Shown: positions 1 through 64,000 of the stretch, in pieces | How positions within the stretch are numbered: the stretch's first letter is position 1 | How the letters are laid out: every line of letters begins with the position of its first letter | DNA from: a virus | Virus record (IMG/VR): IMGVR_UViG_3300024261_001362 | Location: 32,706-96,705 of that record | DNA length: 64,000 bases | Reading direction: 5' to 3' (one strand) | Translations under genes and position numbers: made by a program | The notes under the pieces: generated by a model | Database searches by the model: none | The model's input: only the letters and a program-made list of their open reading frames with translations | What the model was told of the DNA's origin: nothing

Positions 1-167
1 AACATTCCAAAAGATGGAATCGTAGGATTGTAATCAATATCATTATAAAACAGACTAGCATCCTTTATTTTTCTACGTCGAATACTGCTATTTAGAGTCT
101 TGAAAATATCTATATTGCGATTTGCCGTATTTACTTTGTCTATATAAAAACCAATGTTCTTAAGCAT
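1..167 (-). CDS. hypothetical protein, runs off the left window edge
   Basis: Not in the ORF track. ATG at 167 overlaps the end of the upstream gene; reads MLKNIGFYIDKVNTANRNIDIFK... with no stop before base 1. Confidence 0.7.
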   Translation of the reverse strand, partial: MLKNIGFYIDKVNTANRNIDIFKTLNSSIRRRKIKDASLFYNDIDYNPTIPSFGM

Positions 168-1086
168 GTTTATTCTCCATATACCATTTAATGGTTCTCT
201 GTAGACCTTCTCTGAGGTCAATTTCAGCCTCAAATCCCAATCGTTCTTTTGCTCTTGATACATCTAAGCATCGACGAGGCTGACCGTCTGGTTTTGAGGA
301 ATCGTATAGTACTTCGCCATCATAGCCCATAATGTCTACAATCTCAGCGACCAAATCTTTAATTTTGATTTCTTTACCAGTGCCAATATTGATAGGCTCT
401 GGAGAAACATTATTTGTAATAGCAGCAACAATTGCTCTGCCACAGTCACCAACAAATAAGAATTCACGAGAAGCTTCACCAGTTCCCCATAAAGTAATTG
501 ATGGATCACCATTTTCTATTGCTTGATGAACTTTCAAGATAAGTGCGGGAATTACGTGACTACTTGTTAGGTTAAAATGATCATGAGGCCCATACATATT
601 TACTGGAATTAAATTGACACCATTAAAATCGTATTGCTCATGATATGCTTCCACCAGTCTCATAAGGGTCTTTTTAGCAATACCATATGGAGCATTGGTT
701 TCTTCTGGATAACCATTCCATAAATCTTCTTCCTTAAAAGGCACAGGTGTGAATTTGGGATATGCACAAACTGTTCCAAGTAAAATAAACTTAGGGACTT
801 TTGCTTTCATCGCTGAGTGAATAATATTAGTTCCCATAATCAGATTTTCATACATAAACTTTCCGGGATTTTCCTGGTTTGCACCAATACCTCCCACGCT
901 TCCCGCAGTATGTATAATAACATCTGGAGCACTTCTACTGATAACATCATCAGTGCATCTAGCTTTACATAAATTATAAGGTTTACTACCTATTGATCTG
1001 ACTTGGCTACTGCCAAATGTTTCTTGTAAAATTTTGGTAAGGTTTGTGCCCAAAAACCCAGTACCACCTGTTAGTAATATTCTCAT
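160..1086 (-). CDS. fcl: GDP-L-fucose synthase (epimerase/reductase)
   Basis: GGTGFLG Rossmann motif, VGGIGAN, YGIAK (YxxxK), SSHVIPALI, GTGEASREFL and KPDGQPRR motifs of Fcl/WcaG. Confidence 0.93.
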   Translation of the reverse strand: MRILLTGGTGFLGTNLTKILQETFGSSQVRSIGSKPYNLCKARCTDDVISRSAPDVIIHTAGSVGGIGANQENPGKFMYENLIMGTNIIHSAMKAKVPKFILLGTVCAYPKFTPVPFKEEDLWNGYPEETNAPYGIAKKTLMRLVEAYHEQYDFNGVNLIPVNMYGPHDHFNLTSSHVIPALILKVHQAIENGDPSITLWGTGEASREFLFVGDCGRAIVAAITNNVSPEPINIGTGKEIKIKDLVAEIVDIMGYDGEVLYDSSKPDGQPRRCLDVSRAKERLGFEAEIDLREGLQRTIKWYMENKHA

Positions 1087-1126
1087 TAATAATGTTCTCC
1101 TTCAACTCGGTTTATATTTGCTACAT

Positions 1127-1957
1127 TTACCAATAACATCCAAATTCCATTGTTCCGTGATAGGGAGGGACTTCATGTGGCATTGGTCTTATCCAATCTT
1201 TTGTACCATACCAGTTATGTTGTTTGAACCCATCATCCCATCTCTTACCTCTTACACCATATAGTATTTGATTTCCCCCGCCGAGGTGGACACACGGTTT
1301 CCCCATTGCTTTGATATGCTGACAGATATGTAGCGATAGACCTCCACATCCTACTGTCGCAAAATCAAAATCTAATTTGTCAATCTCGGATAACATACTG
1401 TCCAGTTTCTGTCTCCAAGGTATTGGCTTATCACCAGTCCAATGCTCTGAGAATCTAGACGTTACCGTGGCTAACTCTTTAACTTTAGCCCCATCCCATA
1501 TTTTATCAAATTTTTTGATTTGGTTTTTTATAGTGTCGGAGAAAGGAGATACACACAAGACCTTCTTATCAGATAGACTATGGTGCCATCCCTCTTTACC
1601 AAACACAAATGGTTCCAATCCTTCAAAATCATTAAATACATTTTTATTGTGTGTGACATTGTTTATAATTTCTTCATCTTCCTTTTGTGGAGACCATTGT
1701 AAGATGTAGTCTAAGTCTGTCACGGCTTCTAGAAACGAAGAGCACCAATCGTTGAATTCATCTATACTGGGTGTGAAAATACCAGCACTTGAATGTAAAA
1801 ATGAACCAAAAAGCCGAGGCTGATTATTTGCAAAACTGAGAGCGTGCATTGCTTCCACATTGCCCATTTTACCAAATGAAATAGGTTTGTTATCTATGAT
1901 TGAAGATTTTATTATTTGGTTTATATTCACTTTTTGTTCCTTCTGACCCAACGCCAA
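1127..1957 (-). CDS. putative glycosyltransferase-related protein (GT-D/DUF1792-like)
   Basis: KKVLCVSPF, DFDFATVGCG and HLGG...LYGVRGKRW motifs; lies in the glycan island. Confidence 0.55.
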   Translation of the reverse strand: MALGQKEQKVNINQIIKSSIIDNKPISFGKMGNVEAMHALSFANNQPRLFGSFLHSSAGIFTPSIDEFNDWCSSFLEAVTDLDYILQWSPQKEDEEIINNVTHNKNVFNDFEGLEPFVFGKEGWHHSLSDKKVLCVSPFSDTIKNQIKKFDKIWDGAKVKELATVTSRFSEHWTGDKPIPWRQKLDSMLSEIDKLDFDFATVGCGGLSLHICQHIKAMGKPCVHLGGGNQILYGVRGKRWDDGFKQHNWYGTKDWIRPMPHEVPPYHGTMEFGCYW

Positions 1958-2572
1958 TTATTTTTTAGTAAAAATTAAATCCTGTTGAAATAACTTACCG
2001 TCTGGATATCTTCCTTCACCACAGAGTCCAGATATTTTATAGTCTATACTATCCATATATTTAACAACTTCATCTTGATCTGGAGAACCAATATTATATT
2101 CCTCTAAAGAAGTTTCTAGACATATTACCTTGAAATTATCTATATATTCACTTGCTCCTTTTAAGATATCTAATTCTGAACCTTGAGTATCAATTTTGAT
2201 AGAATCATAGGTTATATCTTGATCTTTTAGAATATCATCTAACATTGTGGTTTTTTTAACAATATAATTTTCTGGTAAATAGTAATCATTATTTTCTTTG
2301 TAATATGACGTGCCAGTACAAGTGTCATTATTTTTATTAAGGTAAAACTTTACTTCCTTTTCAACATCAGACAATATTGCAATTTTATGAGGTAAAAATT
2401 TTCTACTTAATTCTATTGAATTTTTTTCATTACCTTCTATACAGTAGACGTACAGTTCTGTATTAAATCTTTTTTGAGTTGTGGCCCAATCTCCATCATG
2501 AGCACCAATGTCTAATAAATAGAAACATTGATTATCTATTAAAGTGGACCCTAAAATATCATGGCGAAACAT
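1958..2572 (-). CDS. FkbM-family methyltransferase
   Basis: LDIGAHDG SAM-binding motif and IKIDTQGSELDILKG. Confidence 0.88.
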   Translation of the reverse strand: MFRHDILGSTLIDNQCFYLLDIGAHDGDWATTQKRFNTELYVYCIEGNEKNSIELSRKFLPHKIAILSDVEKEVKFYLNKNNDTCTGTSYYKENNDYYLPENYIVKKTTMLDDILKDQDITYDSIKIDTQGSELDILKGASEYIDNFKVICLETSLEEYNIGSPDQDEVVKYMDSIDYKISGLCGEGRYPDGKLFQQDLIFTKK

Positions 2573-2610
2573 TATGACATCCTTTCACGCTTTGTTGTTG
2601 TTATTGTTTT

Positions 2611-3354
2611 TTAAAATTTAATTATACTCCCGTCTCCCCAGCCCGGAAGAAAATGATCGTGTCTAACAAAATACCAATTATTTTCAAGTATAAATTTAAA
2701 TTCTTTATTAAGCTTGTTAAGGTGGTAAAACGACATTCTGTGATCACAGTGGTCGATTCCCTCATTAAAAATATCCATGAAATTTAGATAGAGGTCTAAG
2801 TAGTGTTTGATGTGAGTAGGAGTTGAAGCTATAATCCCTGTAGTTACATGGTCTTTATGCATACGTGAGTCTGGGCTATAGCCATCGTATATAGCGTCAT
2901 CATCTATTTGTTCTACAAACTTAGCGGTAGGTGCTACATCTGTTCTAGTCCAAACAGCTAAATCATATTCATCCATAAATTCTGACATCATCTCTCCAGA
3001 TTTCCACCTAGAGTATAACATTGATTGAAATATATCGGAGGAAGCTGTTGCTTTAAGTGGTTTGCCGTTGTTGTTATCTAATATTTCTATTTTGGGAAAC
3101 TCTTTTTGTTTTTCAAATAAATATTTTCTTGGTTTATAAAGGTCTAATATTTTCTTGTCAGTATCTGGCTGTACAACATCTGATGTTCGCGGGTTTCTAT
3201 CAGAATATATTTTTAATTCTTCTCCAATATTTGATTCGTCAAACCACAGGTGGAAGAAATAATCTACTTCATGATTTGATAAGCTTTCAGATAAGTATTT
3301 GTGCCCAATATTAAAATGTCTTGGTTGACCACTTAAACATACTGCTATCTTCAT
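2611..3354 (-). CDS. putative glycosyltransferase-like protein
   Basis: MKIAVCLSGQPR N-terminus, SMLYS and YDLAVWTRTD motifs; start moved to ATG 3354, which overlaps the upstream stop. Confidence 0.6.
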   Translation of the reverse strand: MKIAVCLSGQPRHFNIGHKYLSESLSNHEVDYFFHLWFDESNIGEELKIYSDRNPRTSDVVQPDTDKKILDLYKPRKYLFEKQKEFPKIEILDNNNGKPLKATASSDIFQSMLYSRWKSGEMMSEFMDEYDLAVWTRTDVAPTAKFVEQIDDDAIYDGYSPDSRMHKDHVTTGIIASTPTHIKHYLDLYLNFMDIFNEGIDHCDHRMSFYHLNKLNKEFKFILENNWYFVRHDHFLPGWGDGSIIKF

Positions 3355-4205
3355 GATAAATTCTCCCAAAAAAAGTGTAAGATATCATGTATTTTATCTT
3401 TGTGATCTAAATATGGTACTGGGCAGTGAATATCCACATAGTTACTTTTTGTGTTTTTATCAAACTGACATCCTGTAGACCTGCATATTTTTTTAGAGGG
3501 ATTACGTTTAAACGGTCTTTCAAATCCGGTAAATTTATCTAAGTAATTTTTATGTATTAGGGATGTCGTATAAATCTCTTCCCATGCCCATATGCCGTGC
3601 TGTCTGATCTCAGTTTCACCCCAGTGTCGTTGATCTTGTAGTTCTGCATAAGAAGCTCCAATTTTTTTACGGTGCGATCTCCACTGATCCAGTAATGCTA
3701 CAATGTGTGTTTCTAATGATAGATTCAGTTCTAACGCTTTTGTGAATGTAGATCCTTTTGCGACGTGGTAGTGTGCATTTAGATAAGACCTGTCTGGAGC
3801 AGGCCCGTCTTTTTTCCATATTCCTATTGGAACCCCAGTCGATTCCTCCGTAGCGTCTTCTGCCAAGTGTACATAGTGGTCGTCTGGAACATTAGAAATG
3901 TTATCAATAAAGTGTTCTCTTTGTAAAGGTATTTGATCTATATCTCCTATCATCCAAGTTGTGTCTGGTTCATTGCTGGTATAATGGAATTTATTAAATG
4001 CAAATTGAACTGTGGTTGGATATCCTTCTATATAATCAATCTCTATAATTTTCCCATACTCTTCACTTAAATCGCAGTTCTCTTTTTTGCCGTATAGTAG
4101 CAGGACACAATCCATATCTAAAAACTTATTATGTATTTTAGAATTGATGTTCCAAAAATCGCTATATTGCTCTGTAGCACACCATATCACTTTATCAATT
4201 TTCAT
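3351..4205 (-). CDS. putative GT-A fold glycosyltransferase
   Basis: DxD-like motif GDIDQIP and C-terminal DIHCP; island context. Confidence 0.5.
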   Translation of the reverse strand: MKIDKVIWCATEQYSDFWNINSKIHNKFLDMDCVLLLYGKKENCDLSEEYGKIIEIDYIEGYPTTVQFAFNKFHYTSNEPDTTWMIGDIDQIPLQREHFIDNISNVPDDHYVHLAEDATEESTGVPIGIWKKDGPAPDRSYLNAHYHVAKGSTFTKALELNLSLETHIVALLDQWRSHRKKIGASYAELQDQRHWGETEIRQHGIWAWEEIYTTSLIHKNYLDKFTGFERPFKRNPSKKICRSTGCQFDKNTKSNYVDIHCPVPYLDHKDKIHDILHFFWENLS

Positions 4206-5073
4206 TATTCTTCTCTCTATTTATAGCTTCTAGTTTTTCTCTTAATAAACTTGTAAAACCATCTTTATCAGTGTTAATCAAAAAGTTTGGGTTGTCAACA
4301 TATGTAAACATAGGAAACTGAGCGGTTTCCAAATTTTTTCGTGTTAGCGAGAGTAAATTATTCATATGTGCATACACTGCCTGTCCACCACCCTCACCAA
4401 TATGAATATTGAAAGCAGATCTTTTTAATATCTTCATATTCTTAATTATACATTCGAGATTATATAAACTTAATGAATCTTCATGAGTTAAGTCTTGTAA
4501 GTTTTTAATACCACCATTGATAATATCTTCGTATATAGAGAATGTTCCGTGCCAAGACAACTCTGAGCATTCAGTAAATTTTTTCTCTCCAATGATTTTT
4601 ACTTTTGTGTCGTAGTTATTAAATATGCTAAATAAGGTATCTTTTATTCCACTCCATGATTGATGTAGGTCTTTATCTATTCCTGTCATACACTTTGTAT
4701 TCATCACGATATAGTTTTCTTTCTCACCTACATCACCAAATAGGTTGCTTGCTGAGTGAGATGGTAATGAGTTTTTGGGTGTGCCGAGAAGGGCGGCTAT
4801 ATCTTGTGCAAGGGTATCAGATATAATTTCTACGTTAGGTGTTCCTCCTCCTTCCTCTATTACTTTTACATTCGGAATATCGTTACATAAAAATTTTAAT
4901 AAACTTAAAAGATCTTCAGCCCATGTTTTAGGATATTCAGGACGAATTACTTGCATAGTATCATAATCAAGAAACAGCTCAAAATTTATATTTGGATGCC
5001 CCCTAAATACAACTAAATAGTCTAAAAACACTTGCATACCTGAATATACTTTTACTTTTTTAACAACATTCAT
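4195..5073 (-). CDS. hypothetical protein
   Basis: 292-aa ORF overlapping both neighbours. Confidence 0.5.
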   Translation of the reverse strand: MNVVKKVKVYSGMQVFLDYLVVFRGHPNINFELFLDYDTMQVIRPEYPKTWAEDLLSLLKFLCNDIPNVKVIEEGGGTPNVEIISDTLAQDIAALLGTPKNSLPSHSASNLFGDVGEKENYIVMNTKCMTGIDKDLHQSWSGIKDTLFSIFNNYDTKVKIIGEKKFTECSELSWHGTFSIYEDIINGGIKNLQDLTHEDSLSLYNLECIIKNMKILKRSAFNIHIGEGGGQAVYAHMNNLLSLTRKNLETAQFPMFTYVDNPNFLINTDKDGFTSLLREKLEAINREKNNEN

Positions 5074-5530
5074 GTTTATCCTTATATTTTAGTGGGAAGT
5101 CCGTTAGTATAGCTAGGCATTTTTCATCGGAACACATATAATTATAGTACTCTGGCATAACTAAAACACAATTTTTATCTAAATTTTTAGTTGGTTTACA
5201 AAATAAATAGTTCTTTGAAGTTAATACATATTCATCGTCATCATGTCCGAAGTAATTTAATTCATTATTTGAATCATTCTGTCTTAGGTAACGCATAACG
5301 TCTAAGTTTTTACAATGAATCCATAACTTATCTTTATGGGTGTATAAAAAATCTTCTGTCACATTATACTCTGGTCCGTCATGACCTAAAAATAGACCAT
5401 CATATGTATACCATAGATCCACTTCTACGTGGAATTCTTTGTTTATAGCATTAATAATATATTCTGGACTATTTTCTAATTCCGTAATTGGTCCATCAAT
5501 ATTACCTCTATGAGCGATTAAAATCATCAA
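5060..5530 (-). CDS. glycerophosphodiester phosphodiesterase-like protein
   Basis: LIAHRGN...ENSP, VEVDLW, LGHD and WIHCKN motifs. Confidence 0.75.
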   Translation of the reverse strand: MMILIAHRGNIDGPITELENSPEYIINAINKEFHVEVDLWYTYDGLFLGHDGPEYNVTEDFLYTHKDKLWIHCKNLDVMRYLRQNDSNNELNYFGHDDDEYVLTSKNYLFCKPTKNLDKNCVLVMPEYYNYMCSDEKCLAILTDFPLKYKDKHECC

Positions 5531-6278
5531 ACCACCTCATCCAAAAAATATAATCTTCTACATCTCTAGGTACTCCAAGTGCCACATATGGACATTTATA
5601 TGCTTTTACTTTTAGTCCATCCTTGACCATATGTTCGACAGCTTGAGTAACATAAAATTCATTGTTGACCTTAATATCTTTATCTATTAAGAAATTAAAA
5701 TATTCCTTCATAGTACTACATCTTCTAAAGAAATAATTACCACTTGATCCTCCCTTGTTTGCATCTGCGAAATCTTCTTCTGTAAAGGAATGTTTTTCAC
5801 GAACATTCGTCACGTTTAGATTTTCATCGTGCTCAACGAGACAGTAATAACTATTGCTTCTCCAATGTGGGTTTTTAAAGTCGTGGACTGTCATTCCGCC
5901 ATCGTAGCCATCGAAGGCTTTGACCATATCACGTATAGTAGTACCTTGCAATGTGTCTATATAGCTAACTAATATTGGCTGATCGTCATCTAATTCTGAA
6001 AATATTTGTCTAATGGAGTAGATTGGGCCAAGGTTGTTATGAGGTATTGTTAGAACACAGGCATCTTTACAATATTTATGTATCTCATCTTTTATCTTAT
6101 AGTTTTCGAGATCTTCTTGTCTACATAAAAATATAGACTCGTAGTCATTAAAATCCTTAAACGAATTCACAAATGTTCCCACCATAGACATTCCATTTAT
6201 ATCGGCAACTGCTTTGTGTGGATATCCGTTATCGGTAAATCTTTTACTATTTCCTGAAAGTGTAATTAAATGTATCAT
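5508..6278 (-). CDS. sugar-phosphate nucleotidyltransferase-like protein
   Basis: LSGNSKRF...K N-terminal motif, VREK, NNEFYV, LGVPRD. Confidence 0.8.
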   Translation of the reverse strand: MIHLITLSGNSKRFTDNGYPHKAVADINGMSMVGTFVNSFKDFNDYESIFLCRQEDLENYKIKDEIHKYCKDACVLTIPHNNLGPIYSIRQIFSELDDDQPILVSYIDTLQGTTIRDMVKAFDGYDGGMTVHDFKNPHWRSNSYYCLVEHDENLNVTNVREKHSFTEEDFADANKGGSSGNYFFRRCSTMKEYFNFLIDKDIKVNNEFYVTQAVEHMVKDGLKVKAYKCPYVALGVPRDVEDYIFWMRWFDDFNRS

Positions 6279-6991
6279 TTATTAACCTTTTTAAATACTG
6301 ATTTCATCTTGTGTTCTTCTCTCCAATGGGGCTTATCTACGGTTAACAAATACGAGTCTTTATGTTTGAATATACAGTAGTCTCCGTAATCGTATGTATA
6401 CAACCTACATCGTAGGTTATCAAATTTAGCAGAACTCATCTTTTCGTTAATAGTTGAATCTGACTTTTTGTAAATATTAATATCAAGTGGGAACAAAATT
6501 TCTCTAACAGCCGATGAATAAACTTGCGGTCCTGTTAATTCTAATATATTTTCTGTCGTTTCATTTTTAATATTGTAAACACATTTTTCGATTGTTCTTT
6601 CTAAAATGGGGTGTTCTTTACTAAACATTAAGCACCATTGAACGAATGTATCTTGATTCCCTTCTCTGCTGATTATAGCACGATCAGACTCTTTTATTAG
6701 TCCATCAAGATTTTTATGTATGTGGGAATCTATATCTAAATAAATCCCTCCTTGTTTATATAGTATTAGATATCTCCATAGGTCTGATTTAGCTGCTCCT
6801 ATATTTAGTTTTTCGTAGGTTGACAGCATGTCTTTATCGTAGTGTTGTTTGATAAAATAGAATATATCTTCGTCGTCATATAACTCATATTCATATGACG
6901 GATTCAAAAATATCATTTCGTCCACATAATCTTTTACTCTATGCGGTAAGTTTTTAGTAACCCAAGTTTGATATATTTTTTTAGTTATCAT
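6275..6991 (-). CDS. GT32 (OCH1-like) glycosyltransferase
   Basis: KKIYQTW, SDLWRY...GGIYLDID (DxD), LTGP. Confidence 0.88.
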   Translation of the reverse strand: MITKKIYQTWVTKNLPHRVKDYVDEMIFLNPSYEYELYDDEDIFYFIKQHYDKDMLSTYEKLNIGAAKSDLWRYLILYKQGGIYLDIDSHIHKNLDGLIKESDRAIISREGNQDTFVQWCLMFSKEHPILERTIEKCVYNIKNETTENILELTGPQVYSSAVREILFPLDINIYKKSDSTINEKMSSAKFDNLRCRLYTYDYGDYCIFKHKDSYLLTVDKPHWREEHKMKSVFKKVNK

Positions 6992-7028
6992 TTTTGCTCA
7001 CAAATGGATATTTATTAATGTCCATTCC

Positions 7029-7985
7029 CTAATCTAGATATATTTTTTTGAATGTTTCCATTATCACACTAGGTATATATTCTCTATATGCGTTCCAGTC
7101 TTTGCCTTCTTGTCGTTTAAAATTAAGAAATATTTCTAATAACTGATCTTTATTGTCGTAGTAAATCCCTTTCTCTCCGAGGATTGATATGTGAGTTCTT
7201 TCTCTAGATCCAAACCAAGTGATAACTGCTTTATTTTTTGTTGAAAATTCTCCACAAGTTAGTCCAAAGCTTTCTCCTTCATGTCTAGCGTGTATCATGG
7301 CGTCACAGCTATTTATAAATTTTGTTTTGTATTCCATATCTGCTGTTGGCTTTATGTGAATTATTCTTGGGTGTTCTATAAACTCATTTGTATTTTGAAA
7401 GATGAAGTATATATCATCTCTTTTTGATAGTGCTTCTATTATCACGTCTTCAACGAATGGTAAATTCCAAGTATTAAGACCTCCATTTCTACCAAACACA
7501 ATTGAGTTTTTTGGTATACCAAGCTCTGATCGTAAATCCTCTTTTAATTCTGGTAAATCTATCATATGAGGGACCGCTGGGATTTGTCCGCTGGAGCAAT
7601 ATTCACTAACCCAATATGAGTTGTAGGCATATACATCGCCATGTGATTCTGATGGTGGCACAAGACCCACAGCTTGCACTAACATTTTAGAATTCTTAAA
7701 GAAAACTCCATCGTCTTTTCTTCCTGCCTTTATTACGAAAATAGCATCTATATTTAATTCTTTTAATCTATCGTCTATGTCTGAAATAGATTTCCCAGAA
7801 AATACTCTATTTGTAAAACGTCTCTCAAATTTATCTATAGCTGTTTGATCATTTGCAGGATTATTTTCGCGGTAGAATATAAAGGATTCATTACCTAGAA
7901 TTGATTCATTATAGTTTGCATAATCGTAAATAGCTACAGTTGTGCCCATCAAACAAAGGGAGTTGTCATAAAACGCAATCTTCAT
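7029..7985 (-). CDS. GT-B fold glycosyltransferase
   Basis: CDAMIHAR...GESFGL..GE motif typical of GT4-like enzymes. Confidence 0.75.
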   Translation of the reverse strand: MKIAFYDNSLCLMGTTVAIYDYANYNESILGNESFIFYRENNPANDQTAIDKFERRFTNRVFSGKSISDIDDRLKELNIDAIFVIKAGRKDDGVFFKNSKMLVQAVGLVPPSESHGDVYAYNSYWVSEYCSSGQIPAVPHMIDLPELKEDLRSELGIPKNSIVFGRNGGLNTWNLPFVEDVIIEALSKRDDIYFIFQNTNEFIEHPRIIHIKPTADMEYKTKFINSCDAMIHARHEGESFGLTCGEFSTKNKAVITWFGSRERTHISILGEKGIYYDNKDQLLEIFLNFKRQEGKDWNAYREYIPSVIMETFKKIYLD

Positions 7986-7987
7986 TA

Positions 7988-8659
7988 TTATTCTCCGTAC
8001 TTTTTAATTAAATATTCTTCGGTGTGGATAGTTGTATTAAAAATTTCTGAGTTTTTATTTTGCTCTGCTAGAGATGGCTCGAACCAATAGTTATTAAGTT
8101 GGAATGTTTCTATTAGGTAATTAAAATAGTGGTCAGCAGCATCATTAGCATCATGGATATTATGGATCAATTTATTAATACAGTTTCTACTAATCATAAA
8201 TGCGTGTGTACATCTTGAACCATTCACCCTATAGACATTTTGGTGAGGAACTGCTTTTGCGTGTAGGTCACAACATGAACCAACCCAAGCCAAATCCCAA
8301 TTTTCTGGTAATTGACCTTTAAAGTTATTAAAAAGGTTTATGAAGTCTGGATGTAACTCAACGTCATCCTCTAGCATAAGTACAGACTCGTATCCTTGCT
8401 CGTATGCATCTTTAATCGCCCAGCAATACTTTAAGGTTAAGGATATTTCTGAAAGGTTGAGTTTAGTGTTTCTTGATGATGACCCAAAAATTTTAGGATA
8501 CTCTTTTTGAACTTGGTCAATATCCCAAGTTTCCTTATCGAAGCATTCAACAAAATGATATTCATTTAAACCAAGCTGTTCCAGATGTTCAATAACATAC
8601 TTTTTTCTTTCTTTTAGCTTATTCCAGTGACATATGTATATGTGATCCACATCTATCAT
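7988..8659 (-). CDS. GT25-family glycosyltransferase
   Basis: N-terminal ERK, SEISLTLKY, LMLEDDV and CTHAFMIS. Confidence 0.8.
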   Translation of the reverse strand: MIDVDHIYICHWNKLKERKKYVIEHLEQLGLNEYHFVECFDKETWDIDQVQKEYPKIFGSSSRNTKLNLSEISLTLKYCWAIKDAYEQGYESVLMLEDDVELHPDFINLFNNFKGQLPENWDLAWVGSCCDLHAKAVPHQNVYRVNGSRCTHAFMISRNCINKLIHNIHDANDAADHYFNYLIETFQLNNYWFEPSLAEQNKNSEIFNTTIHTEEYLIKKYGE

Positions 8660-8660
8660 A

Positions 8661-9575
8661 CTACAGTATTCCTTCTATAAATTTTAGTACATTGTTTGGT
8701 TTAACAAAGTCTGGCATTTCTCCATTTGTGAATAGCGGTTGATTAAACATTTCTTGATACAATTCTTCATCTTTATCTATTTTGATTATATCCTCTATCA
8801 AATCTTCCATATCTTCATAATCGTTTAAATTAAGAAAACACTTTGTATTGAAATCATAATCACATTTTTCATCAGACCAGTAGATTGGTATAGTTCCAGC
8901 AGTTTTAGCATGGAGCAATTTTTCCGTATAATATCCCTTGGTTGGAGATAAAGAGTTTTCAACACAAATAGAGAATTTATATTTAGATAGCGTCTCATAT
9001 TTTTTACTTTCACCATAATTCCAATTCCCGAAAGATTTCCCGTATCCATGAACCTGTTTGTATTTACTTAGTGTGTTCATCATTTCCAGCCTCATTGGGA
9101 TAGGGTTACTGAAAACAAAGGCACAAAATTCAGTTTTCGGAGTGTTTATATATGTATTATCTGATACTTGATTTATAGGTATCAAATACTCTGGATTTCC
9201 ATATGTTTTACTATCAAACCAGTCTATATACATACCCCACAGTGGGAACCTGTAATTTCTTTCGTCCTCTGAGAAATCAAAAGAGATAGCAAAATCTGAT
9301 TTTACGACTGCATTCCCTCTTTGTATAACGTAGTCTGGTCCGTCAAAGTTTGGCCTACAATTTTCTCCAGTATAAAAAATCTTTTTGCACTTGTGGTGTT
9401 TATAATTTAATGCAGACAGATCACCCCCATATCCGACTGTAAAGAACAGAAGATCGGGATCAGCTTGATCTATTTGAACTTCATACTTTGTCCTAAGCAA
9501 ATTTGTAAAATAGTTATTTTCTCTATCAAATCCATCTCCCCAAAAATCTACAAATCCTATTTTTATTTTTTCCAT
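8661..9575 (-). CDS. GT10 alpha-1,3/4-fucosyltransferase
   Basis: FYTGEN, FCAFVFSN and YKFSICVENS...GYYTEKL...IPIYW motifs. Confidence 0.9.
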   Translation of the reverse strand: MEKIKIGFVDFWGDGFDRENNYFTNLLRTKYEVQIDQADPDLLFFTVGYGGDLSALNYKHHKCKKIFYTGENCRPNFDGPDYVIQRGNAVVKSDFAISFDFSEDERNYRFPLWGMYIDWFDSKTYGNPEYLIPINQVSDNTYINTPKTEFCAFVFSNPIPMRLEMMNTLSKYKQVHGYGKSFGNWNYGESKKYETLSKYKFSICVENSLSPTKGYYTEKLLHAKTAGTIPIYWSDEKCDYDFNTKCFLNLNDYEDMEDLIEDIIKIDKDEELYQEMFNQPLFTNGEMPDFVKPNNVLKFIEGIL

Positions 9576-9579
9576 GCTA

Positions 9580-10230
9580 TTATGCTCCCACTGGAAACTC
9601 TAACCCAGTATATAACTTAAATTGATACGATGCTTGTAAATTAGCTAGCTGCTTACCAGTTTCTGTAGACACTAAACAGTCAATAAATTGCACAGAGTTA
9701 TGTAGTTTATTTTTGATACCTTCCACTGGGGTACAATTAAAAACAACACAGTCCGTAAGTTGCTGTATTTCACCCCAGTTTTTTCTAGTAATATTAATAT
9801 AAGTTATACCAAGTGTTTCTGCCGCTGCCTTAACCGCTAGTGCGTATCCTCCATTCCCTAGTATGTAAAAATTACTATTAGTAAAACATTTTAGATAATC
9901 TATTGCAGCCAAGAAGTCTGTATTGTATGCTTTTAACTTATTGTTTTTGTTTATTACAGTGTTTGCTGCCCCTATCTTTGCTGAATCGTCAATTTCGTCC
10001 ACATACTTTAGTACTTGTTGTTTGAATGGCATTGTTACCGCAAAACCCTTTATTCCAAGCGTCTTTACAGATTTTATAGCATCCTCTATGTTGTCTACAG
10101 AAAATGATTTATACACCTTATTCAATCCATAATAATAAAACGCAGTGTTAATCATTTGACAACCAGTGTTGCCAGAAGTCTGTGCAAACGAACAATATAA
10201 ATCAGTGTCTTTATTTATCCACGAGTTCAT
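9580..10230 (-). CDS. shikimate dehydrogenase-fold oxidoreductase
   Basis: GFAVTMPFK, IGAANTV, YNTD, GNGG, NCTPV and QASYQFKLYTG motifs. Confidence 0.8.
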   Translation of the reverse strand: MNSWINKDTDLYCSFAQTSGNTGCQMINTAFYYYGLNKVYKSFSVDNIEDAIKSVKTLGIKGFAVTMPFKQQVLKYVDEIDDSAKIGAANTVINKNNKLKAYNTDFLAAIDYLKCFTNSNFYILGNGGYALAVKAAAETLGITYINITRKNWGEIQQLTDCVVFNCTPVEGIKNKLHNSVQFIDCLVSTETGKQLANLQASYQFKLYTGLEFPVGA

Positions 10231-11167
10231 GTAAGATCCTCAATTTGTTTTTTATCACCCTGTTAATTTTATCATCTATGTTGGGTTTAATGAGTAGAAA
10301 TTTATCATCAGAAAATACATAGTGTCCACATATCTTTATTAGTTCTTTTTTGTTATTTTCAGGGATAAAGTGTTTATTAACCCATTTTTTCCATCTACCT
10401 GAACGATAACAAATTTGATAATATTCTTCTATGTCGTTACCCATTTCATCTAAATAACACAGTGTTTCGAGTTGACCAAATTCAGGAGCTATATTTATAG
10501 CATCCAGACCTAAATCAAACCTAGCTTTATATTCACTATTCAATAAGTAGTCCCCATTATGTTCTTTACTTTTCTTCCCGAAGCTTTTACAAGTGGTGAT
10601 CATTTGCTCCATGATGGTGGGACTGAAAGTTCCAGTATTAATCCTCTGTCCTAAGTTTAATCCAACTCCAGACTGTATAGATACATACTCTATAGCTTCA
10701 AATATTTCTGGTGATAGTCTTGATTCTAAATCTGACAAAAATGTATGCAGCGATGCCGGGTCAAATTCCTTTATGGCCGCTTCTGTGCCGACCTCGAACT
10801 TAATATTTCTATTGGTATAATAACAAAACTCTAAGTTGCTTATGCACGCCTTTAGTCCCTCGCGGTATTTGGGGTACTTTTTCCAAGGATCTATGTGAAT
10901 TATCTCTACATTTTTGCAGTCTGTTTTTAAGGACTCGTATCCGTCATCATCTATATAACCCTGACCTGCTCCTGCATGGTCTCTTTCAATAATAATTTGT
11001 CCATTCACATATTTGGTGAATGTTTTAGTGGTCCAATTATTAACATATCCACCATCGTAATCAATTTGTCTCCTAGAAGGAATAAAGCCAAAAATATTAC
11101 CAATATCTATAACAGCATCAACTATATTACGAGACATTGGGCCTATAAAATATTTAATATTATTCAT
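10211..11167 (-). CDS. GatZ/KbaZ-like TIM-barrel protein (putative hexulose-phosphate C4-epimerase)
   Basis: SRRQIDYDGGY, ERDHAG, IHIDP, EVGTE, KEHNGDY and NIAPEFG motifs. Confidence 0.72.
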   Translation of the reverse strand: MNNIKYFIGPMSRNIVDAVIDIGNIFGFIPSRRQIDYDGGYVNNWTTKTFTKYVNGQIIIERDHAGAGQGYIDDDGYESLKTDCKNVEIIHIDPWKKYPKYREGLKACISNLEFCYYTNRNIKFEVGTEAAIKEFDPASLHTFLSDLESRLSPEIFEAIEYVSIQSGVGLNLGQRINTGTFSPTIMEQMITTCKSFGKKSKEHNGDYLLNSEYKARFDLGLDAINIAPEFGQLETLCYLDEMGNDIEEYYQICYRSGRWKKWVNKHFIPENNKKELIKICGHYVFSDDKFLLIKPNIDDKINRVIKNKLRILHELVDK

Positions 11168-13067
11168 AATGCTTTTGTAACATTTGGGTTGACTTTAAAA
11201 ACAATAAGTCTCCAAATTCCTTTTCGTGTAAAGGTGCCATATTTAAAAAAATGAGAGAAGTGATGGTTTTTATTTTTTCTAAGTCATATTTATTATTTAC
11301 AATCCATTGTTCATAAATTAGTTTAAATTCATCCAATTTAGGCTCATGTTTGTAATCATAAGTTGCCATCTCTTTGTCAATGTAGCAAGAAAAATTATTA
11401 TTATCCTTCATTAACTTATAAGACATTAAGATACCACCATATAGTTTTGCTAAGTCATAATATACATCCCCGATAGATTGTTCTGCAAAATCTTGCCTCC
11501 AGTCTAATAAGCAGAATATACCGTGATCTTGATCAGTACAAATTACATTGTCAAATTGCAAATCTCCATGAAACATTTCTGTAGCCAGTCCGTCACTAAT
11601 TAGATCCCAATCAAAATCATCCAATAATTTCACCACGCTTTTATTTTTTACACCGTTAATAATGTGGTCACCTGAATATGACCCTTCCCTATTGGACAAG
11701 AACAATTGTAGTCTATTTAGTGTTTTGTCTTTATAGAATTTCAGACATTCCTCTTTAATCTCCTTATCAAATCGTTGCCACATATTGGTTTCTATGAAAG
11801 TAAGAAACTTTTTCCAAATATCGACATCGTTACAATCATATAGGGTGCTACCTTCCAGCCACTCGTATGCATACAAGTGATTACCGCTATAAATTATTTC
11901 TGGAACCAGCTTACCAAGTTTCTTGGCTCTGTCAACCCGACCGCTGATGAATTTACCGTCTGAAGACAGTTTAATAAAATTATCGTTAACCTTGTACAGA
12001 AATTCCCCATTGGTTTTAGGGATACTGTACTGTACAGTGTCATCGAATATCTTTTGGGCATGTAGGTAACTTTCTATAGTCCCAATATCATACCAGTCAA
12101 ACTTATATCCTTTAAATGTTGGATATTTATCACTGTTATAATAAGCACTTACAATTTCTGAACCGCTCAGTTGCTCCCAGAAGATTTTATAATCATTAAC
12201 CCCAGCTAATCCAATGAATGCGTAATCATACCCATCTTTGGATTTATTTACAAATGCAACTATGTCATCGTCTTCGATATTCGCAGTAGAGTATCGTTCT
12301 GACATACTGGTAGGATATAGTCCAAGCCAATTGGAGTCTATAGAAGTAGGTAGATCGTCTGTAATAATTACATCCGCCGTTGCCCAAATAAACGGTCTTT
12401 GTAGGTATTGTTCAGCTTGCTTGATTGAATAACCAGGACCAGTTCCTTCGCCTTCATATTTATCAACTGTAACAAAAGTAAAATTTTTATCTGGATGGGC
12501 TGCATGACAATACTCTCTAACCATTTCACCCTTGTATCCCAGCACCATAATAATATCGTACTCTTCTGGAACCTTATTAATGAGATGAGAGATAATCGCC
12601 TGATTGTCGAGCGGTAGCAGTCCCTTGTTTATATGTCGCGACAGATTTGCTAGCCTACTACCTACTCCCGCAGCCAGTATGCACAGTGCTGGTTTCATAT
12701 GCTCGTGCTCTATTCTGCCATCCTGACGATTAGTATCATCTGAAATTCTTATTACATCGTCTACTTCAGGAGTAGAAACTTCCTGTAAAATAATATCAGT
12801 TATCGCTATTACCCTATGTTTTCTTGGTGGAAGGACAGTAAAAAAGTCCCCCGCCTTCATAGTTTTCTTTTCTACGACTCCTTGATCATTTTCTAGCCAA
12901 ACTTCAGCCACGCCCTCAATTATATAATTTGTTTCCAGCTTTTCATGATGATATTGATAGCTTGTTTTTTGCCCAGCGTTAATATAGATTCGTTTATAAC
13001 AATATTTATCGTTCAATTCAAGCCAAGTTTCTTTTCCCCAAGGTTTATATATTGTTTTATAACTCAA
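11160..13067 (-). CDS. cupin + nucleotidyltransferase + phosphotransferase fusion protein
   Basis: KPWG...SYQYH..K.ET cupin; ILAAGVGSRL...K NTP-transferase; FHGDLQFDNV...LDWR...DVYYDLAK kinase. Confidence 0.87.
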   Translation of the reverse strand: MSYKTIYKPWGKETWLELNDKYCYKRIYINAGQKTSYQYHHEKLETNYIIEGVAEVWLENDQGVVEKKTMKAGDFFTVLPPRKHRVIAITDIILQEVSTPEVDDVIRISDDTNRQDGRIEHEHMKPALCILAAGVGSRLANLSRHINKGLLPLDNQAIISHLINKVPEEYDIIMVLGYKGEMVREYCHAAHPDKNFTFVTVDKYEGEGTGPGYSIKQAEQYLQRPFIWATADVIITDDLPTSIDSNWLGLYPTSMSERYSTANIEDDDIVAFVNKSKDGYDYAFIGLAGVNDYKIFWEQLSGSEIVSAYYNSDKYPTFKGYKFDWYDIGTIESYLHAQKIFDDTVQYSIPKTNGEFLYKVNDNFIKLSSDGKFISGRVDRAKKLGKLVPEIIYSGNHLYAYEWLEGSTLYDCNDVDIWKKFLTFIETNMWQRFDKEIKEECLKFYKDKTLNRLQLFLSNREGSYSGDHIINGVKNKSVVKLLDDFDWDLISDGLATEMFHGDLQFDNVICTDQDHGIFCLLDWRQDFAEQSIGDVYYDLAKLYGGILMSYKLMKDNNNFSCYIDKEMATYDYKHEPKLDEFKLIYEQWIVNNKYDLEKIKTITSLIFLNMAPLHEKEFGDLLFLKSTQMLQKHYE

Positions 13068-13413
13068 TTTCTGCGATCCCTTCGTTTCTGTGAATATTTA
13101 TTGAATATGCAGTATCTATACCACTATCAGGCTTTCTGTCGTTTATCAATATTCTATTCCCACCACCAATTCCCATAATCAACTGATCATAAAATATATT
13201 ATTTTCTTGTAACTGCATTTCTGTCTGTTGCCTACAAGATTCTCTCCTCCCAGTTATAAGAATTATGTTATAACCCTTTTTATCCCATTTATGTAATTTT
13301 TCTCGTACACCTTCTAATACCACTGGCTTTTCACTCATTTGTGCATGAAGATCTCCGTGGTGGTACAAAAGGGTTCCATCTATATCACATATAATTGTTT
13401 TTGGTTTATTCAT
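13057..13413 (-). CDS. HAD-superfamily phosphatase
   Basis: CDIDGTL, ITGR, INDRK. Confidence 0.85.
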   Translation of the reverse strand: MNKPKTIICDIDGTLLYHHGDLHAQMSEKPVVLEGVREKLHKWDKKGYNIILITGRRESCRQQTEMQLQENNIFYDQLIMGIGGGNRILINDRKPDSGIDTAYSINIHRNEGIAEIEL

Positions 13414-13414
13414 T

Positions 13415-14119
13415 TTACCCCCTTCTATGAAGGTCTATAATACAAGAAAATCCTTCTTCTCTCACATGATTGCCGCACTGTGAAGGGTCTGGAAGGGTTT
13501 TAATATTGTGTTTTACTGCTAAATTTGTGAGAATACTTTGGTCGTGTCTATGGTCTTCAAATTCAGGGTAATTCGGGAGACCGCAAATATTGGGTAGGTC
13601 AGTTATAATATTTTCATTTTGAGCATATTTCAAAGCTTCTGTGTAGAATTCTATAGAAAAATCTGTTTTTTTTACAAATTGAAATCCTGCTGTTAGTTGG
13701 GTGGCATTAATATATTTTTCGCTATCGACATCCATATATACGAAACAATCTCTTTTGGTAAACTTTTTATTTATATGTCCATCTCTAAATAAAATTATGC
13801 CTTTTTCGTTTTGCTTACATGCTTCTATATATGGTTTAACATGATTAATAAATGATGCTCCTGAATCACAATAAAATAGAACATCTTCTGTGGTCATACG
13901 TTGTAGTGTTTTGTGAATTATATATGGTTTCCACATCCAATATCCTGCACCTCTTCTTTGGTTTAAGATATTTGCGAATTTAACTCTGTAATCCTCATCT
14001 ATATCTTCAACACTATATTCAATTACCCTATCAAATCCACCAACTTTCAATCCAGTGGACGTATTGTCCTTTCTAGAGTTGTAATATCTTAAGTGTGCGT
14101 AATTTATTAGTATATTCAT
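13415..14119 (-). CDS. putative glycosyltransferase
   Basis: GAGYWMWKPY, FYCDSG and HRHDQSIL motifs. Confidence 0.65.
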   Translation of the reverse strand: MNILINYAHLRYYNSRKDNTSTGLKVGGFDRVIEYSVEDIDEDYRVKFANILNQRRGAGYWMWKPYIIHKTLQRMTTEDVLFYCDSGASFINHVKPYIEACKQNEKGIILFRDGHINKKFTKRDCFVYMDVDSEKYINATQLTAGFQFVKKTDFSIEFYTEALKYAQNENIITDLPNICGLPNYPEFEDHRHDQSILTNLAVKHNIKTLPDPSQCGNHVREEGFSCIIDLHRRG

Positions 14120-14967
14120 TTTATTCTCTTAATAATATTTTTACAGGTTCCATTTAAAGTAAAATAATCTTTATATAGTTTCATTCCATTATTTAGCATA
14201 CACTGATACTGTTCATCGTCTATAGTTGATAATACATCATAGATTTCTGGAATCATATCTTCATGTATCAGTACGGCAAATTCATTCCAATCTAATTCAT
14301 CCGACCAAGGAAGAAAGAATTTATCGGTAATAATAACAGGAACAGATCCTAATTGGAAGCATTCATAAAGTCTAAATGAGTTTAAACCATAACCCCTTGG
14401 ACATAGGACGAACTTACTTCTTGTAGAAATATTTACAAATGTGCTTTGGTCCTGATTGCTAACTTCAGGATTCCAATCTTTTAAATGGAAGCTACAGTTT
14501 GGACTATCCTTCATTGATTCATATACTTTAGACCTAATGGGATGCGTAACAGACCCCACAAAAGAGCATAACAAATCTTTATTCTCTACTGAGACTTTAT
14601 TTGGACACATAAGTAGAGGATTATACATAGTAGAACAAACTAATGGTATTGGCACTCCTCCTTTATTTCCGCCTGCACTAAAATGAATTGTATCTGGTGG
14701 TAGGTTTTCCAAAATACCATCGTCAAATTGGGATACAACAAAGTATTTATCATTTGGATTCAAACTATCTAAAGCTTCCTGTAATCCATTTGTTTTTTTG
14801 TCTATGTAACAAGTAGTCCAACTTACTGGGATGAATTTTCTTGTCGTTTCAATATTGTTACTATAAAACCAATCACAAAAATAGTCTTCAAGGTATAATC
14901 CTTGGTGGTATGGTGGATATGTAGGATATAATGGTTTGGGTCTAAACTGGTCGAATTTTTCCAGCAT
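14116..14967 (-). CDS. exostosin (GT47)-family glycosyltransferase
   Basis: SKFVLCPRGYG..SFRLYE....GSVPVII...LPW. Confidence 0.85.
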   Translation of the reverse strand: MLEKFDQFRPKPLYPTYPPYHQGLYLEDYFCDWFYSNNIETTRKFIPVSWTTCYIDKKTNGLQEALDSLNPNDKYFVVSQFDDGILENLPPDTIHFSAGGNKGGVPIPLVCSTMYNPLLMCPNKVSVENKDLLCSFVGSVTHPIRSKVYESMKDSPNCSFHLKDWNPEVSNQDQSTFVNISTRSKFVLCPRGYGLNSFRLYECFQLGSVPVIITDKFFLPWSDELDWNEFAVLIHEDMIPEIYDVLSTIDDEQYQCMLNNGMKLYKDYFTLNGTCKNIIKRIK

Positions 14968-15571
14968 TGAATTTTTCCCTTACTAAATCTAAAATTTTAA
15001 TTTTGTTATCAATTCCAGCAACCCAATTTGCGTGATGTACTAGTATGTCATCAGGGATATCAAAGTCTTCTCCATTCCAAGGTCGAGGTACTATATGACC
15101 AAATGTAAAAAATCTTTTTGATAGAAATTTGTGCTTGCATATGTGTATTTGATCGTTTAACGATGTTTGATCTTCACGGTTATAAAACTCCTTCATGTTT
15201 TGAAACATCTTTAATGTCGTGTCATTACACTTACAGATGAAGAATCCTGAGCTAAATGTAGTTATATCATCCTGACAGGCTATATCACAATCTCCTAATT
15301 CTTCAATCATTTCATTCTTAAAATTACCAAAGAACTGAATGTCTACATCGGAAAATATAAACATATCTCCGAAATTTTCTTTACATATTTCTTCAAAAAA
15401 CTCAACTTTTCTAAAACATGTCTTATCCCACCCTGCTTGGTAGAAACTTCCAGTAGGACATTCTTGTGGTATTTCCTTTACATGTAGTTTAAATTCATCT
15501 GGAATACTTGTGAGAAAGTAATTTTCATACATATCTCTATGGGATGGAGTAAAGATACTATATAAATTCAT
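14942..15571 (-). CDS. GT77-like nucleotide-diphospho-sugar transferase
   Basis: FSDVDI, SSGFF, DQ..LN and HHANW..G...K motifs. Confidence 0.75.
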   Translation of the reverse strand: MNLYSIFTPSHRDMYENYFLTSIPDEFKLHVKEIPQECPTGSFYQAGWDKTCFRKVEFFEEICKENFGDMFIFSDVDIQFFGNFKNEMIEELGDCDIACQDDITTFSSGFFICKCNDTTLKMFQNMKEFYNREDQTSLNDQIHICKHKFLSKRFFTFGHIVPRPWNGEDFDIPDDILVHHANWVAGIDNKIKILDLVREKFNAGKIRPV

Positions 15572-15573
15572 AT

Positions 15574-16215
15574 TTAACCCTTATTCTTTAGGTATAATGC
15601 ATCGCCCCATGTGCCACCATCTGCCTGCCAATACTCAACTATACGTTGGAATCCAAAATCTGATAAGAAATTATCAATATCTTCAATCCTTGGACAGTCT
15701 TTGTATAATTCTTCTCTGTTTACTTCTGACAATACCAGATCTATATGTTCTAATGTCTTGGTAGCCCCTCTAAGGACTTCTAACTCATACCCTTGAACAT
15801 CCACATTAATAAAATTGTAATCGTTCCTGTCGAACTCCTCATCATCTAATCGTGTGATTTCAACTTCGGTCTTATTATTAAATTCGATTTGTGGATATTG
15901 TTCTAAATGATAAGCTGGTTCAAGTATTGATGAAGACAATCCTCTATCTTCTAAATACATCTCTACCGTACCAGTAGTATTACCTAAAGCAATATTTCTT
16001 AATTTTACTTCTGGTCCCACCTTCTCTTTTAAACCAGCAAAATTATCTGGTAGTGGTTCGTAAAATAACAAATTGTCAATACCAAATTGCTTATACAGAG
16101 GATATTCTTGACCCTCATGTGCTCCAATATGAATACATCCATTAATTTCTAATGAAATTCCATGACGACGATACAATTCATTAGCTATATTTTGTAACGA
16201 ACCTAGTATTTCCAT
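15574..16215 (-). CDS. FkbM-family methyltransferase
   Basis: IHIGAHEG, NVDVQGYELEVLRG, WGDALY. Confidence 0.88.
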   Translation of the reverse strand: MEILGSLQNIANELYRRHGISLEINGCIHIGAHEGQEYPLYKQFGIDNLLFYEPLPDNFAGLKEKVGPEVKLRNIALGNTTGTVEMYLEDRGLSSSILEPAYHLEQYPQIEFNNKTEVEITRLDDEEFDRNDYNFINVDVQGYELEVLRGATKTLEHIDLVLSEVNREELYKDCPRIEDIDNFLSDFGFQRIVEYWQADGGTWGDALYLKNKG

Positions 16216-16223
16216 TTTATTCC

Positions 16224-17012
16224 TTAATCTGTAGTTATTCTGTGTTTTGGAAATCCAAGTTTCTTTCTTTCCTCAAATACTTGACCATCTCTACCCGAAA
16301 AATAAAGTGTTTTTTGTGCAGAGGCGTCATAATCGCCAGAATTAGAATTTCCATCTTGAGCATAGTGCTCATGTTTAATAATCATTTGGTCGATATATGT
16401 TACTTTGTTGAGCCTTTTAACTTCTTGTGTAAACTCATCGTCACAATATAGACTCTTATAATCAGGATGGTAGATATAACCAAAATGATCGTATAGCTTT
16501 CTCCCCAAAATTGAAAAAGTAATCAACCCACCCTTATCAGCATATCCATCGTCGAATGAGACACAACCATCCAGACTTGGGTAATGTTCCATCATAGCTG
16601 TTGCAATGTAATCATCCCAGTTGTCAACCTGTGGGATCATATCATCTGAAATAACAATTACGATATCCCAATTCGTTGATCCCTCTATGAGAACATTCCC
16701 TTTAATTGCGTAAGGGTTTTCCCAATTGATATTGGCATTTACAGCACCAATTTTAGTTGTATTTTTTTCAAAGTATACGGCTCCAGAACAAAAGTTATCG
16801 TGCCATTTATCTTGATTGTTCCTAGTCTGATTATGAAATGCCTCCTGCATCATATCCTTCATGTCAGGGTTATTCATAGTTTCGTCAGCGACATCGCAAT
16901 TGATATTGAAAAATATACTATGCCGACCACTGGTGTTATTGAGATACTTCTTTAAGCAAGACAAAAACTTTTCAGGTCTTGCTAATGTTGGAAATTGAGC
17001 CAATATTTTCAT
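16224..17012 (-). CDS. GT2-like glycosyltransferase
   Basis: VISDDMIP (DxD-like), YKSLYCDDE, HEH. Confidence 0.7.
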   Translation of the reverse strand: MKILAQFPTLARPEKFLSCLKKYLNNTSGRHSIFFNINCDVADETMNNPDMKDMMQEAFHNQTRNNQDKWHDNFCSGAVYFEKNTTKIGAVNANINWENPYAIKGNVLIEGSTNWDIVIVISDDMIPQVDNWDDYIATAMMEHYPSLDGCVSFDDGYADKGGLITFSILGRKLYDHFGYIYHPDYKSLYCDDEFTQEVKRLNKVTYIDQMIIKHEHYAQDGNSNSGDYDASAQKTLYFSGRDGQVFEERKKLGFPKHRITTD

Positions 17013-17878
17013 AGCTGTTCCTCCAAGGTCTTCACCTTATTGGCTTCGTCTGTACATTCAATAGCCTTTAATAGTCTAATAGTTCTATTAAAACATGTGT
17101 GCTTACGTTTGATTTGTCCTTTTATAGCCTCGGAAATGTTATCAGCTTCTTGCTCGTGAAACAATGTTGCTAAAATTTTATTTAGAGTTTCTTTTTGATT
17201 GTCTGGAACCTGTAGTATAGTGGAAGGACACCTAAAAGTAGATTCGAAAAATAATTGAGAAAACACAACATGTAAATCGTCAACCAGTAAAGCTTTCCTA
17301 TACCTATCAACTATACTGATAAAACTCGCAATGTCAATATTAAAATCAAAATCTTTTTCATCAGTTCCAATTCCTATTGTGTGATATGATTCTTCCTTGT
17401 CTGTAAAACTTTTGATTGTATCTGCGTTACCACTTGTAACAATACAGGTTGATAAATTAAATGGTGTAACTTCTTGTTTAGGAACAAAAATATCCAATCC
17501 CGGTAGTATGTTAATCAATTTAGTCTGTGATTTATTTAATGGACTCATTAACTCGTGAGTGTTTGTAAACAATAGTTTTGATTTAATTTTTCTTGATGCA
17601 AATTCTTGTTCAATCTGATTAATCATTTGATTATCTGCACCCGTGATATTCAAAACCACCTCAATATTGCTGCCACTTAAATATTTCATAATGTCTTGTG
17701 TAATGAACCGAAAGTGAGTCAGGAAAACATCTGGGCTGGTAGCATCGAAAATATCAAATGTACTAATATTCTTATCGGCCCAAAACACTGCATCACATTT
17801 AGACTCAACCATACACCTATGAAGATACAATGCTTCAGTAGAAAGCGGTGTTGAATAATTTTGTAGTAGCATTTTCAT
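17009..17878 (-). CDS. hypothetical protein, possibly a degenerate GT-B glycosyltransferase
   Basis: C-terminal KHTCFNR resembles GT-B HTxxxR ends. Confidence 0.45.
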   Translation of the reverse strand: MKMLLQNYSTPLSTEALYLHRCMVESKCDAVFWADKNISTFDIFDATSPDVFLTHFRFITQDIMKYLSGSNIEVVLNITGADNQMINQIEQEFASRKIKSKLLFTNTHELMSPLNKSQTKLINILPGLDIFVPKQEVTPFNLSTCIVTSGNADTIKSFTDKEESYHTIGIGTDEKDFDFNIDIASFISIVDRYRKALLVDDLHVVFSQLFFESTFRCPSTILQVPDNQKETLNKILATLFHEQEADNISEAIKGQIKRKHTCFNRTIRLLKAIECTDEANKVKTLEEQL

Positions 17879-18621
17879 AATTTTGTGGTCTTTCTTAAAA
17901 CCTTGATGTTATCAATTTTTCTTATCGGCCTATCTATAACATTTTCTTGAATGTACAGATCTTGTTTTTTACATAATTCATTTATTGCCTCAAACATAAA
18001 TTTGTTTTTATATTCTGTCGTAGAAACAATTTTATAAAAATGATTGACTGCATTAGTATTATTTAAATATAGGATTTCAGTCCAGTATTTATCCTTTATG
18101 CCTAGCGATAGCCTTTGCAGTTTAGATCTTTCTTCTATAATTCCTATTTCAAAATTAGAATCATCTATTTGATTTTGCGTCACTATCGAAGAATTTTCAA
18201 AATTTAACATGTCTAAATGTAATGGAGAAAATAAAACTCCTCCACCAAAAAAAATAATCTTATTATTCATTATTGTATTTAAACACAACCTGATACTCTC
18301 GCAGCAGTTTGAATTGTAATACATTTGGTTTTCTACAACTTTAATGTTGATGTTGGAAAATTTCGTTTTTAAAAAACTCACAATCTTAATGGATTCAAAA
18401 CCAACACAAACAATAATCTCAAAATTTTGGAAAGTCGCCTGAATACTTTGTATCTGTTTTTCTATAACAGTCTTACCATCCTCTAACTTCAACATAGAGA
18501 TTGGTCCATAGCTTTTCATTCTATATCCATGATTCTCACCAAGCAAGACTACGGTTATAAATTCTTTTTTCTTGGAGACCTTTCCCTTTTTCGGACTAGT
18601 AATGAAATTCTTATTTCTCAT
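17875..18621 (-). CDS. nucleotidyltransferase-like protein (LicC/MobA fold)
   Basis: LLGENHGYRMKSYGP..L, VCVGF, VEN..Y..SN. Confidence 0.65.
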   Translation of the reverse strand: MRNKNFITSPKKGKVSKKKEFITVVLLGENHGYRMKSYGPISMLKLEDGKTVIEKQIQSIQATFQNFEIIVCVGFESIKIVSFLKTKFSNINIKVVENQMYYNSNCCESIRLCLNTIMNNKIIFFGGGVLFSPLHLDMLNFENSSIVTQNQIDDSNFEIGIIEERSKLQRLSLGIKDKYWTEILYLNNTNAVNHFYKIVSTTEYKNKFMFEAINELCKKQDLYIQENVIDRPIRKIDNIKVLRKTTKL

Positions 18622-19352
18622 ACAACCTTTACCATATTACTTAACTGAGCCATAGATTCAATGCTTTCAACTGTTTTATCGAAATCATTATGGTTCATGT
18701 ACTCACTATTAATAGCGGAAAACAATGAGCAGACTGTGTCCTGTTGTTTAAATATTATATTCTTATCTAAATCATGATTAAGCGAGATATTTATTTTAGA
18801 GAATAAATCAGGATTAATAATGTCTCCAGCATGTAGTTTAATCAAATAGTTACTACCATACAAATTGGAGAAACAACTGAAGTCACGAACTTCTGCTTCT
18901 TTAACTCCTGTCAAAACTAACTTAGAATTTTTAAACCCATTATCAATTAATGTGTTAGTAAGATGTGCCATCTTTGATACATCTTTAGTTGTAAATGAAC
19001 TAATAATTACTTTTATTTTATCGGGTGGATATTGAGTATCTAAAATTGAGTTGATAGTTTTTTCTACTTTATCGGGATTACCTTCGTCGTATATAGCTAT
19101 CCCGAAAGTAGGCTTAATTTCATTCTGTGCCTCTTCAAGTGTAATCTCAGTGTCTTCATCCCTATATAGATTACATAGCCTTGTGAGACCATATAATGTA
19201 CCTGTGTCTTCCTTAACAACTAAACACTCTTGACGCTCTTTAAAGTTTTTTATCCTTTTAGCGGTACAGCCTATTTGTAAATTACCAACCCTCTTAGCAA
19301 ATTTACAACCCTTACAGGTCATAGCCACTTTATCGTTCTGCGGTGATTTCAT
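18618..19352 (-). CDS. hypothetical protein with N-terminal Cys cluster
   Basis: CKGCKFA...C...C; probable start ATG 19352. Confidence 0.5.
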   Translation of the reverse strand: MKSPQNDKVAMTCKGCKFAKRVGNLQIGCTAKRIKNFKERQECLVVKEDTGTLYGLTRLCNLYRDEDTEITLEEAQNEIKPTFGIAIYDEGNPDKVEKTINSILDTQYPPDKIKVIISSFTTKDVSKMAHLTNTLIDNGFKNSKLVLTGVKEAEVRDFSCFSNLYGSNYLIKLHAGDIINPDLFSKINISLNHDLDKNIIFKQQDTVCSLFSAINSEYMNHNDFDKTVESIESMAQLSNMVKVV

Positions 19353-19743
19353 AATATATACCATTAATCTGAGTGGTTATAACTTTTAAGTCAAGTTGGG
19401 ATATAATATTTGCAATTTGTGTTACATCTGACATAGACTTACAATTTGCAACTACTTCGGATGCATCTTCTGTAGACATAAGATTGTTTATAACATTAGT
19501 AGTAAACATTCTTAGATCAATGCCTCCAATTACTATTTTACCACCAATTCTTAGTTTCTTTCTGAGACTAACTAGACAATCTGTAATATTTTTATAGTCA
19601 AAATGATTTAGAATTTTATCTGCCAAAATATATTCACACTCATTGTCGGAGATATCTTCAAAATCTATATTACCGTTTTTTACGGCGATTTCTCTTATGC
19701 CTTCAATCTTTTGTTGATTTGGAATAGTAAGTTGTATTTTCAT
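19330..19743 (-). CDS. methyltransferase-like protein, probably degenerate
   Basis: DNECEYILAD.IL.H...KKLRIGGKI resembles the C-terminal half of class I methyltransferases. Confidence 0.5.
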   Translation of the reverse strand: MKIQLTIPNQQKIEGIREIAVKNGNIDFEDISDNECEYILADKILNHFDYKNITDCLVSLRKKLRIGGKIVIGGIDLRMFTTNVINNLMSTEDASEVVANCKSMSDVTQIANIISQLDLKVITTQINGIYYEITAER

Positions 19744-19757
19744 TTATAACTCCGTAT

Positions 19758-20303
19758 TTATTTTAATAACCATAAGCAAGACAATTTGTTTTCATAATCT
19801 TCATTAAGACAAAGTAGGGGTTGCCCTAAATTAAATGGTGCGGCTTCTAAAGATATTTTAGAATGTTTCATATTTGGAGCTTCCATTCTTGAATCGTTAT
19901 CTGCTCCATTAAATGTAGTCGATAGTAGATATTTAGAAGATTTTCTGAATAACTCTATAGATTTATTAACCATATCATTAGGTAAATGTATGAACACATC
20001 TCTGCATATGATCATATCAGAATCTCTCATACATTCAGTTATTATATCTAAATTTTGACATTTTAATTTGTTGTTCCATGTGTCTCTTGATATTAAATCA
20101 TATCCTAAATAATCTATACCAGACAGATCAATAGTCGAAATCCAATTTAAATCTCCACAGCCAGCATCATTTATTGTTTTAATATCATAATCTTTAATGA
20201 TTTGGGGTAATTGTTTTCTAATATTTTCTGTGTGTGCAATTTCAGATCCCCATCCACACACAGTTCCAGACGCAGACCAGCCTTTTTCAAACATACTTTT
20301 CAT
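19758..20303 (-). CDS. class I SAM-dependent methyltransferase
   Basis: DAGCGDLNW, YLGYD, ICRDVFIHL. Confidence 0.82.
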   Translation of the reverse strand: MKSMFEKGWSASGTVCGWGSEIAHTENIRKQLPQIIKDYDIKTINDAGCGDLNWISTIDLSGIDYLGYDLISRDTWNNKLKCQNLDIITECMRDSDMIICRDVFIHLPNDMVNKSIELFRKSSKYLLSTTFNGADNDSRMEAPNMKHSKISLEAAPFNLGQPLLCLNEDYENKLSCLWLLK

Positions 20304-21298
20304 GACCGACCCGTTCTATATACTTGTGTGAATAAAGAATTCCAATTTTCAATAAATTTTTCTTCAGAAAATAGTGCTAATATTGTACCTCTAGCTTCAG
20401 CACCCATTTTGTTTCTCAATTCTTCATCTTCCAGTAGTTGCTTACAATATCCTCTAAGCTCATTTTCATCATTAGACATAAATCCATTTACGCCATTTTT
20501 TATTACATTTGGTATTTCACATGTCGCTGTTGTTACTACTGCACAACCACAAGCCATTGCTTCTAATAATACTGTAGGAATAGGACTATAAGTTGACGTA
20601 TTTAGAAATACTTGAGAGCTGTTGTACTCTTGAACTAATTCTTCAACCGAAGAAGTAGGCTCACTCAATCCTTCTGTTTTACCAACAATTCTTGTTGGAA
20701 ATTCTTTACCTTCATTAGTGATTCTAACATAACCCTGCCAATTACAACAATAATCTCTGTTAATCCAATCATTGACAATACTCAACACCTGCGGCTTTTT
20801 TTCTGTATGGTTTGGCTTGAATATATCTGTGTCAATTCCATGAGGAATTACAATAGACTCACCATTTATTGACCACTGCTCTTTAGAATAATCTGTAAGG
20901 AATACATTAAAATCACCAGTCATTTGTCTAAAATTATTGAGCTGTTCATTTGTAATGTTGATGGTTGGGACAGTACATTCCATAGAGATAATTGGAATCT
21001 TTAAAACATTAGCAATTTTATAAGCTGCTTGTAGATGTCCAAACTTACTATTAGCAAGTATGAAATCATAATCAATAGAAGACGGAAGGGAATTTTGAGG
21101 CATCATGTAGTAATTATTTGGCACTTCTGCGTATGATGCATCCCAAGTTTTCATACCTTCACCAATGAAACCGTAAAAATCATGGCCTGTTTTACAAAGG
21201 TCTGATTCAAATCGTTCATGTGTTGGAAAAGTAATTATATTGTATTTATCTTTATCATTAATTGATTGATTGATAAATTTACGAGTTTGTAGACTCAC
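20300..21298 (-). CDS. GT4-family glycosyltransferase
   Basis: HGIDTDIF and FLNTS..SPIPTVLLEAMACG motifs. Confidence 0.88.
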   Translation of the reverse strand: MSLQTRKFINQSINDKDKYNIITFPTHERFESDLCKTGHDFYGFIGEGMKTWDASYAEVPNNYYMMPQNSLPSSIDYDFILANSKFGHLQAAYKIANVLKIPIISMECTVPTINITNEQLNNFRQMTGDFNVFLTDYSKEQWSINGESIVIPHGIDTDIFKPNHTEKKPQVLSIVNDWINRDYCCNWQGYVRITNEGKEFPTRIVGKTEGLSEPTSSVEELVQEYNSSQVFLNTSTYSPIPTVLLEAMACGCAVVTTATCEIPNVIKNGVNGFMSNDENELRGYCKQLLEDEELRNKMGAEARGTILALFSEEKFIENWNSLFTQVYRTGRS

Positions 21299-22421
21299 TT
21301 AACAGTCCTTTCATTTGCTGACCAATATTCTCGTAAGAGAACAACTTAGTTTGTTCTAACCCAGCGAGTTTCCATTTTCTTTTAGTACCGACAGGATCTT
21401 GTTTATGTTCTTCGTATTTATTTCTCATAGCTTTCCGTGTCTGCATTTCACATGGTTGGAACCAGTACTCTCTACCTGTAAATAAATCTGGGAATGCTGC
21501 ATCAGAACATTTACAAACAGAGTAAGATCCACCAACCAGTGTGCCAGAATCTTCATTTATAAATTCTTTAGGTCCACCATAATCACTACAGATAGGACTA
21601 GAACCAAATCCCATAGCATCAAATGATGGCAATGACCATGCTTCCCCATGACTAGGACAAACAAAACAATCAGCATATTGGTGTAAGGCACAAATATGAT
21701 CGTCGTCTATATTATCTGAAATAATGATGTTTGTATGGTACTGAGATGGATGGGTATACATTCTAAGGTCTTGTTGTACCTTACCTATAATACCATCAAT
21801 TACTTCTTTACATTGATCAGGATTGTGTCCAAACTTTTTAACCTTTAGAATTAATGATACAGGTTCCGATCTATCAAATTCACTATGAAAACAAGTGATA
21901 ATTGATTCTAAATTTTTTCTGTCATTAATATCGCCAATATAATAAAACTTAAATGTGCCGTCTGGAATAGGCAAATTAAGCTCTTGATATTTTTTTGTAT
22001 ATCTAGATACAGAGCATGGATGTGGTACTACATGAATATCGGTAGTTATGCCATCATCAATGAGAGATTTTTTCAGATCATTGTTAGGCACCCATAATTC
22101 GTCCATCTGTTTTAATTGTTGTAACCAGCCAATATATTTAAGGCTTGTTGATTCTGAAACAAAATAGGCGATGTTCTTCTTAAAAGCTTTACCTCCAACT
22201 AAATGGTGAGGTAAAACATGTTGAATACAAATATCACATCCACTACTGTCCTTCTGTTCTAATTCAAGTAATCTGGGGTGTATATTAGGATTGTCTTGAG
22301 TCAGTGTGACGTTGCGACAAACAACATCGACTCCAGCATTATCCAGAGCTAATATATGTTCTTTTGCAGCAACTGACCATCCACTGCTTTCTTTGTAGTG
22401 TGCTATGTATAATACCTTCAT
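21279..22421 (-). CDS. GT4-family glycosyltransferase
   Basis: RKN, DCFVCPSHGEAWSLPSFDAMGFG. Confidence 0.87.
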   Translation of the reverse strand: MKVLYIAHYKESSGWSVAAKEHILALDNAGVDVVCRNVTLTQDNPNIHPRLLELEQKDSSGCDICIQHVLPHHLVGGKAFKKNIAYFVSESTSLKYIGWLQQLKQMDELWVPNNDLKKSLIDDGITTDIHVVPHPCSVSRYTKKYQELNLPIPDGTFKFYYIGDINDRKNLESIITCFHSEFDRSEPVSLILKVKKFGHNPDQCKEVIDGIIGKVQQDLRMYTHPSQYHTNIIISDNIDDDHICALHQYADCFVCPSHGEAWSLPSFDAMGFGSSPICSDYGGPKEFINEDSGTLVGGSYSVCKCSDAAFPDLFTGREYWFQPCEMQTRKAMRNKYEEHKQDPVGTKRKWKLAGLEQTKLFSYENIGQQMKGLLSESTNS

Positions 22422-22422
22422 A

Positions 22423-22971
22423 CTATTCCCTCATATCTATTATGCCGACTTGATTAGCTACATCATACATAGTAATATCTAAATCTGTAGGTATTAAGGT
22501 TCCTTTGATGGAATAATCATCAATAATGACTATAGCTTTCTGATCCTTGATTTTATTAAATTGATCTAAGGTTTCTTGTGGGTCATTACCTCCATCTAAG
22601 TAATAGATGTCGTATGTGTCATTATCTAAGTAATCTATTGCATCTCCATATTTTGCTTCTATTTTATAGCCTAATGATGATGCTGCAAAAATAGAGTGAC
22701 TCAAATTATCAAGATTTATGTCTGCAATAGTCAATTTGCCGCCATATTTTTCTACATATGGGCCAAAGATAGTGTCTGCCCATCCTGATCCAAGTCTCCA
22801 CGCTATTCTAAATGTTTCTATAGCACCAACTTGAAAGATTTTCACTGGTTTATTTTTAAATTGAGATAAAGTCCACTCAAATATAAAATCTCTGGTTGGA
22901 ACTTCTAATTTATTCTCTATATCACCATTCAACATAGCAACAGCAAAATCATATTCTGAATCATGTGCCAT
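22423..22971 (-). CDS. putative class I methyltransferase
   Basis: FQVGA, ADIN, GDAIDYL...YYLDG...IIDD. Confidence 0.65.
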   Translation of the reverse strand: MAHDSEYDFAVAMLNGDIENKLEVPTRDFIFEWTLSQFKNKPVKIFQVGAIETFRIAWRLGSGWADTIFGPYVEKYGGKLTIADINLDNLSHSIFAASSLGYKIEAKYGDAIDYLDNDTYDIYYLDGGNDPQETLDQFNKIKDQKAIVIIDDYSIKGTLIPTDLDITMYDVANQVGIIDMRE

Positions 22972-24658
22972 TAATAATACCTCTCTGTTTCATTGTGTCA
23001 AATCTCCTCTGTTCCCATTGATTTCTTCTATTGCATTGTCCTTTCATTTGGTCATATGCTATATTGAAATCAAATGATTCTCTAGCACCTGTTCCAGCAA
23101 ATGCTTGTGAAGATTCATTGAAGTACATACCACCAGTAGAGGCAGTTGAAGATTTATACATTAAATCTCTTGTCAATCTGGCTTCAAAGAAGGTATTAAG
23201 TTTTGATGGATCACCTAAGACTTCAACAATCAACCATCGAGCAAGTTCTGCGTGGGGGATTTGTGGGGCTTGTTCTGGTTTTGGTTTGGACTCATGTATC
23301 TTAGGTTGTGAGGCCCATGTAGCTTCAATTGGTAGTAATTCAACACTATCAAAATATGCTTCCCACTTAGCTCCACTTAAATGCCACTGATAATGCTTTT
23401 CAAAATTCTCTCTTGTTTTTTGACCTATAGCAGCTCTTTCATCATCACTTTTCTCAAAGAATTCTTCAAACATTTGTGCTGCCAAATCGTTATCTGGAAC
23501 TGCTCTTAAGCAACCAGTTTCCAACTCCTTATAAAGAGCGGCTGGCTTAATAGGAAAGCCTTCAAGCTTACGAAGTACTGATTCCATAGCAGAATAATCT
23601 GTACCCATAACGGGAACACCACAAGCAGCAGCTTCAACTTGCGGTAAACCAAATCCTTCACAATTTGCATACTGCACATAAAGATCAAAATAATTCATTA
23701 TCTGTGATAGATCTTCATACGAAGCACCATTTTTCACATTTGATAATGTAGCTCCCCACTTCTTAGTATAAGGGGATTGGGCGATGGCACCTTTGAAGAC
23801 AGATGGGAATGGCTTCTTTGTGTCAGGACATATGTACGTAAATAGTACATGAGAAGCCAACTCATACTGCTGAAGCAATTCTGGAATATCCCATCCTAAA
23901 TCTGGATAGGAAGTATGACAATACAAATAGCATGGGTCTGTATAGCCCTTGGCTCTTTGTAAATCTAAAAACTTCCTAAACGCAGCAAAAAGATCCGGGT
24001 ATAATTTCCTCCGTTGATTCCGCATCACTGTGCCGATAATCTTAGAACTAACATCTAGACCATTTTCTAGTCTGAGTTGACGTTTGTCCTCAAAAGGCTT
24101 ATAAGCCGGGTGTGCGGATGGAGGAGCACTGCCAAGATAATTAATCTTTCCTCCGGACTGATCTTCTAAGATACCACCTGCCCAATCCGAATATGTAAAA
24201 CATGCATCGGCATTTTCATAACTAGCAATCCATTGTCTAGCTTGTGGCCTTGCGTCTACTGTAGGCATAATAGCCCACTTAAAATAATTCCTGAAAGGAG
24301 ATCTTTCAGCGAAATCTAACATCCAAAAATCTCGGATGTCACAAACAACATCTGGTAAAAAATCTAAACATACATGTTCAAATATCCACTCACCAAATTG
24401 ATTGACTCCATTAGAATTATATCCATCTATTTCTTGTTGAGATGCTTTAGGTTCTGACTGTTGGTTTGGCATGACGCCATAATATGTCCAAGGAATATTA
24501 GCTGCACGAGAATCATTACGCTCACCGTAAGAAGCCATCTCTGCAATTTCATACTTACCTGTGCCGTGTAGGTAATTCAATATTTCTCTTGTGTATGTAG
24601 CATAACCAGTATTTAAAAATGTGGCTTCACTACAAAACAAAATTCTTTTTTTTCTCAT
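22961..24658 (-). CDS. large GT4-family glycosyltransferase
   Basis: TGYA, RNQRRK and EGFGLPQVEAAACGVP; probable start ATG 24658. Confidence 0.87.
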   Translation of the reverse strand: MRKKRILFCSEATFLNTGYATYTREILNYLHGTGKYEIAEMASYGERNDSRAANIPWTYYGVMPNQQSEPKASQQEIDGYNSNGVNQFGEWIFEHVCLDFLPDVVCDIRDFWMLDFAERSPFRNYFKWAIMPTVDARPQARQWIASYENADACFTYSDWAGGILEDQSGGKINYLGSAPPSAHPAYKPFEDKRQLRLENGLDVSSKIIGTVMRNQRRKLYPDLFAAFRKFLDLQRAKGYTDPCYLYCHTSYPDLGWDIPELLQQYELASHVLFTYICPDTKKPFPSVFKGAIAQSPYTKKWGATLSNVKNGASYEDLSQIMNYFDLYVQYANCEGFGLPQVEAAACGVPVMGTDYSAMESVLRKLEGFPIKPAALYKELETGCLRAVPDNDLAAQMFEEFFEKSDDERAAIGQKTRENFEKHYQWHLSGAKWEAYFDSVELLPIEATWASQPKIHESKPKPEQAPQIPHAELARWLIVEVLGDPSKLNTFFEARLTRDLMYKSSTASTGGMYFNESSQAFAGTGARESFDFNIAYDQMKGQCNRRNQWEQRRFDTMKQRGIINGT

Positions 24659-24660
24659 GT

Positions 24661-24972
24661 TCAATCCTGATCCAGACACGCAAAGTCAAATTCATTAATT
24701 CTAAATACTACAAAATCATCATCTCCTGAAGCATGTTTAGCGGAACAAGTAACAGTAATCTTTGTTCCTTTTCTTCCGAGTTTGGCAATTGTTTCTGCAC
24801 CCGTGTGCCATGCTTCGCAATCAAGATATACAGGAGTCCTATTCTTTTCCCCGGTACTCTTGCTTCTTCTATAGTTATAAACCACGATCCTCAGATCTAA
24901 AAAGCTAACACCATCGACGCTTTCTAAAACTGGATCATCAATCATATATCCTGTAAATGTACATATATTCAT
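24661..24972 (-). CDS. single-stranded DNA-binding protein (OB fold, no acidic tail)
   Basis: MNICTFTG...DP, LDCEAW..GAE.I....KG pattern of SSB. Confidence 0.72.
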   Translation of the reverse strand: MNICTFTGYMIDDPVLESVDGVSFLDLRIVVYNYRRSKSTGEKNRTPVYLDCEAWHTGAETIAKLGRKGTKITVTCSAKHASGDDDFVVFRINEFDFACLDQD

Positions 24973-25017
24973 ATCCACCCCTTAATCTATTATAGATCTC
25001 AAATCGTCAATTGACTT

Positions 25018-26589
25018 TTAAATTTCGTGAATTTTGTCAATAATAAAAGAATTATCTTTATTATCTACTTTCCCATGAAACAGAAGGTTATTTCCCTCAT
25101 AAAGTATAAACTGATACTTGTCTCTTGCTTCTGGAAATACAATGACATTATCTATTGAGCAAGATTCATCTTCTATACTTAAGAAAGACATTGTTTTACC
25201 TTCTGATTTACCCTTTTTGATTGTATGGTTATTAAGTCTATTAATATTTGCCGCGATAGAAATATCTTTACCAGTTTTCCCGTTAAGAATATCTTTGCAG
25301 CTTGTATTACCCAAGGATGTATCAGACGACTCTACTTTAGATAGTGATATCGGACATCCCAAGAATTTTATTTCTTGTTCTATAATCCAACTTGGATCAT
25401 CCGCTAAATCATATGGAGGATTTATAAGAAGTTCAATTTCACCCTCAACGATCTGGCTTCTGTTCATATTATGACATCCGCCACCATTCTTTTTTGTAGG
25501 ATGTAACTCCTTAAAACATTGACTTACAGTCTTCCAGTGTTTTTTCTCATAATTTGTAGTTACCCACTTCATCTCTGACTTAGTTAATTCTTTATAGATC
25601 AGATACTCATACAATGCCTTGTTTCTTGATACTCCAGTGGATTTTATAGAGAAAAACCCAATAGAACATAAAGATTTAAATGCAGTAGAATTTATTTTAT
25701 TAGATATATAAACAAGAACATCCATCCAAGTGAATTCTTTTACAGATTTTCCACTTTCTTCTTCAGCTTCTTTTATAGCCTCAATAACTTTATCGCCTGT
25801 AACACCCGTTAAAGATTTGATATCTTTGATTCCAAAGTAAATATATTTTCCATCTATATTGAACTTCTTATCAAATTTTGATAGATTAGGTAACTTGACT
25901 TCAATATCAAACAACTTAGCTTCTGAAATAAGCTCATATACTTCTTCATGAGGATCTTGTTTTTCTGAAGCATAAAACAGATATGATAGGAAGAATTCTT
26001 TAGTATAATTTGCTTTATACCAAGCACTTTCATAAGCATTAATGGCATATGATACAGCGTGGGATTTATTAAATGAATATCGTGCGGACTTTTCAATCCA
26101 TCCAAAAATCTCCTTGGCAGATTCTTCACTAACCATACCCACTTCTCTACATCCGTCAATAAACTTGACGCGAATCTTCGCCATCAAGTCTGCCTTCTTC
26201 TTACCAATAGCCTTACGGAGGTCGTCAGCTTGCTGTAAATCAAATCCAGCGAGTTTCTGTGCTATCCTCATAGCTTGCTCTTGATAGACCAGAACACCAT
26301 AAGTAGGACCAAGGATACTTTCTAATGCATTATCAATATATGAAACTTCATCCTTGCCATTTTTACGATCAACATAGTGTTGAGTCATAGATTTACCCTC
26401 AGACATAGCCTTTAGGGTGCCAGGACGAATAATACTAATGAGTGCTGATAATTCCTCAATATTACTTGGCTCTAATCGTTTAGACCATGATCGTCCAAGC
26501 TGGCTTTCTAACTGAAAAATCCCCTTGGTGTATCCATCCTTAAATAGATTCCAAGTTTTTTCATCTTTGTAATCGACTTTAATTGACAT
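25018..26589 (-). CDS. dnaE: DNA polymerase III alpha, C-terminal half (fingers, HhH, OB)
   Basis: GIFQLES, IRPG, TYGVLVYQEQ, ADDLRKAIGKK, YSFNKSHAVSYA, MSFLSIEDE; GGAGA RBS precedes ATG 26589. Confidence 0.93.
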   Translation of the reverse strand: MSIKVDYKDEKTWNLFKDGYTKGIFQLESQLGRSWSKRLEPSNIEELSALISIIRPGTLKAMSEGKSMTQHYVDRKNGKDEVSYIDNALESILGPTYGVLVYQEQAMRIAQKLAGFDLQQADDLRKAIGKKKADLMAKIRVKFIDGCREVGMVSEESAKEIFGWIEKSARYSFNKSHAVSYAINAYESAWYKANYTKEFFLSYLFYASEKQDPHEEVYELISEAKLFDIEVKLPNLSKFDKKFNIDGKYIYFGIKDIKSLTGVTGDKVIEAIKEAEEESGKSVKEFTWMDVLVYISNKINSTAFKSLCSIGFFSIKSTGVSRNKALYEYLIYKELTKSEMKWVTTNYEKKHWKTVSQCFKELHPTKKNGGGCHNMNRSQIVEGEIELLINPPYDLADDPSWIIEQEIKFLGCPISLSKVESSDTSLGNTSCKDILNGKTGKDISIAANINRLNNHTIKKGKSEGKTMSFLSIEDESCSIDNVIVFPEARDKYQFILYEGNNLLFHGKVDNKDNSFIIDKIHEI

Positions 26590-27259
26590 ACAGGTCTCCA
26601 TCGGCAAATGCTTGTTCAATCTTTAAATTACGATAGACAGCACGGTGAGTTTTCATAAATTTAATCATAATATTAGCAGTATCCTTTACGTCCTGCAAGG
26701 CATCATGAGCATTATCTGAAGAAAGTCCCATTCTTTCTCTCATTGAATCCATACTAATCGACTTAATATTAGGATCACCCTCTGTCCACATCCACACATT
26801 ATCCATTACATCAATCTTATATACCATACTAAACAACTTCTGTTGTTCTCTTTTGTCATCCCACGGGCCAAATTCTTTACATAATCTATTGATGATATGC
26901 ATATCATATCCAATAATATTGAATCCCGCTGGAATAGGTGCAAAGAATGGTGTTCCCTTCCAGTTATACTTATCAACAAAGGCACAAAACTTTTTCCATA
27001 CAGTCTTTAGTTGAGGTGCTTTAGCAATACCTTCCCTAGTCTTACCAGTAACCTTTAGGGCACCTTCCTCAATAGGACCAAGACCAGCGGCAATAGCTTT
27101 GTCATCATCTACAACTGCACGTATCTCACTATTAAATTTTCCTTTCAATTTAAAGTTACGACCATCAAGTGCAATGGCAGCGAGTTGTGTTGGCTGACAA
27201 GTATGTGGATTACGTCCACCCGTCTCAAAATCGAAAACCACGATATCTCTTGAAGCCAT
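26579..27259 (-). CDS. DEDDh 3'-5' exonuclease (DnaQ/epsilon-like)
   Basis: FDFETGG, GFNIIGYD, HDALQD. Confidence 0.9.
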   Translation of the reverse strand: MASRDIVVFDFETGGRNPHTCQPTQLAAIALDGRNFKLKGKFNSEIRAVVDDDKAIAAGLGPIEEGALKVTGKTREGIAKAPQLKTVWKKFCAFVDKYNWKGTPFFAPIPAGFNIIGYDMHIINRLCKEFGPWDDKREQQKLFSMVYKIDVMDNVWMWTEGDPNIKSISMDSMRERMGLSSDNAHDALQDVKDTANIMIKFMKTHRAVYRNLKIEQAFADGDLYVN

Positions 27260-27261
27260 AG

Positions 27262-27867
27262 TTATTTCCTTTCCAAATGAGAATAAGTCTTCATTATTTT
27301 CTGTCCTTTGTTCTGATAGGTAACTGCTTCACAGAAATCAAGAAATTCCTGATGTGTCATATTTCCTTTCATCACATTAATACGTTTATGTACCCACTGT
27401 ACATTTCCTTCAATGTAGCCCAGAGAGCTATCAATTCTATCTATAGACGCGGTATAATCACCATTGATATGTTCTATATTATCACGAGATAAGAATATTT
27501 CAATACCACTATAAGCACATTTTCTTTCTTGTTGGATAAAAATATCCCAAAGGTACTCATAACTGACAGAAAATTCTAATCCTCTTTTTTTCGCACCCGC
27601 CTTTACTCTTGCTAGAAAGGCACCCTGCATTTCCTTGTATCCAGTGAATCTGGGGTTATCAGGACCGCTTAAATAGCAGGCTTTTCTCCTGAATTCTATC
27701 CCATTATTCTTGAGGATTTTCTGGATCTTCTTGGGGTAACTTCCCACTTCCGTGGCAATAGTTCTTACTTTCATACCATTTTCATACATTTCTATGATCT
27801 GATCCTCGTCCAAGTTATGATTAAACTTTTTACTTGGCAGGAATCTGCCGCTTTCACTACGTTTCAT
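27262..27867 (-). mobile_element. free-standing HNH homing endonuclease with N-terminal HTH
   Basis: CAYSG...ASIDRIDSSLGYIEGNVQWVHKRINVMK; AGGAGA RBS before ATG 27867. Confidence 0.85.
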
Positions 27868-27903
27868 TTTTGTCTCCTTGAGTATAAGTACCAGTTGTAA
27901 GAT

Positions 27904-27912
27904 ATTATACAC
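27904..27912 (-). promoter_or_regulatory. GTGTATAAT putative phage promoter (HNH gene)
   Basis: Same 9-mer at 49033-49041 and 52520-52528. Confidence 0.55.
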
Positions 27913-27934
27913 AATTTGACTTTAAAACTCGCTG

Positions 27935-29578
27935 TTATGCACTGGCTCCAATTAATTCTTTGATTTTCATAAGTTTGTCCAAGAGATTAATCCCAAGAAC
28001 GTCAAATTTAACATGTCCTAGTGCTTCAAGATCAGCCATTTCAAGACCAGCAATCTTTTCATCACTGCTTTTTTGATTAACCATAGGACACACGAGGTTT
28101 AATTCTTCTTTTGATATTACAACCCCAGCAGCATGTTTGCCCTGAGTCTTAAACGTACCTTCCATATCGATAGCTTGTTGAAAGTACTCAGCATAATCAC
28201 CCTGTAATTTACCAGCATCATTAATAAAACAATAATCTCTAAGTTCATTAGAGTTATTAATCAGCGACCATTTAATAATAGACCTATCCTCATCATCCAT
28301 AGCAGCCAGTTGGTCTGAGATATCCGCTTCATTTGGAATACTTTTAGTCATTTCATTCATTAAACCAAAACCGCAAACACCACTAACTCTTAATACTTCT
28401 TTTAGTGCAGAGCGACCTTGTAATCTACCAAATGTCAACATCTGACTTACATTACCGTGACCATATGTCTCCTTTAGGTAATCGATAATATCATCCCTTT
28501 TGTTTCCGGGAACATCCATATCAATATCTGGTAAAGAAATGTGATCACCAGTATTTCTACCACTGTTGTAGAATCTCTCAAACAGTAAATCAAATTCAAT
28601 TGGATCAATCTTTGTTATACCAATCATGTACGAGATAAGACATCCAGCAGCAGAACCTCGACCCGGACCTGAGATCCAACCATTACTCTCTACAAAATGT
28701 ACAATATCCCTAACAATTAAGAAATAACCAAATAGTTTTGCCTCTTCAATAACACTAAATTCATGTAGGAATCGTTGATGATACTTATCCTTACTTGCTT
28801 GATCTTGTACTTTGTTTTGTTTAGCAAGTAGTGTTCGCCAACCATCACGACAAAGCTGCTTCAGGTACTCTTCTTCAGACTCACCACTTGGAGTTGGAAA
28901 TGTCGGTAGCATTGGCTTATTAAGAATATCATACTCTTCACATTTATTAGAGATGTCATGTACAACATTTGCATTTTCAGCATCATTCATCAGAATTTCA
29001 GAAAGTTCCTTAGTATCCCTCAAATAGAAATCATCACATTCAAAAAATTCTTGATTGTCAAAAAGTTCATCAGATCTTAACATCTCCCTTATTTTGGGCA
29101 TAGTAGTCTTCATGCCTGAACATAAGATAATTCTATGTAGTTCAGCGTGTTCTTTATTGGTGTAATATGTTGGCCGTAAACATTCTGACACCATATAAAA
29201 ATCATCACCCTGAATAGGTGAATTTGCTAAATTACTCGAAGTACAAACAAGGTTACCAGCTCTACATGCATCTTGAAGAATTCTTCCATCTGGATTACCA
29301 TCCTCAGTGATCGAAGAAACAATCTTAATGAGATCAAACCAGCCATCTTTATTTTTAGCAAACAATTCATAATTATCAAATGCACATCCAATGATAGGTT
29401 TTACATCATACTTGTGACAAGCCTGAAAGAAGGTGACTGCACCAGAGATGGATTTGTAATCACAAATACCACAGGCTTTATATCCATTCTCAGAACACTT
29501 CTTAACTAATTCATCTGGTTTGGAGAATCCTTTTAATAGTGAGTAATGAGTAAAATTTCTAAGTGGGAACCAATTCAT
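27935..29578 (-). CDS. dnaE: DNA polymerase III alpha, N-terminal half (PHP, palm, thumb)
   Basis: THYSLLKG, GPGRGSAAGCL, LLFERF, SLPDIDMD, GKHAAGVVI and KFDVLG, then a stop. Confidence 0.93.
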   Translation of the reverse strand: MNWFPLRNFTHYSLLKGFSKPDELVKKCSENGYKACGICDYKSISGAVTFFQACHKYDVKPIIGCAFDNYELFAKNKDGWFDLIKIVSSITEDGNPDGRILQDACRAGNLVCTSSNLANSPIQGDDFYMVSECLRPTYYTNKEHAELHRIILCSGMKTTMPKIREMLRSDELFDNQEFFECDDFYLRDTKELSEILMNDAENANVVHDISNKCEEYDILNKPMLPTFPTPSGESEEEYLKQLCRDGWRTLLAKQNKVQDQASKDKYHQRFLHEFSVIEEAKLFGYFLIVRDIVHFVESNGWISGPGRGSAAGCLISYMIGITKIDPIEFDLLFERFYNSGRNTGDHISLPDIDMDVPGNKRDDIIDYLKETYGHGNVSQMLTFGRLQGRSALKEVLRVSGVCGFGLMNEMTKSIPNEADISDQLAAMDDEDRSIIKWSLINNSNELRDYCFINDAGKLQGDYAEYFQQAIDMEGTFKTQGKHAAGVVISKEELNLVCPMVNQKSSDEKIAGLEMADLEALGHVKFDVLGINLLDKLMKIKELIGASA

Positions 29579-29588
29579 TTCCTATTCC

Positions 29589-30629
29589 TTAACCGGGAGC
29601 TTCGTAATATCCAATTGAAAAACCTTTTCGGGTACAATCCTTAACAGTCTTATCCATTCCATGTGTTTTTAAGTGATCATGTACATACTCACACATACTC
29701 TTGTCTGAGCCTTCCCATTTGTTTTTACAGAAATGGCATAGACTTTTACATTTGAAATGTTTTCTGTTTACATCTAGTAACTTGGGATTTTGATTATTCT
29801 TAATCTCTTCAAATCTGTCTTTCAGCATACCCAAAAATCTTGTTTCATCTGATTTATCAAATGCTAAACTAAATGGATATGGATCAATCTTACCATCTTT
29901 ATCCTTACAGAAAAAGATACTCATAATTCTATTTGGAAACTCTGGGTATAATTTAGAGATAGCATAGAAGTATAAAAGTAACTGAGGATCATTTTGCATC
30001 TTCTTATAGTCTTTGACTTCCATAGTAGCCCAGTCAAGTCTGCGACCAGTCTTCCAGTCAATCACTTCTATTGTATCATCACTTACTTTGGTTACAAGGT
30101 CAATTGTACCTTTTATTGCCAATTGTCCTTCAATCGTGGTGCCATCCGCAGCCTTAATTGAAATTTTAGCCCAATCTTCTTCAATTGGAATATCAAAATG
30201 GGGTTCTGGATGGTGAATATCTCTATTCCTTGGATCAAACTGACCATCATTATGATTCAGCATCAACCACGCTATCTTAGATATTTCTTTTCTATCGGCA
30301 GGTCGCCACGGGTGAACTGAATCTTTTTTGTATGCTTCAAGACTAAGATCACAAAGATCTTCTACTGTTTCATCTAAGTATAATTTATCTTTATGGATTT
30401 TAATTTTACCTGCAGCATCATCATCAACTAATAAGTACTTCTTTCTAGGATTGTCTTGTTGAAACTTTTTTAGTCCAGCAAGAATTTCCATAACTTTATG
30501 GACCATAGTGCCAAGTTCTGCCTTCTTACCAGAGGTAGACTGGTGACCAAGAACATAAGTCATAAAATACTGCATCTCACAGTATCGCCAATTGTTATAG
30601 CTGGAGCTTCTGAAATAACTTATTAACAT
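29589..30629 (-). CDS. PD-(D/E)XK nuclease (Cas4/AddB-like)
   Basis: N-terminal Cys, GTMVH, KGTIDLV, IDWKTG, QLLLY, C-terminal CKSLCHFC. Confidence 0.85.
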   Translation of the reverse strand: MLISYFRSSSYNNWRYCEMQYFMTYVLGHQSTSGKKAELGTMVHKVMEILAGLKKFQQDNPRKKYLLVDDDAAGKIKIHKDKLYLDETVEDLCDLSLEAYKKDSVHPWRPADRKEISKIAWLMLNHNDGQFDPRNRDIHHPEPHFDIPIEEDWAKISIKAADGTTIEGQLAIKGTIDLVTKVSDDTIEVIDWKTGRRLDWATMEVKDYKKMQNDPQLLLYFYAISKLYPEFPNRIMSIFFCKDKDGKIDPYPFSLAFDKSDETRFLGMLKDRFEEIKNNQNPKLLDVNRKHFKCKSLCHFCKNKWEGSDKSMCEYVHDHLKTHGMDKTVKDCTRKGFSIGYYEAPG

Positions 30630-31444
30630 AGATTATCCTTATATAGAGCTTCGATGATATTTTGTAATCTCGCAATAGTCTTCCCTTTACCTTGATTTTC
30701 AATAACATAATCAAAATTTTTCTGTTTGTAGTTTTTCTTATCTAATTGAGTTTCACTCGGATGTTCATCTTTAAATAGATTTCTATTCAATTTAATGACA
30801 ATACCACCGGCATCTTTAATAACATCAACCTCATTTGGAAACCTAACATCAGCTACAATTGCTAATTCAGATTGTTCTTCGGTAATTCTATTAACTGTAT
30901 TTTGACACCAAATTGGTTCCCAAATCTTTCTCATGATATCAGTGCCGAAGTGTTGCATGAATTCACGTGCGGTCATTGGGCCGTCATCTTTTAGTTGAAG
31001 ATTATATCTTTCTGGGTACTGAGTGTATCCGCTAACTACACAGTCCTGCCTTATTGACCAGTCTATTGGAGCCATTACTCCTGGCATATTTTCCCACCTC
31101 AAATGTTCGACAGGTTGATCTTTCTGTTCATTAGTTCCGAATACATTCTCAGGCGGGATCTCGAAAAGATCGATACATATCGTCTTCAAAGAGTCAGCGA
31201 AGCTGTATAGCTTAACGTATGGATACATAGCTCTTTCTGCATAGCTAATAAATTCATTGTCTTTTCTAGTTATATCAAATTCAGCCCATTCTAAAATTTC
31301 ATCTGTCTTAATCAACAATTGACCATCTGGAGAAATAGTATACTCAGATATCATTCCTTGTTCTTTTAATACAATACCATGTAAGATATTGGCAACAGTA
31401 TTTTTCCCTGATTGCTTTTTTCCTGCTATACCTATTAACCTCAT
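30623..31444 (-). CDS. deoxynucleoside monophosphate kinase
   Basis: GKKQSGKNT P-loop, FADSLK, REFMQHFGT, DVRFPNE, HPSE. Confidence 0.88.
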   Translation of the reverse strand: MRLIGIAGKKQSGKNTVANILHGIVLKEQGMISEYTISPDGQLLIKTDEILEWAEFDITRKDNEFISYAERAMYPYVKLYSFADSLKTICIDLFEIPPENVFGTNEQKDQPVEHLRWENMPGVMAPIDWSIRQDCVVSGYTQYPERYNLQLKDDGPMTAREFMQHFGTDIMRKIWEPIWCQNTVNRITEEQSELAIVADVRFPNEVDVIKDAGGIVIKLNRNLFKDEHPSETQLDKKNYKQKNFDYVIENQGKGKTIARLQNIIEALYKDNLC

Positions 31445-32484
31445 CAGTACAACCCTTTCAGTTTAGATGTAATTTTCTCTTGAATTGATTCAATACACAT
31501 ATCACCAATGTCCTTCTTGGGCATTTTGGGAAATTTTAAAGTGAATAATCTACTTAGTTCTCTCTTGATTTTTATTTTAGACTCTCTACCAGCTTGATCA
31601 TTATCTGTCAATACAATTAATGTTGTTACTCCAGATTTTAATAGTGTATCCTTCTGGTAATGTGATATATCTTTACCAAAAAGTCCTACACAATTTTCTA
31701 CTCCAGCTTCATACATTTTCCATACATCACCTTGACCTTCAGTTAAAAACAAACACGAAGTTTCAGTTGCTTTACTAAATGCTCTATGGTGATTATATAG
31801 ATGTTGTGCTTTTTTAAATCCATCTGAGTATAAATATTTTGGTCTTACATAGTCCTTATTAGATCTTGCTATAAAAGCAATCTGGTTACCCATATTGTTA
31901 TGTACTGGAATAATTGATCTACCATACATATAGGACTTTTTATCTGAACAATCTCTGATATTAAAATGTTTTAACGTGGAACGAGAAAATCCCCTTTGCT
32001 CAAAATACTCTGACCTATTACTTGTTTTAATATTTGGGAAAGAACAGTTAGTATATGTCTCCTGCTTTTTCTTATTAAAGATCTTAACCATCGTAGAAAA
32101 ATCAGATTCTACTTTTTCTTCTGGCTCATCTAAAAATTCAGCATCTGAAATGTTATATATTTTACAAACAAATCTCAAGACATCGCTAAACGATGCTTCA
32201 TTCTCTTTTGATAATACTCCTCTAATAAATCCAAGTATGTCTGTATTATATTGTTCATGACACCCTCGCGTCCAGCATCGCCAAGACATCTTACTCTTTG
32301 ATATTGATAGCCCATGAGGATTATCACTTGCCTCATGTATCGGACAACACATAAAGTAATTATCATCTTTCTTTTGGAAAGATAATTCTAAATTGTTTAA
32401 CAACAATTCTATGTCTCGAAAAATAATTTGTTTGACTTTATTCAAGTCTAATTTTTTATTTGCCGGTTGCTTTGTTGTACTCAT
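31444..32484 (-). CDS. dnaG: DNA primase (DnaG type)
   Basis: CPIH...C...C zinc finger; TOPRIM EGQGD and DNDQAG. Confidence 0.88.
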   Translation of the reverse strand: MSTTKQPANKKLDLNKVKQIIFRDIELLLNNLELSFQKKDDNYFMCCPIHEASDNPHGLSISKSKMSWRCWTRGCHEQYNTDILGFIRGVLSKENEASFSDVLRFVCKIYNISDAEFLDEPEEKVESDFSTMVKIFNKKKQETYTNCSFPNIKTSNRSEYFEQRGFSRSTLKHFNIRDCSDKKSYMYGRSIIPVHNNMGNQIAFIARSNKDYVRPKYLYSDGFKKAQHLYNHHRAFSKATETSCLFLTEGQGDVWKMYEAGVENCVGLFGKDISHYQKDTLLKSGVTTLIVLTDNDQAGRESKIKIKRELSRLFTLKFPKMPKKDIGDMCIESIQEKITSKLKGLY

Positions 32485-32620
32485 ACCACAATAGTCCTAA
32501 ATTTGCTGTTGCATACGAAAACCACATTAACGTATGTGGATAATCTTTCTGTAAGATATTTCCAATGGCTCCCACTAAATAACATACTGTTGCTATACCT
32601 ATGGCTATAACTGTAATCAT
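32456..32620 (-). CDS. small two-TM membrane protein (54 aa)
   Basis: Not in the ORF track: MITVIAIGIATVCYLVGAIGNILQKDYPHTLMWFSYATANLGLLWYEYNKATGK; ATG overlaps the dnaB stop (TAATG). Confidence 0.7.
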   Translation of the reverse strand: MITVIAIGIATVCYLVGAIGNILQKDYPHTLMWFSYATANLGLLWYEYNKATGK

Positions 32621-34062
32621 TATTCATCTTCCTCGATTGGAATTTCAGCACCTTCGATAGCACCGTCAGCACCTCCACCTGCTCTGAGTTCATCTCTGGT
32701 ACGCAGTTCTAATAATTGAGCATGGTCTCCAACCATACGCATATTAATATAATTACCATCGTCCATTCCCGGACCATGTCTTGATACGATTGGTACGAGC
32801 TTTCTATTACCAGCATTGGGACCATCTTCAGCTAACTCTTCTGCTGACTTAGTTTTAAAAATAGAAAAAGATGTACATAACCAAATCAATCTATCAGACC
32901 CACTAACAGCATCTGTAGACTCTTTAGTTATACCATCTCTATTCAACTGTACAAATGACAAACAAGGAAACTCATACTTAACAGCTAAGTTGTGCAATGC
33001 TGTAATCTGAAATCCCAGTGCTTGGTATTCTTGTATATTATTAGTGATAGATCCAGATGTCATCAACTTCAAATAGTCATAGACAACAACACATTGGTTG
33101 GTTTTTCCATTCTCATCTTGACCAACTTCCTGCATAATCCATCGTTTAATTGTATTCAATATCTGTTCAAATGGAGCACCAGCAACAGTGACGTAGGTGT
33201 AGGGAATATCTTTAATATGATCAATTGCCTGCTTTACCTTGATGGTTTTTTCATCATCATCAGTAAATCGTCCGGTAGCTACTTCGTTAATCGGAACACC
33301 ACTAAGATTAGAAATAATACGATTAAGGTGGTCTTCCTTTGACATTTCAGTATCCAGCATTAATACTGGAATACCTTTAGCAGCTACGTTGATGGCGACA
33401 TTGTCACCAAAAACGCTCTTTCCTACTTTAGGTCTTGCAGATACTAAATCGACACAGCCCGGTCTCAAGCCGCCTCCAATAGCTGCATCATATCTAGCAA
33501 ATCCTGTTGGAATACCAATTTGATCACATTTGTTCTCAATGAGAAACTCAAGATATTCGTCTACACCATCGCCAATCCTTTCGGGTTTGTTACCAGTATC
33601 ATCTTCTCTTAAAAAATCTGTGATTGGGTTTTCTAAGATGTTGATGATTTCATCAATTGATTCATCACCGTTTATATCATCAATGTCTCTACCAATTTTA
33701 TTGGTTAGCTTCTTAATTTTCCTTGCGAACTCAAATTTCTTTATTTGTGCTGCAAAGTAAAGTACATTGTCTTTTTTTACAGGATATTCCATTAAGGAAT
33801 TTATATACTCTAATTCTTGATTAGAATTAATTATGTCTTGTAAATCTAATTTCTTAGCTACTGATAGCAAAGATGGTAGATCTATTTCTGCTCCATCTTT
33901 AATAATCTTTTCTATACATTTAAAGATAACCTGATTATTTTTATGAGAAAAACTATCACTATCAATAACATCGCATACTTCAACATATGATTCTAAACCA
34001 TATGAAAAAATACCTGCTAGGACCGCTCTTTCAGCACCTAGATCCATCAGATTGTTAGACAT
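32620..34062 (-). CDS. dnaB: replicative DNA helicase
   Basis: AERAVL, ARPKVGKS Walker A, TEMS, YDYLKL, QLNR. Confidence 0.93.
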   Translation of the reverse strand: MSNNLMDLGAERAVLAGIFSYGLESYVEVCDVIDSDSFSHKNNQVIFKCIEKIIKDGAEIDLPSLLSVAKKLDLQDIINSNQELEYINSLMEYPVKKDNVLYFAAQIKKFEFARKIKKLTNKIGRDIDDINGDESIDEIINILENPITDFLREDDTGNKPERIGDGVDEYLEFLIENKCDQIGIPTGFARYDAAIGGGLRPGCVDLVSARPKVGKSVFGDNVAINVAAKGIPVLMLDTEMSKEDHLNRIISNLSGVPINEVATGRFTDDDEKTIKVKQAIDHIKDIPYTYVTVAGAPFEQILNTIKRWIMQEVGQDENGKTNQCVVVYDYLKLMTSGSITNNIQEYQALGFQITALHNLAVKYEFPCLSFVQLNRDGITKESTDAVSGSDRLIWLCTSFSIFKTKSAEELAEDGPNAGNRKLVPIVSRHGPGMDDGNYINMRMVGDHAQLLELRTRDELRAGGGADGAIEGAEIPIEEDE

Positions 34063-34066
34063 TTAT

Positions 34067-34486
34067 TTATCCGGTACATTTGTTACAGCGATGGTATTCA
34101 CCAAACGCAAGTGCGGGATTAACAGAAAAGGTTTTACCACAAACATGACATTCTACTCTTTTCTTCCCTGGCTTAGAACGGTTTCTTGCAGTCCTTTTAA
34201 CATCTGGAGTTTCAATATCCATATGTTCAATACCATCATCTGTCCATCGGTTTTTTCTTGCTCTCACGGCTTGCCTCCCATTTTGTTGTTCCTTTCTAGA
34301 AACGGTAAAATCGTCGTTGACCCTTGCAGCGACTTTATTCTTTGGAGGATCAGAATGATAAGCTGAATCGTCATCTGGTGACGATGAAACTGTGAATTCT
34401 GATTCCTCCGGTGTATCATCCATTAACATCTGGATCATTTTTTGTTTTTGCTCTGGACTCAGTGATTTCAAGAAGTCTTCCATCAT
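34067..34486 (-). CDS. hypothetical protein with C-terminal zinc finger
   Basis: CHVCG...CNKC. Confidence 0.6.
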   Translation of the reverse strand: MMEDFLKSLSPEQKQKMIQMLMDDTPEESEFTVSSSPDDDSAYHSDPPKNKVAARVNDDFTVSRKEQQNGRQAVRARKNRWTDDGIEHMDIETPDVKRTARNRSKPGKKRVECHVCGKTFSVNPALAFGEYHRCNKCTG

Positions 34487-34968
34487 AGCTTTCTTCCTTT
34501 TTCAAGTAAGCAATCTGCCTTTTTTCTAACATTAAACTCTTTGTTTTTCAAGGATAGAATCCTACTTTCTGCCACAGATTTAAAATCAACCAATTTTTGT
34601 GCTACACTGTTTTCTTTAATAATCATCTGAGTCTTTAAATCATTGTTAGCATAAACATTTTGAAAGTCCATAAAGTCTCTAGCTACTATCTGATTAATCC
34701 ATTTATCACAAAAGTATATTACCGACTCCTGCCGTGACCTTTCACTGTTAATATGATCAGCATAATTATACAACATTAATGCGAAATTGAAACAATCATC
34801 TTGATTTAATTGCCTGATATTGTCAAGAGATAATCTTTCGGCTTCTCTAAAATCATCAGAATAGTTTAGGGAAGACAGATTTCTATTTTCGATGTACTCA
34901 TCTATTCTATCCAGAAATGTTTTGAGCTGTTCCTCACAGTGACTCAAGTTGTTCTCTCCAATCTTCAA
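34483..34968 (-). CDS. helical protein, possibly a recombination mediator
   Basis: Coiled-coil character and position near recA; function inferred only. Confidence 0.4.
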   Translation of the reverse strand: MKIGENNLSHCEEQLKTFLDRIDEYIENRNLSSLNYSDDFREAERLSLDNIRQLNQDDCFNFALMLYNYADHINSERSRQESVIYFCDKWINQIVARDFMDFQNVYANNDLKTQMIIKENSVAQKLVDFKSVAESRILSLKNKEFNVRKKADCLLEKGRKL

Positions 34969-35356
34969 TATCGTCAGAATATTTTAAAACGATTAAGTTA
35001 ATATTGTTTAATTCACACCATTCCTCTTTCAAGGAATCTCTTTTTATAGCCTGTATGTATTTGGCTTTGGTTTTGTGAAAGTATGGTACATACTCATAAT
35101 GTTGTTTACCATGAACCTCTACGCCAATCATAAGGTTTGGAATAAAGAAATCAAGGAATAATACAGATTTTAAATGAGGTTTTCTAGATCCGGGTAATTT
35201 TACTTCTTCTAAAATAGAATAACCAGCAAACATCTGGTGTAATAATTCTCTAGTCTTTAAATGGTACTGAGACTTCTTAGTAGTGTCATCTGCTCTAATG
35301 ATATAATTATCAAGTTTTACATTGTATTGTCTACCATTAAACCCAACAAATTTCAT
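34934..35356 (-). CDS. Vsr/DUF559-like endonuclease
   Basis: LDFFIP...VEVHGKQH...RD..K..WC. Confidence 0.75.
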   Translation of the reverse strand: MKFVGFNGRQYNVKLDNYIIRADDTTKKSQYHLKTRELLHQMFAGYSILEEVKLPGSRKPHLKSVLFLDFFIPNLMIGVEVHGKQHYEYVPYFHKTKAKYIQAIKRDSLKEEWCELNNINLIVLKYSDDIEDWREQLESL

Positions 35357-36456
35357 CCCAGCATCATATCCTTAACTTCTTCGTATATAAAGTCACAAAC
35401 TTCCTGATTATTTTCTAAAAACTCTGTTAAGTTTTGCATACCCTGAAACTTGAAAAACTTTTCTATACTTTCTGTATCATCCTTGACATCGTTCTTAGTT
35501 AGAATATTTTTAATAATTGGATTATCAACATTGTTAACACCAGTAGTTACTGTATACCACGCACCAGCCTTCTTGATCAAGCTCAATTCGGAAGCAATTT
35601 GTGCAATTTCTTGAACATGATCAATACCAACTCCATATTTAATCCAACTATCTGCTAATGAATTAGGAATACCACCAGCGGCAGATGTCTTAATCTTCCA
35701 GTGTGCCACCTGCCCAACATCATTACCAGAAGATGACTCCCATTTACCACGGTGAGTAATTACCATATTGGTGCCTGCCTGATATTGTAACATATTTCCA
35801 CCGTCAGACATCTTATTAGGTGAAAATCTACTACCACCAGTATTAGCAATGTTATGTGTGATAAAAATACAAATAGCACCCCTACGGGCTACATCACCGC
35901 TGATTCTTTTAAAGAACTGTGCTAACAGTCTTGGTAATGCGTTTCTAATTCCAGTTCTAATTTCACCATCAAGTTCATCTTGTGGTAACATATTAGATGT
36001 AGAATCAACAATGGTTACAAGATCATCTTGCTGTTTAATTAAAGTTTCGAGAGTATTTAAGTATTCTTCCGCAGAAATCACAGGTTTTGATTCTGATGTG
36101 CCAATAATCTTCACACCATCTGGGTCTAAACCTTTGATGGCATCCAGATGATGCTTACTCAGTCTACCCTCAACATCAAAATAGAAAACCTTCTTTCCAT
36201 ATTTCTGTGCCTGAGCAGCAAATGACAATGCTGTAACTGTTTTACCAGTCTTAGGATCGCCAGTCATAATAACAACATTCCCTTCTCGTATACCACCTCC
36301 AAGTGCAATATCTAAAGCTGGTGATACTGGAATGACTTTATGGTTGGACAAATCTTCAAGAACTTTACTTCCTTCTTGAATCAAATCACCCCACTTATTG
36401 ACAATTTGATTGCACACTGGATCATCTTTGAATTTATCATTCTTCTTTTTTGCCAT
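35353..36456 (-). CDS. recA: RecA/UvsX-like recombinase
   Basis: ALDIALGGG, GDPKTGKT, FDVE, VDS, KAGAWY. Confidence 0.88.
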   Translation of the reverse strand: MAKKKNDKFKDDPVCNQIVNKWGDLIQEGSKVLEDLSNHKVIPVSPALDIALGGGIREGNVVIMTGDPKTGKTVTALSFAAQAQKYGKKVFYFDVEGRLSKHHLDAIKGLDPDGVKIIGTSESKPVISAEEYLNTLETLIKQQDDLVTIVDSTSNMLPQDELDGEIRTGIRNALPRLLAQFFKRISGDVARRGAICIFITHNIANTGGSRFSPNKMSDGGNMLQYQAGTNMVITHRGKWESSSGNDVGQVAHWKIKTSAAGGIPNSLADSWIKYGVGIDHVQEIAQIASELSLIKKAGAWYTVTTGVNNVDNPIIKNILTKNDVKDDTESIEKFFKFQGMQNLTEFLENNQEVCDFIYEEVKDMMLG

Positions 36457-36895
36457 CGAACTTAAGATTCCTTAATTTATTTAGTTTAGATTTCTTACCA
36501 AACCTTGTTCCACGAGTCTCAGCATCTTCTTTAACATCAAGCTTTTGAACTTCTTGTTCTTTTTCCTTCTTGACGATATTGTTATACTTTTTAATAATAG
36601 GAATTGCCCTCTTGTTCTTTAATGAAAAGATTTTTCCCCATTCTTTAGAGTTAATAGCTCTTACTACAGCCTCTTCACTGTATTCATTAATTATTTTATT
36701 AGCAGCGATCAATTGTTTTTTAAATGTCCAATCCCAAGGCTTTACACTCCAAAACTTAAATGGTAATGAACCGACATTTTTATATTCAGCATATTTCATA
36801 CACATAATCTCAGCGACATATGCTGCACATGTACAATGATCGCCAGTAGATTGATGTTTATACTTACTTTTTTCGGTTCTTTTTCTTTTAGCCAT
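36437..36895 (-). CDS. basic hypothetical protein
   Basis: Probable start MAKRKR at 36895. Confidence 0.6.
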   Translation of the reverse strand: MAKRKRTEKSKYKHQSTGDHCTCAAYVAEIMCMKYAEYKNVGSLPFKFWSVKPWDWTFKKQLIAANKIINEYSEEAVVRAINSKEWGKIFSLKNKRAIPIIKKYNNIVKKEKEQEVQKLDVKEDAETRGTRFGKKSKLNKLRNLKFDGKKEE

Positions 36896-37289
36896 TACGT
36901 ATGAGTGCTTCTTCGAAACAATCTTCAACGTCATCTTCCAATTCTTTCTCAACGATTAACTCTGGAACTAACCACATCTGTTTATATACAATGCCATCTT
37001 TAAGAATACCAGTTGTATAAAACTGTTTATTCTCGGAACCCATCTGACCCATAATTGATCGTATTAAATAGACACCTTCAGCATCTTCTAAATCAATTTC
37101 AATCTTATGAGATCTAAATTGTAGTTGCAACTCTTTAATAAAAAGTCCTTCGTCTTCGCATTTCTTTTTTACGGTCTTCCATCCTTCAAATTCATCGTAA
37201 TAAAATTCCTCACCATTTGTAAGTTGAATTTTTATCCAAATTGCTTCTTTATTTCTTCTATAAGATTTTATCCATTCTTGATCATTCAT
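36888..37289 (-). CDS. hypothetical protein
   Basis: Coupled ORF in the operon. Confidence 0.6.
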   Translation of the reverse strand: MNDQEWIKSYRRNKEAIWIKIQLTNGEEFYYDEFEGWKTVKKKCEDEGLFIKELQLQFRSHKIEIDLEDAEGVYLIRSIMGQMGSENKQFYTTGILKDGIVYKQMWLVPELIVEKELEDDVEDCFEEALIRNG

Positions 37290-37588
37290 TATTTTATCCT
37301 AGTAACACAGTGTTCTTGCCTTGGTGCTATAGCATTGTTTTGCCTTGCCACATCAGATAACTCTGAAGCATTTTGTGTCATCACCGTGGCACCACCTTGA
37401 TGTGCAAATTGACTACCAGCAGTTAATACAGAATCACTTTCCTCTTTATCTTTACATTTAGTTACACATCTTTTCACAAGACTTTTCGCTCTGTCAAGCT
37501 CCTTACATATCTCATCTATTTCCATCATCTTATAATGGTGCTGAATATAAAATTCTTCAGCTTTTCCGAGTGGTCCTTTTTTAGTCAT
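37289..37588 (-). CDS. hypothetical protein, possible HTH
   Basis: IDEICKELDR...V pattern. Confidence 0.55.
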   Translation of the reverse strand: MTKKGPLGKAEEFYIQHHYKMMEIDEICKELDRAKSLVKRCVTKCKDKEESDSVLTAGSQFAHQGGATVMTQNASELSDVARQNNAIAPRQEHCVTRIK

Positions 37589-37904
37589 TTAAAAATCCCC
37601 TTTGTGCTCTTGTCATATACAAACTATTTTTAGTCGTTAAATACATCATATAAAAATCAAATGTATTTTTAGATACTCTTTTCATATCAATTGGTAAATT
37701 TCTTTCGCGACGACCATATATTCCAATTGGATCAAACGGAGAATTATCGTAGACCCTTATATAATAGTATTGTCTATCGTTTTTCGCAATGATTTTAGCG
37801 TAAAATTTTTCATTTTCTCCAGAAATTTCTTTTCCATCCTTGTTAAACCAGACTTCTTCCGCCTCAACCTTTGGTATATCTGGTTCTTCATTTATATATT
37901 TCAT
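37581..37904 (-). CDS. hypothetical protein
   Basis: Coupled ORF. Confidence 0.6.
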   Translation of the reverse strand: MKYINEEPDIPKVEAEEVWFNKDGKEISGENEKFYAKIIAKNDRQYYYIRVYDNSPFDPIGIYGRRERNLPIDMKRVSKNTFDFYMMYLTTKNSLYMTRAQRGFLND

Positions 37905-38248
37905 TTCTTACCTTCCATAATATATCTTTGTTTCTGTTGCTGAGTCATTTTATTAATTTCAGCTCTACTTGCCTCTCCCTTATGCCAAGGCACAGGTGAA
38001 GCATTAGCTTCTTTCTTTTTAGCTTTGTTTTCGTTATCAAGAGATTTAAACTTCTTAAAATTTTTATCCGCGAGTTGACCAATAGTTGTTGTGCTACGCA
38101 CAGAAACATGGCAACCACCATAAATAACTCGTTCTAATTTAAGATTTCCACACTCAGGACATTTTTTTAAAGGCTTATCCTTGATGGATTGCTCAATATC
38201 ATTTAATTCATAATCACAGTCTTCACAAATGTAATCATATGTCGGCAT
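37901..38248 (-). CDS. FmdB-family zinc-ribbon protein
   Basis: MPTYDYICEDC...CPECG. Confidence 0.85.
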   Translation of the reverse strand: MPTYDYICEDCDYELNDIEQSIKDKPLKKCPECGNLKLERVIYGGCHVSVRSTTTIGQLADKNFKKFKSLDNENKAKKKEANASPVPWHKGEASRAEINKMTQQQKQRYIMEGKK

Positions 38249-38915
38249 CCTCTTTCTCCAGTGCTGTTAAAATATCACCTAAAATTCCATTCCTTTGAAT
38301 GTCGGAATAAGTTAAATCACAAATTGAAACTCCATTAATACCATTAAGTTTTTGGATACATCTACTTAATCCACTATTATTTTTAATATCAGTTTGATTA
38401 GTATCACCATTGATTAAGACTTTAGAATTCTCACCCATTCTCGTGATAAACATTTTGATCTGTTCAAATGTACAATTTTGAGCTTCATCTAAAATCATAT
38501 AGCAATTATGAAAAGTAGATCCTCTCATAACTTCTAATGGTTGATAACTAATTTTACCATCATTAAAATATAGTCCGTAATATGCTTGACCAAGAAAATG
38601 TTTAAAGTTTTCTTGCATAGGCATTAAATATGGAGCTATTTTATCTAATAATTCTCCGGGTAACGAACCAATATCTTTACCAGCACATACTAATGGTCTT
38701 GTAATTATTATCTTATCAATATCTCCACGATGAAGATGTTCAGCCGAAATACCAGCAGCGATAAATGATTTTCCACAGCCCGATGGGCCAGAGCAAAAAA
38801 CAACATCATTTTCTATGATAGATTTAATGTAATTTCTTTGATTTTCTGTTTTTGCCTCTAATACTTTAATTTTTTGTGGACTAGCTTTTGACCGACCATT
38901 TCTTCTTTTTGCCAT
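38235..38915 (-). CDS. phoH: PhoH-family ATPase
   Basis: GPSGCGKS, TRP, LPG, MRGSTF, LDEAQN, TRMG, GD..Q.D. Confidence 0.93.
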   Translation of the reverse strand: MAKRRNGRSKASPQKIKVLEAKTENQRNYIKSIIENDVVFCSGPSGCGKSFIAAGISAEHLHRGDIDKIIITRPLVCAGKDIGSLPGELLDKIAPYLMPMQENFKHFLGQAYYGLYFNDGKISYQPLEVMRGSTFHNCYMILDEAQNCTFEQIKMFITRMGENSKVLINGDTNQTDIKNNSGLSRCIQKLNGINGVSICDLTYSDIQRNGILGDILTALEKEDADI

Positions 38916-38941
38916 TAATTAGAACCTCGCTTATAAGTATA

Positions 38942-39541
38942 TTATGTTCCTGAACTACCGAATCCGCCTGAGTTCCTATCCGTTTCACTCAAGTCCGTAG
39001 TTTCAATTAATTTAAATTTTGGAACTTCTTGGAACAAAATTTGGGCTATTCTGTCTCCAACTTCGATGGTTACTGGCATTGCACCAGTATTTAATAAGCA
39101 AACTTTTATCTCACCCCTATAACCAGAATCAATTACTCCAGCTAATACATCAATACCTTTTTTAACTGCCAAACCAGACCGTGGCCAAATCAAACCAACA
39201 AATGAATTTGGCATAGCTAATGATATACCAGTATTAATTGTTTTTCTTCCGCTTGGTAATATAGTTTTTGACTCACAACTATATAAATCCCAACCAGCGT
39301 CTGATTCATGTGCTTTACTGGGGAGTTTAGTATTTGGTTGTTTTCTGGTAACATTAATCTCCCAAAAATTACCCATCACCTGATCAATACATTCCAAATG
39401 TCTACCAACAGTATTGGTAGTTTCCCCTTCTGGATAGTGATTAGGATTAGCAAAAACATTAAAGAAAAGATCTTTAGGTTGTTTTGATCTACGTTCTTGC
39501 ATATCTGCTAATTGCCTTTTTCTTGCTTGATGGTCACTCAT
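38942..39541 (-). CDS. dut: trimeric dUTPase with N-terminal extension
   Basis: AGWDL, PRSGLA, GVIDSGYRGE, RIAQ, R..GGFGSSG. Confidence 0.93.
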   Translation of the reverse strand: MSDHQARKRQLADMQERRSKQPKDLFFNVFANPNHYPEGETTNTVGRHLECIDQVMGNFWEINVTRKQPNTKLPSKAHESDAGWDLYSCESKTILPSGRKTINTGISLAMPNSFVGLIWPRSGLAVKKGIDVLAGVIDSGYRGEIKVCLLNTGAMPVTIEVGDRIAQILFQEVPKFKLIETTDLSETDRNSGGFGSSGT

Positions 39542-39570
39542 AGTTACCCTTTCTGTTTATATTCATGGTA

Positions 39571-39732
39571 TTAGCCCCTCCTTTCAATAGCACTATTAAC
39601 AATAGAGTTAGCACCCTTCTCTGAGCTGGCATAGCCTACATGCTTCCTTTGATCGTCGATAATAATATAACAGTACCATCGCTGTTCTTTTTCGTTTTTC
39701 TCACTAAATCCACCAGTAGGTTTACTTGCCAT
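39571..39732 (-). CDS. stand-alone AP2-like domain (53 aa)
   Basis: Not in the ORF track: MASKPTGGFSEKNEKEQRWYCYIIIDDQRKHVGYASSEKGANSIVNSAIERRG; fits the AP2 pattern RW...I...KHxG. Confidence 0.55.
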   Translation of the reverse strand: MASKPTGGFSEKNEKEQRWYCYIIIDDQRKHVGYASSEKGANSIVNSAIERRG

Positions 39733-39774
39733 CTCTACTCACTTTCTATCCGACTACATAGAGTAAGACAATTC

Positions 39775-41037
39775 TTAAAATAATTCTTGTATAGGTGTTC
39801 GATGTTCGAGTAAATATTGTGGTCTACCAGTATTGTCAATAATTGTTTCCGTTGTTGGATCAATACCTATTGCTTTATACATTGTAGCACAAACTTCCTG
39901 AATATGCACGGGCCTATCTGCCGCTTCTTCTCCGTACCTATTAGTAGATCCGATTATCTGGCCGTGCCGCATTCCGCCACCAGCTATTAAAGCACAACTG
40001 ACTTGACTCCAGTGATCTCTACCTGCGTCTTTATTGATTTTAGGAGTACGACCAAACTCACCCCAAACAACTACTGTGACATCGTCCAGTATGCCATGTT
40101 GATTAAGATCTTCAACCAACGCTGAAACACCCTGATCTAATCTTGACCCATGATGACGCACCAAATCAAAGTTAGCACCATGACTATCCCATCGACCATA
40201 ATTTAATGTTATAGATCTGGCTCCAGCCTGTACTAATCTACGGGCTATTAAAAGTTTATGATTGTTTGTTGCGGCACCATCATATTGGTATTTATAAGGT
40301 TTTCCAGTGCCATATCTTTCAAGAGTCTTGGGATCTTCTTTTGATAAGTCTAAAGCATCTAATAATTTACTAGACATTAGAACATCAAAACTTTCTTCTG
40401 TTAATAATTTCATATCAATGCTAGATATGTCAACACCCCTGAGTAAATCCTGTCTCTTATTAAATCTGTTCTTAGAGATATTAAGTTTTAGATTTTTCAT
40501 CATCTGACCATTAGGTGTAAATGATTGATATGCCGTACCTAAATATCCGGGCTTCTCAAAATCATACCAAGGAGAATGAGATGTTTCTTCAAGCAGGGTA
40601 ACATTTGGTGGGACCGCGACAGAAACTGGTCCTAATACTTTGGCTGTGACAGACCCAATTGCCGGATAAGTCGATCCAGAGACTTTGTCTTCTCTGAGCC
40701 AACCAGTCGTACATTGGTATCCATCGTGTCTATTCTTACAACCAACAACAGACCGTATAGCTGTAAATTTATCAAACATCGAGGCAATCATTGGGAAGCA
40801 CTCACCAATTTGAATACCAGCAACATTGGTAGAAATAGGCTTAAATTCTCCACGTATCTCAGTTGGGGCATTGTGTTTGATGTCCCACATGTCTTGATGT
40901 GGAGGACCACCACCAAGAAAAATATTAATTACCGCTTTATGTTGGGTTGAATTACGTTCTTGGGCCTGAGCTAATTGAGATAGAGACAACATGCCAAGAC
41001 CACCAGCAACCAAAAAACCCCTCCGCATTAGATTCAT
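39775..41037 (-). CDS. DUF1501-family protein with twin-arginine signal
   Basis: MRRGFL Tat motif, FLGGGPPHQDMWDIK, ARRLVQAG, WDSH, GEFGRTPKIN..AGRDHW, AGGG. Confidence 0.9.
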   Translation of the reverse strand: MNLMRRGFLVAGGLGMLSLSQLAQAQERNSTQHKAVINIFLGGGPPHQDMWDIKHNAPTEIRGEFKPISTNVAGIQIGECFPMIASMFDKFTAIRSVVGCKNRHDGYQCTTGWLREDKVSGSTYPAIGSVTAKVLGPVSVAVPPNVTLLEETSHSPWYDFEKPGYLGTAYQSFTPNGQMMKNLKLNISKNRFNKRQDLLRGVDISSIDMKLLTEESFDVLMSSKLLDALDLSKEDPKTLERYGTGKPYKYQYDGAATNNHKLLIARRLVQAGARSITLNYGRWDSHGANFDLVRHHGSRLDQGVSALVEDLNQHGILDDVTVVVWGEFGRTPKINKDAGRDHWSQVSCALIAGGGMRHGQIIGSTNRYGEEAADRPVHIQEVCATMYKAIGIDPTTETIIDNTGRPQYLLEHRTPIQELF

Positions 41038-42098
41038 AACAGATCTCCAAAATCCATATCTTCTAAATCATTTTTACTCGCACCAATTTTATAGCTGGTA
41101 ATTTCATGTTCTTGTGGTGCAACCTGAACAGATTCACTTTTCATCCAAGGATCTGTCCAGCCAGCAACAGGATTCTTGCCAACCTTTTCAAATGGCAAAC
41201 CTATTGCCTTCCTTCTTGACATACACAACCAATCGATATATTGATGTAATACCACTTCGTTTAACCCAATGATTGACCCATCTTTAAATAAGTAAGATGC
41301 CCATTCTTTTTCTTCTTGGGCAGCTCTGTCAAACATTTCTATTGCGGCATCTTGACACTGTTCCGCCACTTTTACAAATCCCTCACTCTCTTCCTTATGA
41401 AGAATTTTGAGTATTTCTTGAGTATTAGACAGGTGTAGAGCCTCATCTCTTTTAATAAGCTTGATAATATCAGCATTACCAACCATCTTTTTATTTTCTG
41501 CGAAAGCAAATGAGCATATAAAACTTACATAAAATCTTACCGCCTCAAGAATATTAATACTTACAATAGTCATGTAGATTTGTTTTTTAAGATCGGCTGT
41601 TTTACTATCCGCCATACCCATAAGATTGTTATAATCCTCAATAGCACTGGAAGCTCTCTTCATAATTTCTTTGTCGCTATAAATACCATCAAATACTTCT
41701 GAAGAATCCGCATAAACATTCTGAATGATGTAAGAATAGCTTTTACTATGCAGGCTTTCGAACCATTGCCATGTCATTAAACAAGCTTCTAATTCAGTAT
41801 TAGAAACATATTCCAATAATGTAGGAACGCCACGACATATAACACTATCAAGCATAGTCTGATATTTAAGATTAGAAGTAAAAATAAACTTCTCATTATC
41901 AGACATCTCTTTGAAGTCAGATCGGTCTTTCTTCAGCTCCACCTCTTGTGGTCGCCAGAAAAACTCCATCATTTTACTATCGAGATTAGTAAATACTGGG
42001 TACTTAATAATATCAAATCTTTGTAGCCCTAAATCTTTACCTAAAAATAAAGGCTGACTCATAGCGTCTACATTTTTAGTATTAAAAATCGTTTTCAT
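41034..42098 (-). CDS. nrdB: ribonucleotide reductase class Ia beta subunit
   Basis: FFWRPQEV, QTMLDS, ESLHSKSY, EAVRFYVSF, RDEALH, VAPQE; start moved to MKTIFN at 42098. Confidence 0.93.
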   Translation of the reverse strand: MKTIFNTKNVDAMSQPLFLGKDLGLQRFDIIKYPVFTNLDSKMMEFFWRPQEVELKKDRSDFKEMSDNEKFIFTSNLKYQTMLDSVICRGVPTLLEYVSNTELEACLMTWQWFESLHSKSYSYIIQNVYADSSEVFDGIYSDKEIMKRASSAIEDYNNLMGMADSKTADLKKQIYMTIVSINILEAVRFYVSFICSFAFAENKKMVGNADIIKLIKRDEALHLSNTQEILKILHKEESEGFVKVAEQCQDAAIEMFDRAAQEEKEWASYLFKDGSIIGLNEVVLHQYIDWLCMSRRKAIGLPFEKVGKNPVAGWTDPWMKSESVQVAPQEHEITSYKIGASKNDLEDMDFGDLL

Positions 42099-42244
42099 TT
42101 GACCATCCTGAGTGTAATAACTATACCAGAAATAAAACCTAATACAAACACACCAATAACACAAAACCAAACCATAAAGTCTTCTAATGCTATTATTGGC
42201 TCTCTTAATATTTTAGGAGGCTTATACGGATCGTCAAATGGCAC
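42095..42244 (-). CDS. small single-TM protein with DPYKPP motif (49 aa)
   Basis: Not in the ORF track: GTG start, (M)PFDDPYKPPKILREPIIALEDFMVWFCVIGVFVLGFISGIVITLRMVK; stop overlaps the nrdB start (ATGA). Confidence 0.6.
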   Translation of the reverse strand: MPFDDPYKPPKILREPIIALEDFMVWFCVIGVFVLGFISGIVITLRMVK

Positions 42245-44462
42245 AAGCACCGCCTTCGCAGTTTAGATCTTCTTCAGTTTCACCATCTCCATCTGGAGTA
42301 TTGGCATAATAGAAGTTCTTCAGTCCATACTTATAGCCATAGATCTGATCTTTAATTAGAATACTCAGGGGAATGTTACCATCTTCATAATGAGCATAGT
42401 TGTAATAAAGATTTGTACTCATACTCATATCCACAAACTTTTGAATTACAGCAGCAGTATTAAGCATAGCCTCGTTATCCCGCATTTCCCAAGCTTTAGT
42501 ATAATAATTCTTACGACTATAATAATTTGGGACTAATTGTTTCAAGATACCATTCTTTGCCTTTTTGTATAATAAGAGACTTCTAACTGGCTCAATGCCA
42601 TTCGTACTATTCTGAATCACACTTGAAGACTCGCACGGCATAATAGCGGACAACGTCGAATGACGCAGCCCATATTCTCCTATTCTATTTCTCAGACCTT
42701 CCCAATCACAAGTATGCTCTGGTTTAACCAATTTGTCAACCGATTTTTTGTACCAATCAATTGGCAGAAGCCCTTTAGCATATTTAGTATCCTGAAACTT
42801 TTCACATGGTCCCAGCTTTTTAGCCAGTTTACATGATTCATTGATCAAATTCCATTGAATCTTTTCCATTGTCTCATGTATTAGTGCTAATGCTTCAGGA
42901 TCTCCATAGAACATTTTATTTTTTGCCAAAAATCCTGCGAGATTTGTGACACCAATACCAAGAGATCTTCTGTTCTTTGTAAAGTTTTCACCAGCTAATA
43001 CAGGATAATCTTGATAATCAATAACAGATTCAAGAGTATTGACCGCCACTTCGCAAGCTTTCTGAATATCTTCATCTGAATTTAGTTCAAGAAGATTAAG
43101 TGCAGACAAAATACAAATACCAATTTCACCTTCAGGGTCATTAATATCCTTGATAGGGTTTGTTGGATGAATAATCTCTTGACACAGATTTGACATCTTG
43201 ACAGGAATATCCCACGACCCATGCTCATTTGCTGTGTCTATATTCATAGAATAAATGCGACCAGTTTCAAGTCTTTCTCTAGCAAATATCTCACACAGTT
43301 TACGAGCAGAAATCTTTTTCTTAAACTTGATACTACGAGCATTCTCATATTTCTTGTATAGCTCTTCAAACTTTTCATTATCACCAAAGGCTTCATATAA
43401 ACCCTTAGTCTCATTCGGATTGAATAATGTAATGTCTTCATTTGCGACAAGACGTTCGTAGAATAGCTTACAGAATTGAATTGAATAATCCAACTTCCTC
43501 ACTCTATTATCGTCTGTGCCAGCATTATTCTTGAGAGCAAGAACATCTTCAATCTCATAATGCCAAAATGGTACGTGTACTGTGGCAGAACCTCCTCTGA
43601 GGCCGTTCTGGGATGTTGACTTAACAGCCGACTCAAAGTTCTTTAGGTATGGAATGATGCCCGTATGGATTACCTCACCACCTCTAATAGGGGCATTGAT
43701 AGGTCTAATACGTCCCATATTCAAACCAATACCTGCACGACGAGCCGTATACTTACCAACGGCATGCAGAGAGGAAAAGATGCTATCAAGATCATCATCC
43801 ACATCAACTAACACACAGGAAGCAAATTGTTTGATGGTAGTCCTGACACCAGCCATAATTGGTGTAGGCAGGTTGATCTTAAATGTAGAATAAATATCAT
43901 ATGCCTTCTTGACTTTATCTACTGTGTCAAACAAACACATAGCAATCAGCATATACGCAAATTGTGGAGTTTCAAAGATCTCGCCGGTAGATCTATTCTT
44001 AACAAGATACTTATCAATTAATTGCTGTAGACCAGCATAAGTAAATAAATCATCTCTTGAATGATTAATATAGGATTCAAACTTACTAATATCTTCTTTA
44101 GACCATTTCTCTAAAATGATGGAGTCATAAACACCATTATCAACTCTAACTGCAATAAACTGATGAAAATTAGGAGATTTTTTACCACTAGCCCAAACAT
44201 CTTTCCTGAGCTGCATATTTAATAAGCGGGCAGCAACATATTGATAGTTTGGAGCTGCTTCTGAAATCAAATCATTAGCAGACTTAATCAAAATTTGATG
44301 TATCTCTGAAGTAGGAATTTTATCATACAAAGATAGATTAGCATTCATTTCTACATCTGAAAATGATACTCCATTCAATCCTTCTGTAGCCCACTCTAAA
44401 ACCTGATGAATTTTTTCAACATCAAAACCTACGACATCCCCATTACGCTTAGTCACATTCAT
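42234..44462 (-). CDS. nrdA: ribonucleotide reductase class Ia alpha subunit
   Basis: ATP cone VTKRNG, PTPIM, SCVL, SNLCQEI, MPCESSS, YY and C-terminal CEGGACAI. Confidence 0.95.
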   Translation of the reverse strand: MNVTKRNGDVVGFDVEKIHQVLEWATEGLNGVSFSDVEMNANLSLYDKIPTSEIHQILIKSANDLISEAAPNYQYVAARLLNMQLRKDVWASGKKSPNFHQFIAVRVDNGVYDSIILEKWSKEDISKFESYINHSRDDLFTYAGLQQLIDKYLVKNRSTGEIFETPQFAYMLIAMCLFDTVDKVKKAYDIYSTFKINLPTPIMAGVRTTIKQFASCVLVDVDDDLDSIFSSLHAVGKYTARRAGIGLNMGRIRPINAPIRGGEVIHTGIIPYLKNFESAVKSTSQNGLRGGSATVHVPFWHYEIEDVLALKNNAGTDDNRVRKLDYSIQFCKLFYERLVANEDITLFNPNETKGLYEAFGDNEKFEELYKKYENARSIKFKKKISARKLCEIFARERLETGRIYSMNIDTANEHGSWDIPVKMSNLCQEIIHPTNPIKDINDPEGEIGICILSALNLLELNSDEDIQKACEVAVNTLESVIDYQDYPVLAGENFTKNRRSLGIGVTNLAGFLAKNKMFYGDPEALALIHETMEKIQWNLINESCKLAKKLGPCEKFQDTKYAKGLLPIDWYKKSVDKLVKPEHTCDWEGLRNRIGEYGLRHSTLSAIMPCESSSVIQNSTNGIEPVRSLLLYKKAKNGILKQLVPNYYSRKNYYTKAWEMRDNEAMLNTAAVIQKFVDMSMSTNLYYNYAHYEDGNIPLSILIKDQIYGYKYGLKNFYYANTPDGDGETEEDLNCEGGACAI

Positions 44463-44489
44463 TCTATATCATCCCCAAAATCAAAAGAC

Positions 44490-44520
44490 AAAAATAGCCA
44501 CCTATAAAAAGCGTGGCTAT
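44490..44520 (-). terminator. intrinsic terminator
   Basis: ATAGCCAC-loop-GTGGCTAT followed by a T run. Confidence 0.7.
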
Positions 44521-44528
44521 AAATTCAA

Positions 44529-44798
44529 CTATCTAACAATTTTTACTTGTACATTCTTACCAACATTCACATAAATAACATCTTTACCATCTTCTTTGGT
44601 AAATTCCAACATATCAATTACTTCTCTCGCTTTATCAATATGCTCTTGCTCAAGGTTAACCTTCTTTAGTGCTTTTTTAATTAGTGCATCAGTAATATCA
44701 ATATCAAATAGTCCACTGTATTTATCACTTTCGTTACCACTAATCACCACCTCTTCTTCCATAACTCCACTTACGGCAACCATTTTAAAATCACTCAT
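44529..44798 (-). CDS. hypothetical protein
   Basis: Coupled ORF, last gene before the terminator. Confidence 0.55.
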   Translation of the reverse strand: MSDFKMVAVSGVMEEEVVISGNESDKYSGLFDIDITDALIKKALKKVNLEQEHIDKAREVIDMLEFTKEDGKDVIYVNVGKNVQVKIVR

Positions 44799-45295
44799 TG
44801 ATTAAAACTCCAAGATATAGCGTTTAAAACATCTACTAAACTATCTCTTTTCTCTTGTGTAAGATCTTCATTTTCCTTACCAAGAGTCGCAATAATAATT
44901 TCGTCTACTGATTCACCAAGATTAGCATACTTATCTTTCAAGTCAAGCCCAGTAAAGTTTAATTGTCCTGCAATTGAATTAAAATTTTTAAATTGCTCAG
45001 TTGTTTTGATTAGTCCCGGTTCCGTCTTGACAACATCTGCTAATGTTAAAAAATAATCCCTGAGTTGGTTCTTATCTGATTTGTTAATATCAAGTGATAC
45101 TAATCTCTCTACCAGTGTTTTATTTGTCAAGGATGGTTCGACAATTTCTGGTGTAGTATCAACTGGTGTAATTTCTTTACCTTGTAACACTTTAGCGATA
45201 GGTTTACCAGCAATAGAAATAAAAACCAAAACAATAACAAAAATAATTTGATATGTTTTATTATTTAGAATTTCTAACACTTTACTGTTCGACAT
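44795..45295 (-). CDS. N-terminally membrane-anchored protein
   Basis: YQIIFVIVLVFISIAG TM segment; GGAGG RBS. Confidence 0.65.
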   Translation of the reverse strand: MSNSKVLEILNNKTYQIIFVIVLVFISIAGKPIAKVLQGKEITPVDTTPEIVEPSLTNKTLVERLVSLDINKSDKNQLRDYFLTLADVVKTEPGLIKTTEQFKNFNSIAGQLNFTGLDLKDKYANLGESVDEIIIATLGKENEDLTQEKRDSLVDVLNAISWSFNQ

Positions 45296-45629
45296 GGTCA
45301 CCTCCATTGAGATTAATCAATAATGGAAAAATTGTATCAACTTTATCTACAGCCTCATCAAGTCCAGCTTTAACGCATTCTCTTTTAAATGATGACCAAG
45401 CACAAACAATTCTAACAATATCCTCATTCGGTTCTGCATGGGGAACCATAATTTGAATCGAATTATTACCTTTTGGTCTCAAAACAGGAACTGTAATCAA
45501 TTTGTCTATATCAACTGTATCTTTTTTTGTTTTCTTTTTTTCTTCATTAATAAACATAGTAATCAAAACAATAGCAGCTACACCAAGTAAAACCAATTGC
45601 CAAGCATCTAAACCTAATTGATCTATCAT
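45282..45629 (-). CDS. N-terminally membrane-anchored protein
   Basis: WQLVLLGVAAIVLITMFI followed by a basic stretch. Confidence 0.65.
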   Translation of the reverse strand: MIDQLGLDAWQLVLLGVAAIVLITMFINEEKKKTKKDTVDIDKLITVPVLRPKGNNSIQIMVPHAEPNEDIVRIVCAWSSFKRECVKAGLDEAVDKVDTIFPLLINLNGGDHVEQ

Positions 45630-46054
45630 TGCTTATCTCCTATAAATAATCCATGATTTTTGTAAATACCAAGTATATTTTCTATATCTTCTGCATTCAT
45701 TTTATGGGATTGGTCTGTTATTGATTCATATAGATCTTTTTTTATTTTATTTTTCGAGGGCATAGAACCGTGGGCCTGATAACGTGCGAAATTTTTTCTA
45801 ATTTCTCTTTTAATGAAGAACCTCTGAAAGAGGCCCGGTTTTTGTATAGAGTATAAAGCTCTGTCTGCATTATTACTATAGCATACATATATTAGTCTTA
45901 TAACGCTAATTATGCAGTTACAAATTGTAACAATAGTTATAATATCGAAAAAATAACTATCTTTAGTATGCATCTTATCGACCACTTCGTCAGCAATTTT
46001 TCTTACATCAGGATGTAAATTATCTAAATTATCCCGTGTTACATACCTACTCAT
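45626..46054 (-). CDS. hypothetical protein with one hydrophobic segment
   Basis: FFDIITIVTICNCIISVIRLIYVC. Confidence 0.6.
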   Translation of the reverse strand: MSRYVTRDNLDNLHPDVRKIADEVVDKMHTKDSYFFDIITIVTICNCIISVIRLIYVCYSNNADRALYSIQKPGLFQRFFIKREIRKNFARYQAHGSMPSKNKIKKDLYESITDQSHKMNAEDIENILGIYKNHGLFIGDKQ

Positions 46055-46745
46055 TTGTTTTGTCCTTTATAGTTCTCATTAAATTACTTTTACTCATCGA
46101 TCCTGTATAGTGAACCAATTTGTTAGTGCTATCTTTTTTAATAAGAATCGTTTGTGGCAATGTTCTGACTTTGTATTTGTTAAATAATTTTCTATGCTCC
46201 GGGGTGTTCCAATCAAGCATAGTAAGTTTGATCTTACGTTCTTTAAGTAATTGATATACATCCTTATGTTTTTTCTCATTCCAAATATCTTTCTTCATTC
46301 TTTGACAGGGACCGCACCAAGTGGCTCCAAAATAATACAAATTATACTCAGGTTCTTCCTTCTTTTCAACTGTATTAGCTATCAGTTGAATCTTTCCATC
46401 AACCTTGGTGGTTGGGATAGTACAAGCTTCCCCACTACGACATTGACAATTATCCCCACAATTACCAGTACAAGTATCTTTCGTACATCCAGTTTCTTCA
46501 TTCTTTGCATGATATGGACATTTACTTTCATGTCCATCACCCTGCACAATGATACCAGTACCTTTACAAATACACTTGTCTACATCTGGATGTGGACCTT
46601 CTGGTTGAGGTGTAGGCTTTGGTGTATTATCTACACCATTAGATATTAAAACCTTTGCAATATCTACAGATATTTTAGGTCTGTAATTATCTTCTGCACC
46701 TAATAGCATAACAATCATTGTCGTAGCGATTAACCCAAACTTCAT
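46047..46745 (-). CDS. exported thioredoxin-domain protein with Cys-rich region
   Basis: Signal-like N-terminus; CICKGTG...CPYH; CTKDTCTGNCGDNCQC; FGATWCGPC...LP thioredoxin fold. Confidence 0.8.
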   Translation of the reverse strand: MKFGLIATTMIVMLLGAEDNYRPKISVDIAKVLISNGVDNTPKPTPQPEGPHPDVDKCICKGTGIIVQGDGHESKCPYHAKNEETGCTKDTCTGNCGDNCQCRSGEACTIPTTKVDGKIQLIANTVEKKEEPEYNLYYFGATWCGPCQRMKKDIWNEKKHKDVYQLLKERKIKLTMLDWNTPEHRKLFNKYKVRTLPQTILIKKDSTNKLVHYTGSMSKSNLMRTIKDKTNE

Positions 46746-46754
46746 TTCTTTCTC

Positions 46755-47684
46755 CTATAGAAAATCTACCGTACCATAATTTGGTAATTGCCTAGCTGGG
46801 AAACCATCAACATCACTAAAAACCCAAGAACCACGACTAGCCAACATAGCTCGTGCATCGCTTTCACGAATCCAAAAACTACCATCTGGTTGTTCGTGTT
46901 TCTTAGGACCAGAGTTCCATCGTCCCCAGCTATTTTGCACTAGAAACAATGTTTCTCTATGTACTTTTTGAGTGTCGTCGCAAGCAATCCAAGCCATAGC
47001 ATGACTCCATCCTTTACCACGTTTAGCAATTCCGTTCACATCTCTTCTTGAGCTAAAACCATAACCACTACAAACAGATATACCATAACCATTAGCTAAA
47101 GCATCTCGTGCTTCTTCTATTGTGGTAATCATAGATATAGTTTTGACTCTATGCTTATTTGCTTCATCGACATATATCTCCATTGGAATTAAATGATTTG
47201 CACCAATTTTAGAATTATATACAGATAAATCTATTGATCCATAATCTTTTCTCAAGAGAATACCACCTTTTTGATTAGCGTACCTCGCAGCAACTGAACA
47301 GGACATTCCCTGTCTCTTGTGTCCGCGAGATTGATATATGCCTTCTGTAGCACTTCTTGTTAAGAAACTTTCTGGTTCTTTTTTTACGTCAATCTCAACA
47401 GCTCGTGTGAGATCAATTGCATTTCTTGTAGAATGAGAAACACAATCACCAGTAGTCTGACGCTCCGATGGGCCAAAACCTTTATCAAATTTCAACAAAG
47501 ATTTATAAGGTAGTGAGAGCTTCCCTTCTCCACTACCATATAAACTATATGCTGCTGCACCAAATAAAGGGTTTTTTAATTCACCTAAAAGATCAGCAAT
47601 ATCTTCATCGTTACATATTGTTCCAACGAATCCGTCCTGATAGGTTTTTAGGATTTTGCGTGGAGTAGTAAAATCCTCAGTCAT
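46755..47684 (-). CDS. papain-family (C1) cysteine peptidase
   Basis: QTTGDCVS (oxyanion Q, catalytic C), HAM (H), VQNSWG (N), GSFWI. Confidence 0.85.
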   Translation of the reverse strand: MTEDFTTPRKILKTYQDGFVGTICNDEDIADLLGELKNPLFGAAAYSLYGSGEGKLSLPYKSLLKFDKGFGPSERQTTGDCVSHSTRNAIDLTRAVEIDVKKEPESFLTRSATEGIYQSRGHKRQGMSCSVAARYANQKGGILLRKDYGSIDLSVYNSKIGANHLIPMEIYVDEANKHRVKTISMITTIEEARDALANGYGISVCSGYGFSSRRDVNGIAKRGKGWSHAMAWIACDDTQKVHRETLFLVQNSWGRWNSGPKKHEQPDGSFWIRESDARAMLASRGSWVFSDVDGFPARQLPNYGTVDFL

Positions 47685-47685
47685 A

Positions 47686-47892
47686 CTACTTCGTATTATC
47701 TCTAATCCAAGTGATTATTGACTGGAGGCCGACAGTTACCACGGGAACTACCAGTGGACCCAAAGCACCAAGATCGATATTAATCAAACTCTCGGACACA
47801 AAGGCTAATCCAGCAGCGGCACCCACAAGTAAACCCGTCTTCAATACTGATACAATTTCAGCACCATTTAACTTAAAACTTTCAGAACCCAT
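47686..47892 (-). CDS. holin-like two-TM protein
   Basis: 68 aa, two hydrophobic helices, charged C-terminus, 1 nt upstream of the peptidase. Confidence 0.55.
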   Translation of the reverse strand: MGSESFKLNGAEIVSVLKTGLLVGAAAGLAFVSESLINIDLGALGPLVVPVVTVGLQSIITWIRDNTK

Positions 47893-47905
47893 AATTAAAA
47901 CCTTT

Positions 47906-48205
47906 CTAATCTAATAAAAGAACAACCTTGTCACTCAGTGACTTTAAATCTTCTCTAGCTTGTTCATGACCTTCCATAAGTCCTTCTAATCTTCCTACTT
48001 TCTCACTCATTGAGACCGTCCACATGTCACGTTCAACATGTCTATCTTCACACTCTTTTAATTTTTTGCAAACTCTTGTTTCAGTATTAACCATTTGTCG
48101 ATGCATAGATCTCCATAACACAGTTACGGCAGCGGCCAATCCACCAACAATTGGAGTACATAGCTTTAAAATAAATTCAATATTTAATTGTAAATCTGAA
48201 GACAT
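47906..48205 (-). CDS. single-TM coiled-coil protein (holin/antiholin-like)
   Basis: IVGGLAAAVTVLW TM then coiled coil; GGAG RBS before ATG 48205. Confidence 0.5.
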   Translation of the reverse strand: MSSDLQLNIEFILKLCTPIVGGLAAAVTVLWRSMHRQMVNTETRVCKKLKECEDRHVERDMWTVSMSEKVGRLEGLMEGHEQAREDLKSLSDKVVLLLD

Positions 48206-48241
48206 ATAAACTCCAGTAAATAAATATAAGTCTACTACAAT

Positions 48242-48271
48242 AAAAAGCCCCACCCCGGTAGGGGTGAGGCT
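48242..48271 (-). terminator. intrinsic terminator
   Basis: AGCCTCACCCC-TACC-GGGGTGGGGCT-TTTT. Confidence 0.85.
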
Positions 48272-48297
48272 GCTTAATCCTTTAAGCCATAAGAATC

Positions 48298-48948
48298 TTA
48301 CGATTCAAATGCATCTTTAGCTTTATATTCATCAGTTGTAGGTGCTGCCAGACCACCAAAGTGGTATGTAAGTTCACCCGGAACAGATCTGGTTGGAGTA
48401 GCGGCATTATCAGTAGCGACCCCGCTTGCTGCTAACCCGTCGTGGTAGGTTTGAGCAGTACCAGCACCAGCACCCTTAGTGTAGTTAGGTGTAATATCAG
48501 TGCTTGGTGTAGCATAAATATCAAATGTGCCATTACCAGTACCAAGACGACGGGTAGTAAGCAATTCATGAACACCATCACGAACAACACCCTTCCAGTT
48601 GGCTGCTGTCGTGTCGAGTGCGGTAGTAGCAACATTAGACAATGTGCTTGTAACTCCCCCACCTCTCATCACCCATTGTGATGCAGTAGCATTGTATGCT
48701 AATGTACCACCAGATAAAGCTTTAGCAACACCAACTCTATCAGTTGTTGCGGCACCCGTACCATCATTAGCTACTACTTTAGCACCCACATCTCTTAAAT
48801 CATCAACAGTACCAACAATTGTTACTGCATTACTAATTGGACCTGTAGTCGTGTCAGCATTACCAGCCTGAAAGATAGAACCACCATCTTTAACTTCACC
48901 AGTACCAACTGCGACATCACCAGCACCCGAAGGTCTTACTGTGGCCAT
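48298..48948 (-). CDS. Gly/Ala/Thr-rich protein, probably a virion structural protein
   Basis: Composition, AAGGAGA RBS, own candidate promoter and terminator. Confidence 0.5.
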   Translation of the reverse strand: MATVRPSGAGDVAVGTGEVKDGGSIFQAGNADTTTGPISNAVTIVGTVDDLRDVGAKVVANDGTGAATTDRVGVAKALSGGTLAYNATASQWVMRGGGVTSTLSNVATTALDTTAANWKGVVRDGVHELLTTRRLGTGNGTFDIYATPSTDITPNYTKGAGAGTAQTYHDGLAASGVATDNAATPTRSVPGELTYHFGGLAAPTTDEYKAKDAFES

Positions 48949-49032
48949 TTTGCGTCTCCTTCATAAAATAAAACAAAATAAACAAATAAACAAAGTCCAG
49001 ATCCGCAAAAAAAAAGTCCAATAGTCCAATCT

Positions 49033-49041
49033 ATTATACAC
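49033..49041 (-). promoter_or_regulatory. GTGTATAAT putative phage promoter overlapping the sigma-factor stop codon
   Basis: Identical to the motifs at 27904 and 52520. Confidence 0.55.
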
Positions 49042-49519
49042 CTCCAGTCAAATTTCTCTTCATCATTTTTAGGTTTTTATTAATTTTTCTCCTAACTAAT
49101 TCTCTTGAAATATTATTAGTCTTCGCAATTTCTTTAATTGTCATATTATTATAATATCTATCGAAAATAATAGATGGATCTGCACAATTATTGATTTCAT
49201 CCATCATATCAATATGATCATTAGATGAATAGGAAGATTTGCTATGCTTCAAAGACCTTTTAGTGTTCGAAAAGAATCTTTTTTCATTAGATCTCTTTAC
49301 ACTCATACATTCCATTAAAACTCCATTATAGAGATAACTAGAAAATTTGCAATCATTTAGCTCTTCGTTATATTTAGAACAAGCTCTCCATAAAGCATGA
49401 TATATACAATTTTCTAGTTCATCTTGGGTTAAGCAATGACGAAAAGAAGCTGTTGCCGATTTTGTCAACCTAATAATTTCCTCTGTCTTCATTAAATTTT
49501 CAATACTATCTTGGATCAT
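49034..49519 (-). CDS. phage RNA polymerase sigma factor (sigma70/ECF-like)
   Basis: Region 2 ALWRA..KY.....KFSSYLY; region 4 RYYNNMTIKEIA....ISRELVR. Confidence 0.8.
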   Translation of the reverse strand: MIQDSIENLMKTEEIIRLTKSATASFRHCLTQDELENCIYHALWRACSKYNEELNDCKFSSYLYNGVLMECMSVKRSNEKRFFSNTKRSLKHSKSSYSSNDHIDMMDEINNCADPSIIFDRYYNNMTIKEIAKTNNISRELVRRKINKNLKMMKRNLTGGV

Positions 49520-49529
49520 TCTTTTGTCC

Positions 49530-49967
49530 TTACAAAAAACTTTCTTCAATTTCTTTTCTTACATCAGAAAAGTCAAACATTCTACCAACACCAATAAAAA
49601 ATCTATACCTACTGCAAATTTTTAATACTTCAACTCCTCTTATGTTTTCTAACCTATCTTTAACTGATTTACTAATATTGAAATTAGTATGTCCCAACCA
49701 ACAGTCAAAGTTCGTTATCATTTGTATCTCGTTAGATAAATCCTCTGGCATCGCTGAAAATGCAGATGATAAATCTGCCTCTTGATATTCTTCTACCCCT
49801 TCTTGTTCCTCTTGATATTCGGGAGGATAGTCCATCTCTTTGTTTATAAAAATAGGCTTTAATATTGAGGCGGCTACCATATCTATTAAAGGTGAATTTA
49901 TTTGTTTCTCTAAAAGATCCTCATATTTTTGCCAGCCGATTTTATTTTTTGTAGACATAATTATCAC
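49530..49967 (-). CDS. hypothetical protein
   Basis: CWLGHTNFNI...GVEVLKICSRYRFFIGVG; coupled to the sigma gene. Confidence 0.6.
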   Translation of the reverse strand: MIIMSTKNKIGWQKYEDLLEKQINSPLIDMVAASILKPIFINKEMDYPPEYQEEQEGVEEYQEADLSSAFSAMPEDLSNEIQMITNFDCWLGHTNFNISKSVKDRLENIRGVEVLKICSRYRFFIGVGRMFDFSDVRKEIEESFL

Positions 49968-49970
49968 CTT

Positions 49971-50357
49971 TCATGGTAACATTTCAGAAGGATTTATATA
50001 TGGAGTACTATCCTCTTCCTTTCTTTCATTTAATAATGAAGCCTCATTAATTTTTAGTTCTGCAAAATGTTTAACAAAATCATTATACAATTCTTCTTGA
50101 TCAGAGTCTAATAAATTTGTCTGGATTATCTCTAAAACATCCAGTTGCCCTTTATAAGAGCTTATGTAATTGATTGCTGCGGCTAATTCATTAGCTTCTA
50201 TCTTCCTAGTTATATTTTCCAAATCAATAAAAAGAATTCCTTCTGTAGTCAACATAAAATTGATACTTAATAGAGGTTGACCATTTTCTGTATCCTCTTC
50301 TATTTGTTCTTCAGACTGTGTATTAGAATTAAAATAATTTTTTATAAGTTTAAACAT
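49971..50357 (-). CDS. acidic hypothetical protein
   Basis: Coupled ORF. Confidence 0.55.
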   Translation of the reverse strand: MFKLIKNYFNSNTQSEEQIEEDTENGQPLLSINFMLTTEGILFIDLENITRKIEANELAAAINYISSYKGQLDVLEIIQTNLLDSDQEELYNDFVKHFAELKINEASLLNERKEEDSTPYINPSEMLP

Positions 50358-51393
50358 ATTTTATGATTTCTTGTACTGTATGTGACCAAGTAAATTTTTT
50401 AGAAGTTTCTATACCGGCTTGATTAATCTTATTCTGACGTGACGATGAAAAGTTTTCCATATATTCAGCTAATATAGCTATAGTAGAGTCTTCTATTTTA
50501 GCCCAACTACCTTGACCAAAGAACCATTTATCATCAAATGCAGGTTCCATACTACTTATCGGGATCAAATCAGAGTTTTCTTTAGTACAAAATTCAGTAT
50601 GAGCTGAATAATCTGTAGTTATAACATGCTTTCCACATGCCATCAACTCCAATAACTCTAAATTCCATCCTTCTGCCCTAGATGGGAATACTCCACAATC
50701 CACTTCAGTCATAATATTATACACATCTAACTGCGTGTTGACTCGTGGTATAAGTTTAACATTAGGGCGATCATATAAATTTCTCCAATAATTCGCCTCA
50801 TTGAGAGAATTAAAAGGATTTTCACACATCATCCATAATTCAACATTATCTTGATCTATCATATCCCAAGCTTTTATTAGGATATCATGACCTTTACGAA
50901 CTTCCCATTTACCACAGTTAAAGAAAATAGTTTTACTTCTATCCTGATCTACTTTGGTTGGGACAAATATATCTAAATCTACACCAAGCGGTGCAACGTT
51001 AGTAGTTACGGTGATACCATTCTGCTCAACAATTCCTTTAGCCCACTCTGAACACACTATAAGATGATCAACTGAATTTAATTCATTAACTTCTTGGTCT
51101 GTAAATATATCCAACTCAAAGATAGGAAATCCAATCTTTTTACCAGTCAATCCTTCTGGCATTCTCATATCATGCTGGTGCCAGATCTTTAAGACCGGAG
51201 CATCCTCAAAACCTGACTTATTCATATTGTTAGCAAGTTCTTTACATATTTCAAAATCCCCAAGATTACTGCACTGAATTTCTCCAATAGGCCACAGTGC
51301 TACATCAGCAATTTTATTAAATTCTTTTACTATATTTAATGAAGCAATACCGTATCCTAATTGATTAATAGGTCCGATGATATTAATTTTCAT
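50350..51393 (-). CDS. GT4-family glycosyltransferase
   Basis: GKWEVRKG, PSRAEGWNLELLELMACG. Confidence 0.87.
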   Translation of the reverse strand: MKINIIGPINQLGYGIASLNIVKEFNKIADVALWPIGEIQCSNLGDFEICKELANNMNKSGFEDAPVLKIWHQHDMRMPEGLTGKKIGFPIFELDIFTDQEVNELNSVDHLIVCSEWAKGIVEQNGITVTTNVAPLGVDLDIFVPTKVDQDRSKTIFFNCGKWEVRKGHDILIKAWDMIDQDNVELWMMCENPFNSLNEANYWRNLYDRPNVKLIPRVNTQLDVYNIMTEVDCGVFPSRAEGWNLELLELMACGKHVITTDYSAHTEFCTKENSDLIPISSMEPAFDDKWFFGQGSWAKIEDSTIAILAEYMENFSSSRQNKINQAGIETSKKFTWSHTVQEIIKYV

Positions 51394-51404
51394 ACATCAT
51401 TTCC

Positions 51405-51602
51405 TTATTCGCGTGGCACATTATGGCTATAAAATAACTTATGTCTTTGTGTACCATCAGTCTTACTAATTATTCTATCGTCTAAATATCCTTCTTGGAT
51501 CAATTTTTTGGCAATATTACTTTCAATTTCAGTTAAATCTTCTAAATCTTTTTTATGAAATTGTAAGGCAATCCATTCTGCCGTTGTATACCAAGTTAGC
51601 AT
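51405..51602 (-). CDS. small hypothetical protein, paralog of 62549-62749
   Basis: Shared WIA..F...D..DL...E..I...LI.EGYL. Confidence 0.6.
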   Translation of the reverse strand: MLTWYTTAEWIALQFHKKDLEDLTEIESNIAKKLIQEGYLDDRIISKTDGTQRHKLFYSHNVPRE

Positions 51603-51606
51603 ATTA

Positions 51607-51864
51607 TCACCCTTTATCATTATCACGAAGAGAAAGCCCTCCATCAGTTTTGTTTCTGAATCTCTTAAGTGTCTCCAACCTATCTTCAGCGTCTGCTAAA
51701 CTCGCTAAGGATTCCTGTAGGTTATTATGTAGATCTCCTGTACTATGGTCACCAATGCCCGCAGGATGATCCAGTAACATATATAGACTTGCTTCAGCCT
51801 TTACCTTGTCGGTGATAGCTTGGTGATACAAAGAATCCAGTGCTGTTTCACGATAATTACTCAT
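51607..51864 (-). CDS. phage hypothetical protein
   Basis: HPAGIGDH motif; probable start MSNYR. Confidence 0.6.
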   Translation of the reverse strand: MSNYRETALDSLYHQAITDKVKAEASLYMLLDHPAGIGDHSTGDLHNNLQESLASLADAEDRLETLKRFRNKTDGGLSLRDNDKG

Positions 51865-52468
51865 AGTCCAAATGCCTTTCATATATTCTTTTTACTAAAC
51901 TTAAGAAGTTATCTTCTGATAGTCTTCTTTTTGCTAAATTACAATCCTCGCAACAGGATCTACAATTAGAAATTAGATATCCTTTATCGCTATCTATCCT
52001 GTCGATGCCAGACAATGCCTTTCTTGAAAAACTCTTATCTCCTATTCTGTCTGATCTACAGTTGTTTGGCGGTAGACCACAATACCAACATTCTTTTGTG
52101 ACCAGATCTTTAAATTGATCAAACGATAAATCGAAGGACCAAGATTTACTTTTACACTTACTCCTATAATTTGAGAAGACGATGGCAATGTGTCTATCTA
52201 AATCATCTTGATATTTCAAACCATTTTTATTACCAAGAAGATTAGTTACCCTACATTTTTTGCACGTTATAGTATCTCTCTTCTTAACAGCAGGCGACAT
52301 AAGTACCCGTCTAATAAACACTTGTTCCTCACCGCAGGAACATCGACATAAATAGTAGTGATCATATCTTTTACCAGACTCCACCCATTTTTCTTCTATA
52401 AATTTAATTACTTCTAAAGACCCTACTTTATAACCGACAAAATCTTCTACATTGACTCTGGATTTCAT
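51857..52468 (-). mobile_element. free-standing HNH homing endonuclease
   Basis: CRCSCG, CKKC, CWYCG, SGIDRIDSDKGY...NCRSCCEDCNLAK; AGGAGA RBS. Confidence 0.87.
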
Positions 52469-52519
52469 TGATATCTCCTGTGTTTAACCAGTATGTGAAA
52501 TTCGTAAGATTTCTATTAG

Positions 52520-52528
52520 ATTATACAC
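52520..52528 (-). promoter_or_regulatory. GTGTATAAT putative phage promoter (HNH gene)
   Basis: Repeated motif in a short intergenic gap. Confidence 0.55.
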
Positions 52529-52541
52529 ATTTCAATCAATA

Positions 52542-53234
52542 TTATAAATTAAATGCCTCCAAAGTTAGCTTGAATGGGTTACCTTCGATATTTTTAACAA
52601 GGTCCAGCATTGTAGCACTTATTTCTCTGATTTCCAATTGTGCATGCGGTTTATTTCGAAGATTTAAGAAATGTGCAAACGACCTCCAGTTAAACATTAC
52701 ATCAGCAGTAATTTGACTGTTGTACGTTTTAAAAAATCTGGCTGATTCTTTTGCTCGTTTGCGTCCTATGACTGGTTCAAGGTCTGCCATGCAAGCATGG
52801 TAAAGAGTATTTCCTTGTTGTGTGTATTTTTCTAAAATATCAATCCATTTTTCATGTTTTAGTGCAACAACAGATCCATGATCCCCCCACACAAAATCTT
52901 GTGAAACTTCAACAGCGTCCCAATCTTCCGGCAGGTAATACTTATCTTCCTTCAACTCCTTATAACGAGCAGATTCAGCATTAACACTCACACCTACCCT
53001 ATGTTTTAGGATATGAATATGTGAAGCAATATCTGTAGTAACCAAGAAATGGAAAGAAGATTTCTCGAATGGAGTATGGTGCCCTTCTTTTGCCAGCATA
53101 TTAAGAAGACCACCCATCCTATCACGCTTATCGTCAGTAAGATCTCTACTGGTGGATGTCCAAGCGGACAAACAATGAGTTTTGTCGCTACCATAATACC
53201 CAATCAGTTCTACTTTGTTTTCGTGTTCAGCCAT
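52542..53234 (-). CDS. thyX: flavin-dependent thymidylate synthase
   Basis: GHHTPFE, KHRVGVSVNAESARY, NWRS..HF..LR...HAQLEIR. Confidence 0.92.
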   Translation of the reverse strand: MAEHENKVELIGYYGSDKTHCLSAWTSTSRDLTDDKRDRMGGLLNMLAKEGHHTPFEKSSFHFLVTTDIASHIHILKHRVGVSVNAESARYKELKEDKYYLPEDWDAVEVSQDFVWGDHGSVVALKHEKWIDILEKYTQQGNTLYHACMADLEPVIGRKRAKESARFFKTYNSQITADVMFNWRSFAHFLNLRNKPHAQLEIREISATMLDLVKNIEGNPFKLTLEAFNL

Positions 53235-53315
53235 TCGTAAACCTTTCCTAATTCATCAACAGTGGCATCAGATTTGATTCTATTTGCCTTTGCTGATATT
53301 ACATGGATTTCATCT
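53211..53315 (-). pseudogene. C-terminal remnant of an HNH endonuclease
   Basis: Reads DEIHVISAKANRIKSDATVDELGKVYEWLNTKTK*, typical of the end of HNH proteins; N-terminal part absent; overlaps the thyX start. Confidence 0.65.
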
Positions 53316-53330
53316 TCACATAACGGTAAT

Positions 53331-53358
53331 GAGCGGCAAAACTTATGTCTTACCGCTC
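53331..53358 (-). promoter_or_regulatory. 12-bp RNA hairpin downstream of a TATAAT box
   Basis: GAGCGGTAAGAC-ATAA-GTTTTGCCGCTC with two G-U pairs. Confidence 0.55.
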
Positions 53359-53384
53359 TGTAAAAATCAAATTATATGTAATAT

Positions 53385-54380
53385 CTACCATTTTTTACAA
53401 GACCAATACCGAGCTTTCCATTTTGGACCCGGAGTATCACATTTATGTCTCGCTCTAAAACTTTTTCGTCGTGCAGGATTATCTTTCTTGATCTCCATAT
53501 TAGGATCACCAAAGTTTACCTTAACTACATTGCCCTTTTCATTCTTAACATAGACTGAAAACTTCTTGGGACCATCTGGAGTTCTAAAAGGCTTATTTAG
53601 CTTAACCTTTCTACCTTGATATTCCGATGCACGAACTGGAATTAGTGTTCTACCGCTTTTTTTGTAAATACCTTTTCTTTCGTACTCATATACTTCACCA
53701 GTTTTAGGATCTTTATATTTAAAACTACCCTTGCTATCTTCTCCTCCATGCTTTTTGTACCAACCTTGGAATTCCTTCATATTTTTACCGGGCATCCATA
53801 ATGTTTTATTATCTCCACTCTTGTGAGAATGAACACCAGATAGACCAATCTTCTCAGCCATTTTTTCAGCAGCTTCCTTAGAATCAAATACATAATCCTG
53901 CATTGGCCCAGCTTTATGTGCTACTGATTCCTGAGCTTTTTTGTAAGATTCTGGATCTGGACGATCAGGATCTCCGGGTTTAGCTGGCTTATACTTCTTA
54001 CCTTCACGTTCCTTCTTCTTACGAATATTTTCCCAAAGACCCGGTTTTTCAATCGCTATATCCCACTCTAATACTTCATTATTATCATCATTAATATCAA
54101 CCATGAGATAATAATATGTTTGTGGGTCTAGATTATTATAATCCGCTTCTACAGGAATTACAAAATTGTGTTCATTGATTTCTTCTTCAAACCCATATGC
54201 TTCATATGAGAAGCTAAAGTCAGCGGCTTCCATATAATCAAGAGATTCAGCAGCTTTACTTAAACAAACAGCGGTCCTCTGTTTATTAACTGGGTATTCC
54301 TCTTTCATATTACTATCGCTCATACAACGTGACATAAATTCATTAGGTTTTTCATTTTCTTTTTTATTTGGGATTGGCAT
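53385..54380 (-). CDS. modular basic phage protein
   Basis: Modules FMSRCM...QRTAVC, GLWENIRKK...PGDPDRP, H.H...WMPG and VNFGDPNM...RRKSFRARHKC...ARYWSC. Confidence 0.65.
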   Translation of the reverse strand: MPIPNKKENEKPNEFMSRCMSDSNMKEEYPVNKQRTAVCLSKAAESLDYMEAADFSFSYEAYGFEEEINEHNFVIPVEADYNNLDPQTYYYLMVDINDDNNEVLEWDIAIEKPGLWENIRKKKEREGKKYKPAKPGDPDRPDPESYKKAQESVAHKAGPMQDYVFDSKEAAEKMAEKIGLSGVHSHKSGDNKTLWMPGKNMKEFQGWYKKHGGEDSKGSFKYKDPKTGEVYEYERKGIYKKSGRTLIPVRASEYQGRKVKLNKPFRTPDGPKKFSVYVKNEKGNVVKVNFGDPNMEIKKDNPARRKSFRARHKCDTPGPKWKARYWSCKKW

Positions 54381-54771
54381 AAACAACTCCTAAAAAATGT
54401 TCTAAAGATGTTATAGTATTATTTTTGAAAATATTATCAACAATTTTTTTCGCTTGAGTCTTCTTTTCTCCCAAGGATGTTAAAGTCAAAATACAATCTT
54501 GTTGTAGTTTAGAAGGTTTTTTCTTCTTTTTGACTTTTCTTTTCTTGGAAGTAGTCTTACGTTTAGGTTTAGACTTAGACTCAGATTCAATATTTGTGAC
54601 AACAATAGTGCTTTGAGGTACTTCAGTTTCAAATTCTGCAATTGTTATTTCACTAAAGTTTGGTTTTCTAATAGATAGTACACCAAAACCATACAAAACA
54701 CTTAAAATGATACAACCAACTGTAAAAATAATAGAGGTTTGATCAACTACTTTATCCCAATGCGTTGTCAT
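54364..54771 (-). CDS. membrane protein with basic tail and RuvA-C-terminal-like helix
   Basis: N-terminal TM; DCILTLTSLGEKKTQAKKIV. Confidence 0.55.
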   Translation of the reverse strand: MTTHWDKVVDQTSIIFTVGCIILSVLYGFGVLSIRKPNFSEITIAEFETEVPQSTIVVTNIESESKSKPKRKTTSKKRKVKKKKKPSKLQQDCILTLTSLGEKKTQAKKIVDNIFKNNTITSLEHFLGVVYANPK

Positions 54772-54786
54772 TTTTATATCCTAAAA

Positions 54787-54815
54787 GCCGGTTTTGATGA
54801 GATCCGGCAACTCAT
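54787..54815 (-). ncRNA. predicted H-type RNA pseudoknot
   Basis: ATGAG-TT-GCCGG-AT-CTCAT-CAAAA-CCGGC: two crossing perfect 5-bp stems. Confidence 0.55.
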
Positions 54816-54821
54816 GCAAAT

Positions 54822-55139
54822 TTAATTAGGATTTGGTCCTAAAGAAATTTTATCAGCAAAAATACTACACGAAGTACGCTTATTACTTTCGCTATCTTCA
54901 TATTCTTCCACCTTAAGAGGACCAAGAACTGAAACAATACGACCCTTAGTCAACTTATCATTCAGATTCTCTGCCATCTTACCAAAACACAACACGTTTA
55001 GGAAGGTAGTTTCTTCTTCTTGTCCGCGATAACTATTAATAGCTATTCGGAATTTGGACATTGCAACACCCTTCTGAGTTTGAGAATACTCAGCATCACG
55101 GGTTAATCGTCCACAACCATTAAAACAATTTACATTCAT
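54822..55139 (-). CDS. ssb: single-stranded DNA-binding protein (no acidic tail)
   Basis: GRLTRDAE, FRIAIN, FLNVLCFGKMAE...KG. Confidence 0.88.
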   Translation of the reverse strand: MNVNCFNGCGRLTRDAEYSQTQKGVAMSKFRIAINSYRGQEEETTFLNVLCFGKMAENLNDKLTKGRIVSVLGPLKVEEYEDSESNKRTSCSIFADKISLGPNPN

Positions 55140-55159
55140 TCCTAGCTCTCCTAATCAAT

Positions 55160-55480
55160 CTAACGGCTGTTAACATTCGACAAGATTCTACCACGTACAA
55201 CTTGAGCATTACCACGATTGGTACGGCTATGTGTTGCATCATAAACATGTTGAGTAAAACTTCGAGGAAGACCAAGAGCTGAACCAGCCTTCAAGGTTTC
55301 CTTTTTGTTATTACTAAAAGTCCCAAGACCCTTCTTGTGAGCAACAGCAGTAACAGGATTAAAAGTTTCACCCCTATCATTACCACGAGTCTTCGTGGCA
55401 GTAATAGTTGAATCTTCCATACCCCAACGATAACACTGAGGAAGATTGTTCAGTGTTTCATAAAAATCGCTTCTATCCAT
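55160..55480 (-). CDS. hypothetical protein
   Basis: AGGAGAG RBS; FNPVTAVA motif. Confidence 0.65.
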   Translation of the reverse strand: MDRSDFYETLNNLPQCYRWGMEDSTITATKTRGNDRGETFNPVTAVAHKKGLGTFSNNKKETLKAGSALGLPRSFTQHVYDATHSRTNRGNAQVVRGRILSNVNSR

Positions 55481-55534
55481 CTTAACTCTCCTAACAAAAA
55501 ACATTAAAACAAACTCCCACAGTGGGAATTCTTA

Positions 55535-55723
55535 TTAAGATTCAGCACCTTCAACTACCTCCTCATTTGTTTGGTCAGCTTGCAAGGTCTGTAATCCTTC
55601 ATTTAAGTATTCAACCATTCTTTCTTTTTCTGAATTTAATTCAGCAATCTTCTGGTCAATTACTTGAATTTCTCGTTGTACATTCAACAGGTGGGCTTCC
55701 GCCATCTCTCGTTCACTAGGCAT
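55535..55723 (-). CDS. small coiled-coil protein
   Basis: AAGGAGA RBS, heptad pattern. Confidence 0.65.
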   Translation of the reverse strand: MPSEREMAEAHLLNVQREIQVIDQKIAELNSEKERMVEYLNEGLQTLQADQTNEEVVEGAES

Positions 55724-55752
55724 TTTCTTCTCCTTATTAAGTAGACACACTT

Positions 55753-55781
55753 ATTATAGTGTTGTAAAGCGATAAAGTCAA
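55753..55781 (-). promoter_or_regulatory. sigma70-type promoter
   Basis: TTGACT-17 nt-TATAAT. Confidence 0.8.
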
Positions 55782-55845
55782 ATACTTTATCAAAGATTAT
55801 CTGTAATTTAATAAATTTGTCGATCATTATAGATAGGGTGGTACA

Positions 55846-56055
55846 TTATTCATCGTATTCAATAACACATATTTCTGCTTCTTTAAACATCTGACGAGAG
55901 ACATTAAAGTCCTCTTTCCATCTTGGATTTTTATTTTTAACACTAACCACTCTTTTAATACCTGCTTGGATGATCATACCAGTACATACAGAACAAGGCA
56001 AAAAAGGATAAGTATAAATATGACAATCTTTAACATTTGCGTTAGCAAAAATCAT
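55846..56055 (-). pseudogene. C-terminal half of a second dCMP deaminase
   Basis: IYTYPFLPCSVC...IIQAGIKRVV aligns with 56174-56635; the HAE motif is missing. Confidence 0.75.
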
Positions 56056-56173
56056 ATTAGTTCCTTTTGTTTAATCTTAGACAATTGGGTAAGACAACAT
56101 AGTCTACCACTCAATTCTTTGTTCAATCGGGCCTTTTGCTTAGATTATGAAATTAATGCTGTTTATGGAGATG

Positions 56174-56635
56174 CTATTGATTATATAGATGATGGTAGAT
56201 ACGATTCAATTCATATGTGATAAATGAAATCTCTGCTTCTTGGCACATTTTAGTAGTAATCTCAATACTATCTTTCCATCTATCAAATGTATTTACGGGT
56301 GCTACAATTCTTGATATCCCCGACTGAATAATTTTAGAACAACATTTTGAACAGGGTGGCATTGGCCAAGTATAAATACTACACCCAGTCAAATCCCTCT
56401 TCGCTGTTAAGATAGCATTCTCTTCAGCGTGAATAATAATGCCAAGTTTCTCATCTCTACGATTCAACCTCTCGTCATCTTTTATTCCTCTGGGAAATCC
56501 ATTAAATCCAACTGAAATAACGCGACGTTCCTGATCAATAATCACAGTACCAACTTGAGTAGAAGGATCTTTTGACCAACTTCCAACTAATTTTGCCATT
56601 TCAAGAAATCGTAAGTCCCATTTTTTTAAAATCAT
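56174..56635 (-). CDS. dCMP deaminase
   Basis: SKDPSTQVG, GFNGFPRG, HAEENA, PCSKC. Confidence 0.92.
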   Translation of the reverse strand: MILKKWDLRFLEMAKLVGSWSKDPSTQVGTVIIDQERRVISVGFNGFPRGIKDDERLNRRDEKLGIIIHAEENAILTAKRDLTGCSIYTWPMPPCSKCCSKIIQSGISRIVAPVNTFDRWKDSIEITTKMCQEAEISFITYELNRIYHHLYNQ

Positions 56636-57135
56636 ACTCCAAACTTTCTTAAAACTTTATCAACTTTTTTAATTTCATCATGAACTGCCGCATTTTTCTT
56701 CGCCGCATTATGAATCAGAGTACTTGATGATTCTTTCTTACCACCACCAACATTATATAGACTGGTCAATTGATTATTATTATTAGAACAAAATTCTTCT
56801 TCAGGAGTGTTGTTATTACCCCTATCTCCACCATTACAAAAGATAAATGTATTCCTACCATTAGCTTGGTTTTGAATTACAACATGCTTTAATGTTTCTA
56901 TAACGCTGGAATCTTTATCGCGAGATAAAACAGCTTTATTAACACATCGTAAGGCAGAAACAATTCTAACTCTATCTTCTTCATCCATGAATGGGGTACT
57001 ACCCTTTAGATTTACTTGATAATCACTGTTTATAATAACAATTAGTTTATCGGATATTTTTTTGGCTGCTTCAAGATAATCTAAATGTCCAATATGTAAA
57101 GGATTAAAATATCCCGACACTATTGCTATTTTCAT
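56632..57135 (-). CDS. cytidylyltransferase-family protein (TagD/RfaE-like)
   Basis: SGYFNPLHIGH, NSD, NGGDR, SSS. Confidence 0.85.
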   Translation of the reverse strand: MKIAIVSGYFNPLHIGHLDYLEAAKKISDKLIVIINSDYQVNLKGSTPFMDEEDRVRIVSALRCVNKAVLSRDKDSSVIETLKHVVIQNQANGRNTFIFCNGGDRGNNNTPEEEFCSNNNNQLTSLYNVGGGKKESSSTLIHNAAKKNAAVHDEIKKVDKVLRKFGV

Positions 57136-57392
57136 TTTTTCTTCTTTCTTTTACCAGATTGTTCAATCTTACCAATAAAACAATAGTAACACAAAGGCTC
57201 AGGTAAGAAATCGAAAACTCTTTTAAAATGTCTTACAGTACCATTCCTATCTCTTAACATATAATGCTCTATTTCTCTACCTTTAGCACCTAATTCAGAA
57301 CCATGAGTAAAAATTTTTCCACCATATCGTAGTTTAAGAATATAAGCCCAACAATAACAATTTCCAAGACAGTACATCCTATGTTTCTCCAT
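57132..57392 (-). CDS. hypothetical protein
   Basis: GNCYCWA...YGG motif; coupled ORF. Confidence 0.55.
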   Translation of the reverse strand: MEKHRMYCLGNCYCWAYILKLRYGGKIFTHGSELGAKGREIEHYMLRDRNGTVRHFKRVFDFLPEPLCYYCFIGKIEQSGKRKKKK

Positions 57393-57624
57393 CTAAGTAT
57401 TCGTAGAATCTATCCATGAGTCTATCGTAAGTATTAGAGTTCCTTAAACTCCCCGTTATAGTCTTGTAAAGTTTCTTAGGAAACAATATCATACCATCTT
57501 GCTCAAACTTATCAATAGGTATTCTCTTTATTTCTTGAGAATCTTTAGATATAACCATCTTTTTGATTTTTGGTTTTAGCTGAACTGTCCAATCTTCAAT
57601 ACTAACCTTAAATCCTTTAGTCAT
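57379..57624 (-). CDS. hypothetical protein
   Basis: AGGAGAG RBS before MTKGF. Confidence 0.6.
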   Translation of the reverse strand: MTKGFKVSIEDWTVQLKPKIKKMVISKDSQEIKRIPIDKFEQDGMILFPKKLYKTITGSLRNSNTYDRLMDRFYEYLDGET

Positions 57625-57635
57625 AAACTCTCCTG

Positions 57636-57770
57636 TCAAGCGTATAAATAAGTAATTACCAATGCAATGCCACAAATAATAAAAGTAAATGTAATACCAA
57701 TACCCAACCCAAATATCATTATCATAATATATTGATCAATTATTCTTTGTATCTTTTCTGGCTTTGGCAT
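57636..57770 (-). CDS. small membrane protein (44 aa)
   Basis: Not in the ORF track: MPKPEKIQRIIDQYIMIMIFGLGIGITFTFIICGIALVITYLYA. Confidence 0.55.
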   Translation of the reverse strand: MPKPEKIQRIIDQYIMIMIFGLGIGITFTFIICGIALVITYLYA

Positions 57771-57804
57771 ATTAATCAATTCTATTAGTTTAAATGAGAC
57801 ACAT

Positions 57805-57820
57805 TGGTGGAGATGGCGAG
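57805..57820 (-). other. orphan tmRNA-like 3' end (att-like)
   Basis: CTCGCCATCTCCACCA, 9 nt downstream of the tmRNA discriminator base. Confidence 0.65.
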
Positions 57821-57829
57821 AAAAATAAG

Positions 57830-58094
57830 TGGAGGCGGCGATAATCGAAATCGCGTCCTGTATAATCTAAATAATAACTTCATCCACATGTTTGCTCTCT
57901 AAGAGAGATCCCTTGCCTATATTACTTATGCCTGTCTTTGGTTACCAGAGCGACAGACAACTCCTGCCGTTATACGGCGAGTGCAAAACTATTAGTTTTA
58001 GCAGTTAAGTTTTGACCGAATTTTTAACGGGCCTTTCGGTCAACCCGTACATGCAGTTATTATCTCTAATTACCAGTCAATGCCTTTCGCCCCC
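57830..58094 (-). ncRNA. ssrA: tmRNA, compact (265 nt), tag (A)AKTNSFALAV
   Basis: Acceptor GGGGGCG/CGCCTCC-A with G3-U; T-arm GCGAT-TTCGATT-ATCGC; pk1 ACGGG/CCCGT with TTGACCGAA/TTCGGTCAA; tag GCT AAA ACT AAT AGT TTT GCA CTC GCC GTA TAA. Confidence 0.92.
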
Positions 58095-58095
58095 A

Positions 58096-58686
58096 TTAAA
58101 ATTGTTCTTGTTTAAACCATAAATCAAAATCTTGTTGTTTTAAAATGATTCCGGGTTTTCCTCCCATATATGGAATCTTCTGGATATTTCCTATATCCAT
58201 ATTTGTCTGTAAGAATACATCTACTGTATCAGGCCACATAATTCCCCATTTTAGTTGATTCGCTTTTGATTCAATCAGCTCGATATAGTTTTCTAAATTA
58301 TAATCTTTTGGTTTTCTAAGGTTTGTACCACAATTTACAGAATTATAAATAAATAATATTGCTGCTTTTTCTTTGATATATGCTTTTAGATCATTTACTT
58401 TTAATGTAAATTTGCCTGCTGTTGGAACCCATTTCATTTCTAAAGGTAAGTCTTTAATAGCATCGATATCAACCATGAAGTCAGCACCAGTAGTATTGGT
58501 GCCTGTCTCTACATATTCGCCATCATTACCAACACCATTATCTCTTACGTTAGATAATACAATATCAGGGCGACTATTGCAAATAGAAACCCATTTATTG
58601 AAAAAATATTTCTCAACCATTGTACTGAACTTGATGTCCTTTTTAAAGGTACTCTTAGTTCTATTATCAAATCTTTTATCTGTCAT
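58096..58686 (-). CDS. putative PD-(D/E)XK endonuclease
   Basis: N-terminal E helix, GADFMV...LEMKW; start moved to MTDKR. Confidence 0.55.
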   Translation of the reverse strand: MTDKRFDNRTKSTFKKDIKFSTMVEKYFFNKWVSICNSRPDIVLSNVRDNGVGNDGEYVETGTNTTGADFMVDIDAIKDLPLEMKWVPTAGKFTLKVNDLKAYIKEKAAILFIYNSVNCGTNLRKPKDYNLENYIELIESKANQLKWGIMWPDTVDVFLQTNMDIGNIQKIPYMGGKPGIILKQQDFDLWFKQEQF

Positions 58687-58690
58687 AATC

Positions 58691-58713
58691 AAAAGCCGGG
58701 CCGAAGCCCGGCT
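58691..58713 (-). terminator. intrinsic terminator with UUCG tetraloop
   Basis: AGCCGGGC-TTCG-GCCCGGCT-TTT. Confidence 0.85.
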
Positions 58714-58725
58714 CAACTCCTTTAA

Positions 58726-59082
58726 CTATCTAATACGGCGATAAAATCCGGGACGGTAATACCAACGTGGTCGTCGGTATTCATAAGTGCGAGGCTCTGG
58801 AAGACAAACAGGAGTCTTAAATGGTGCCGCTATAGCAGAACCAATTCCATGTACTATACCAGAAGTAGTATTGTACATATAGTCTCCTGTCGCCCTAAAG
58901 ATATCGCATGGAGCAATACAATGGAATCTCCTAACTCGTGGTCCACAACAATCTGATGGATAAACCATCACTGAAAATTCTGGATCTGGATATGGCTCTA
59001 AACATAGCTCCGAACATTCCTTGTCACCAGCAATAACTGTCGATCCAACAACACAACACAACGCAAAAACAAAGTTTCTCAT
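58726..59082 (-). CDS. secreted Cys/Pro/Arg-rich protein
   Basis: Signal peptide MRNFVFALCCVVGSTVIAG; Arg/Tyr-rich tail. Confidence 0.6.
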   Translation of the reverse strand: MRNFVFALCCVVGSTVIAGDKECSELCLEPYPDPEFSVMVYPSDCCGPRVRRFHCIAPCDIFRATGDYMYNTTSGIVHGIGSAIAAPFKTPVCLPEPRTYEYRRPRWYYRPGFYRRIR

Positions 59083-59553
59083 TTACTTACCTTTCTTGGT
59101 CTTAGTAGCGAAACCTTCCTGTACCATAACTTCTGATACATTTTCTAATTTTCCATCCCCATCAATATCCTTCCATAGATATGCTAGAATTCGTCCAAAA
59201 GTAAAGGAATCTTGAATTCTATGTGTCATAGGGATTTCTATAATTAGTTTATCGTCTTTAGTCAGTAGAGACTTTAGATATTCTTTAGATTTTAAACCAA
59301 GTTCCTTTTCTTCTATATCCTTGGTTCGCACCTCTGGTGCCCAACAATCAAGCATTCGTACACGAATTTGTTTCTGAATACTGACCACTACTGTGTCACC
59401 ATCATAAACTTCTTCAACTACAGCACTTGTAGTTAAATTTTGTTCAGGTGGATTATTAGCAGCAGTTACAACCCAAAATAAATTAGTTGCTATTGCCGTA
59501 ACCAATATAGTTACTTGATTTTTTCTATCGAAAAATTCTTTCATGATGTCCAA
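59083..59553 (-). CDS. thermonuclease (SNase-like), membrane-anchored or secreted
   Basis: VYDGDT, VRMLDCWAPE, FGRILA, MVQEGFA. Confidence 0.87.
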   Translation of the reverse strand: MDIMKEFFDRKNQVTILVTAIATNLFWVVTAANNPPEQNLTTSAVVEEVYDGDTVVVSIQKQIRVRMLDCWAPEVRTKDIEEKELGLKSKEYLKSLLTKDDKLIIEIPMTHRIQDSFTFGRILAYLWKDIDGDGKLENVSEVMVQEGFATKTKKGK

Positions 59554-59930
59554 TACTGATAATAAAATTCTATAACTGATTTAAATACATTTGCTCGAAA
59601 ATCTCCAGCAGATGGACCTCCCGAATATGTCACATAATAGAAGAGCCACAACTGAAAAAAGAAAATAAAAGGTATAACTACCCTGAATTTATTTTTAACT
59701 AAAAAACACATTAACAGCACAGATAATATTGTGCCAATCATTTTAGCTTTAATAAAGCCATAAACACCATATTTGTTAATTATATAAATCCCCATAGGGT
59801 TTTGCTCTGTTTGGTGTAAATACTCTGCATGGATAAAACTTAAAGTATTATCGTAAGCTGAGATTACACCTATTGCGAATATCATACTCAAATATACCAA
59901 CTTGGTGCCGGTATCGTTAGTATTCATCAT
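59541..59930 (-). CDS. multi-pass membrane protein
   Basis: D...EQNP...K pattern with three hydrophobic helices; GGGAG RBS. Confidence 0.65.
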   Translation of the reverse strand: MMNTNDTGTKLVYLSMIFAIGVISAYDNTLSFIHAEYLHQTEQNPMGIYIINKYGVYGFIKAKMIGTILSVLLMCFLVKNKFRVVIPFIFFFQLWLFYYVTYSGGPSAGDFRANVFKSVIEFYYQYWTS

Positions 59931-59976
59931 AAACTCCCAAGTGTTTAAAAAATTGTTTACACTTGGTTTATACACT

Positions 59977-60138
59977 TCATTCGTCTTCCCAATCAAACTC
60001 TGCGAGCTGTTGGTCGCTAACATTGTACGTTTCAATAACATCAAAATTCTCTTCCTCCCACCACAATGTGTGTTCAGGACAGTAATCCTCTATGAGATCA
60101 CAATCTTCAATAGAATTATTAATTGTACTCAAAAACAT
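59977..60138 (-). CDS. small acidic protein (53 aa)
   Basis: Not in the ORF track: MFLSTINNSIEDCDLIEDYCPEHTLWWEEENFDVIETYNVSDQQLAEFDWEDE. Confidence 0.55.
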   Translation of the reverse strand: MFLSTINNSIEDCDLIEDYCPEHTLWWEEENFDVIETYNVSDQQLAEFDWEDE

Positions 60139-60181
60139 AAGCAAAGACTCTTCCTATAAATCCATTATAAACCTAAAATAG

Positions 60182-60253
60182 TGGGAATGCCCAGATTCGA
60201 ACTGGAATCAAATGTTTAGAAGACATTTATGTTATCCCTTACACTACACTCCC
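60182..60253 (-). tRNA. tRNA-Arg(UCU), CCA not encoded
   Basis: Acceptor GGGAGTG/CATTCCC, anticodon arm AATGT-CTTCTAA-ACATT, T-arm TCCAG-TTCGAAT-CTGGG. Confidence 0.9.
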
Positions 60254-60261
60254 CAAGTAAT

Positions 60262-60289
60262 ATTATAGTTAATTCATTGGCAATGTAAA
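60262..60289 (-). promoter_or_regulatory. sigma70-like promoter for the tRNA
   Basis: TTTACA-16 nt-TATAAT ending 8 nt before the tRNA. Confidence 0.55.
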
Positions 60290-60292
60290 GGG

Positions 60293-61243
60293 TTATTCTG
60301 AAAAATCTTCATAAAATGTAGTAACATTTTTTTGCCAATATTGATTTAAACCAGTTATATCACGGGAATCATCTAAAGGACAGTAAACATTCCCTAAAAA
60401 ATTAATATATTCCTGAATATTTTCAGTATCTCCACCGTGTTGCTCATATCTATCCCAATTTTTTTGTACAGTGGCAGCACACCAACCAGCCTGAGACCTA
60501 TATGTAGGATCTACATCGGGATGTAAAATACCATACTCTCTACCTTCAGCACCATTTTCTGCATACCTAATAGCCGCCACAAGAGGTGCTAATTTAGTAT
60601 GGAGATCTGGTCTAATATTTGATTCAATGGCTTCACAGAAATCTCCTAAGCCATCTGTGCCGTCCTTATCTTGCAATTTTTGTTCAAATGTTGCTAATAT
60701 TGAATTTGGATTAACATGTCGTCGTTGAGGCTTGTCTTCTTGAAGCTCTTCCTCATCTGAATTACCATATTTCATTTTTAATAACGTGTATTTAAGCTTA
60801 TGATGTTGGTTAGTCAGACTACCGGTTAGTCGTTGAATTTGTGTTAAAATTTCCTTATTATCAAACACCGCATCTTCTAATTGATAAACTGTTTCTTCAT
60901 CTTCGGGTAAATCTATCCAAGCTGGATCTATTTCCTGTTCAATGCGATCCGGTGAAGAACATTCAGGACAAAGTTTCTCTTGTTTGACTTCTGGGTTATG
61001 ATTGTTTTGATAATGGGAAAATCTCATCATCAAGTCTGTGTTAAACAATATCAAGTTGGTAGACTTAGTAAGCTCTTCATAAATCTGTTCATTTCCTTTA
61101 CGTAAGGATTGCTGGTTAACATACTTGTCGTCACACCTTTGTAAGAATAGATAGAGATTTACAAAGATCATAATCAGTAATGAAAACTGTAAACATCTAA
61201 ATTCACCTTTATAACTCTTTTTAGGCTCTTGTTGATTAGTCAT
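60293..61243 (-). CDS. membrane-anchored protein with possible lysozyme-like C-terminal domain
   Basis: N-terminal TM, CPEC, C-terminal LVAAIRYAENG...EYGI...YCP...W.KNV. Confidence 0.5.
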   Translation of the reverse strand: MTNQQEPKKSYKGEFRCLQFSLLIMIFVNLYLFLQRCDDKYVNQQSLRKGNEQIYEELTKSTNLILFNTDLMMRFSHYQNNHNPEVKQEKLCPECSSPDRIEQEIDPAWIDLPEDEETVYQLEDAVFDNKEILTQIQRLTGSLTNQHHKLKYTLLKMKYGNSDEEELQEDKPQRRHVNPNSILATFEQKLQDKDGTDGLGDFCEAIESNIRPDLHTKLAPLVAAIRYAENGAEGREYGILHPDVDPTYRSQAGWCAATVQKNWDRYEQHGGDTENIQEYINFLGNVYCPLDDSRDITGLNQYWQKNVTTFYEDFSE

Positions 61244-61265
61244 AATTCCTCTTTCTATTTAATTA

Positions 61266-61616
61266 TTATCGTCCATATTTATCTGAAAGTCTTACAATGT
61301 CCCCTTCATCACATTTTCCCCCTTGTAATTCATAAATTTCAAGAGCTTTATCTCCAGTATTCTTAACTGTATGCTTTTCAGTCGGTAAAATAACAACATG
61401 ATCACCTTCAGCAACAACCATCTCCCAATTATCGATAGTAATTATACCTTCTCCCGATGCAATGAACCAAAATTCCATACGTTCTTTATGGTATTGTTCG
61501 GATAATTGCTGGTCGGGATCTACTATAATTCTTTTAAATACAACTTTTTTATGCTCTGGTCGATAAATATCAATATAATACCCCCAAGGCTTCTCAATTA
61601 ACTTATGCGTTGGCAC
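61266..61616 (-). CDS. cupin (mannose-6-phosphate isomerase type II C-terminal-like)
   Basis: KPWG, LSEQYH..R.E.W, H...N.G, E.Q.G..DE.DIVRLSDKYGR; probable GTG start. Confidence 0.85.
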   Translation of the reverse strand: MPTHKLIEKPWGYYIDIYRPEHKKVVFKRIIVDPDQQLSEQYHKERMEFWFIASGEGIITIDNWEMVVAEGDHVVILPTEKHTVKNTGDKALEIYELQGGKCDEGDIVRLSDKYGR

Positions 61617-61617
61617 C

Positions 61618-61959
61618 TTACAACTCCTCAATACGTTTAGCCTTGTCATCAACAACAAGATCAAAATGTGGCTTTTCATCACCAACTTTTAACTCATGAA
61701 ACTTACAACCCCAACTGTTCAATTGAGTCAATGTGTGATTGCGATAATTCTTGCCAGAAGTTGAACCACGAGCTGTCCAATAAATAATTTTCCATCCCTC
61801 ATCATATAGATTATTAATTTTTGCTATATTATCATGACTTGGTTCTGATAAATCATAGCGACGTTCACCAGAATAAAAACAAATTGTTTCATCAATATCT
61901 ATAAATGCAACTTTTTGTTTGCCTTCCGGGCTAAATCTTGCTGCCTCATGAAATTCCAT
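61618..61959 (-). CDS. HAD-superfamily phosphatase
   Basis: IDIDETIC, WTARG, KP..D..VDDKA. Confidence 0.85.
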   Translation of the reverse strand: MEFHEAARFSPEGKQKVAFIDIDETICFYSGERRYDLSEPSHDNIAKINNLYDEGWKIIYWTARGSTSGKNYRNHTLTQLNSWGCKFHELKVGDEKPHFDLVVDDKAKRIEEL

Positions 61960-61960
61960 A

Positions 61961-62266
61961 TTAACCCTTTCTAATAGTTAAATCTATAATTTCTCCACTG
62001 TCAGTTAACTCTACAAAGAAAGACTCGCTTAAATTAATAGTAGGTACTACTTTATCTTCCTCAGTATGTAAAGTCCAGACATTTATTCTGAAATTATCCT
62101 GAAAAACATTTTTAGCGTCTATTTTGAATTTATTTTTAAGAATATTTTCAGATACATTGTTAGAAATAAATTCATGCAACAATTCAGAATCTATATTCTT
62201 GTATACTTTTTCTGGTGTATTTTTTTTATTAATTGTCTTCTTAGGTTTTTTAGGATTCTTCAACAC
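61961..62266 (-). CDS. hypothetical protein
   Basis: AAGGA RBS; NVFQDNFRINVW. Confidence 0.55.
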   Translation of the reverse strand: MLKNPKKPKKTINKKNTPEKVYKNIDSELLHEFISNNVSENILKNKFKIDAKNVFQDNFRINVWTLHTEEDKVVPTINLSESFFVELTDSGEIIDLTIRKG

Positions 62267-62278
62267 TTTATTTCCTTT

Positions 62279-62527
62279 TTAAGATTTATTTTTTTTCCAT
62301 GAAAAAAGATTGTTCAGATATTTTTTTCGTTTGGAACAATTACATTCTTGTAATCCAAACCAATTTTTAAATCTTTCCTCGGTAATTCCAAACCTCGTAA
62401 GAGTTTCCTCTAATGCATCACCCAGTCCTGTTACTTCATTCTCTTTAGAGTTAAACTTTACACCTTTAGCATTTAATTCATTTATAACTAAATCCATTTC
62501 GTGTCTAATTTGATTTTGGTCGCTCAT
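62279..62527 (-). CDS. small phage protein
   Basis: GLGD...GI...CNC..RK..LN motif; GGAGA RBS. Confidence 0.65.
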   Translation of the reverse strand: MSDQNQIRHEMDLVINELNAKGVKFNSKENEVTGLGDALEETLTRFGITEERFKNWFGLQECNCSKRKKYLNNLFSWKKNKS

Positions 62528-62548
62528 TTATTCTCCAATCTTTATAGA

Positions 62549-62749
62549 TTAGGATGGACAGTACTCTGTATTTTGCTGATAAATTAATTCATAATATAGG
62601 ACTTGGTTTTCCTCTTCAGAAAAAACAGCTTCTCCGTATAAATATCCTTCATCTATTAGTCTATCAACAATTTCACGCTCAACATCATTTAAGTCACTGA
62701 TATCCATACCTTCAAATCTCTTCGCTATCCAATCCAATGTCGTCATCAT
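62549..62749 (-). CDS. small hypothetical protein, paralog of 51405-51602
   Basis: Shared motif with 51405-51602. Confidence 0.6.
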   Translation of the reverse strand: MMTTLDWIAKRFEGMDISDLNDVEREIVDRLIDEGYLYGEAVFSEEENQVLYYELIYQQNTEYCPS

Positions 62750-63053
62750 TTGTCATATTCCTATTTCTGAAGAAATCTAATGCATTCAGTATACCATCTA
62801 CCGCTGCAATTAAATCTCTAACCTGACTTGGGGTCATTTCAATACCATGTAATGCAAAGAAATCCCTTGTTTTATATTCATCATCATCATTATATCTCAA
62901 TTGTTGCTCTGAATCAACCAAAAACTGTACCCATTTAATAAAAGCTATTTTAATTTTTTCGTCTTCAATAATAGAATAAATTTCCTTATCAAATTTTTCG
63001 AAAAACTTTTCAATATCTTTATCTATTTCATCTTCATCTTCAAAAAAAATCAT
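62712..63053 (-). CDS. acidic hypothetical protein
   Basis: 113-aa D/E-rich ORF. Confidence 0.55.
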   Translation of the reverse strand: MIFFEDEDEIDKDIEKFFEKFDKEIYSIIEDEKIKIAFIKWVQFLVDSEQQLRYNDDDEYKTRDFFALHGIEMTPSQVRDLIAAVDGILNALDFFRNRNMTNDDDIGLDSEEI

Positions 63054-63122
63054 AATAAGTCTTTTTCTTTTTGAGAATATTTATATCCCTATTATTATAC
63101 CCTAAATACGAGATTTTAACAC

Positions 63123-63173
63123 AAAAAAAGGGAGGATATGCTTAAAATTTCAGTAAAAATAAACATATCCTCT
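63123..63173 (-). terminator. probable intrinsic terminator
   Basis: GAGGATATG...CATATCCTC stem with a large loop, then T7. Confidence 0.6.
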
Positions 63174-63180
63174 AGTTAAA

Positions 63181-63492
63181 TTATCTCCATAATCTTAAAC
63201 GATAAGTTCCATATTTTCCAATAGCAACTGCATCTGCTACTAACTTCATTCTTCTTCTTGGTGTACAGGTGCCTAATGTTTTAGGATTTCGACCTTTGCG
63301 TCCCCATCCACATCCTTCAAATCTGGCTCCATGTTTCCACGGACTACAGACTGAATAAGGAGGATGCCACCTGTAATTTTTATCGGCCATATACTGGACT
63401 CTGACTTGAGCTACCTCTTGTAAGGTCATTTCTTTCGGTTGATTTGCCAAGACAATTGATAGAACTAATGCAGTAAACACATATATCTCCAT
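63181..63492 (-). CDS. small secreted protein, CAP/SCP-like
   Basis: Signal peptide; A..R..YMA....H...FEGCGW...C...R.W pattern. Confidence 0.5.
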   Translation of the reverse strand: MEIYVFTALVLSIVLANQPKEMTLQEVAQVRVQYMADKNYRWHPPYSVCSPWKHGARFEGCGWGRKGRNPKTLGTCTPRRRMKLVADAVAIGKYGTYRLRLWR

Positions 63493-63507
63493 ATAATGAA
63501 AAAAATA

Positions 63508-63603
63508 TCATCCTGATATTAATACACTTATAACCCACACAAAAACAAAAGTCACAAGCAGTTTAATTGTAATAATTACTATGTCTTCTTTATTTAACTT
63601 CAT
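63508..63603 (-). CDS. small membrane peptide (31 aa)
   Basis: Not in the ORF track: MKLNKEDIVIITIKLLVTFVFVWVISVLISG; TAATG overlap with the upstream stop. Confidence 0.45.
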   Translation of the reverse strand: MKLNKEDIVIITIKLLVTFVFVWVISVLISG

Positions 63604-63827
63604 TATTTAACTTCATTATTGTCCATTATTATTAAGACCTGTTCTGCTCCGTACAAAGTAAACTCCTGACAGACATCACATCTACGTTCTTGAGCATCTG
63701 GTTCAATACCAAGGCTACTAGCCCCACAATCCACATTGATACAGAATCCCTCATTCATATCACGAGCTACTGCATCAAATACTTCTTCAAAGTCAAGAGT
63801 CCAATCTGGATGGTTTGGCTTAGACAT
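63603..63827 (-). CDS. small zinc-ribbon protein
   Basis: GFCINVDCG...EPDA....CDVC....YGAE; probable start MSKPN. Confidence 0.65.
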   Translation of the reverse strand: MSKPNHPDWTLDFEEVFDAVARDMNEGFCINVDCGASSLGIEPDAQERRCDVCQEFTLYGAEQVLIIMDNNEVK

Positions 63828-64000
63828 TTTCATATATATTCCGTTCTGTAATAATCTTATCCATATAAACATCATGAGGTGCTACTGGGATCTCTTCAAA
63901 CATTTGACATTCAAATGCCAAGGCCACTAATGGTGTATCCTGTCGAGCATTCTCCAGCAACTTATCATAGTATCCTTTACCGTGGCCCATCCTTGCACCA
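63820..64000 (-). CDS. 5-formyltetrahydrofolate cyclo-ligase, C-terminal part (5' end outside the window)
   Basis: Not in the ORF track: GARMGHGKGYYDKLL...LAFECQ...IP..PHDVYMDKIITE. Confidence 0.85.
   Translation of the reverse strand, partial: GARMGHGKGYYDKLLENARQDTPLVALAFECQMFEEIPVAPHDVYMDKIITERNIYENV

Follow-up and report, generated by a model that had tools for sequence, protein, structure and literature searches.

The holin-endolysin-spanin cassette of phages of Gram-negative bacteria is of the lambda S-R-Rz/Rz1 type. SAR endolysins work together with pinholins, and P1 Lyz is activated by a thiol-disulfide change. To our knowledge, cleavage of peptidoglycan by papain-family enzymes is not known. 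The CHAP and NlpC/P60 lysins of clan CA from phages do use a papain-like Cys-His core for cutting peptide or amide bonds of peptidoglycan (PMC10318531), and xylellain-type C1A peptidases have been acquired by Myoviridae and Siphoviridae, the phage copies being given no function in the study in question (PMC10380794).

The 64,000-nt stretch of viral DNA analysed here (the window) carries a xylellain-type peptidase gene within a compact run of genes for membrane and exported proteins. Its source is a large uncultured aquatic phage. As argued below, seven of these genes (g2-g8) probably represent an undescribed way to open the host envelope; a published description of the module was not found in the literature, and tblastn against 50,697 phage records returned zero matches, and hence no cultured relative.

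Layout of the unit and its conserved part

The ORF listing of the window contains eight closely packed minus-strand ORFs, g1-g8, downstream of a 216-aa gene (g0). The features of the unit, in the direction of transcription, are as follows.

48246..48271, minus strand: upstream intrinsic terminator, which closes g0 and forms the upstream edge of the unit (11-bp stem with 8 G-C pairs, T-run)
47906..48205, minus strand: g1, 99 aa, N-terminal TM segment and charged helical tail; ATG at 48205 after GGAG
47686..47892, minus strand: g2, 68 aa, two hydrophobic segments, two-TM protein of "type A", holin candidate
46755..47684, minus strand: g3, 309 aa, xylellain-type papain-family (C1A) cysteine peptidase by fold and catalytic residues
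46047..46745, minus strand: g4, 232 aa, predicted exported, signal-like N-terminus at residues 1-17
45626..46054, minus strand: g5, 142 aa, one internal hydrophobic segment taken as TM (residues about 38-56)
45282..45629, minus strand: g6, 115 aa, N-terminal hydrophobic segment taken as TM, then a basic cluster
44795..45307, minus strand: g7, 170 aa, type II membrane protein with an N-in anchor, predicted from flank charges
44529..44798, minus strand: g8, 89 aa, ORF for an acidic, soluble protein, last gene
44482..44520, minus strand: downstream intrinsic terminator (hairpin 44494-44520 and T-run), downstream edge of the unit, ahead of nrdA

Successive junctions from g1 to g8 consist of gaps of 13, 1 and 9 nt followed by overlaps of 8, 4, 26 and 4 nt, with the g2 stop 1 nt ahead of the g3 start. 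Both hairpins are stable and followed by T-runs (48246-48271, -23.6 kcal/mol, z -4.6; 44494-44520, -13.2 kcal/mol, z -4.5, with 0/200 shuffles equally stable), the second having been overlooked by the automated terminator scan because of its larger loop, and the initial annotation of eight tightly coupled genes bracketed by two terminators is thereby upheld. A g1 start at GTG 48253 was disfavoured, as this codon falls within the terminator, and ATG 48205 is the likelier start. The surroundings comprise sigma-factor and nucleotide-metabolism (RNR) genes; structural and packaging genes are not adjacent.

Across about 85 related viral contigs, g2-g8 move together in three gene orders, all of which keep the succession peptidase > Cys-knuckle protein > (g5) > g6 > g7 > (g8). 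The synteny check thus bears out co-conservation of the proposed gene set for g2-g8, so that an objection on the ground of missing co-conservation fails, but g1 has to be taken out of the set: it accompanies the 216-aa gene upstream and not g2-g8. The g1 profile finds a homologue in one related locus only, Pfam matches of the protein (TM-like stretch at residues about 10-31) are all sub-threshold, and genes in the g1 position trail g0 throughout all gene orders. Judged by these neighbourhoods, g1 shares the transcription unit, yet lies outside the conserved peptidase module and has g0 as its partner.

The peptidase and its exported or anchored partners

The AF2 model of g3 (pLDDT 94) matches xylellain (PDB 3OIS) with Z 21.7 (rmsd 2.8 A over 232 residues, 18% identity; Foldseek E 1.5e-9), papain, actinidin and cathepsins with Z 17-20 and procathepsins with Z 18-20; Foldseek returned 246 PDB chains at E <= 0.001, and the family profile recovered caricain from the PDB (E 2.4e-5). 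The catalytic codons are the following.

47457-47459, minus strand: Q76
47442-47444, minus strand: C81
47001-47003, minus strand: H228
46932-46934, minus strand: N251

Among relatives, Q76, C81, H228 and W253 do not vary, while 47/50 retain N251. The model thus indicates a two-domain papain fold with the Q/C/H/N set intact, as the initial annotation had it for a C1 peptidase, and the lack of a signal peptide is likewise confirmed, with zero hydrophobic segments in g3. A search of Pfam gave nothing at E <= 0.1, PF00112 included; PF00112 was found on 14% of the members of one nearby Atlas cluster. As g3 falls below the threshold of this model, it is a distant papain relative and no member by the curated threshold. 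Model comparison superposes residues about 6-50 on zymogen pro-segments. Homologues of g3 make up 1,330 representative clusters, and the protein is 70-77% identical among loci in which adjoining genes are 26-53% and nrdA 74-82% identical, a conservation which, going by these identities, is unusually high for an endolysin. Inteins are inserted precisely at C81, H228 and N251 in 34/150 representative clusters, one of them carrying a LAGLIDADG domain, and these sites are therefore strongly conserved. Among the fold matches of g3 in BFVD are C1-like proteins of phages whose annotations name peptidoglycan-binding or muramidase parts; by analogy, the peptidoglycan-binding annotations provide only a lead for wall-cutting.

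The gene after the peptidase, g4, encodes a protein with 11 Cys residues and the signal-like N-terminus MKFGLIATTMIVMLLGA, in which two parts can be told apart.

46509-46574, minus strand: Cys-knuckle CICKGTGIIVQGDGHESKCPYH, residues 58-79, with a further Cys-rich stretch beyond
46065-46355, minus strand: thioredoxin domain with WCGPC, residues about 131-227 (Pfam Thioredoxin)

The match to PF00085 (E 3.5e-10, 40.3 bits, cut-off 23.5) is accompanied by one to phrog_22, and in the g4 family the N-flank is the more positive (N-in/C-out) in 41/49 members, the reverse being seen in 5/49. The earlier description is borne out for a WCGPC thioredoxin with a signal-like N-terminus, but its Cys-rich "linker" is more than that: across relatives it is this stretch, and not the thioredoxin domain, that is conserved, and whatever the gene order, the gene that follows the peptidase retains the Cys-knuckle. 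Each of 6/6 genomes holds one Thioredoxin match, always with a predicted export signal; in two genomes the thioredoxin is a separate gene, and the signal peptide or lipobox is then found on it. We also considered whether the thioredoxin could operate a disulfide switch on the peptidase. In the g3 family, C81 alone is a conserved Cys (the next commonest columns reach 52% and 38%), and a second conserved Cys able to cage it was not found in the family alignment; such a switch is therefore unsupported.

As originally noted, three further proteins with hydrophobic segments (one each in g5, g6 and g7) and a small soluble one follow. The g5 family occurs in 46 loci of gene orders 1 and 3, without a known family in Pfam or PHROG. 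That of g6 occurs in 76 loci and in every gene order, with flank charges that lean N-out/C-in (25 vs 8), and the g8 family, which belongs to no known family, closes the module in 45 loci. The g7 family has the more positive N-flank in 51/51 members, which is the pattern of type II topology, and residues about 57-170 are modelled as a compact helical bundle facing the periplasm (AF2 pLDDT 89). A spanin-like role, which had been proposed for the anchored proteins, is not sustained by such a bundle, for which the fold search gave no informative match.

Gene fusions in distant relatives provide a further view of these partners. P0170, P0171, P0173, P0207, P0160 and the L087 ORF are single proteins in which a TM anchor is combined with the g7 domain, the peptidase and a knuckle of the form CxxCxGxG, and P0183, P0207 and P0229 terminate in a thioredoxin-like domain with CxxC (hhalign 83% over 80 columns, 95% over 28). 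Profile comparison of g7 with eight fused peptidase proteins (hmmsearch E 1.3e-6 to 2.1e-15; hhalign 98.9%, E 2.9e-17) identifies it as a homologue of their N-terminal domain, and in gene order 3 g7 is fused to the knuckle protein. The N-flank of the fused proteins is the more positive in 7/7, and their peptidase is predicted by topology to sit outside the cytoplasm. Taken as sequence evidence, the fusions argue that the peptidase is functionally tied to the exported partners and the thioredoxin.

Holin candidates and possible functions of the module

By its size, two TM segments, charged C-terminus (...WIRDNTK) and position beside an enzyme gene, g2 resembles a holin. Type A proteins such as g2 occur in 40 loci, have the peptidase immediately downstream in all of them and never co-occur with a second kind, type B (44 loci, absent from the window); a single small two-TM protein, A or B, is present at each locus whose flank is long enough. 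hhalign detects no relatedness between g2 and type B (1.6%). Type B proteins match phrog_9987 in 13/17 and phrog_297 in 12/17, as well as phrog_4712, and the families matched are holin families only, although the individual matches are weak (best E 5e-4). The holin assignment in the initial annotation therefore stands in part: a small two-TM protein is always present and type B is weakly holin-like, but neither g2 nor 13 relatives match a holin family in PHROG or Pfam, and g2 has no Pfam or PHROG family at all.

Pfam and PHROG searches assigned zero of the eight proteins to muralytic families, in agreement with the stated absence of a muramidase or amidase from the unit. In four complete and two partial genomes of relatives, 14 peptidoglycan-hydrolase Pfam families, PG_binding_1 and LysM are absent, with the Thioredoxin search in the same genomes as positive control; models for CHAP and NlpC/P60 gave no match there either, and a tail lysozyme family was not found in relatives. 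With regard to a conventional lysis enzyme elsewhere, the initial proposal holds up, endolysin families not being found in the four complete relatives. The S77/S78 prohead proteases (PF04586, PF03420) are unmatched in five relatives, however, and as these too go unrecognised in this divergent lineage, the absence of hydrolase families is weak evidence.

We suggest that g2-g8 make up a conserved proteolytic module directed at the envelope, which is most likely the lysis system of this lineage, with a probability of about 0.5. Its computed support comprises the fold, the catalytic residues, co-conservation, fusion homologies, the outward topology of the partners and the one exported thioredoxin per genome. 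Points against a lysis system are the high conservation of g3, the missing holin homology of g2, the individual weakness of the type B matches and a position away from structural and packaging genes. Holin action of g2, latency of g3, what the thioredoxin does, which substrate is cut, expression late in infection and the lytic outcome are inferred along the following lines. The signal-less g3 would build up in the cytoplasm in a latent state, its first ~50 residues being placed like zymogen pro-segments, until g2 makes the inner membrane permeable, so that the enzyme can pass into the periplasm. There it would meet the anchored g7 and the exported g4 with its Cys-knuckle and thioredoxin, the latter of which may keep C81, the one thiol that is essential, in its reduced form despite the oxidising surroundings, or may reduce disulfides of the substrate. 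Cleavage by g3 of wall peptide bonds, be it in peptidoglycan peptides or in wall or tether proteins, would then open the cell.

It is also conceivable, though rather unlikely, that the module attacks a non-peptidoglycan layer (wall or tether proteins, an S-layer or the outer-membrane linkage) as an accessory lysis factor akin to LysB, spanins or disruptin, while an unrecognised muralytic enzyme encoded elsewhere cuts the sacculus. C1A enzymes cut proteins, the fold matches extend to the S-layer-processing protease Cwp84, predicted topology places the partners on the periplasmic side, and a hidden endolysin is possible given that standard families such as the prohead proteases are unrecognised in this lineage. 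The missing hydrolase families and two wall-binding domains of the four complete genomes speak against this, as does the location of the peptidase beside a two-TM protein, the slot usual for an endolysin.

The high conservation of the peptidase bears on a function in the envelope apart from lysis, such as superinfection exclusion, destruction of a receptor by a protease in the periplasm or the maturation of exported phage proteins, with the two-TM proteins as ordinary membrane components. We regard this as quite improbable, since a gene with 70-77% identity, 1,330 clusters and catalytic-site inteins is far more conserved than the usual exclusion gene, a signal-less g3 needs a way out of the cytoplasm, and type B matches holin families only; nonetheless, the fused relatives would be anchored and exported from the outset, which suits action during infection, the neighbours are of early or middle type (sigma factor, RNR), and g2 lacks holin homology. 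A protease for capsid or virion maturation or a virion-borne entry enzyme would fit the unrecognised S77/S78 proteases, the missing tail lysozyme and a conservation suited to a morphogenetic enzyme, but is very doubtful, as fusions to an N-in anchor, an outward domain, a Cys-knuckle and a thioredoxin-like end are incompatible with a cytoplasmic procapsid, the neighbours are membrane or exported proteins and not head genes, and the fold is papain-like and not that of HK97/herpesvirus or ClpP proteases.

Comparison with known systems

Among individual enzymes, g3 shares with xylellain of Xylella fastidiosa, a short bacterial C1A peptidase, the Q/C/H/N residues, a short N-terminal pro-peptide-like segment and the lack of a long I29 prodomain; it differs in having neither a signal peptide nor a PF00112 match, in lying in a module with membrane proteins and a thioredoxin, and in the inteins of many relatives. 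Cwp84 of Clostridioides difficile (PDB 4CI7; Z 18.1 to g3) is likewise of C1A type and acts on a cell-surface protein layer, but it is a housekeeping enzyme of the bacterium, carries a lectin-like domain and has an unrelated context. CHAP and NlpC/P60 are separate families, whereas the fold of g3 is C1A proper with both L and R domains. As with SAR endolysins, the fused relatives hold the enzyme on an N-terminal periplasm-facing anchor and thiol chemistry is linked to it; unlike SAR endolysins and P1 Lyz, g3 of the window is without an anchor and has no conserved second Cys to cage C81.

Compared with two-component spanins, the g7 family is type II throughout with a compact bundle as its domain, and lipoboxes occur in 5-6/54 g4 relatives but not in g4 of the window. 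The module departs from the lambda-type cassette in that its enzyme belongs to the papain family and to none of the glycosidases, amidases or known endopeptidases of the cell wall, g2 lacks homology to holins, g7 folds as a helical bundle instead of a coiled-coil i-spanin, the exported thioredoxin and Cys-knuckle are integral, and the unit does not lie beside packaging or structural genes. It nevertheless resembles that cassette in coupling a two-TM protein to a signal-less hydrolase, followed by anchored or exported proteins, which in some relatives include lipoproteins, all encoded by compact, overlapping genes.

Genomic setting and gene unit

The viral record measures 96.7 kb and is estimated to be 58% complete; the window, its right 64 kb, has a GC content of about 34% and carries nearly all of its genes on the minus strand. 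Related complete genomes span 131-173 kb, and terminal repeats are present in two. In addition to genes for a DnaB helicase, a primase, a UvsX-like recombinase, a class I RNR and a protein with sigma-70 region 4, the following features were located, the last one upstream of the window:

25018-29578, minus strand: DnaE-type DNA polymerase, split into ORFs of 547 and 533 aa, each matching phrog_405
47906-48205, minus strand: g1, a fast-evolving protein with an N-terminal TM segment
48298-48948, minus strand: g0, 216 aa, Gly/Ala/Thr-rich and Cys-free, ending at the strongest terminator of the region
57827-58094, minus strand: tmRNA of the standard one-piece type (Rfam RF00023, 96.6 bits), tag peptide AKTNSFALAV
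60181-60253: tRNA-Arg(TCT)
G000:C1:3259-18810, plus strand: single ORF of 5,183 aa

Two ORFs of about 220 aa each lie between the polymerase halves. The 5,183-aa ORF is flanked by ORFs of 931, 573, 1,614 and 1,281 aa on the strand opposite to the window genes, and these large ORFs presumably encode structural proteins. No promoter motif was enriched among 16 intergenic gaps.

The initial annotation had described eight tightly coupled minus-strand genes bounded by intrinsic terminators, and this organization was confirmed. The ORFs, here g1 to g8, span 44529-48205, neighbouring genes being at most 13 nt apart and overlapping by up to 26 nt, and the bounding hairpins (-23.6 and -13.2 kcal/mol; z -4.6 and -4.5 versus shuffled sequences) are each followed by a T-run. 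The most likely start of g1 is the ATG at 48205, preceded by GGAG, as the alternative GTG falls within the terminator. Hydropathy analysis likewise reproduced the described pattern, with an N-terminal TM segment in g1, two TM segments within the 68 aa of g2, none in the peptidase g3, one apiece in g5, g6 and g7, and an acidic, soluble g8, while g4 has a signal-like N-terminus, 11 Cys residues and a C-terminal thioredoxin domain with a WCGPC motif (Pfam E 3.5e-10). What did not hold is the membership of g1: in profile searches of 87 related loci, g1-type genes stay with g0, outside the module, which thus comprises g2 to g8. Conserved in 61 loci, g0 is always followed by a gene for a fast-evolving N-terminal-TM protein, and the protein at this position in locus L017 carries a PAS-like domain (Pfam E 8e-5).

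A papain-family peptidase whose homologues carry insertions at catalytic residues

Neither Pfam nor PHROG holds a model for the g3 family, and g3 itself matched nothing in either. Nevertheless, the papain-type catalytic residues noted from the sequence are intact, Q76, C81, H228 and W253 being invariant in a 50-sequence family alignment and N251 being present in 47 of the 50. The family profile reaches caricain (E 2.4e-5), and the AlphaFold model of g3 (pLDDT 94) superposes on xylellain with a Z of 21.7 (rmsd 2.8 A over 232 residues) and on papain, actinidin and cathepsins with Z values of 17-20. These three lines place g3 in the papain family, as a distant relative. Mature enzymes align with the model from about residue 50, and zymogens from about residue 6, via the C-terminal part of their pro-peptides, which places the first ~50 residues of g3 in the position of a pro-segment; judged from these alignment ranges rather than from inspected contacts, g3 may be a latent enzyme. 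A disulfide cage on the catalytic Cys was also considered and rejected, as there is no second conserved Cys besides C81.

The family comprises 1,330 representative clusters (50% identity; E <= 0.001), 1,665 near-length hits and 334 IMG/VR stretches, and the Atlas clusters nearest to g3 are 85-93% viral. Between loci, the peptidase shows 70-77% identity, nrdA 74-82% and the remaining module proteins 26-53%. No match to the window region, the peptidase or one downstream-type 2-TM protein (type B, see below) was found in 50,697 deposited phage records by blastn and tblastn. Seven peptidase matches in species genomes (L088-L094) are near-identical phage contigs binned into MAGs, one of them 152 kb long, which are labelled SAR202, Flavobacteriales, Promethearchaeota, Alphaproteobacteria or 'bacterium', with freshwater samples among the sources; since these labels conflict and the contigs look mis-binned, they give no host. 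Cluster look-up returned no organism names, and the tmRNA, of the standard one-piece type, offered no host clue either.

In 34 of 150 representative homologues (P0121-P0270; for example P0122, P0123, P0128 and P0140), insertions of 120-420 residues occur exactly at C81, H228 or N251, some proteins carrying two, and that of P0122 includes a LAGLIDADG domain. By sequence, these insertions resemble inteins, which would occupy three catalytic sites within a single small enzyme; we read their placement as marking strongly conserved, functionally essential motifs.

Proposed partners of the peptidase: order, fusions and predicted topology

Across the 87 loci, profile searches revealed a constant order of peptidase, Cys-knuckle protein, (g5), g6, g7 and (g8), parentheses marking genes that are not constant, in three surroundings:

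Arrangement 1 (that of the window): module between g1 and nrdA
Arrangement 2: module upstream of a sigma-factor block, behind a glycosyltransferase gene
Arrangement 3: module after nrdA/nrdB

The product of the gene that follows the peptidase always starts with an anchor or signal and contains the motif C-x-C-x-G-x-G...GDGH...C-P-x-(H/C). Its arrangement 1 form runs on into a thioredoxin domain (26 loci), whose CxxC varies among CGPC, CAPC, CPPC, CNPC, CHPC and CQPC, while the knuckle proteins of arrangements 2 and 3 typically end in a short basic tail. As the knuckle is kept in all arrangements and the thioredoxin end is typically missing from the knuckle proteins of arrangements 2 and 3, the conserved element of g4 is the Cys-rich part that had been taken for a linker. 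The thioredoxin is not lost elsewhere: the Thioredoxin model matched once, and once only, in every one of six genomes, and outside arrangement 1 the domain has a gene of its own, whose product carries either a signal peptide (WCSPC) or a lipobox (WCGPC). A function as RNR reductant, NrdC-like, was considered in view of the adjacent nrdA and rejected, because the protein always carries a predicted export signal and lies far from nrdA in the other gene orders. The thioredoxin may keep C81 reduced or reduce disulfides of the substrate.

One small 2-TM protein is found per locus wherever enough flank is available. Type A, represented by g2, directly precedes the peptidase (40 loci). Type B, recognisable by a conserved N-terminal 'SRRFW', is encoded downstream of the knuckle gene (44 loci). 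The two types never share a locus, and no relationship between them was detectable (hhalign 1.6%). Type B proteins gave weak matches, almost all of them to holin PHROGs (phrog_9987 in 13/17, phrog_297 in 12/17, best E 5e-4), while type A matched neither holin families nor any other. Exchange of one small membrane protein for an unrelated one, in a module that otherwise stays constant, is seen with holins. By this analogy, the 2-TM proteins are putative holins.

Gene fusions connect several of the module proteins. Distant homologues of 527-913 aa (P0160, P0170, P0171, P0173, P0183, P0189, P0207 and the ORF of L087) start with a membrane anchor, after which come a g7-homologous domain of ~110 residues (hmmsearch E 1.3e-6 to 2.1e-15; hhalign 98.9%) and then the peptidase. 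Several end in a CxxCxGxG...C knuckle and three in a CxxC thioredoxin-like domain (hhalign 83% over 80 columns, 95% over 28 columns); the lineage thioredoxin HMM did not find these ends at E <= 1, so that with hhalign alone positive the latter link is moderate. A single gene encodes both g7 and the knuckle protein in arrangement 3. Judged by their sequences, such fusions link the peptidase, g7, the knuckle and a thioredoxin in a common function. Pfam searches of nine N-terminally extended peptidase homologues gave no match, and fold searches with the model of g7 retrieved generic helical bundles only (Foldseek E >= 0.5; best VIA Z 7.1, in the noise range for helical proteins). The predicted complex of the peptidase and the g7 periplasmic domain scored 0.67, 0.05 and 0.18, which speaks neither for nor against an interaction.

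The fused gene of L087, a 48.5-kb viral contig of higher GC, was viewed in its surroundings (L087:7415-11732). It encodes anchor, g7-like domain, knuckle and a peptidase interrupted by an intein at its catalytic Cys, in all 913 aa. The upstream gene product, of 178 aa, has a lipobox plus a second TM segment; the downstream one is a lipoprotein of 328 aa that is rich in Pro and Cys and ends in a basic tail. A neighbouring ATPase gene has an intein-sized insertion as well.

Of the two flanks of the membrane segment, the N-terminal one is the more positive in every one of the 51 g7 and 7 fused proteins; among 49 g4 relatives this holds for 41 and the opposite for 5. Lipoboxes occur in five or six g4 relatives. 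These flank-charge counts put the soluble parts of all three groups outside the cytoplasm, as a prediction; the signal-less peptidase would therefore have to pass through the inner membrane before reaching its partners.

A possible role in lysis and its alternatives

Taken together, g2 to g8 very probably belong together functionally, as a module that acts at the envelope, with a core of papain-family peptidase, outward-facing anchored partner, Cys-knuckle protein and putatively exported thioredoxin. The most economical reading, to which we assign a probability of roughly 0.5, is that of a lysis system: one gene is holin-like, the enzyme is signal-less and its partners are predicted to lie outside the cytoplasm, the module is universal and conserved, and no competing enzyme was found. 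As to the last point, Pfam models searched against all six frames of four complete genomes, plus one or two partial ones, returned no Phage_lysozyme, Amidase_2, Amidase_3, SLT, Peptidase_M15_3, Peptidase_M15_4, Peptidase_M23, Hydrolase_2, NLPC_P60, CHAP, Lysozyme_like, Glyco_hydro_25, Glyco_hydro_108 or Glyco_hydro_19, and no PG_binding_1 or LysM. The same search does detect the thioredoxin in 6/6 genomes. The Glyco_hydro_108 and Glyco_hydro_19 absences carry little weight, since control genomes were negative for these two as well. Moreover, prohead proteases of the Peptidase_S77 and Peptidase_S78 families likewise went unrecognised in the related genomes G001-G005 (four at least 94% complete), so divergent, unrecognised enzymes are plausible and the absence of hydrolases lends weak support.

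An accessory role at lysis, directed at a non-peptidoglycan layer, is a minor contender beside a lysis system proper, and an envelope role outside lysis is slightly less probable again. A morphogenetic role is very improbable, the fusions to an exported, anchored architecture speaking against it.

The initial annotation proposed redox-assisted proteolytic lysis, which is supported in part: the putative lysis-type cassette, whose enzyme is non-canonical and comes with a redox partner, is real and widespread. A wider reading, in which such lysis would replace a muralytic endolysin and represent a new class of phage lysis enzyme in a very large group of uncultured aquatic phages, stays tentative. 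Under redox-assisted lysis, a holin would release, or an anchor would present, the papain-family peptidase in the periplasm, where, together with a dedicated exported thioredoxin, it would take apart a wall layer that contains protein and is possibly cross-linked by disulfides. For experimental work, the gene fusions offer concrete handles, as do the three intein sites at catalytic residues.

Lysis genes are unknown across much of the uncultured aquatic virosphere. Our literature search retrieved no description of a papain-family enzyme with a thioredoxin in a lysis cassette. Tailed phages have acquired xylellain-type C1A peptidases according to PMC10380794, which gives no function for them, and the clan CA families listed for phage lysins are CHAP, NlpC/P60 and Amidase_5, C1 not being among them (PMC10318531). 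If g3 is the lysis enzyme, lysis modules would become annotatable in hundreds of phage genomes, with a hint at the envelope of their hosts, and the known endolysin classes would be extended by a protease of the papain family that has its own thiol-redox partner in the periplasm.
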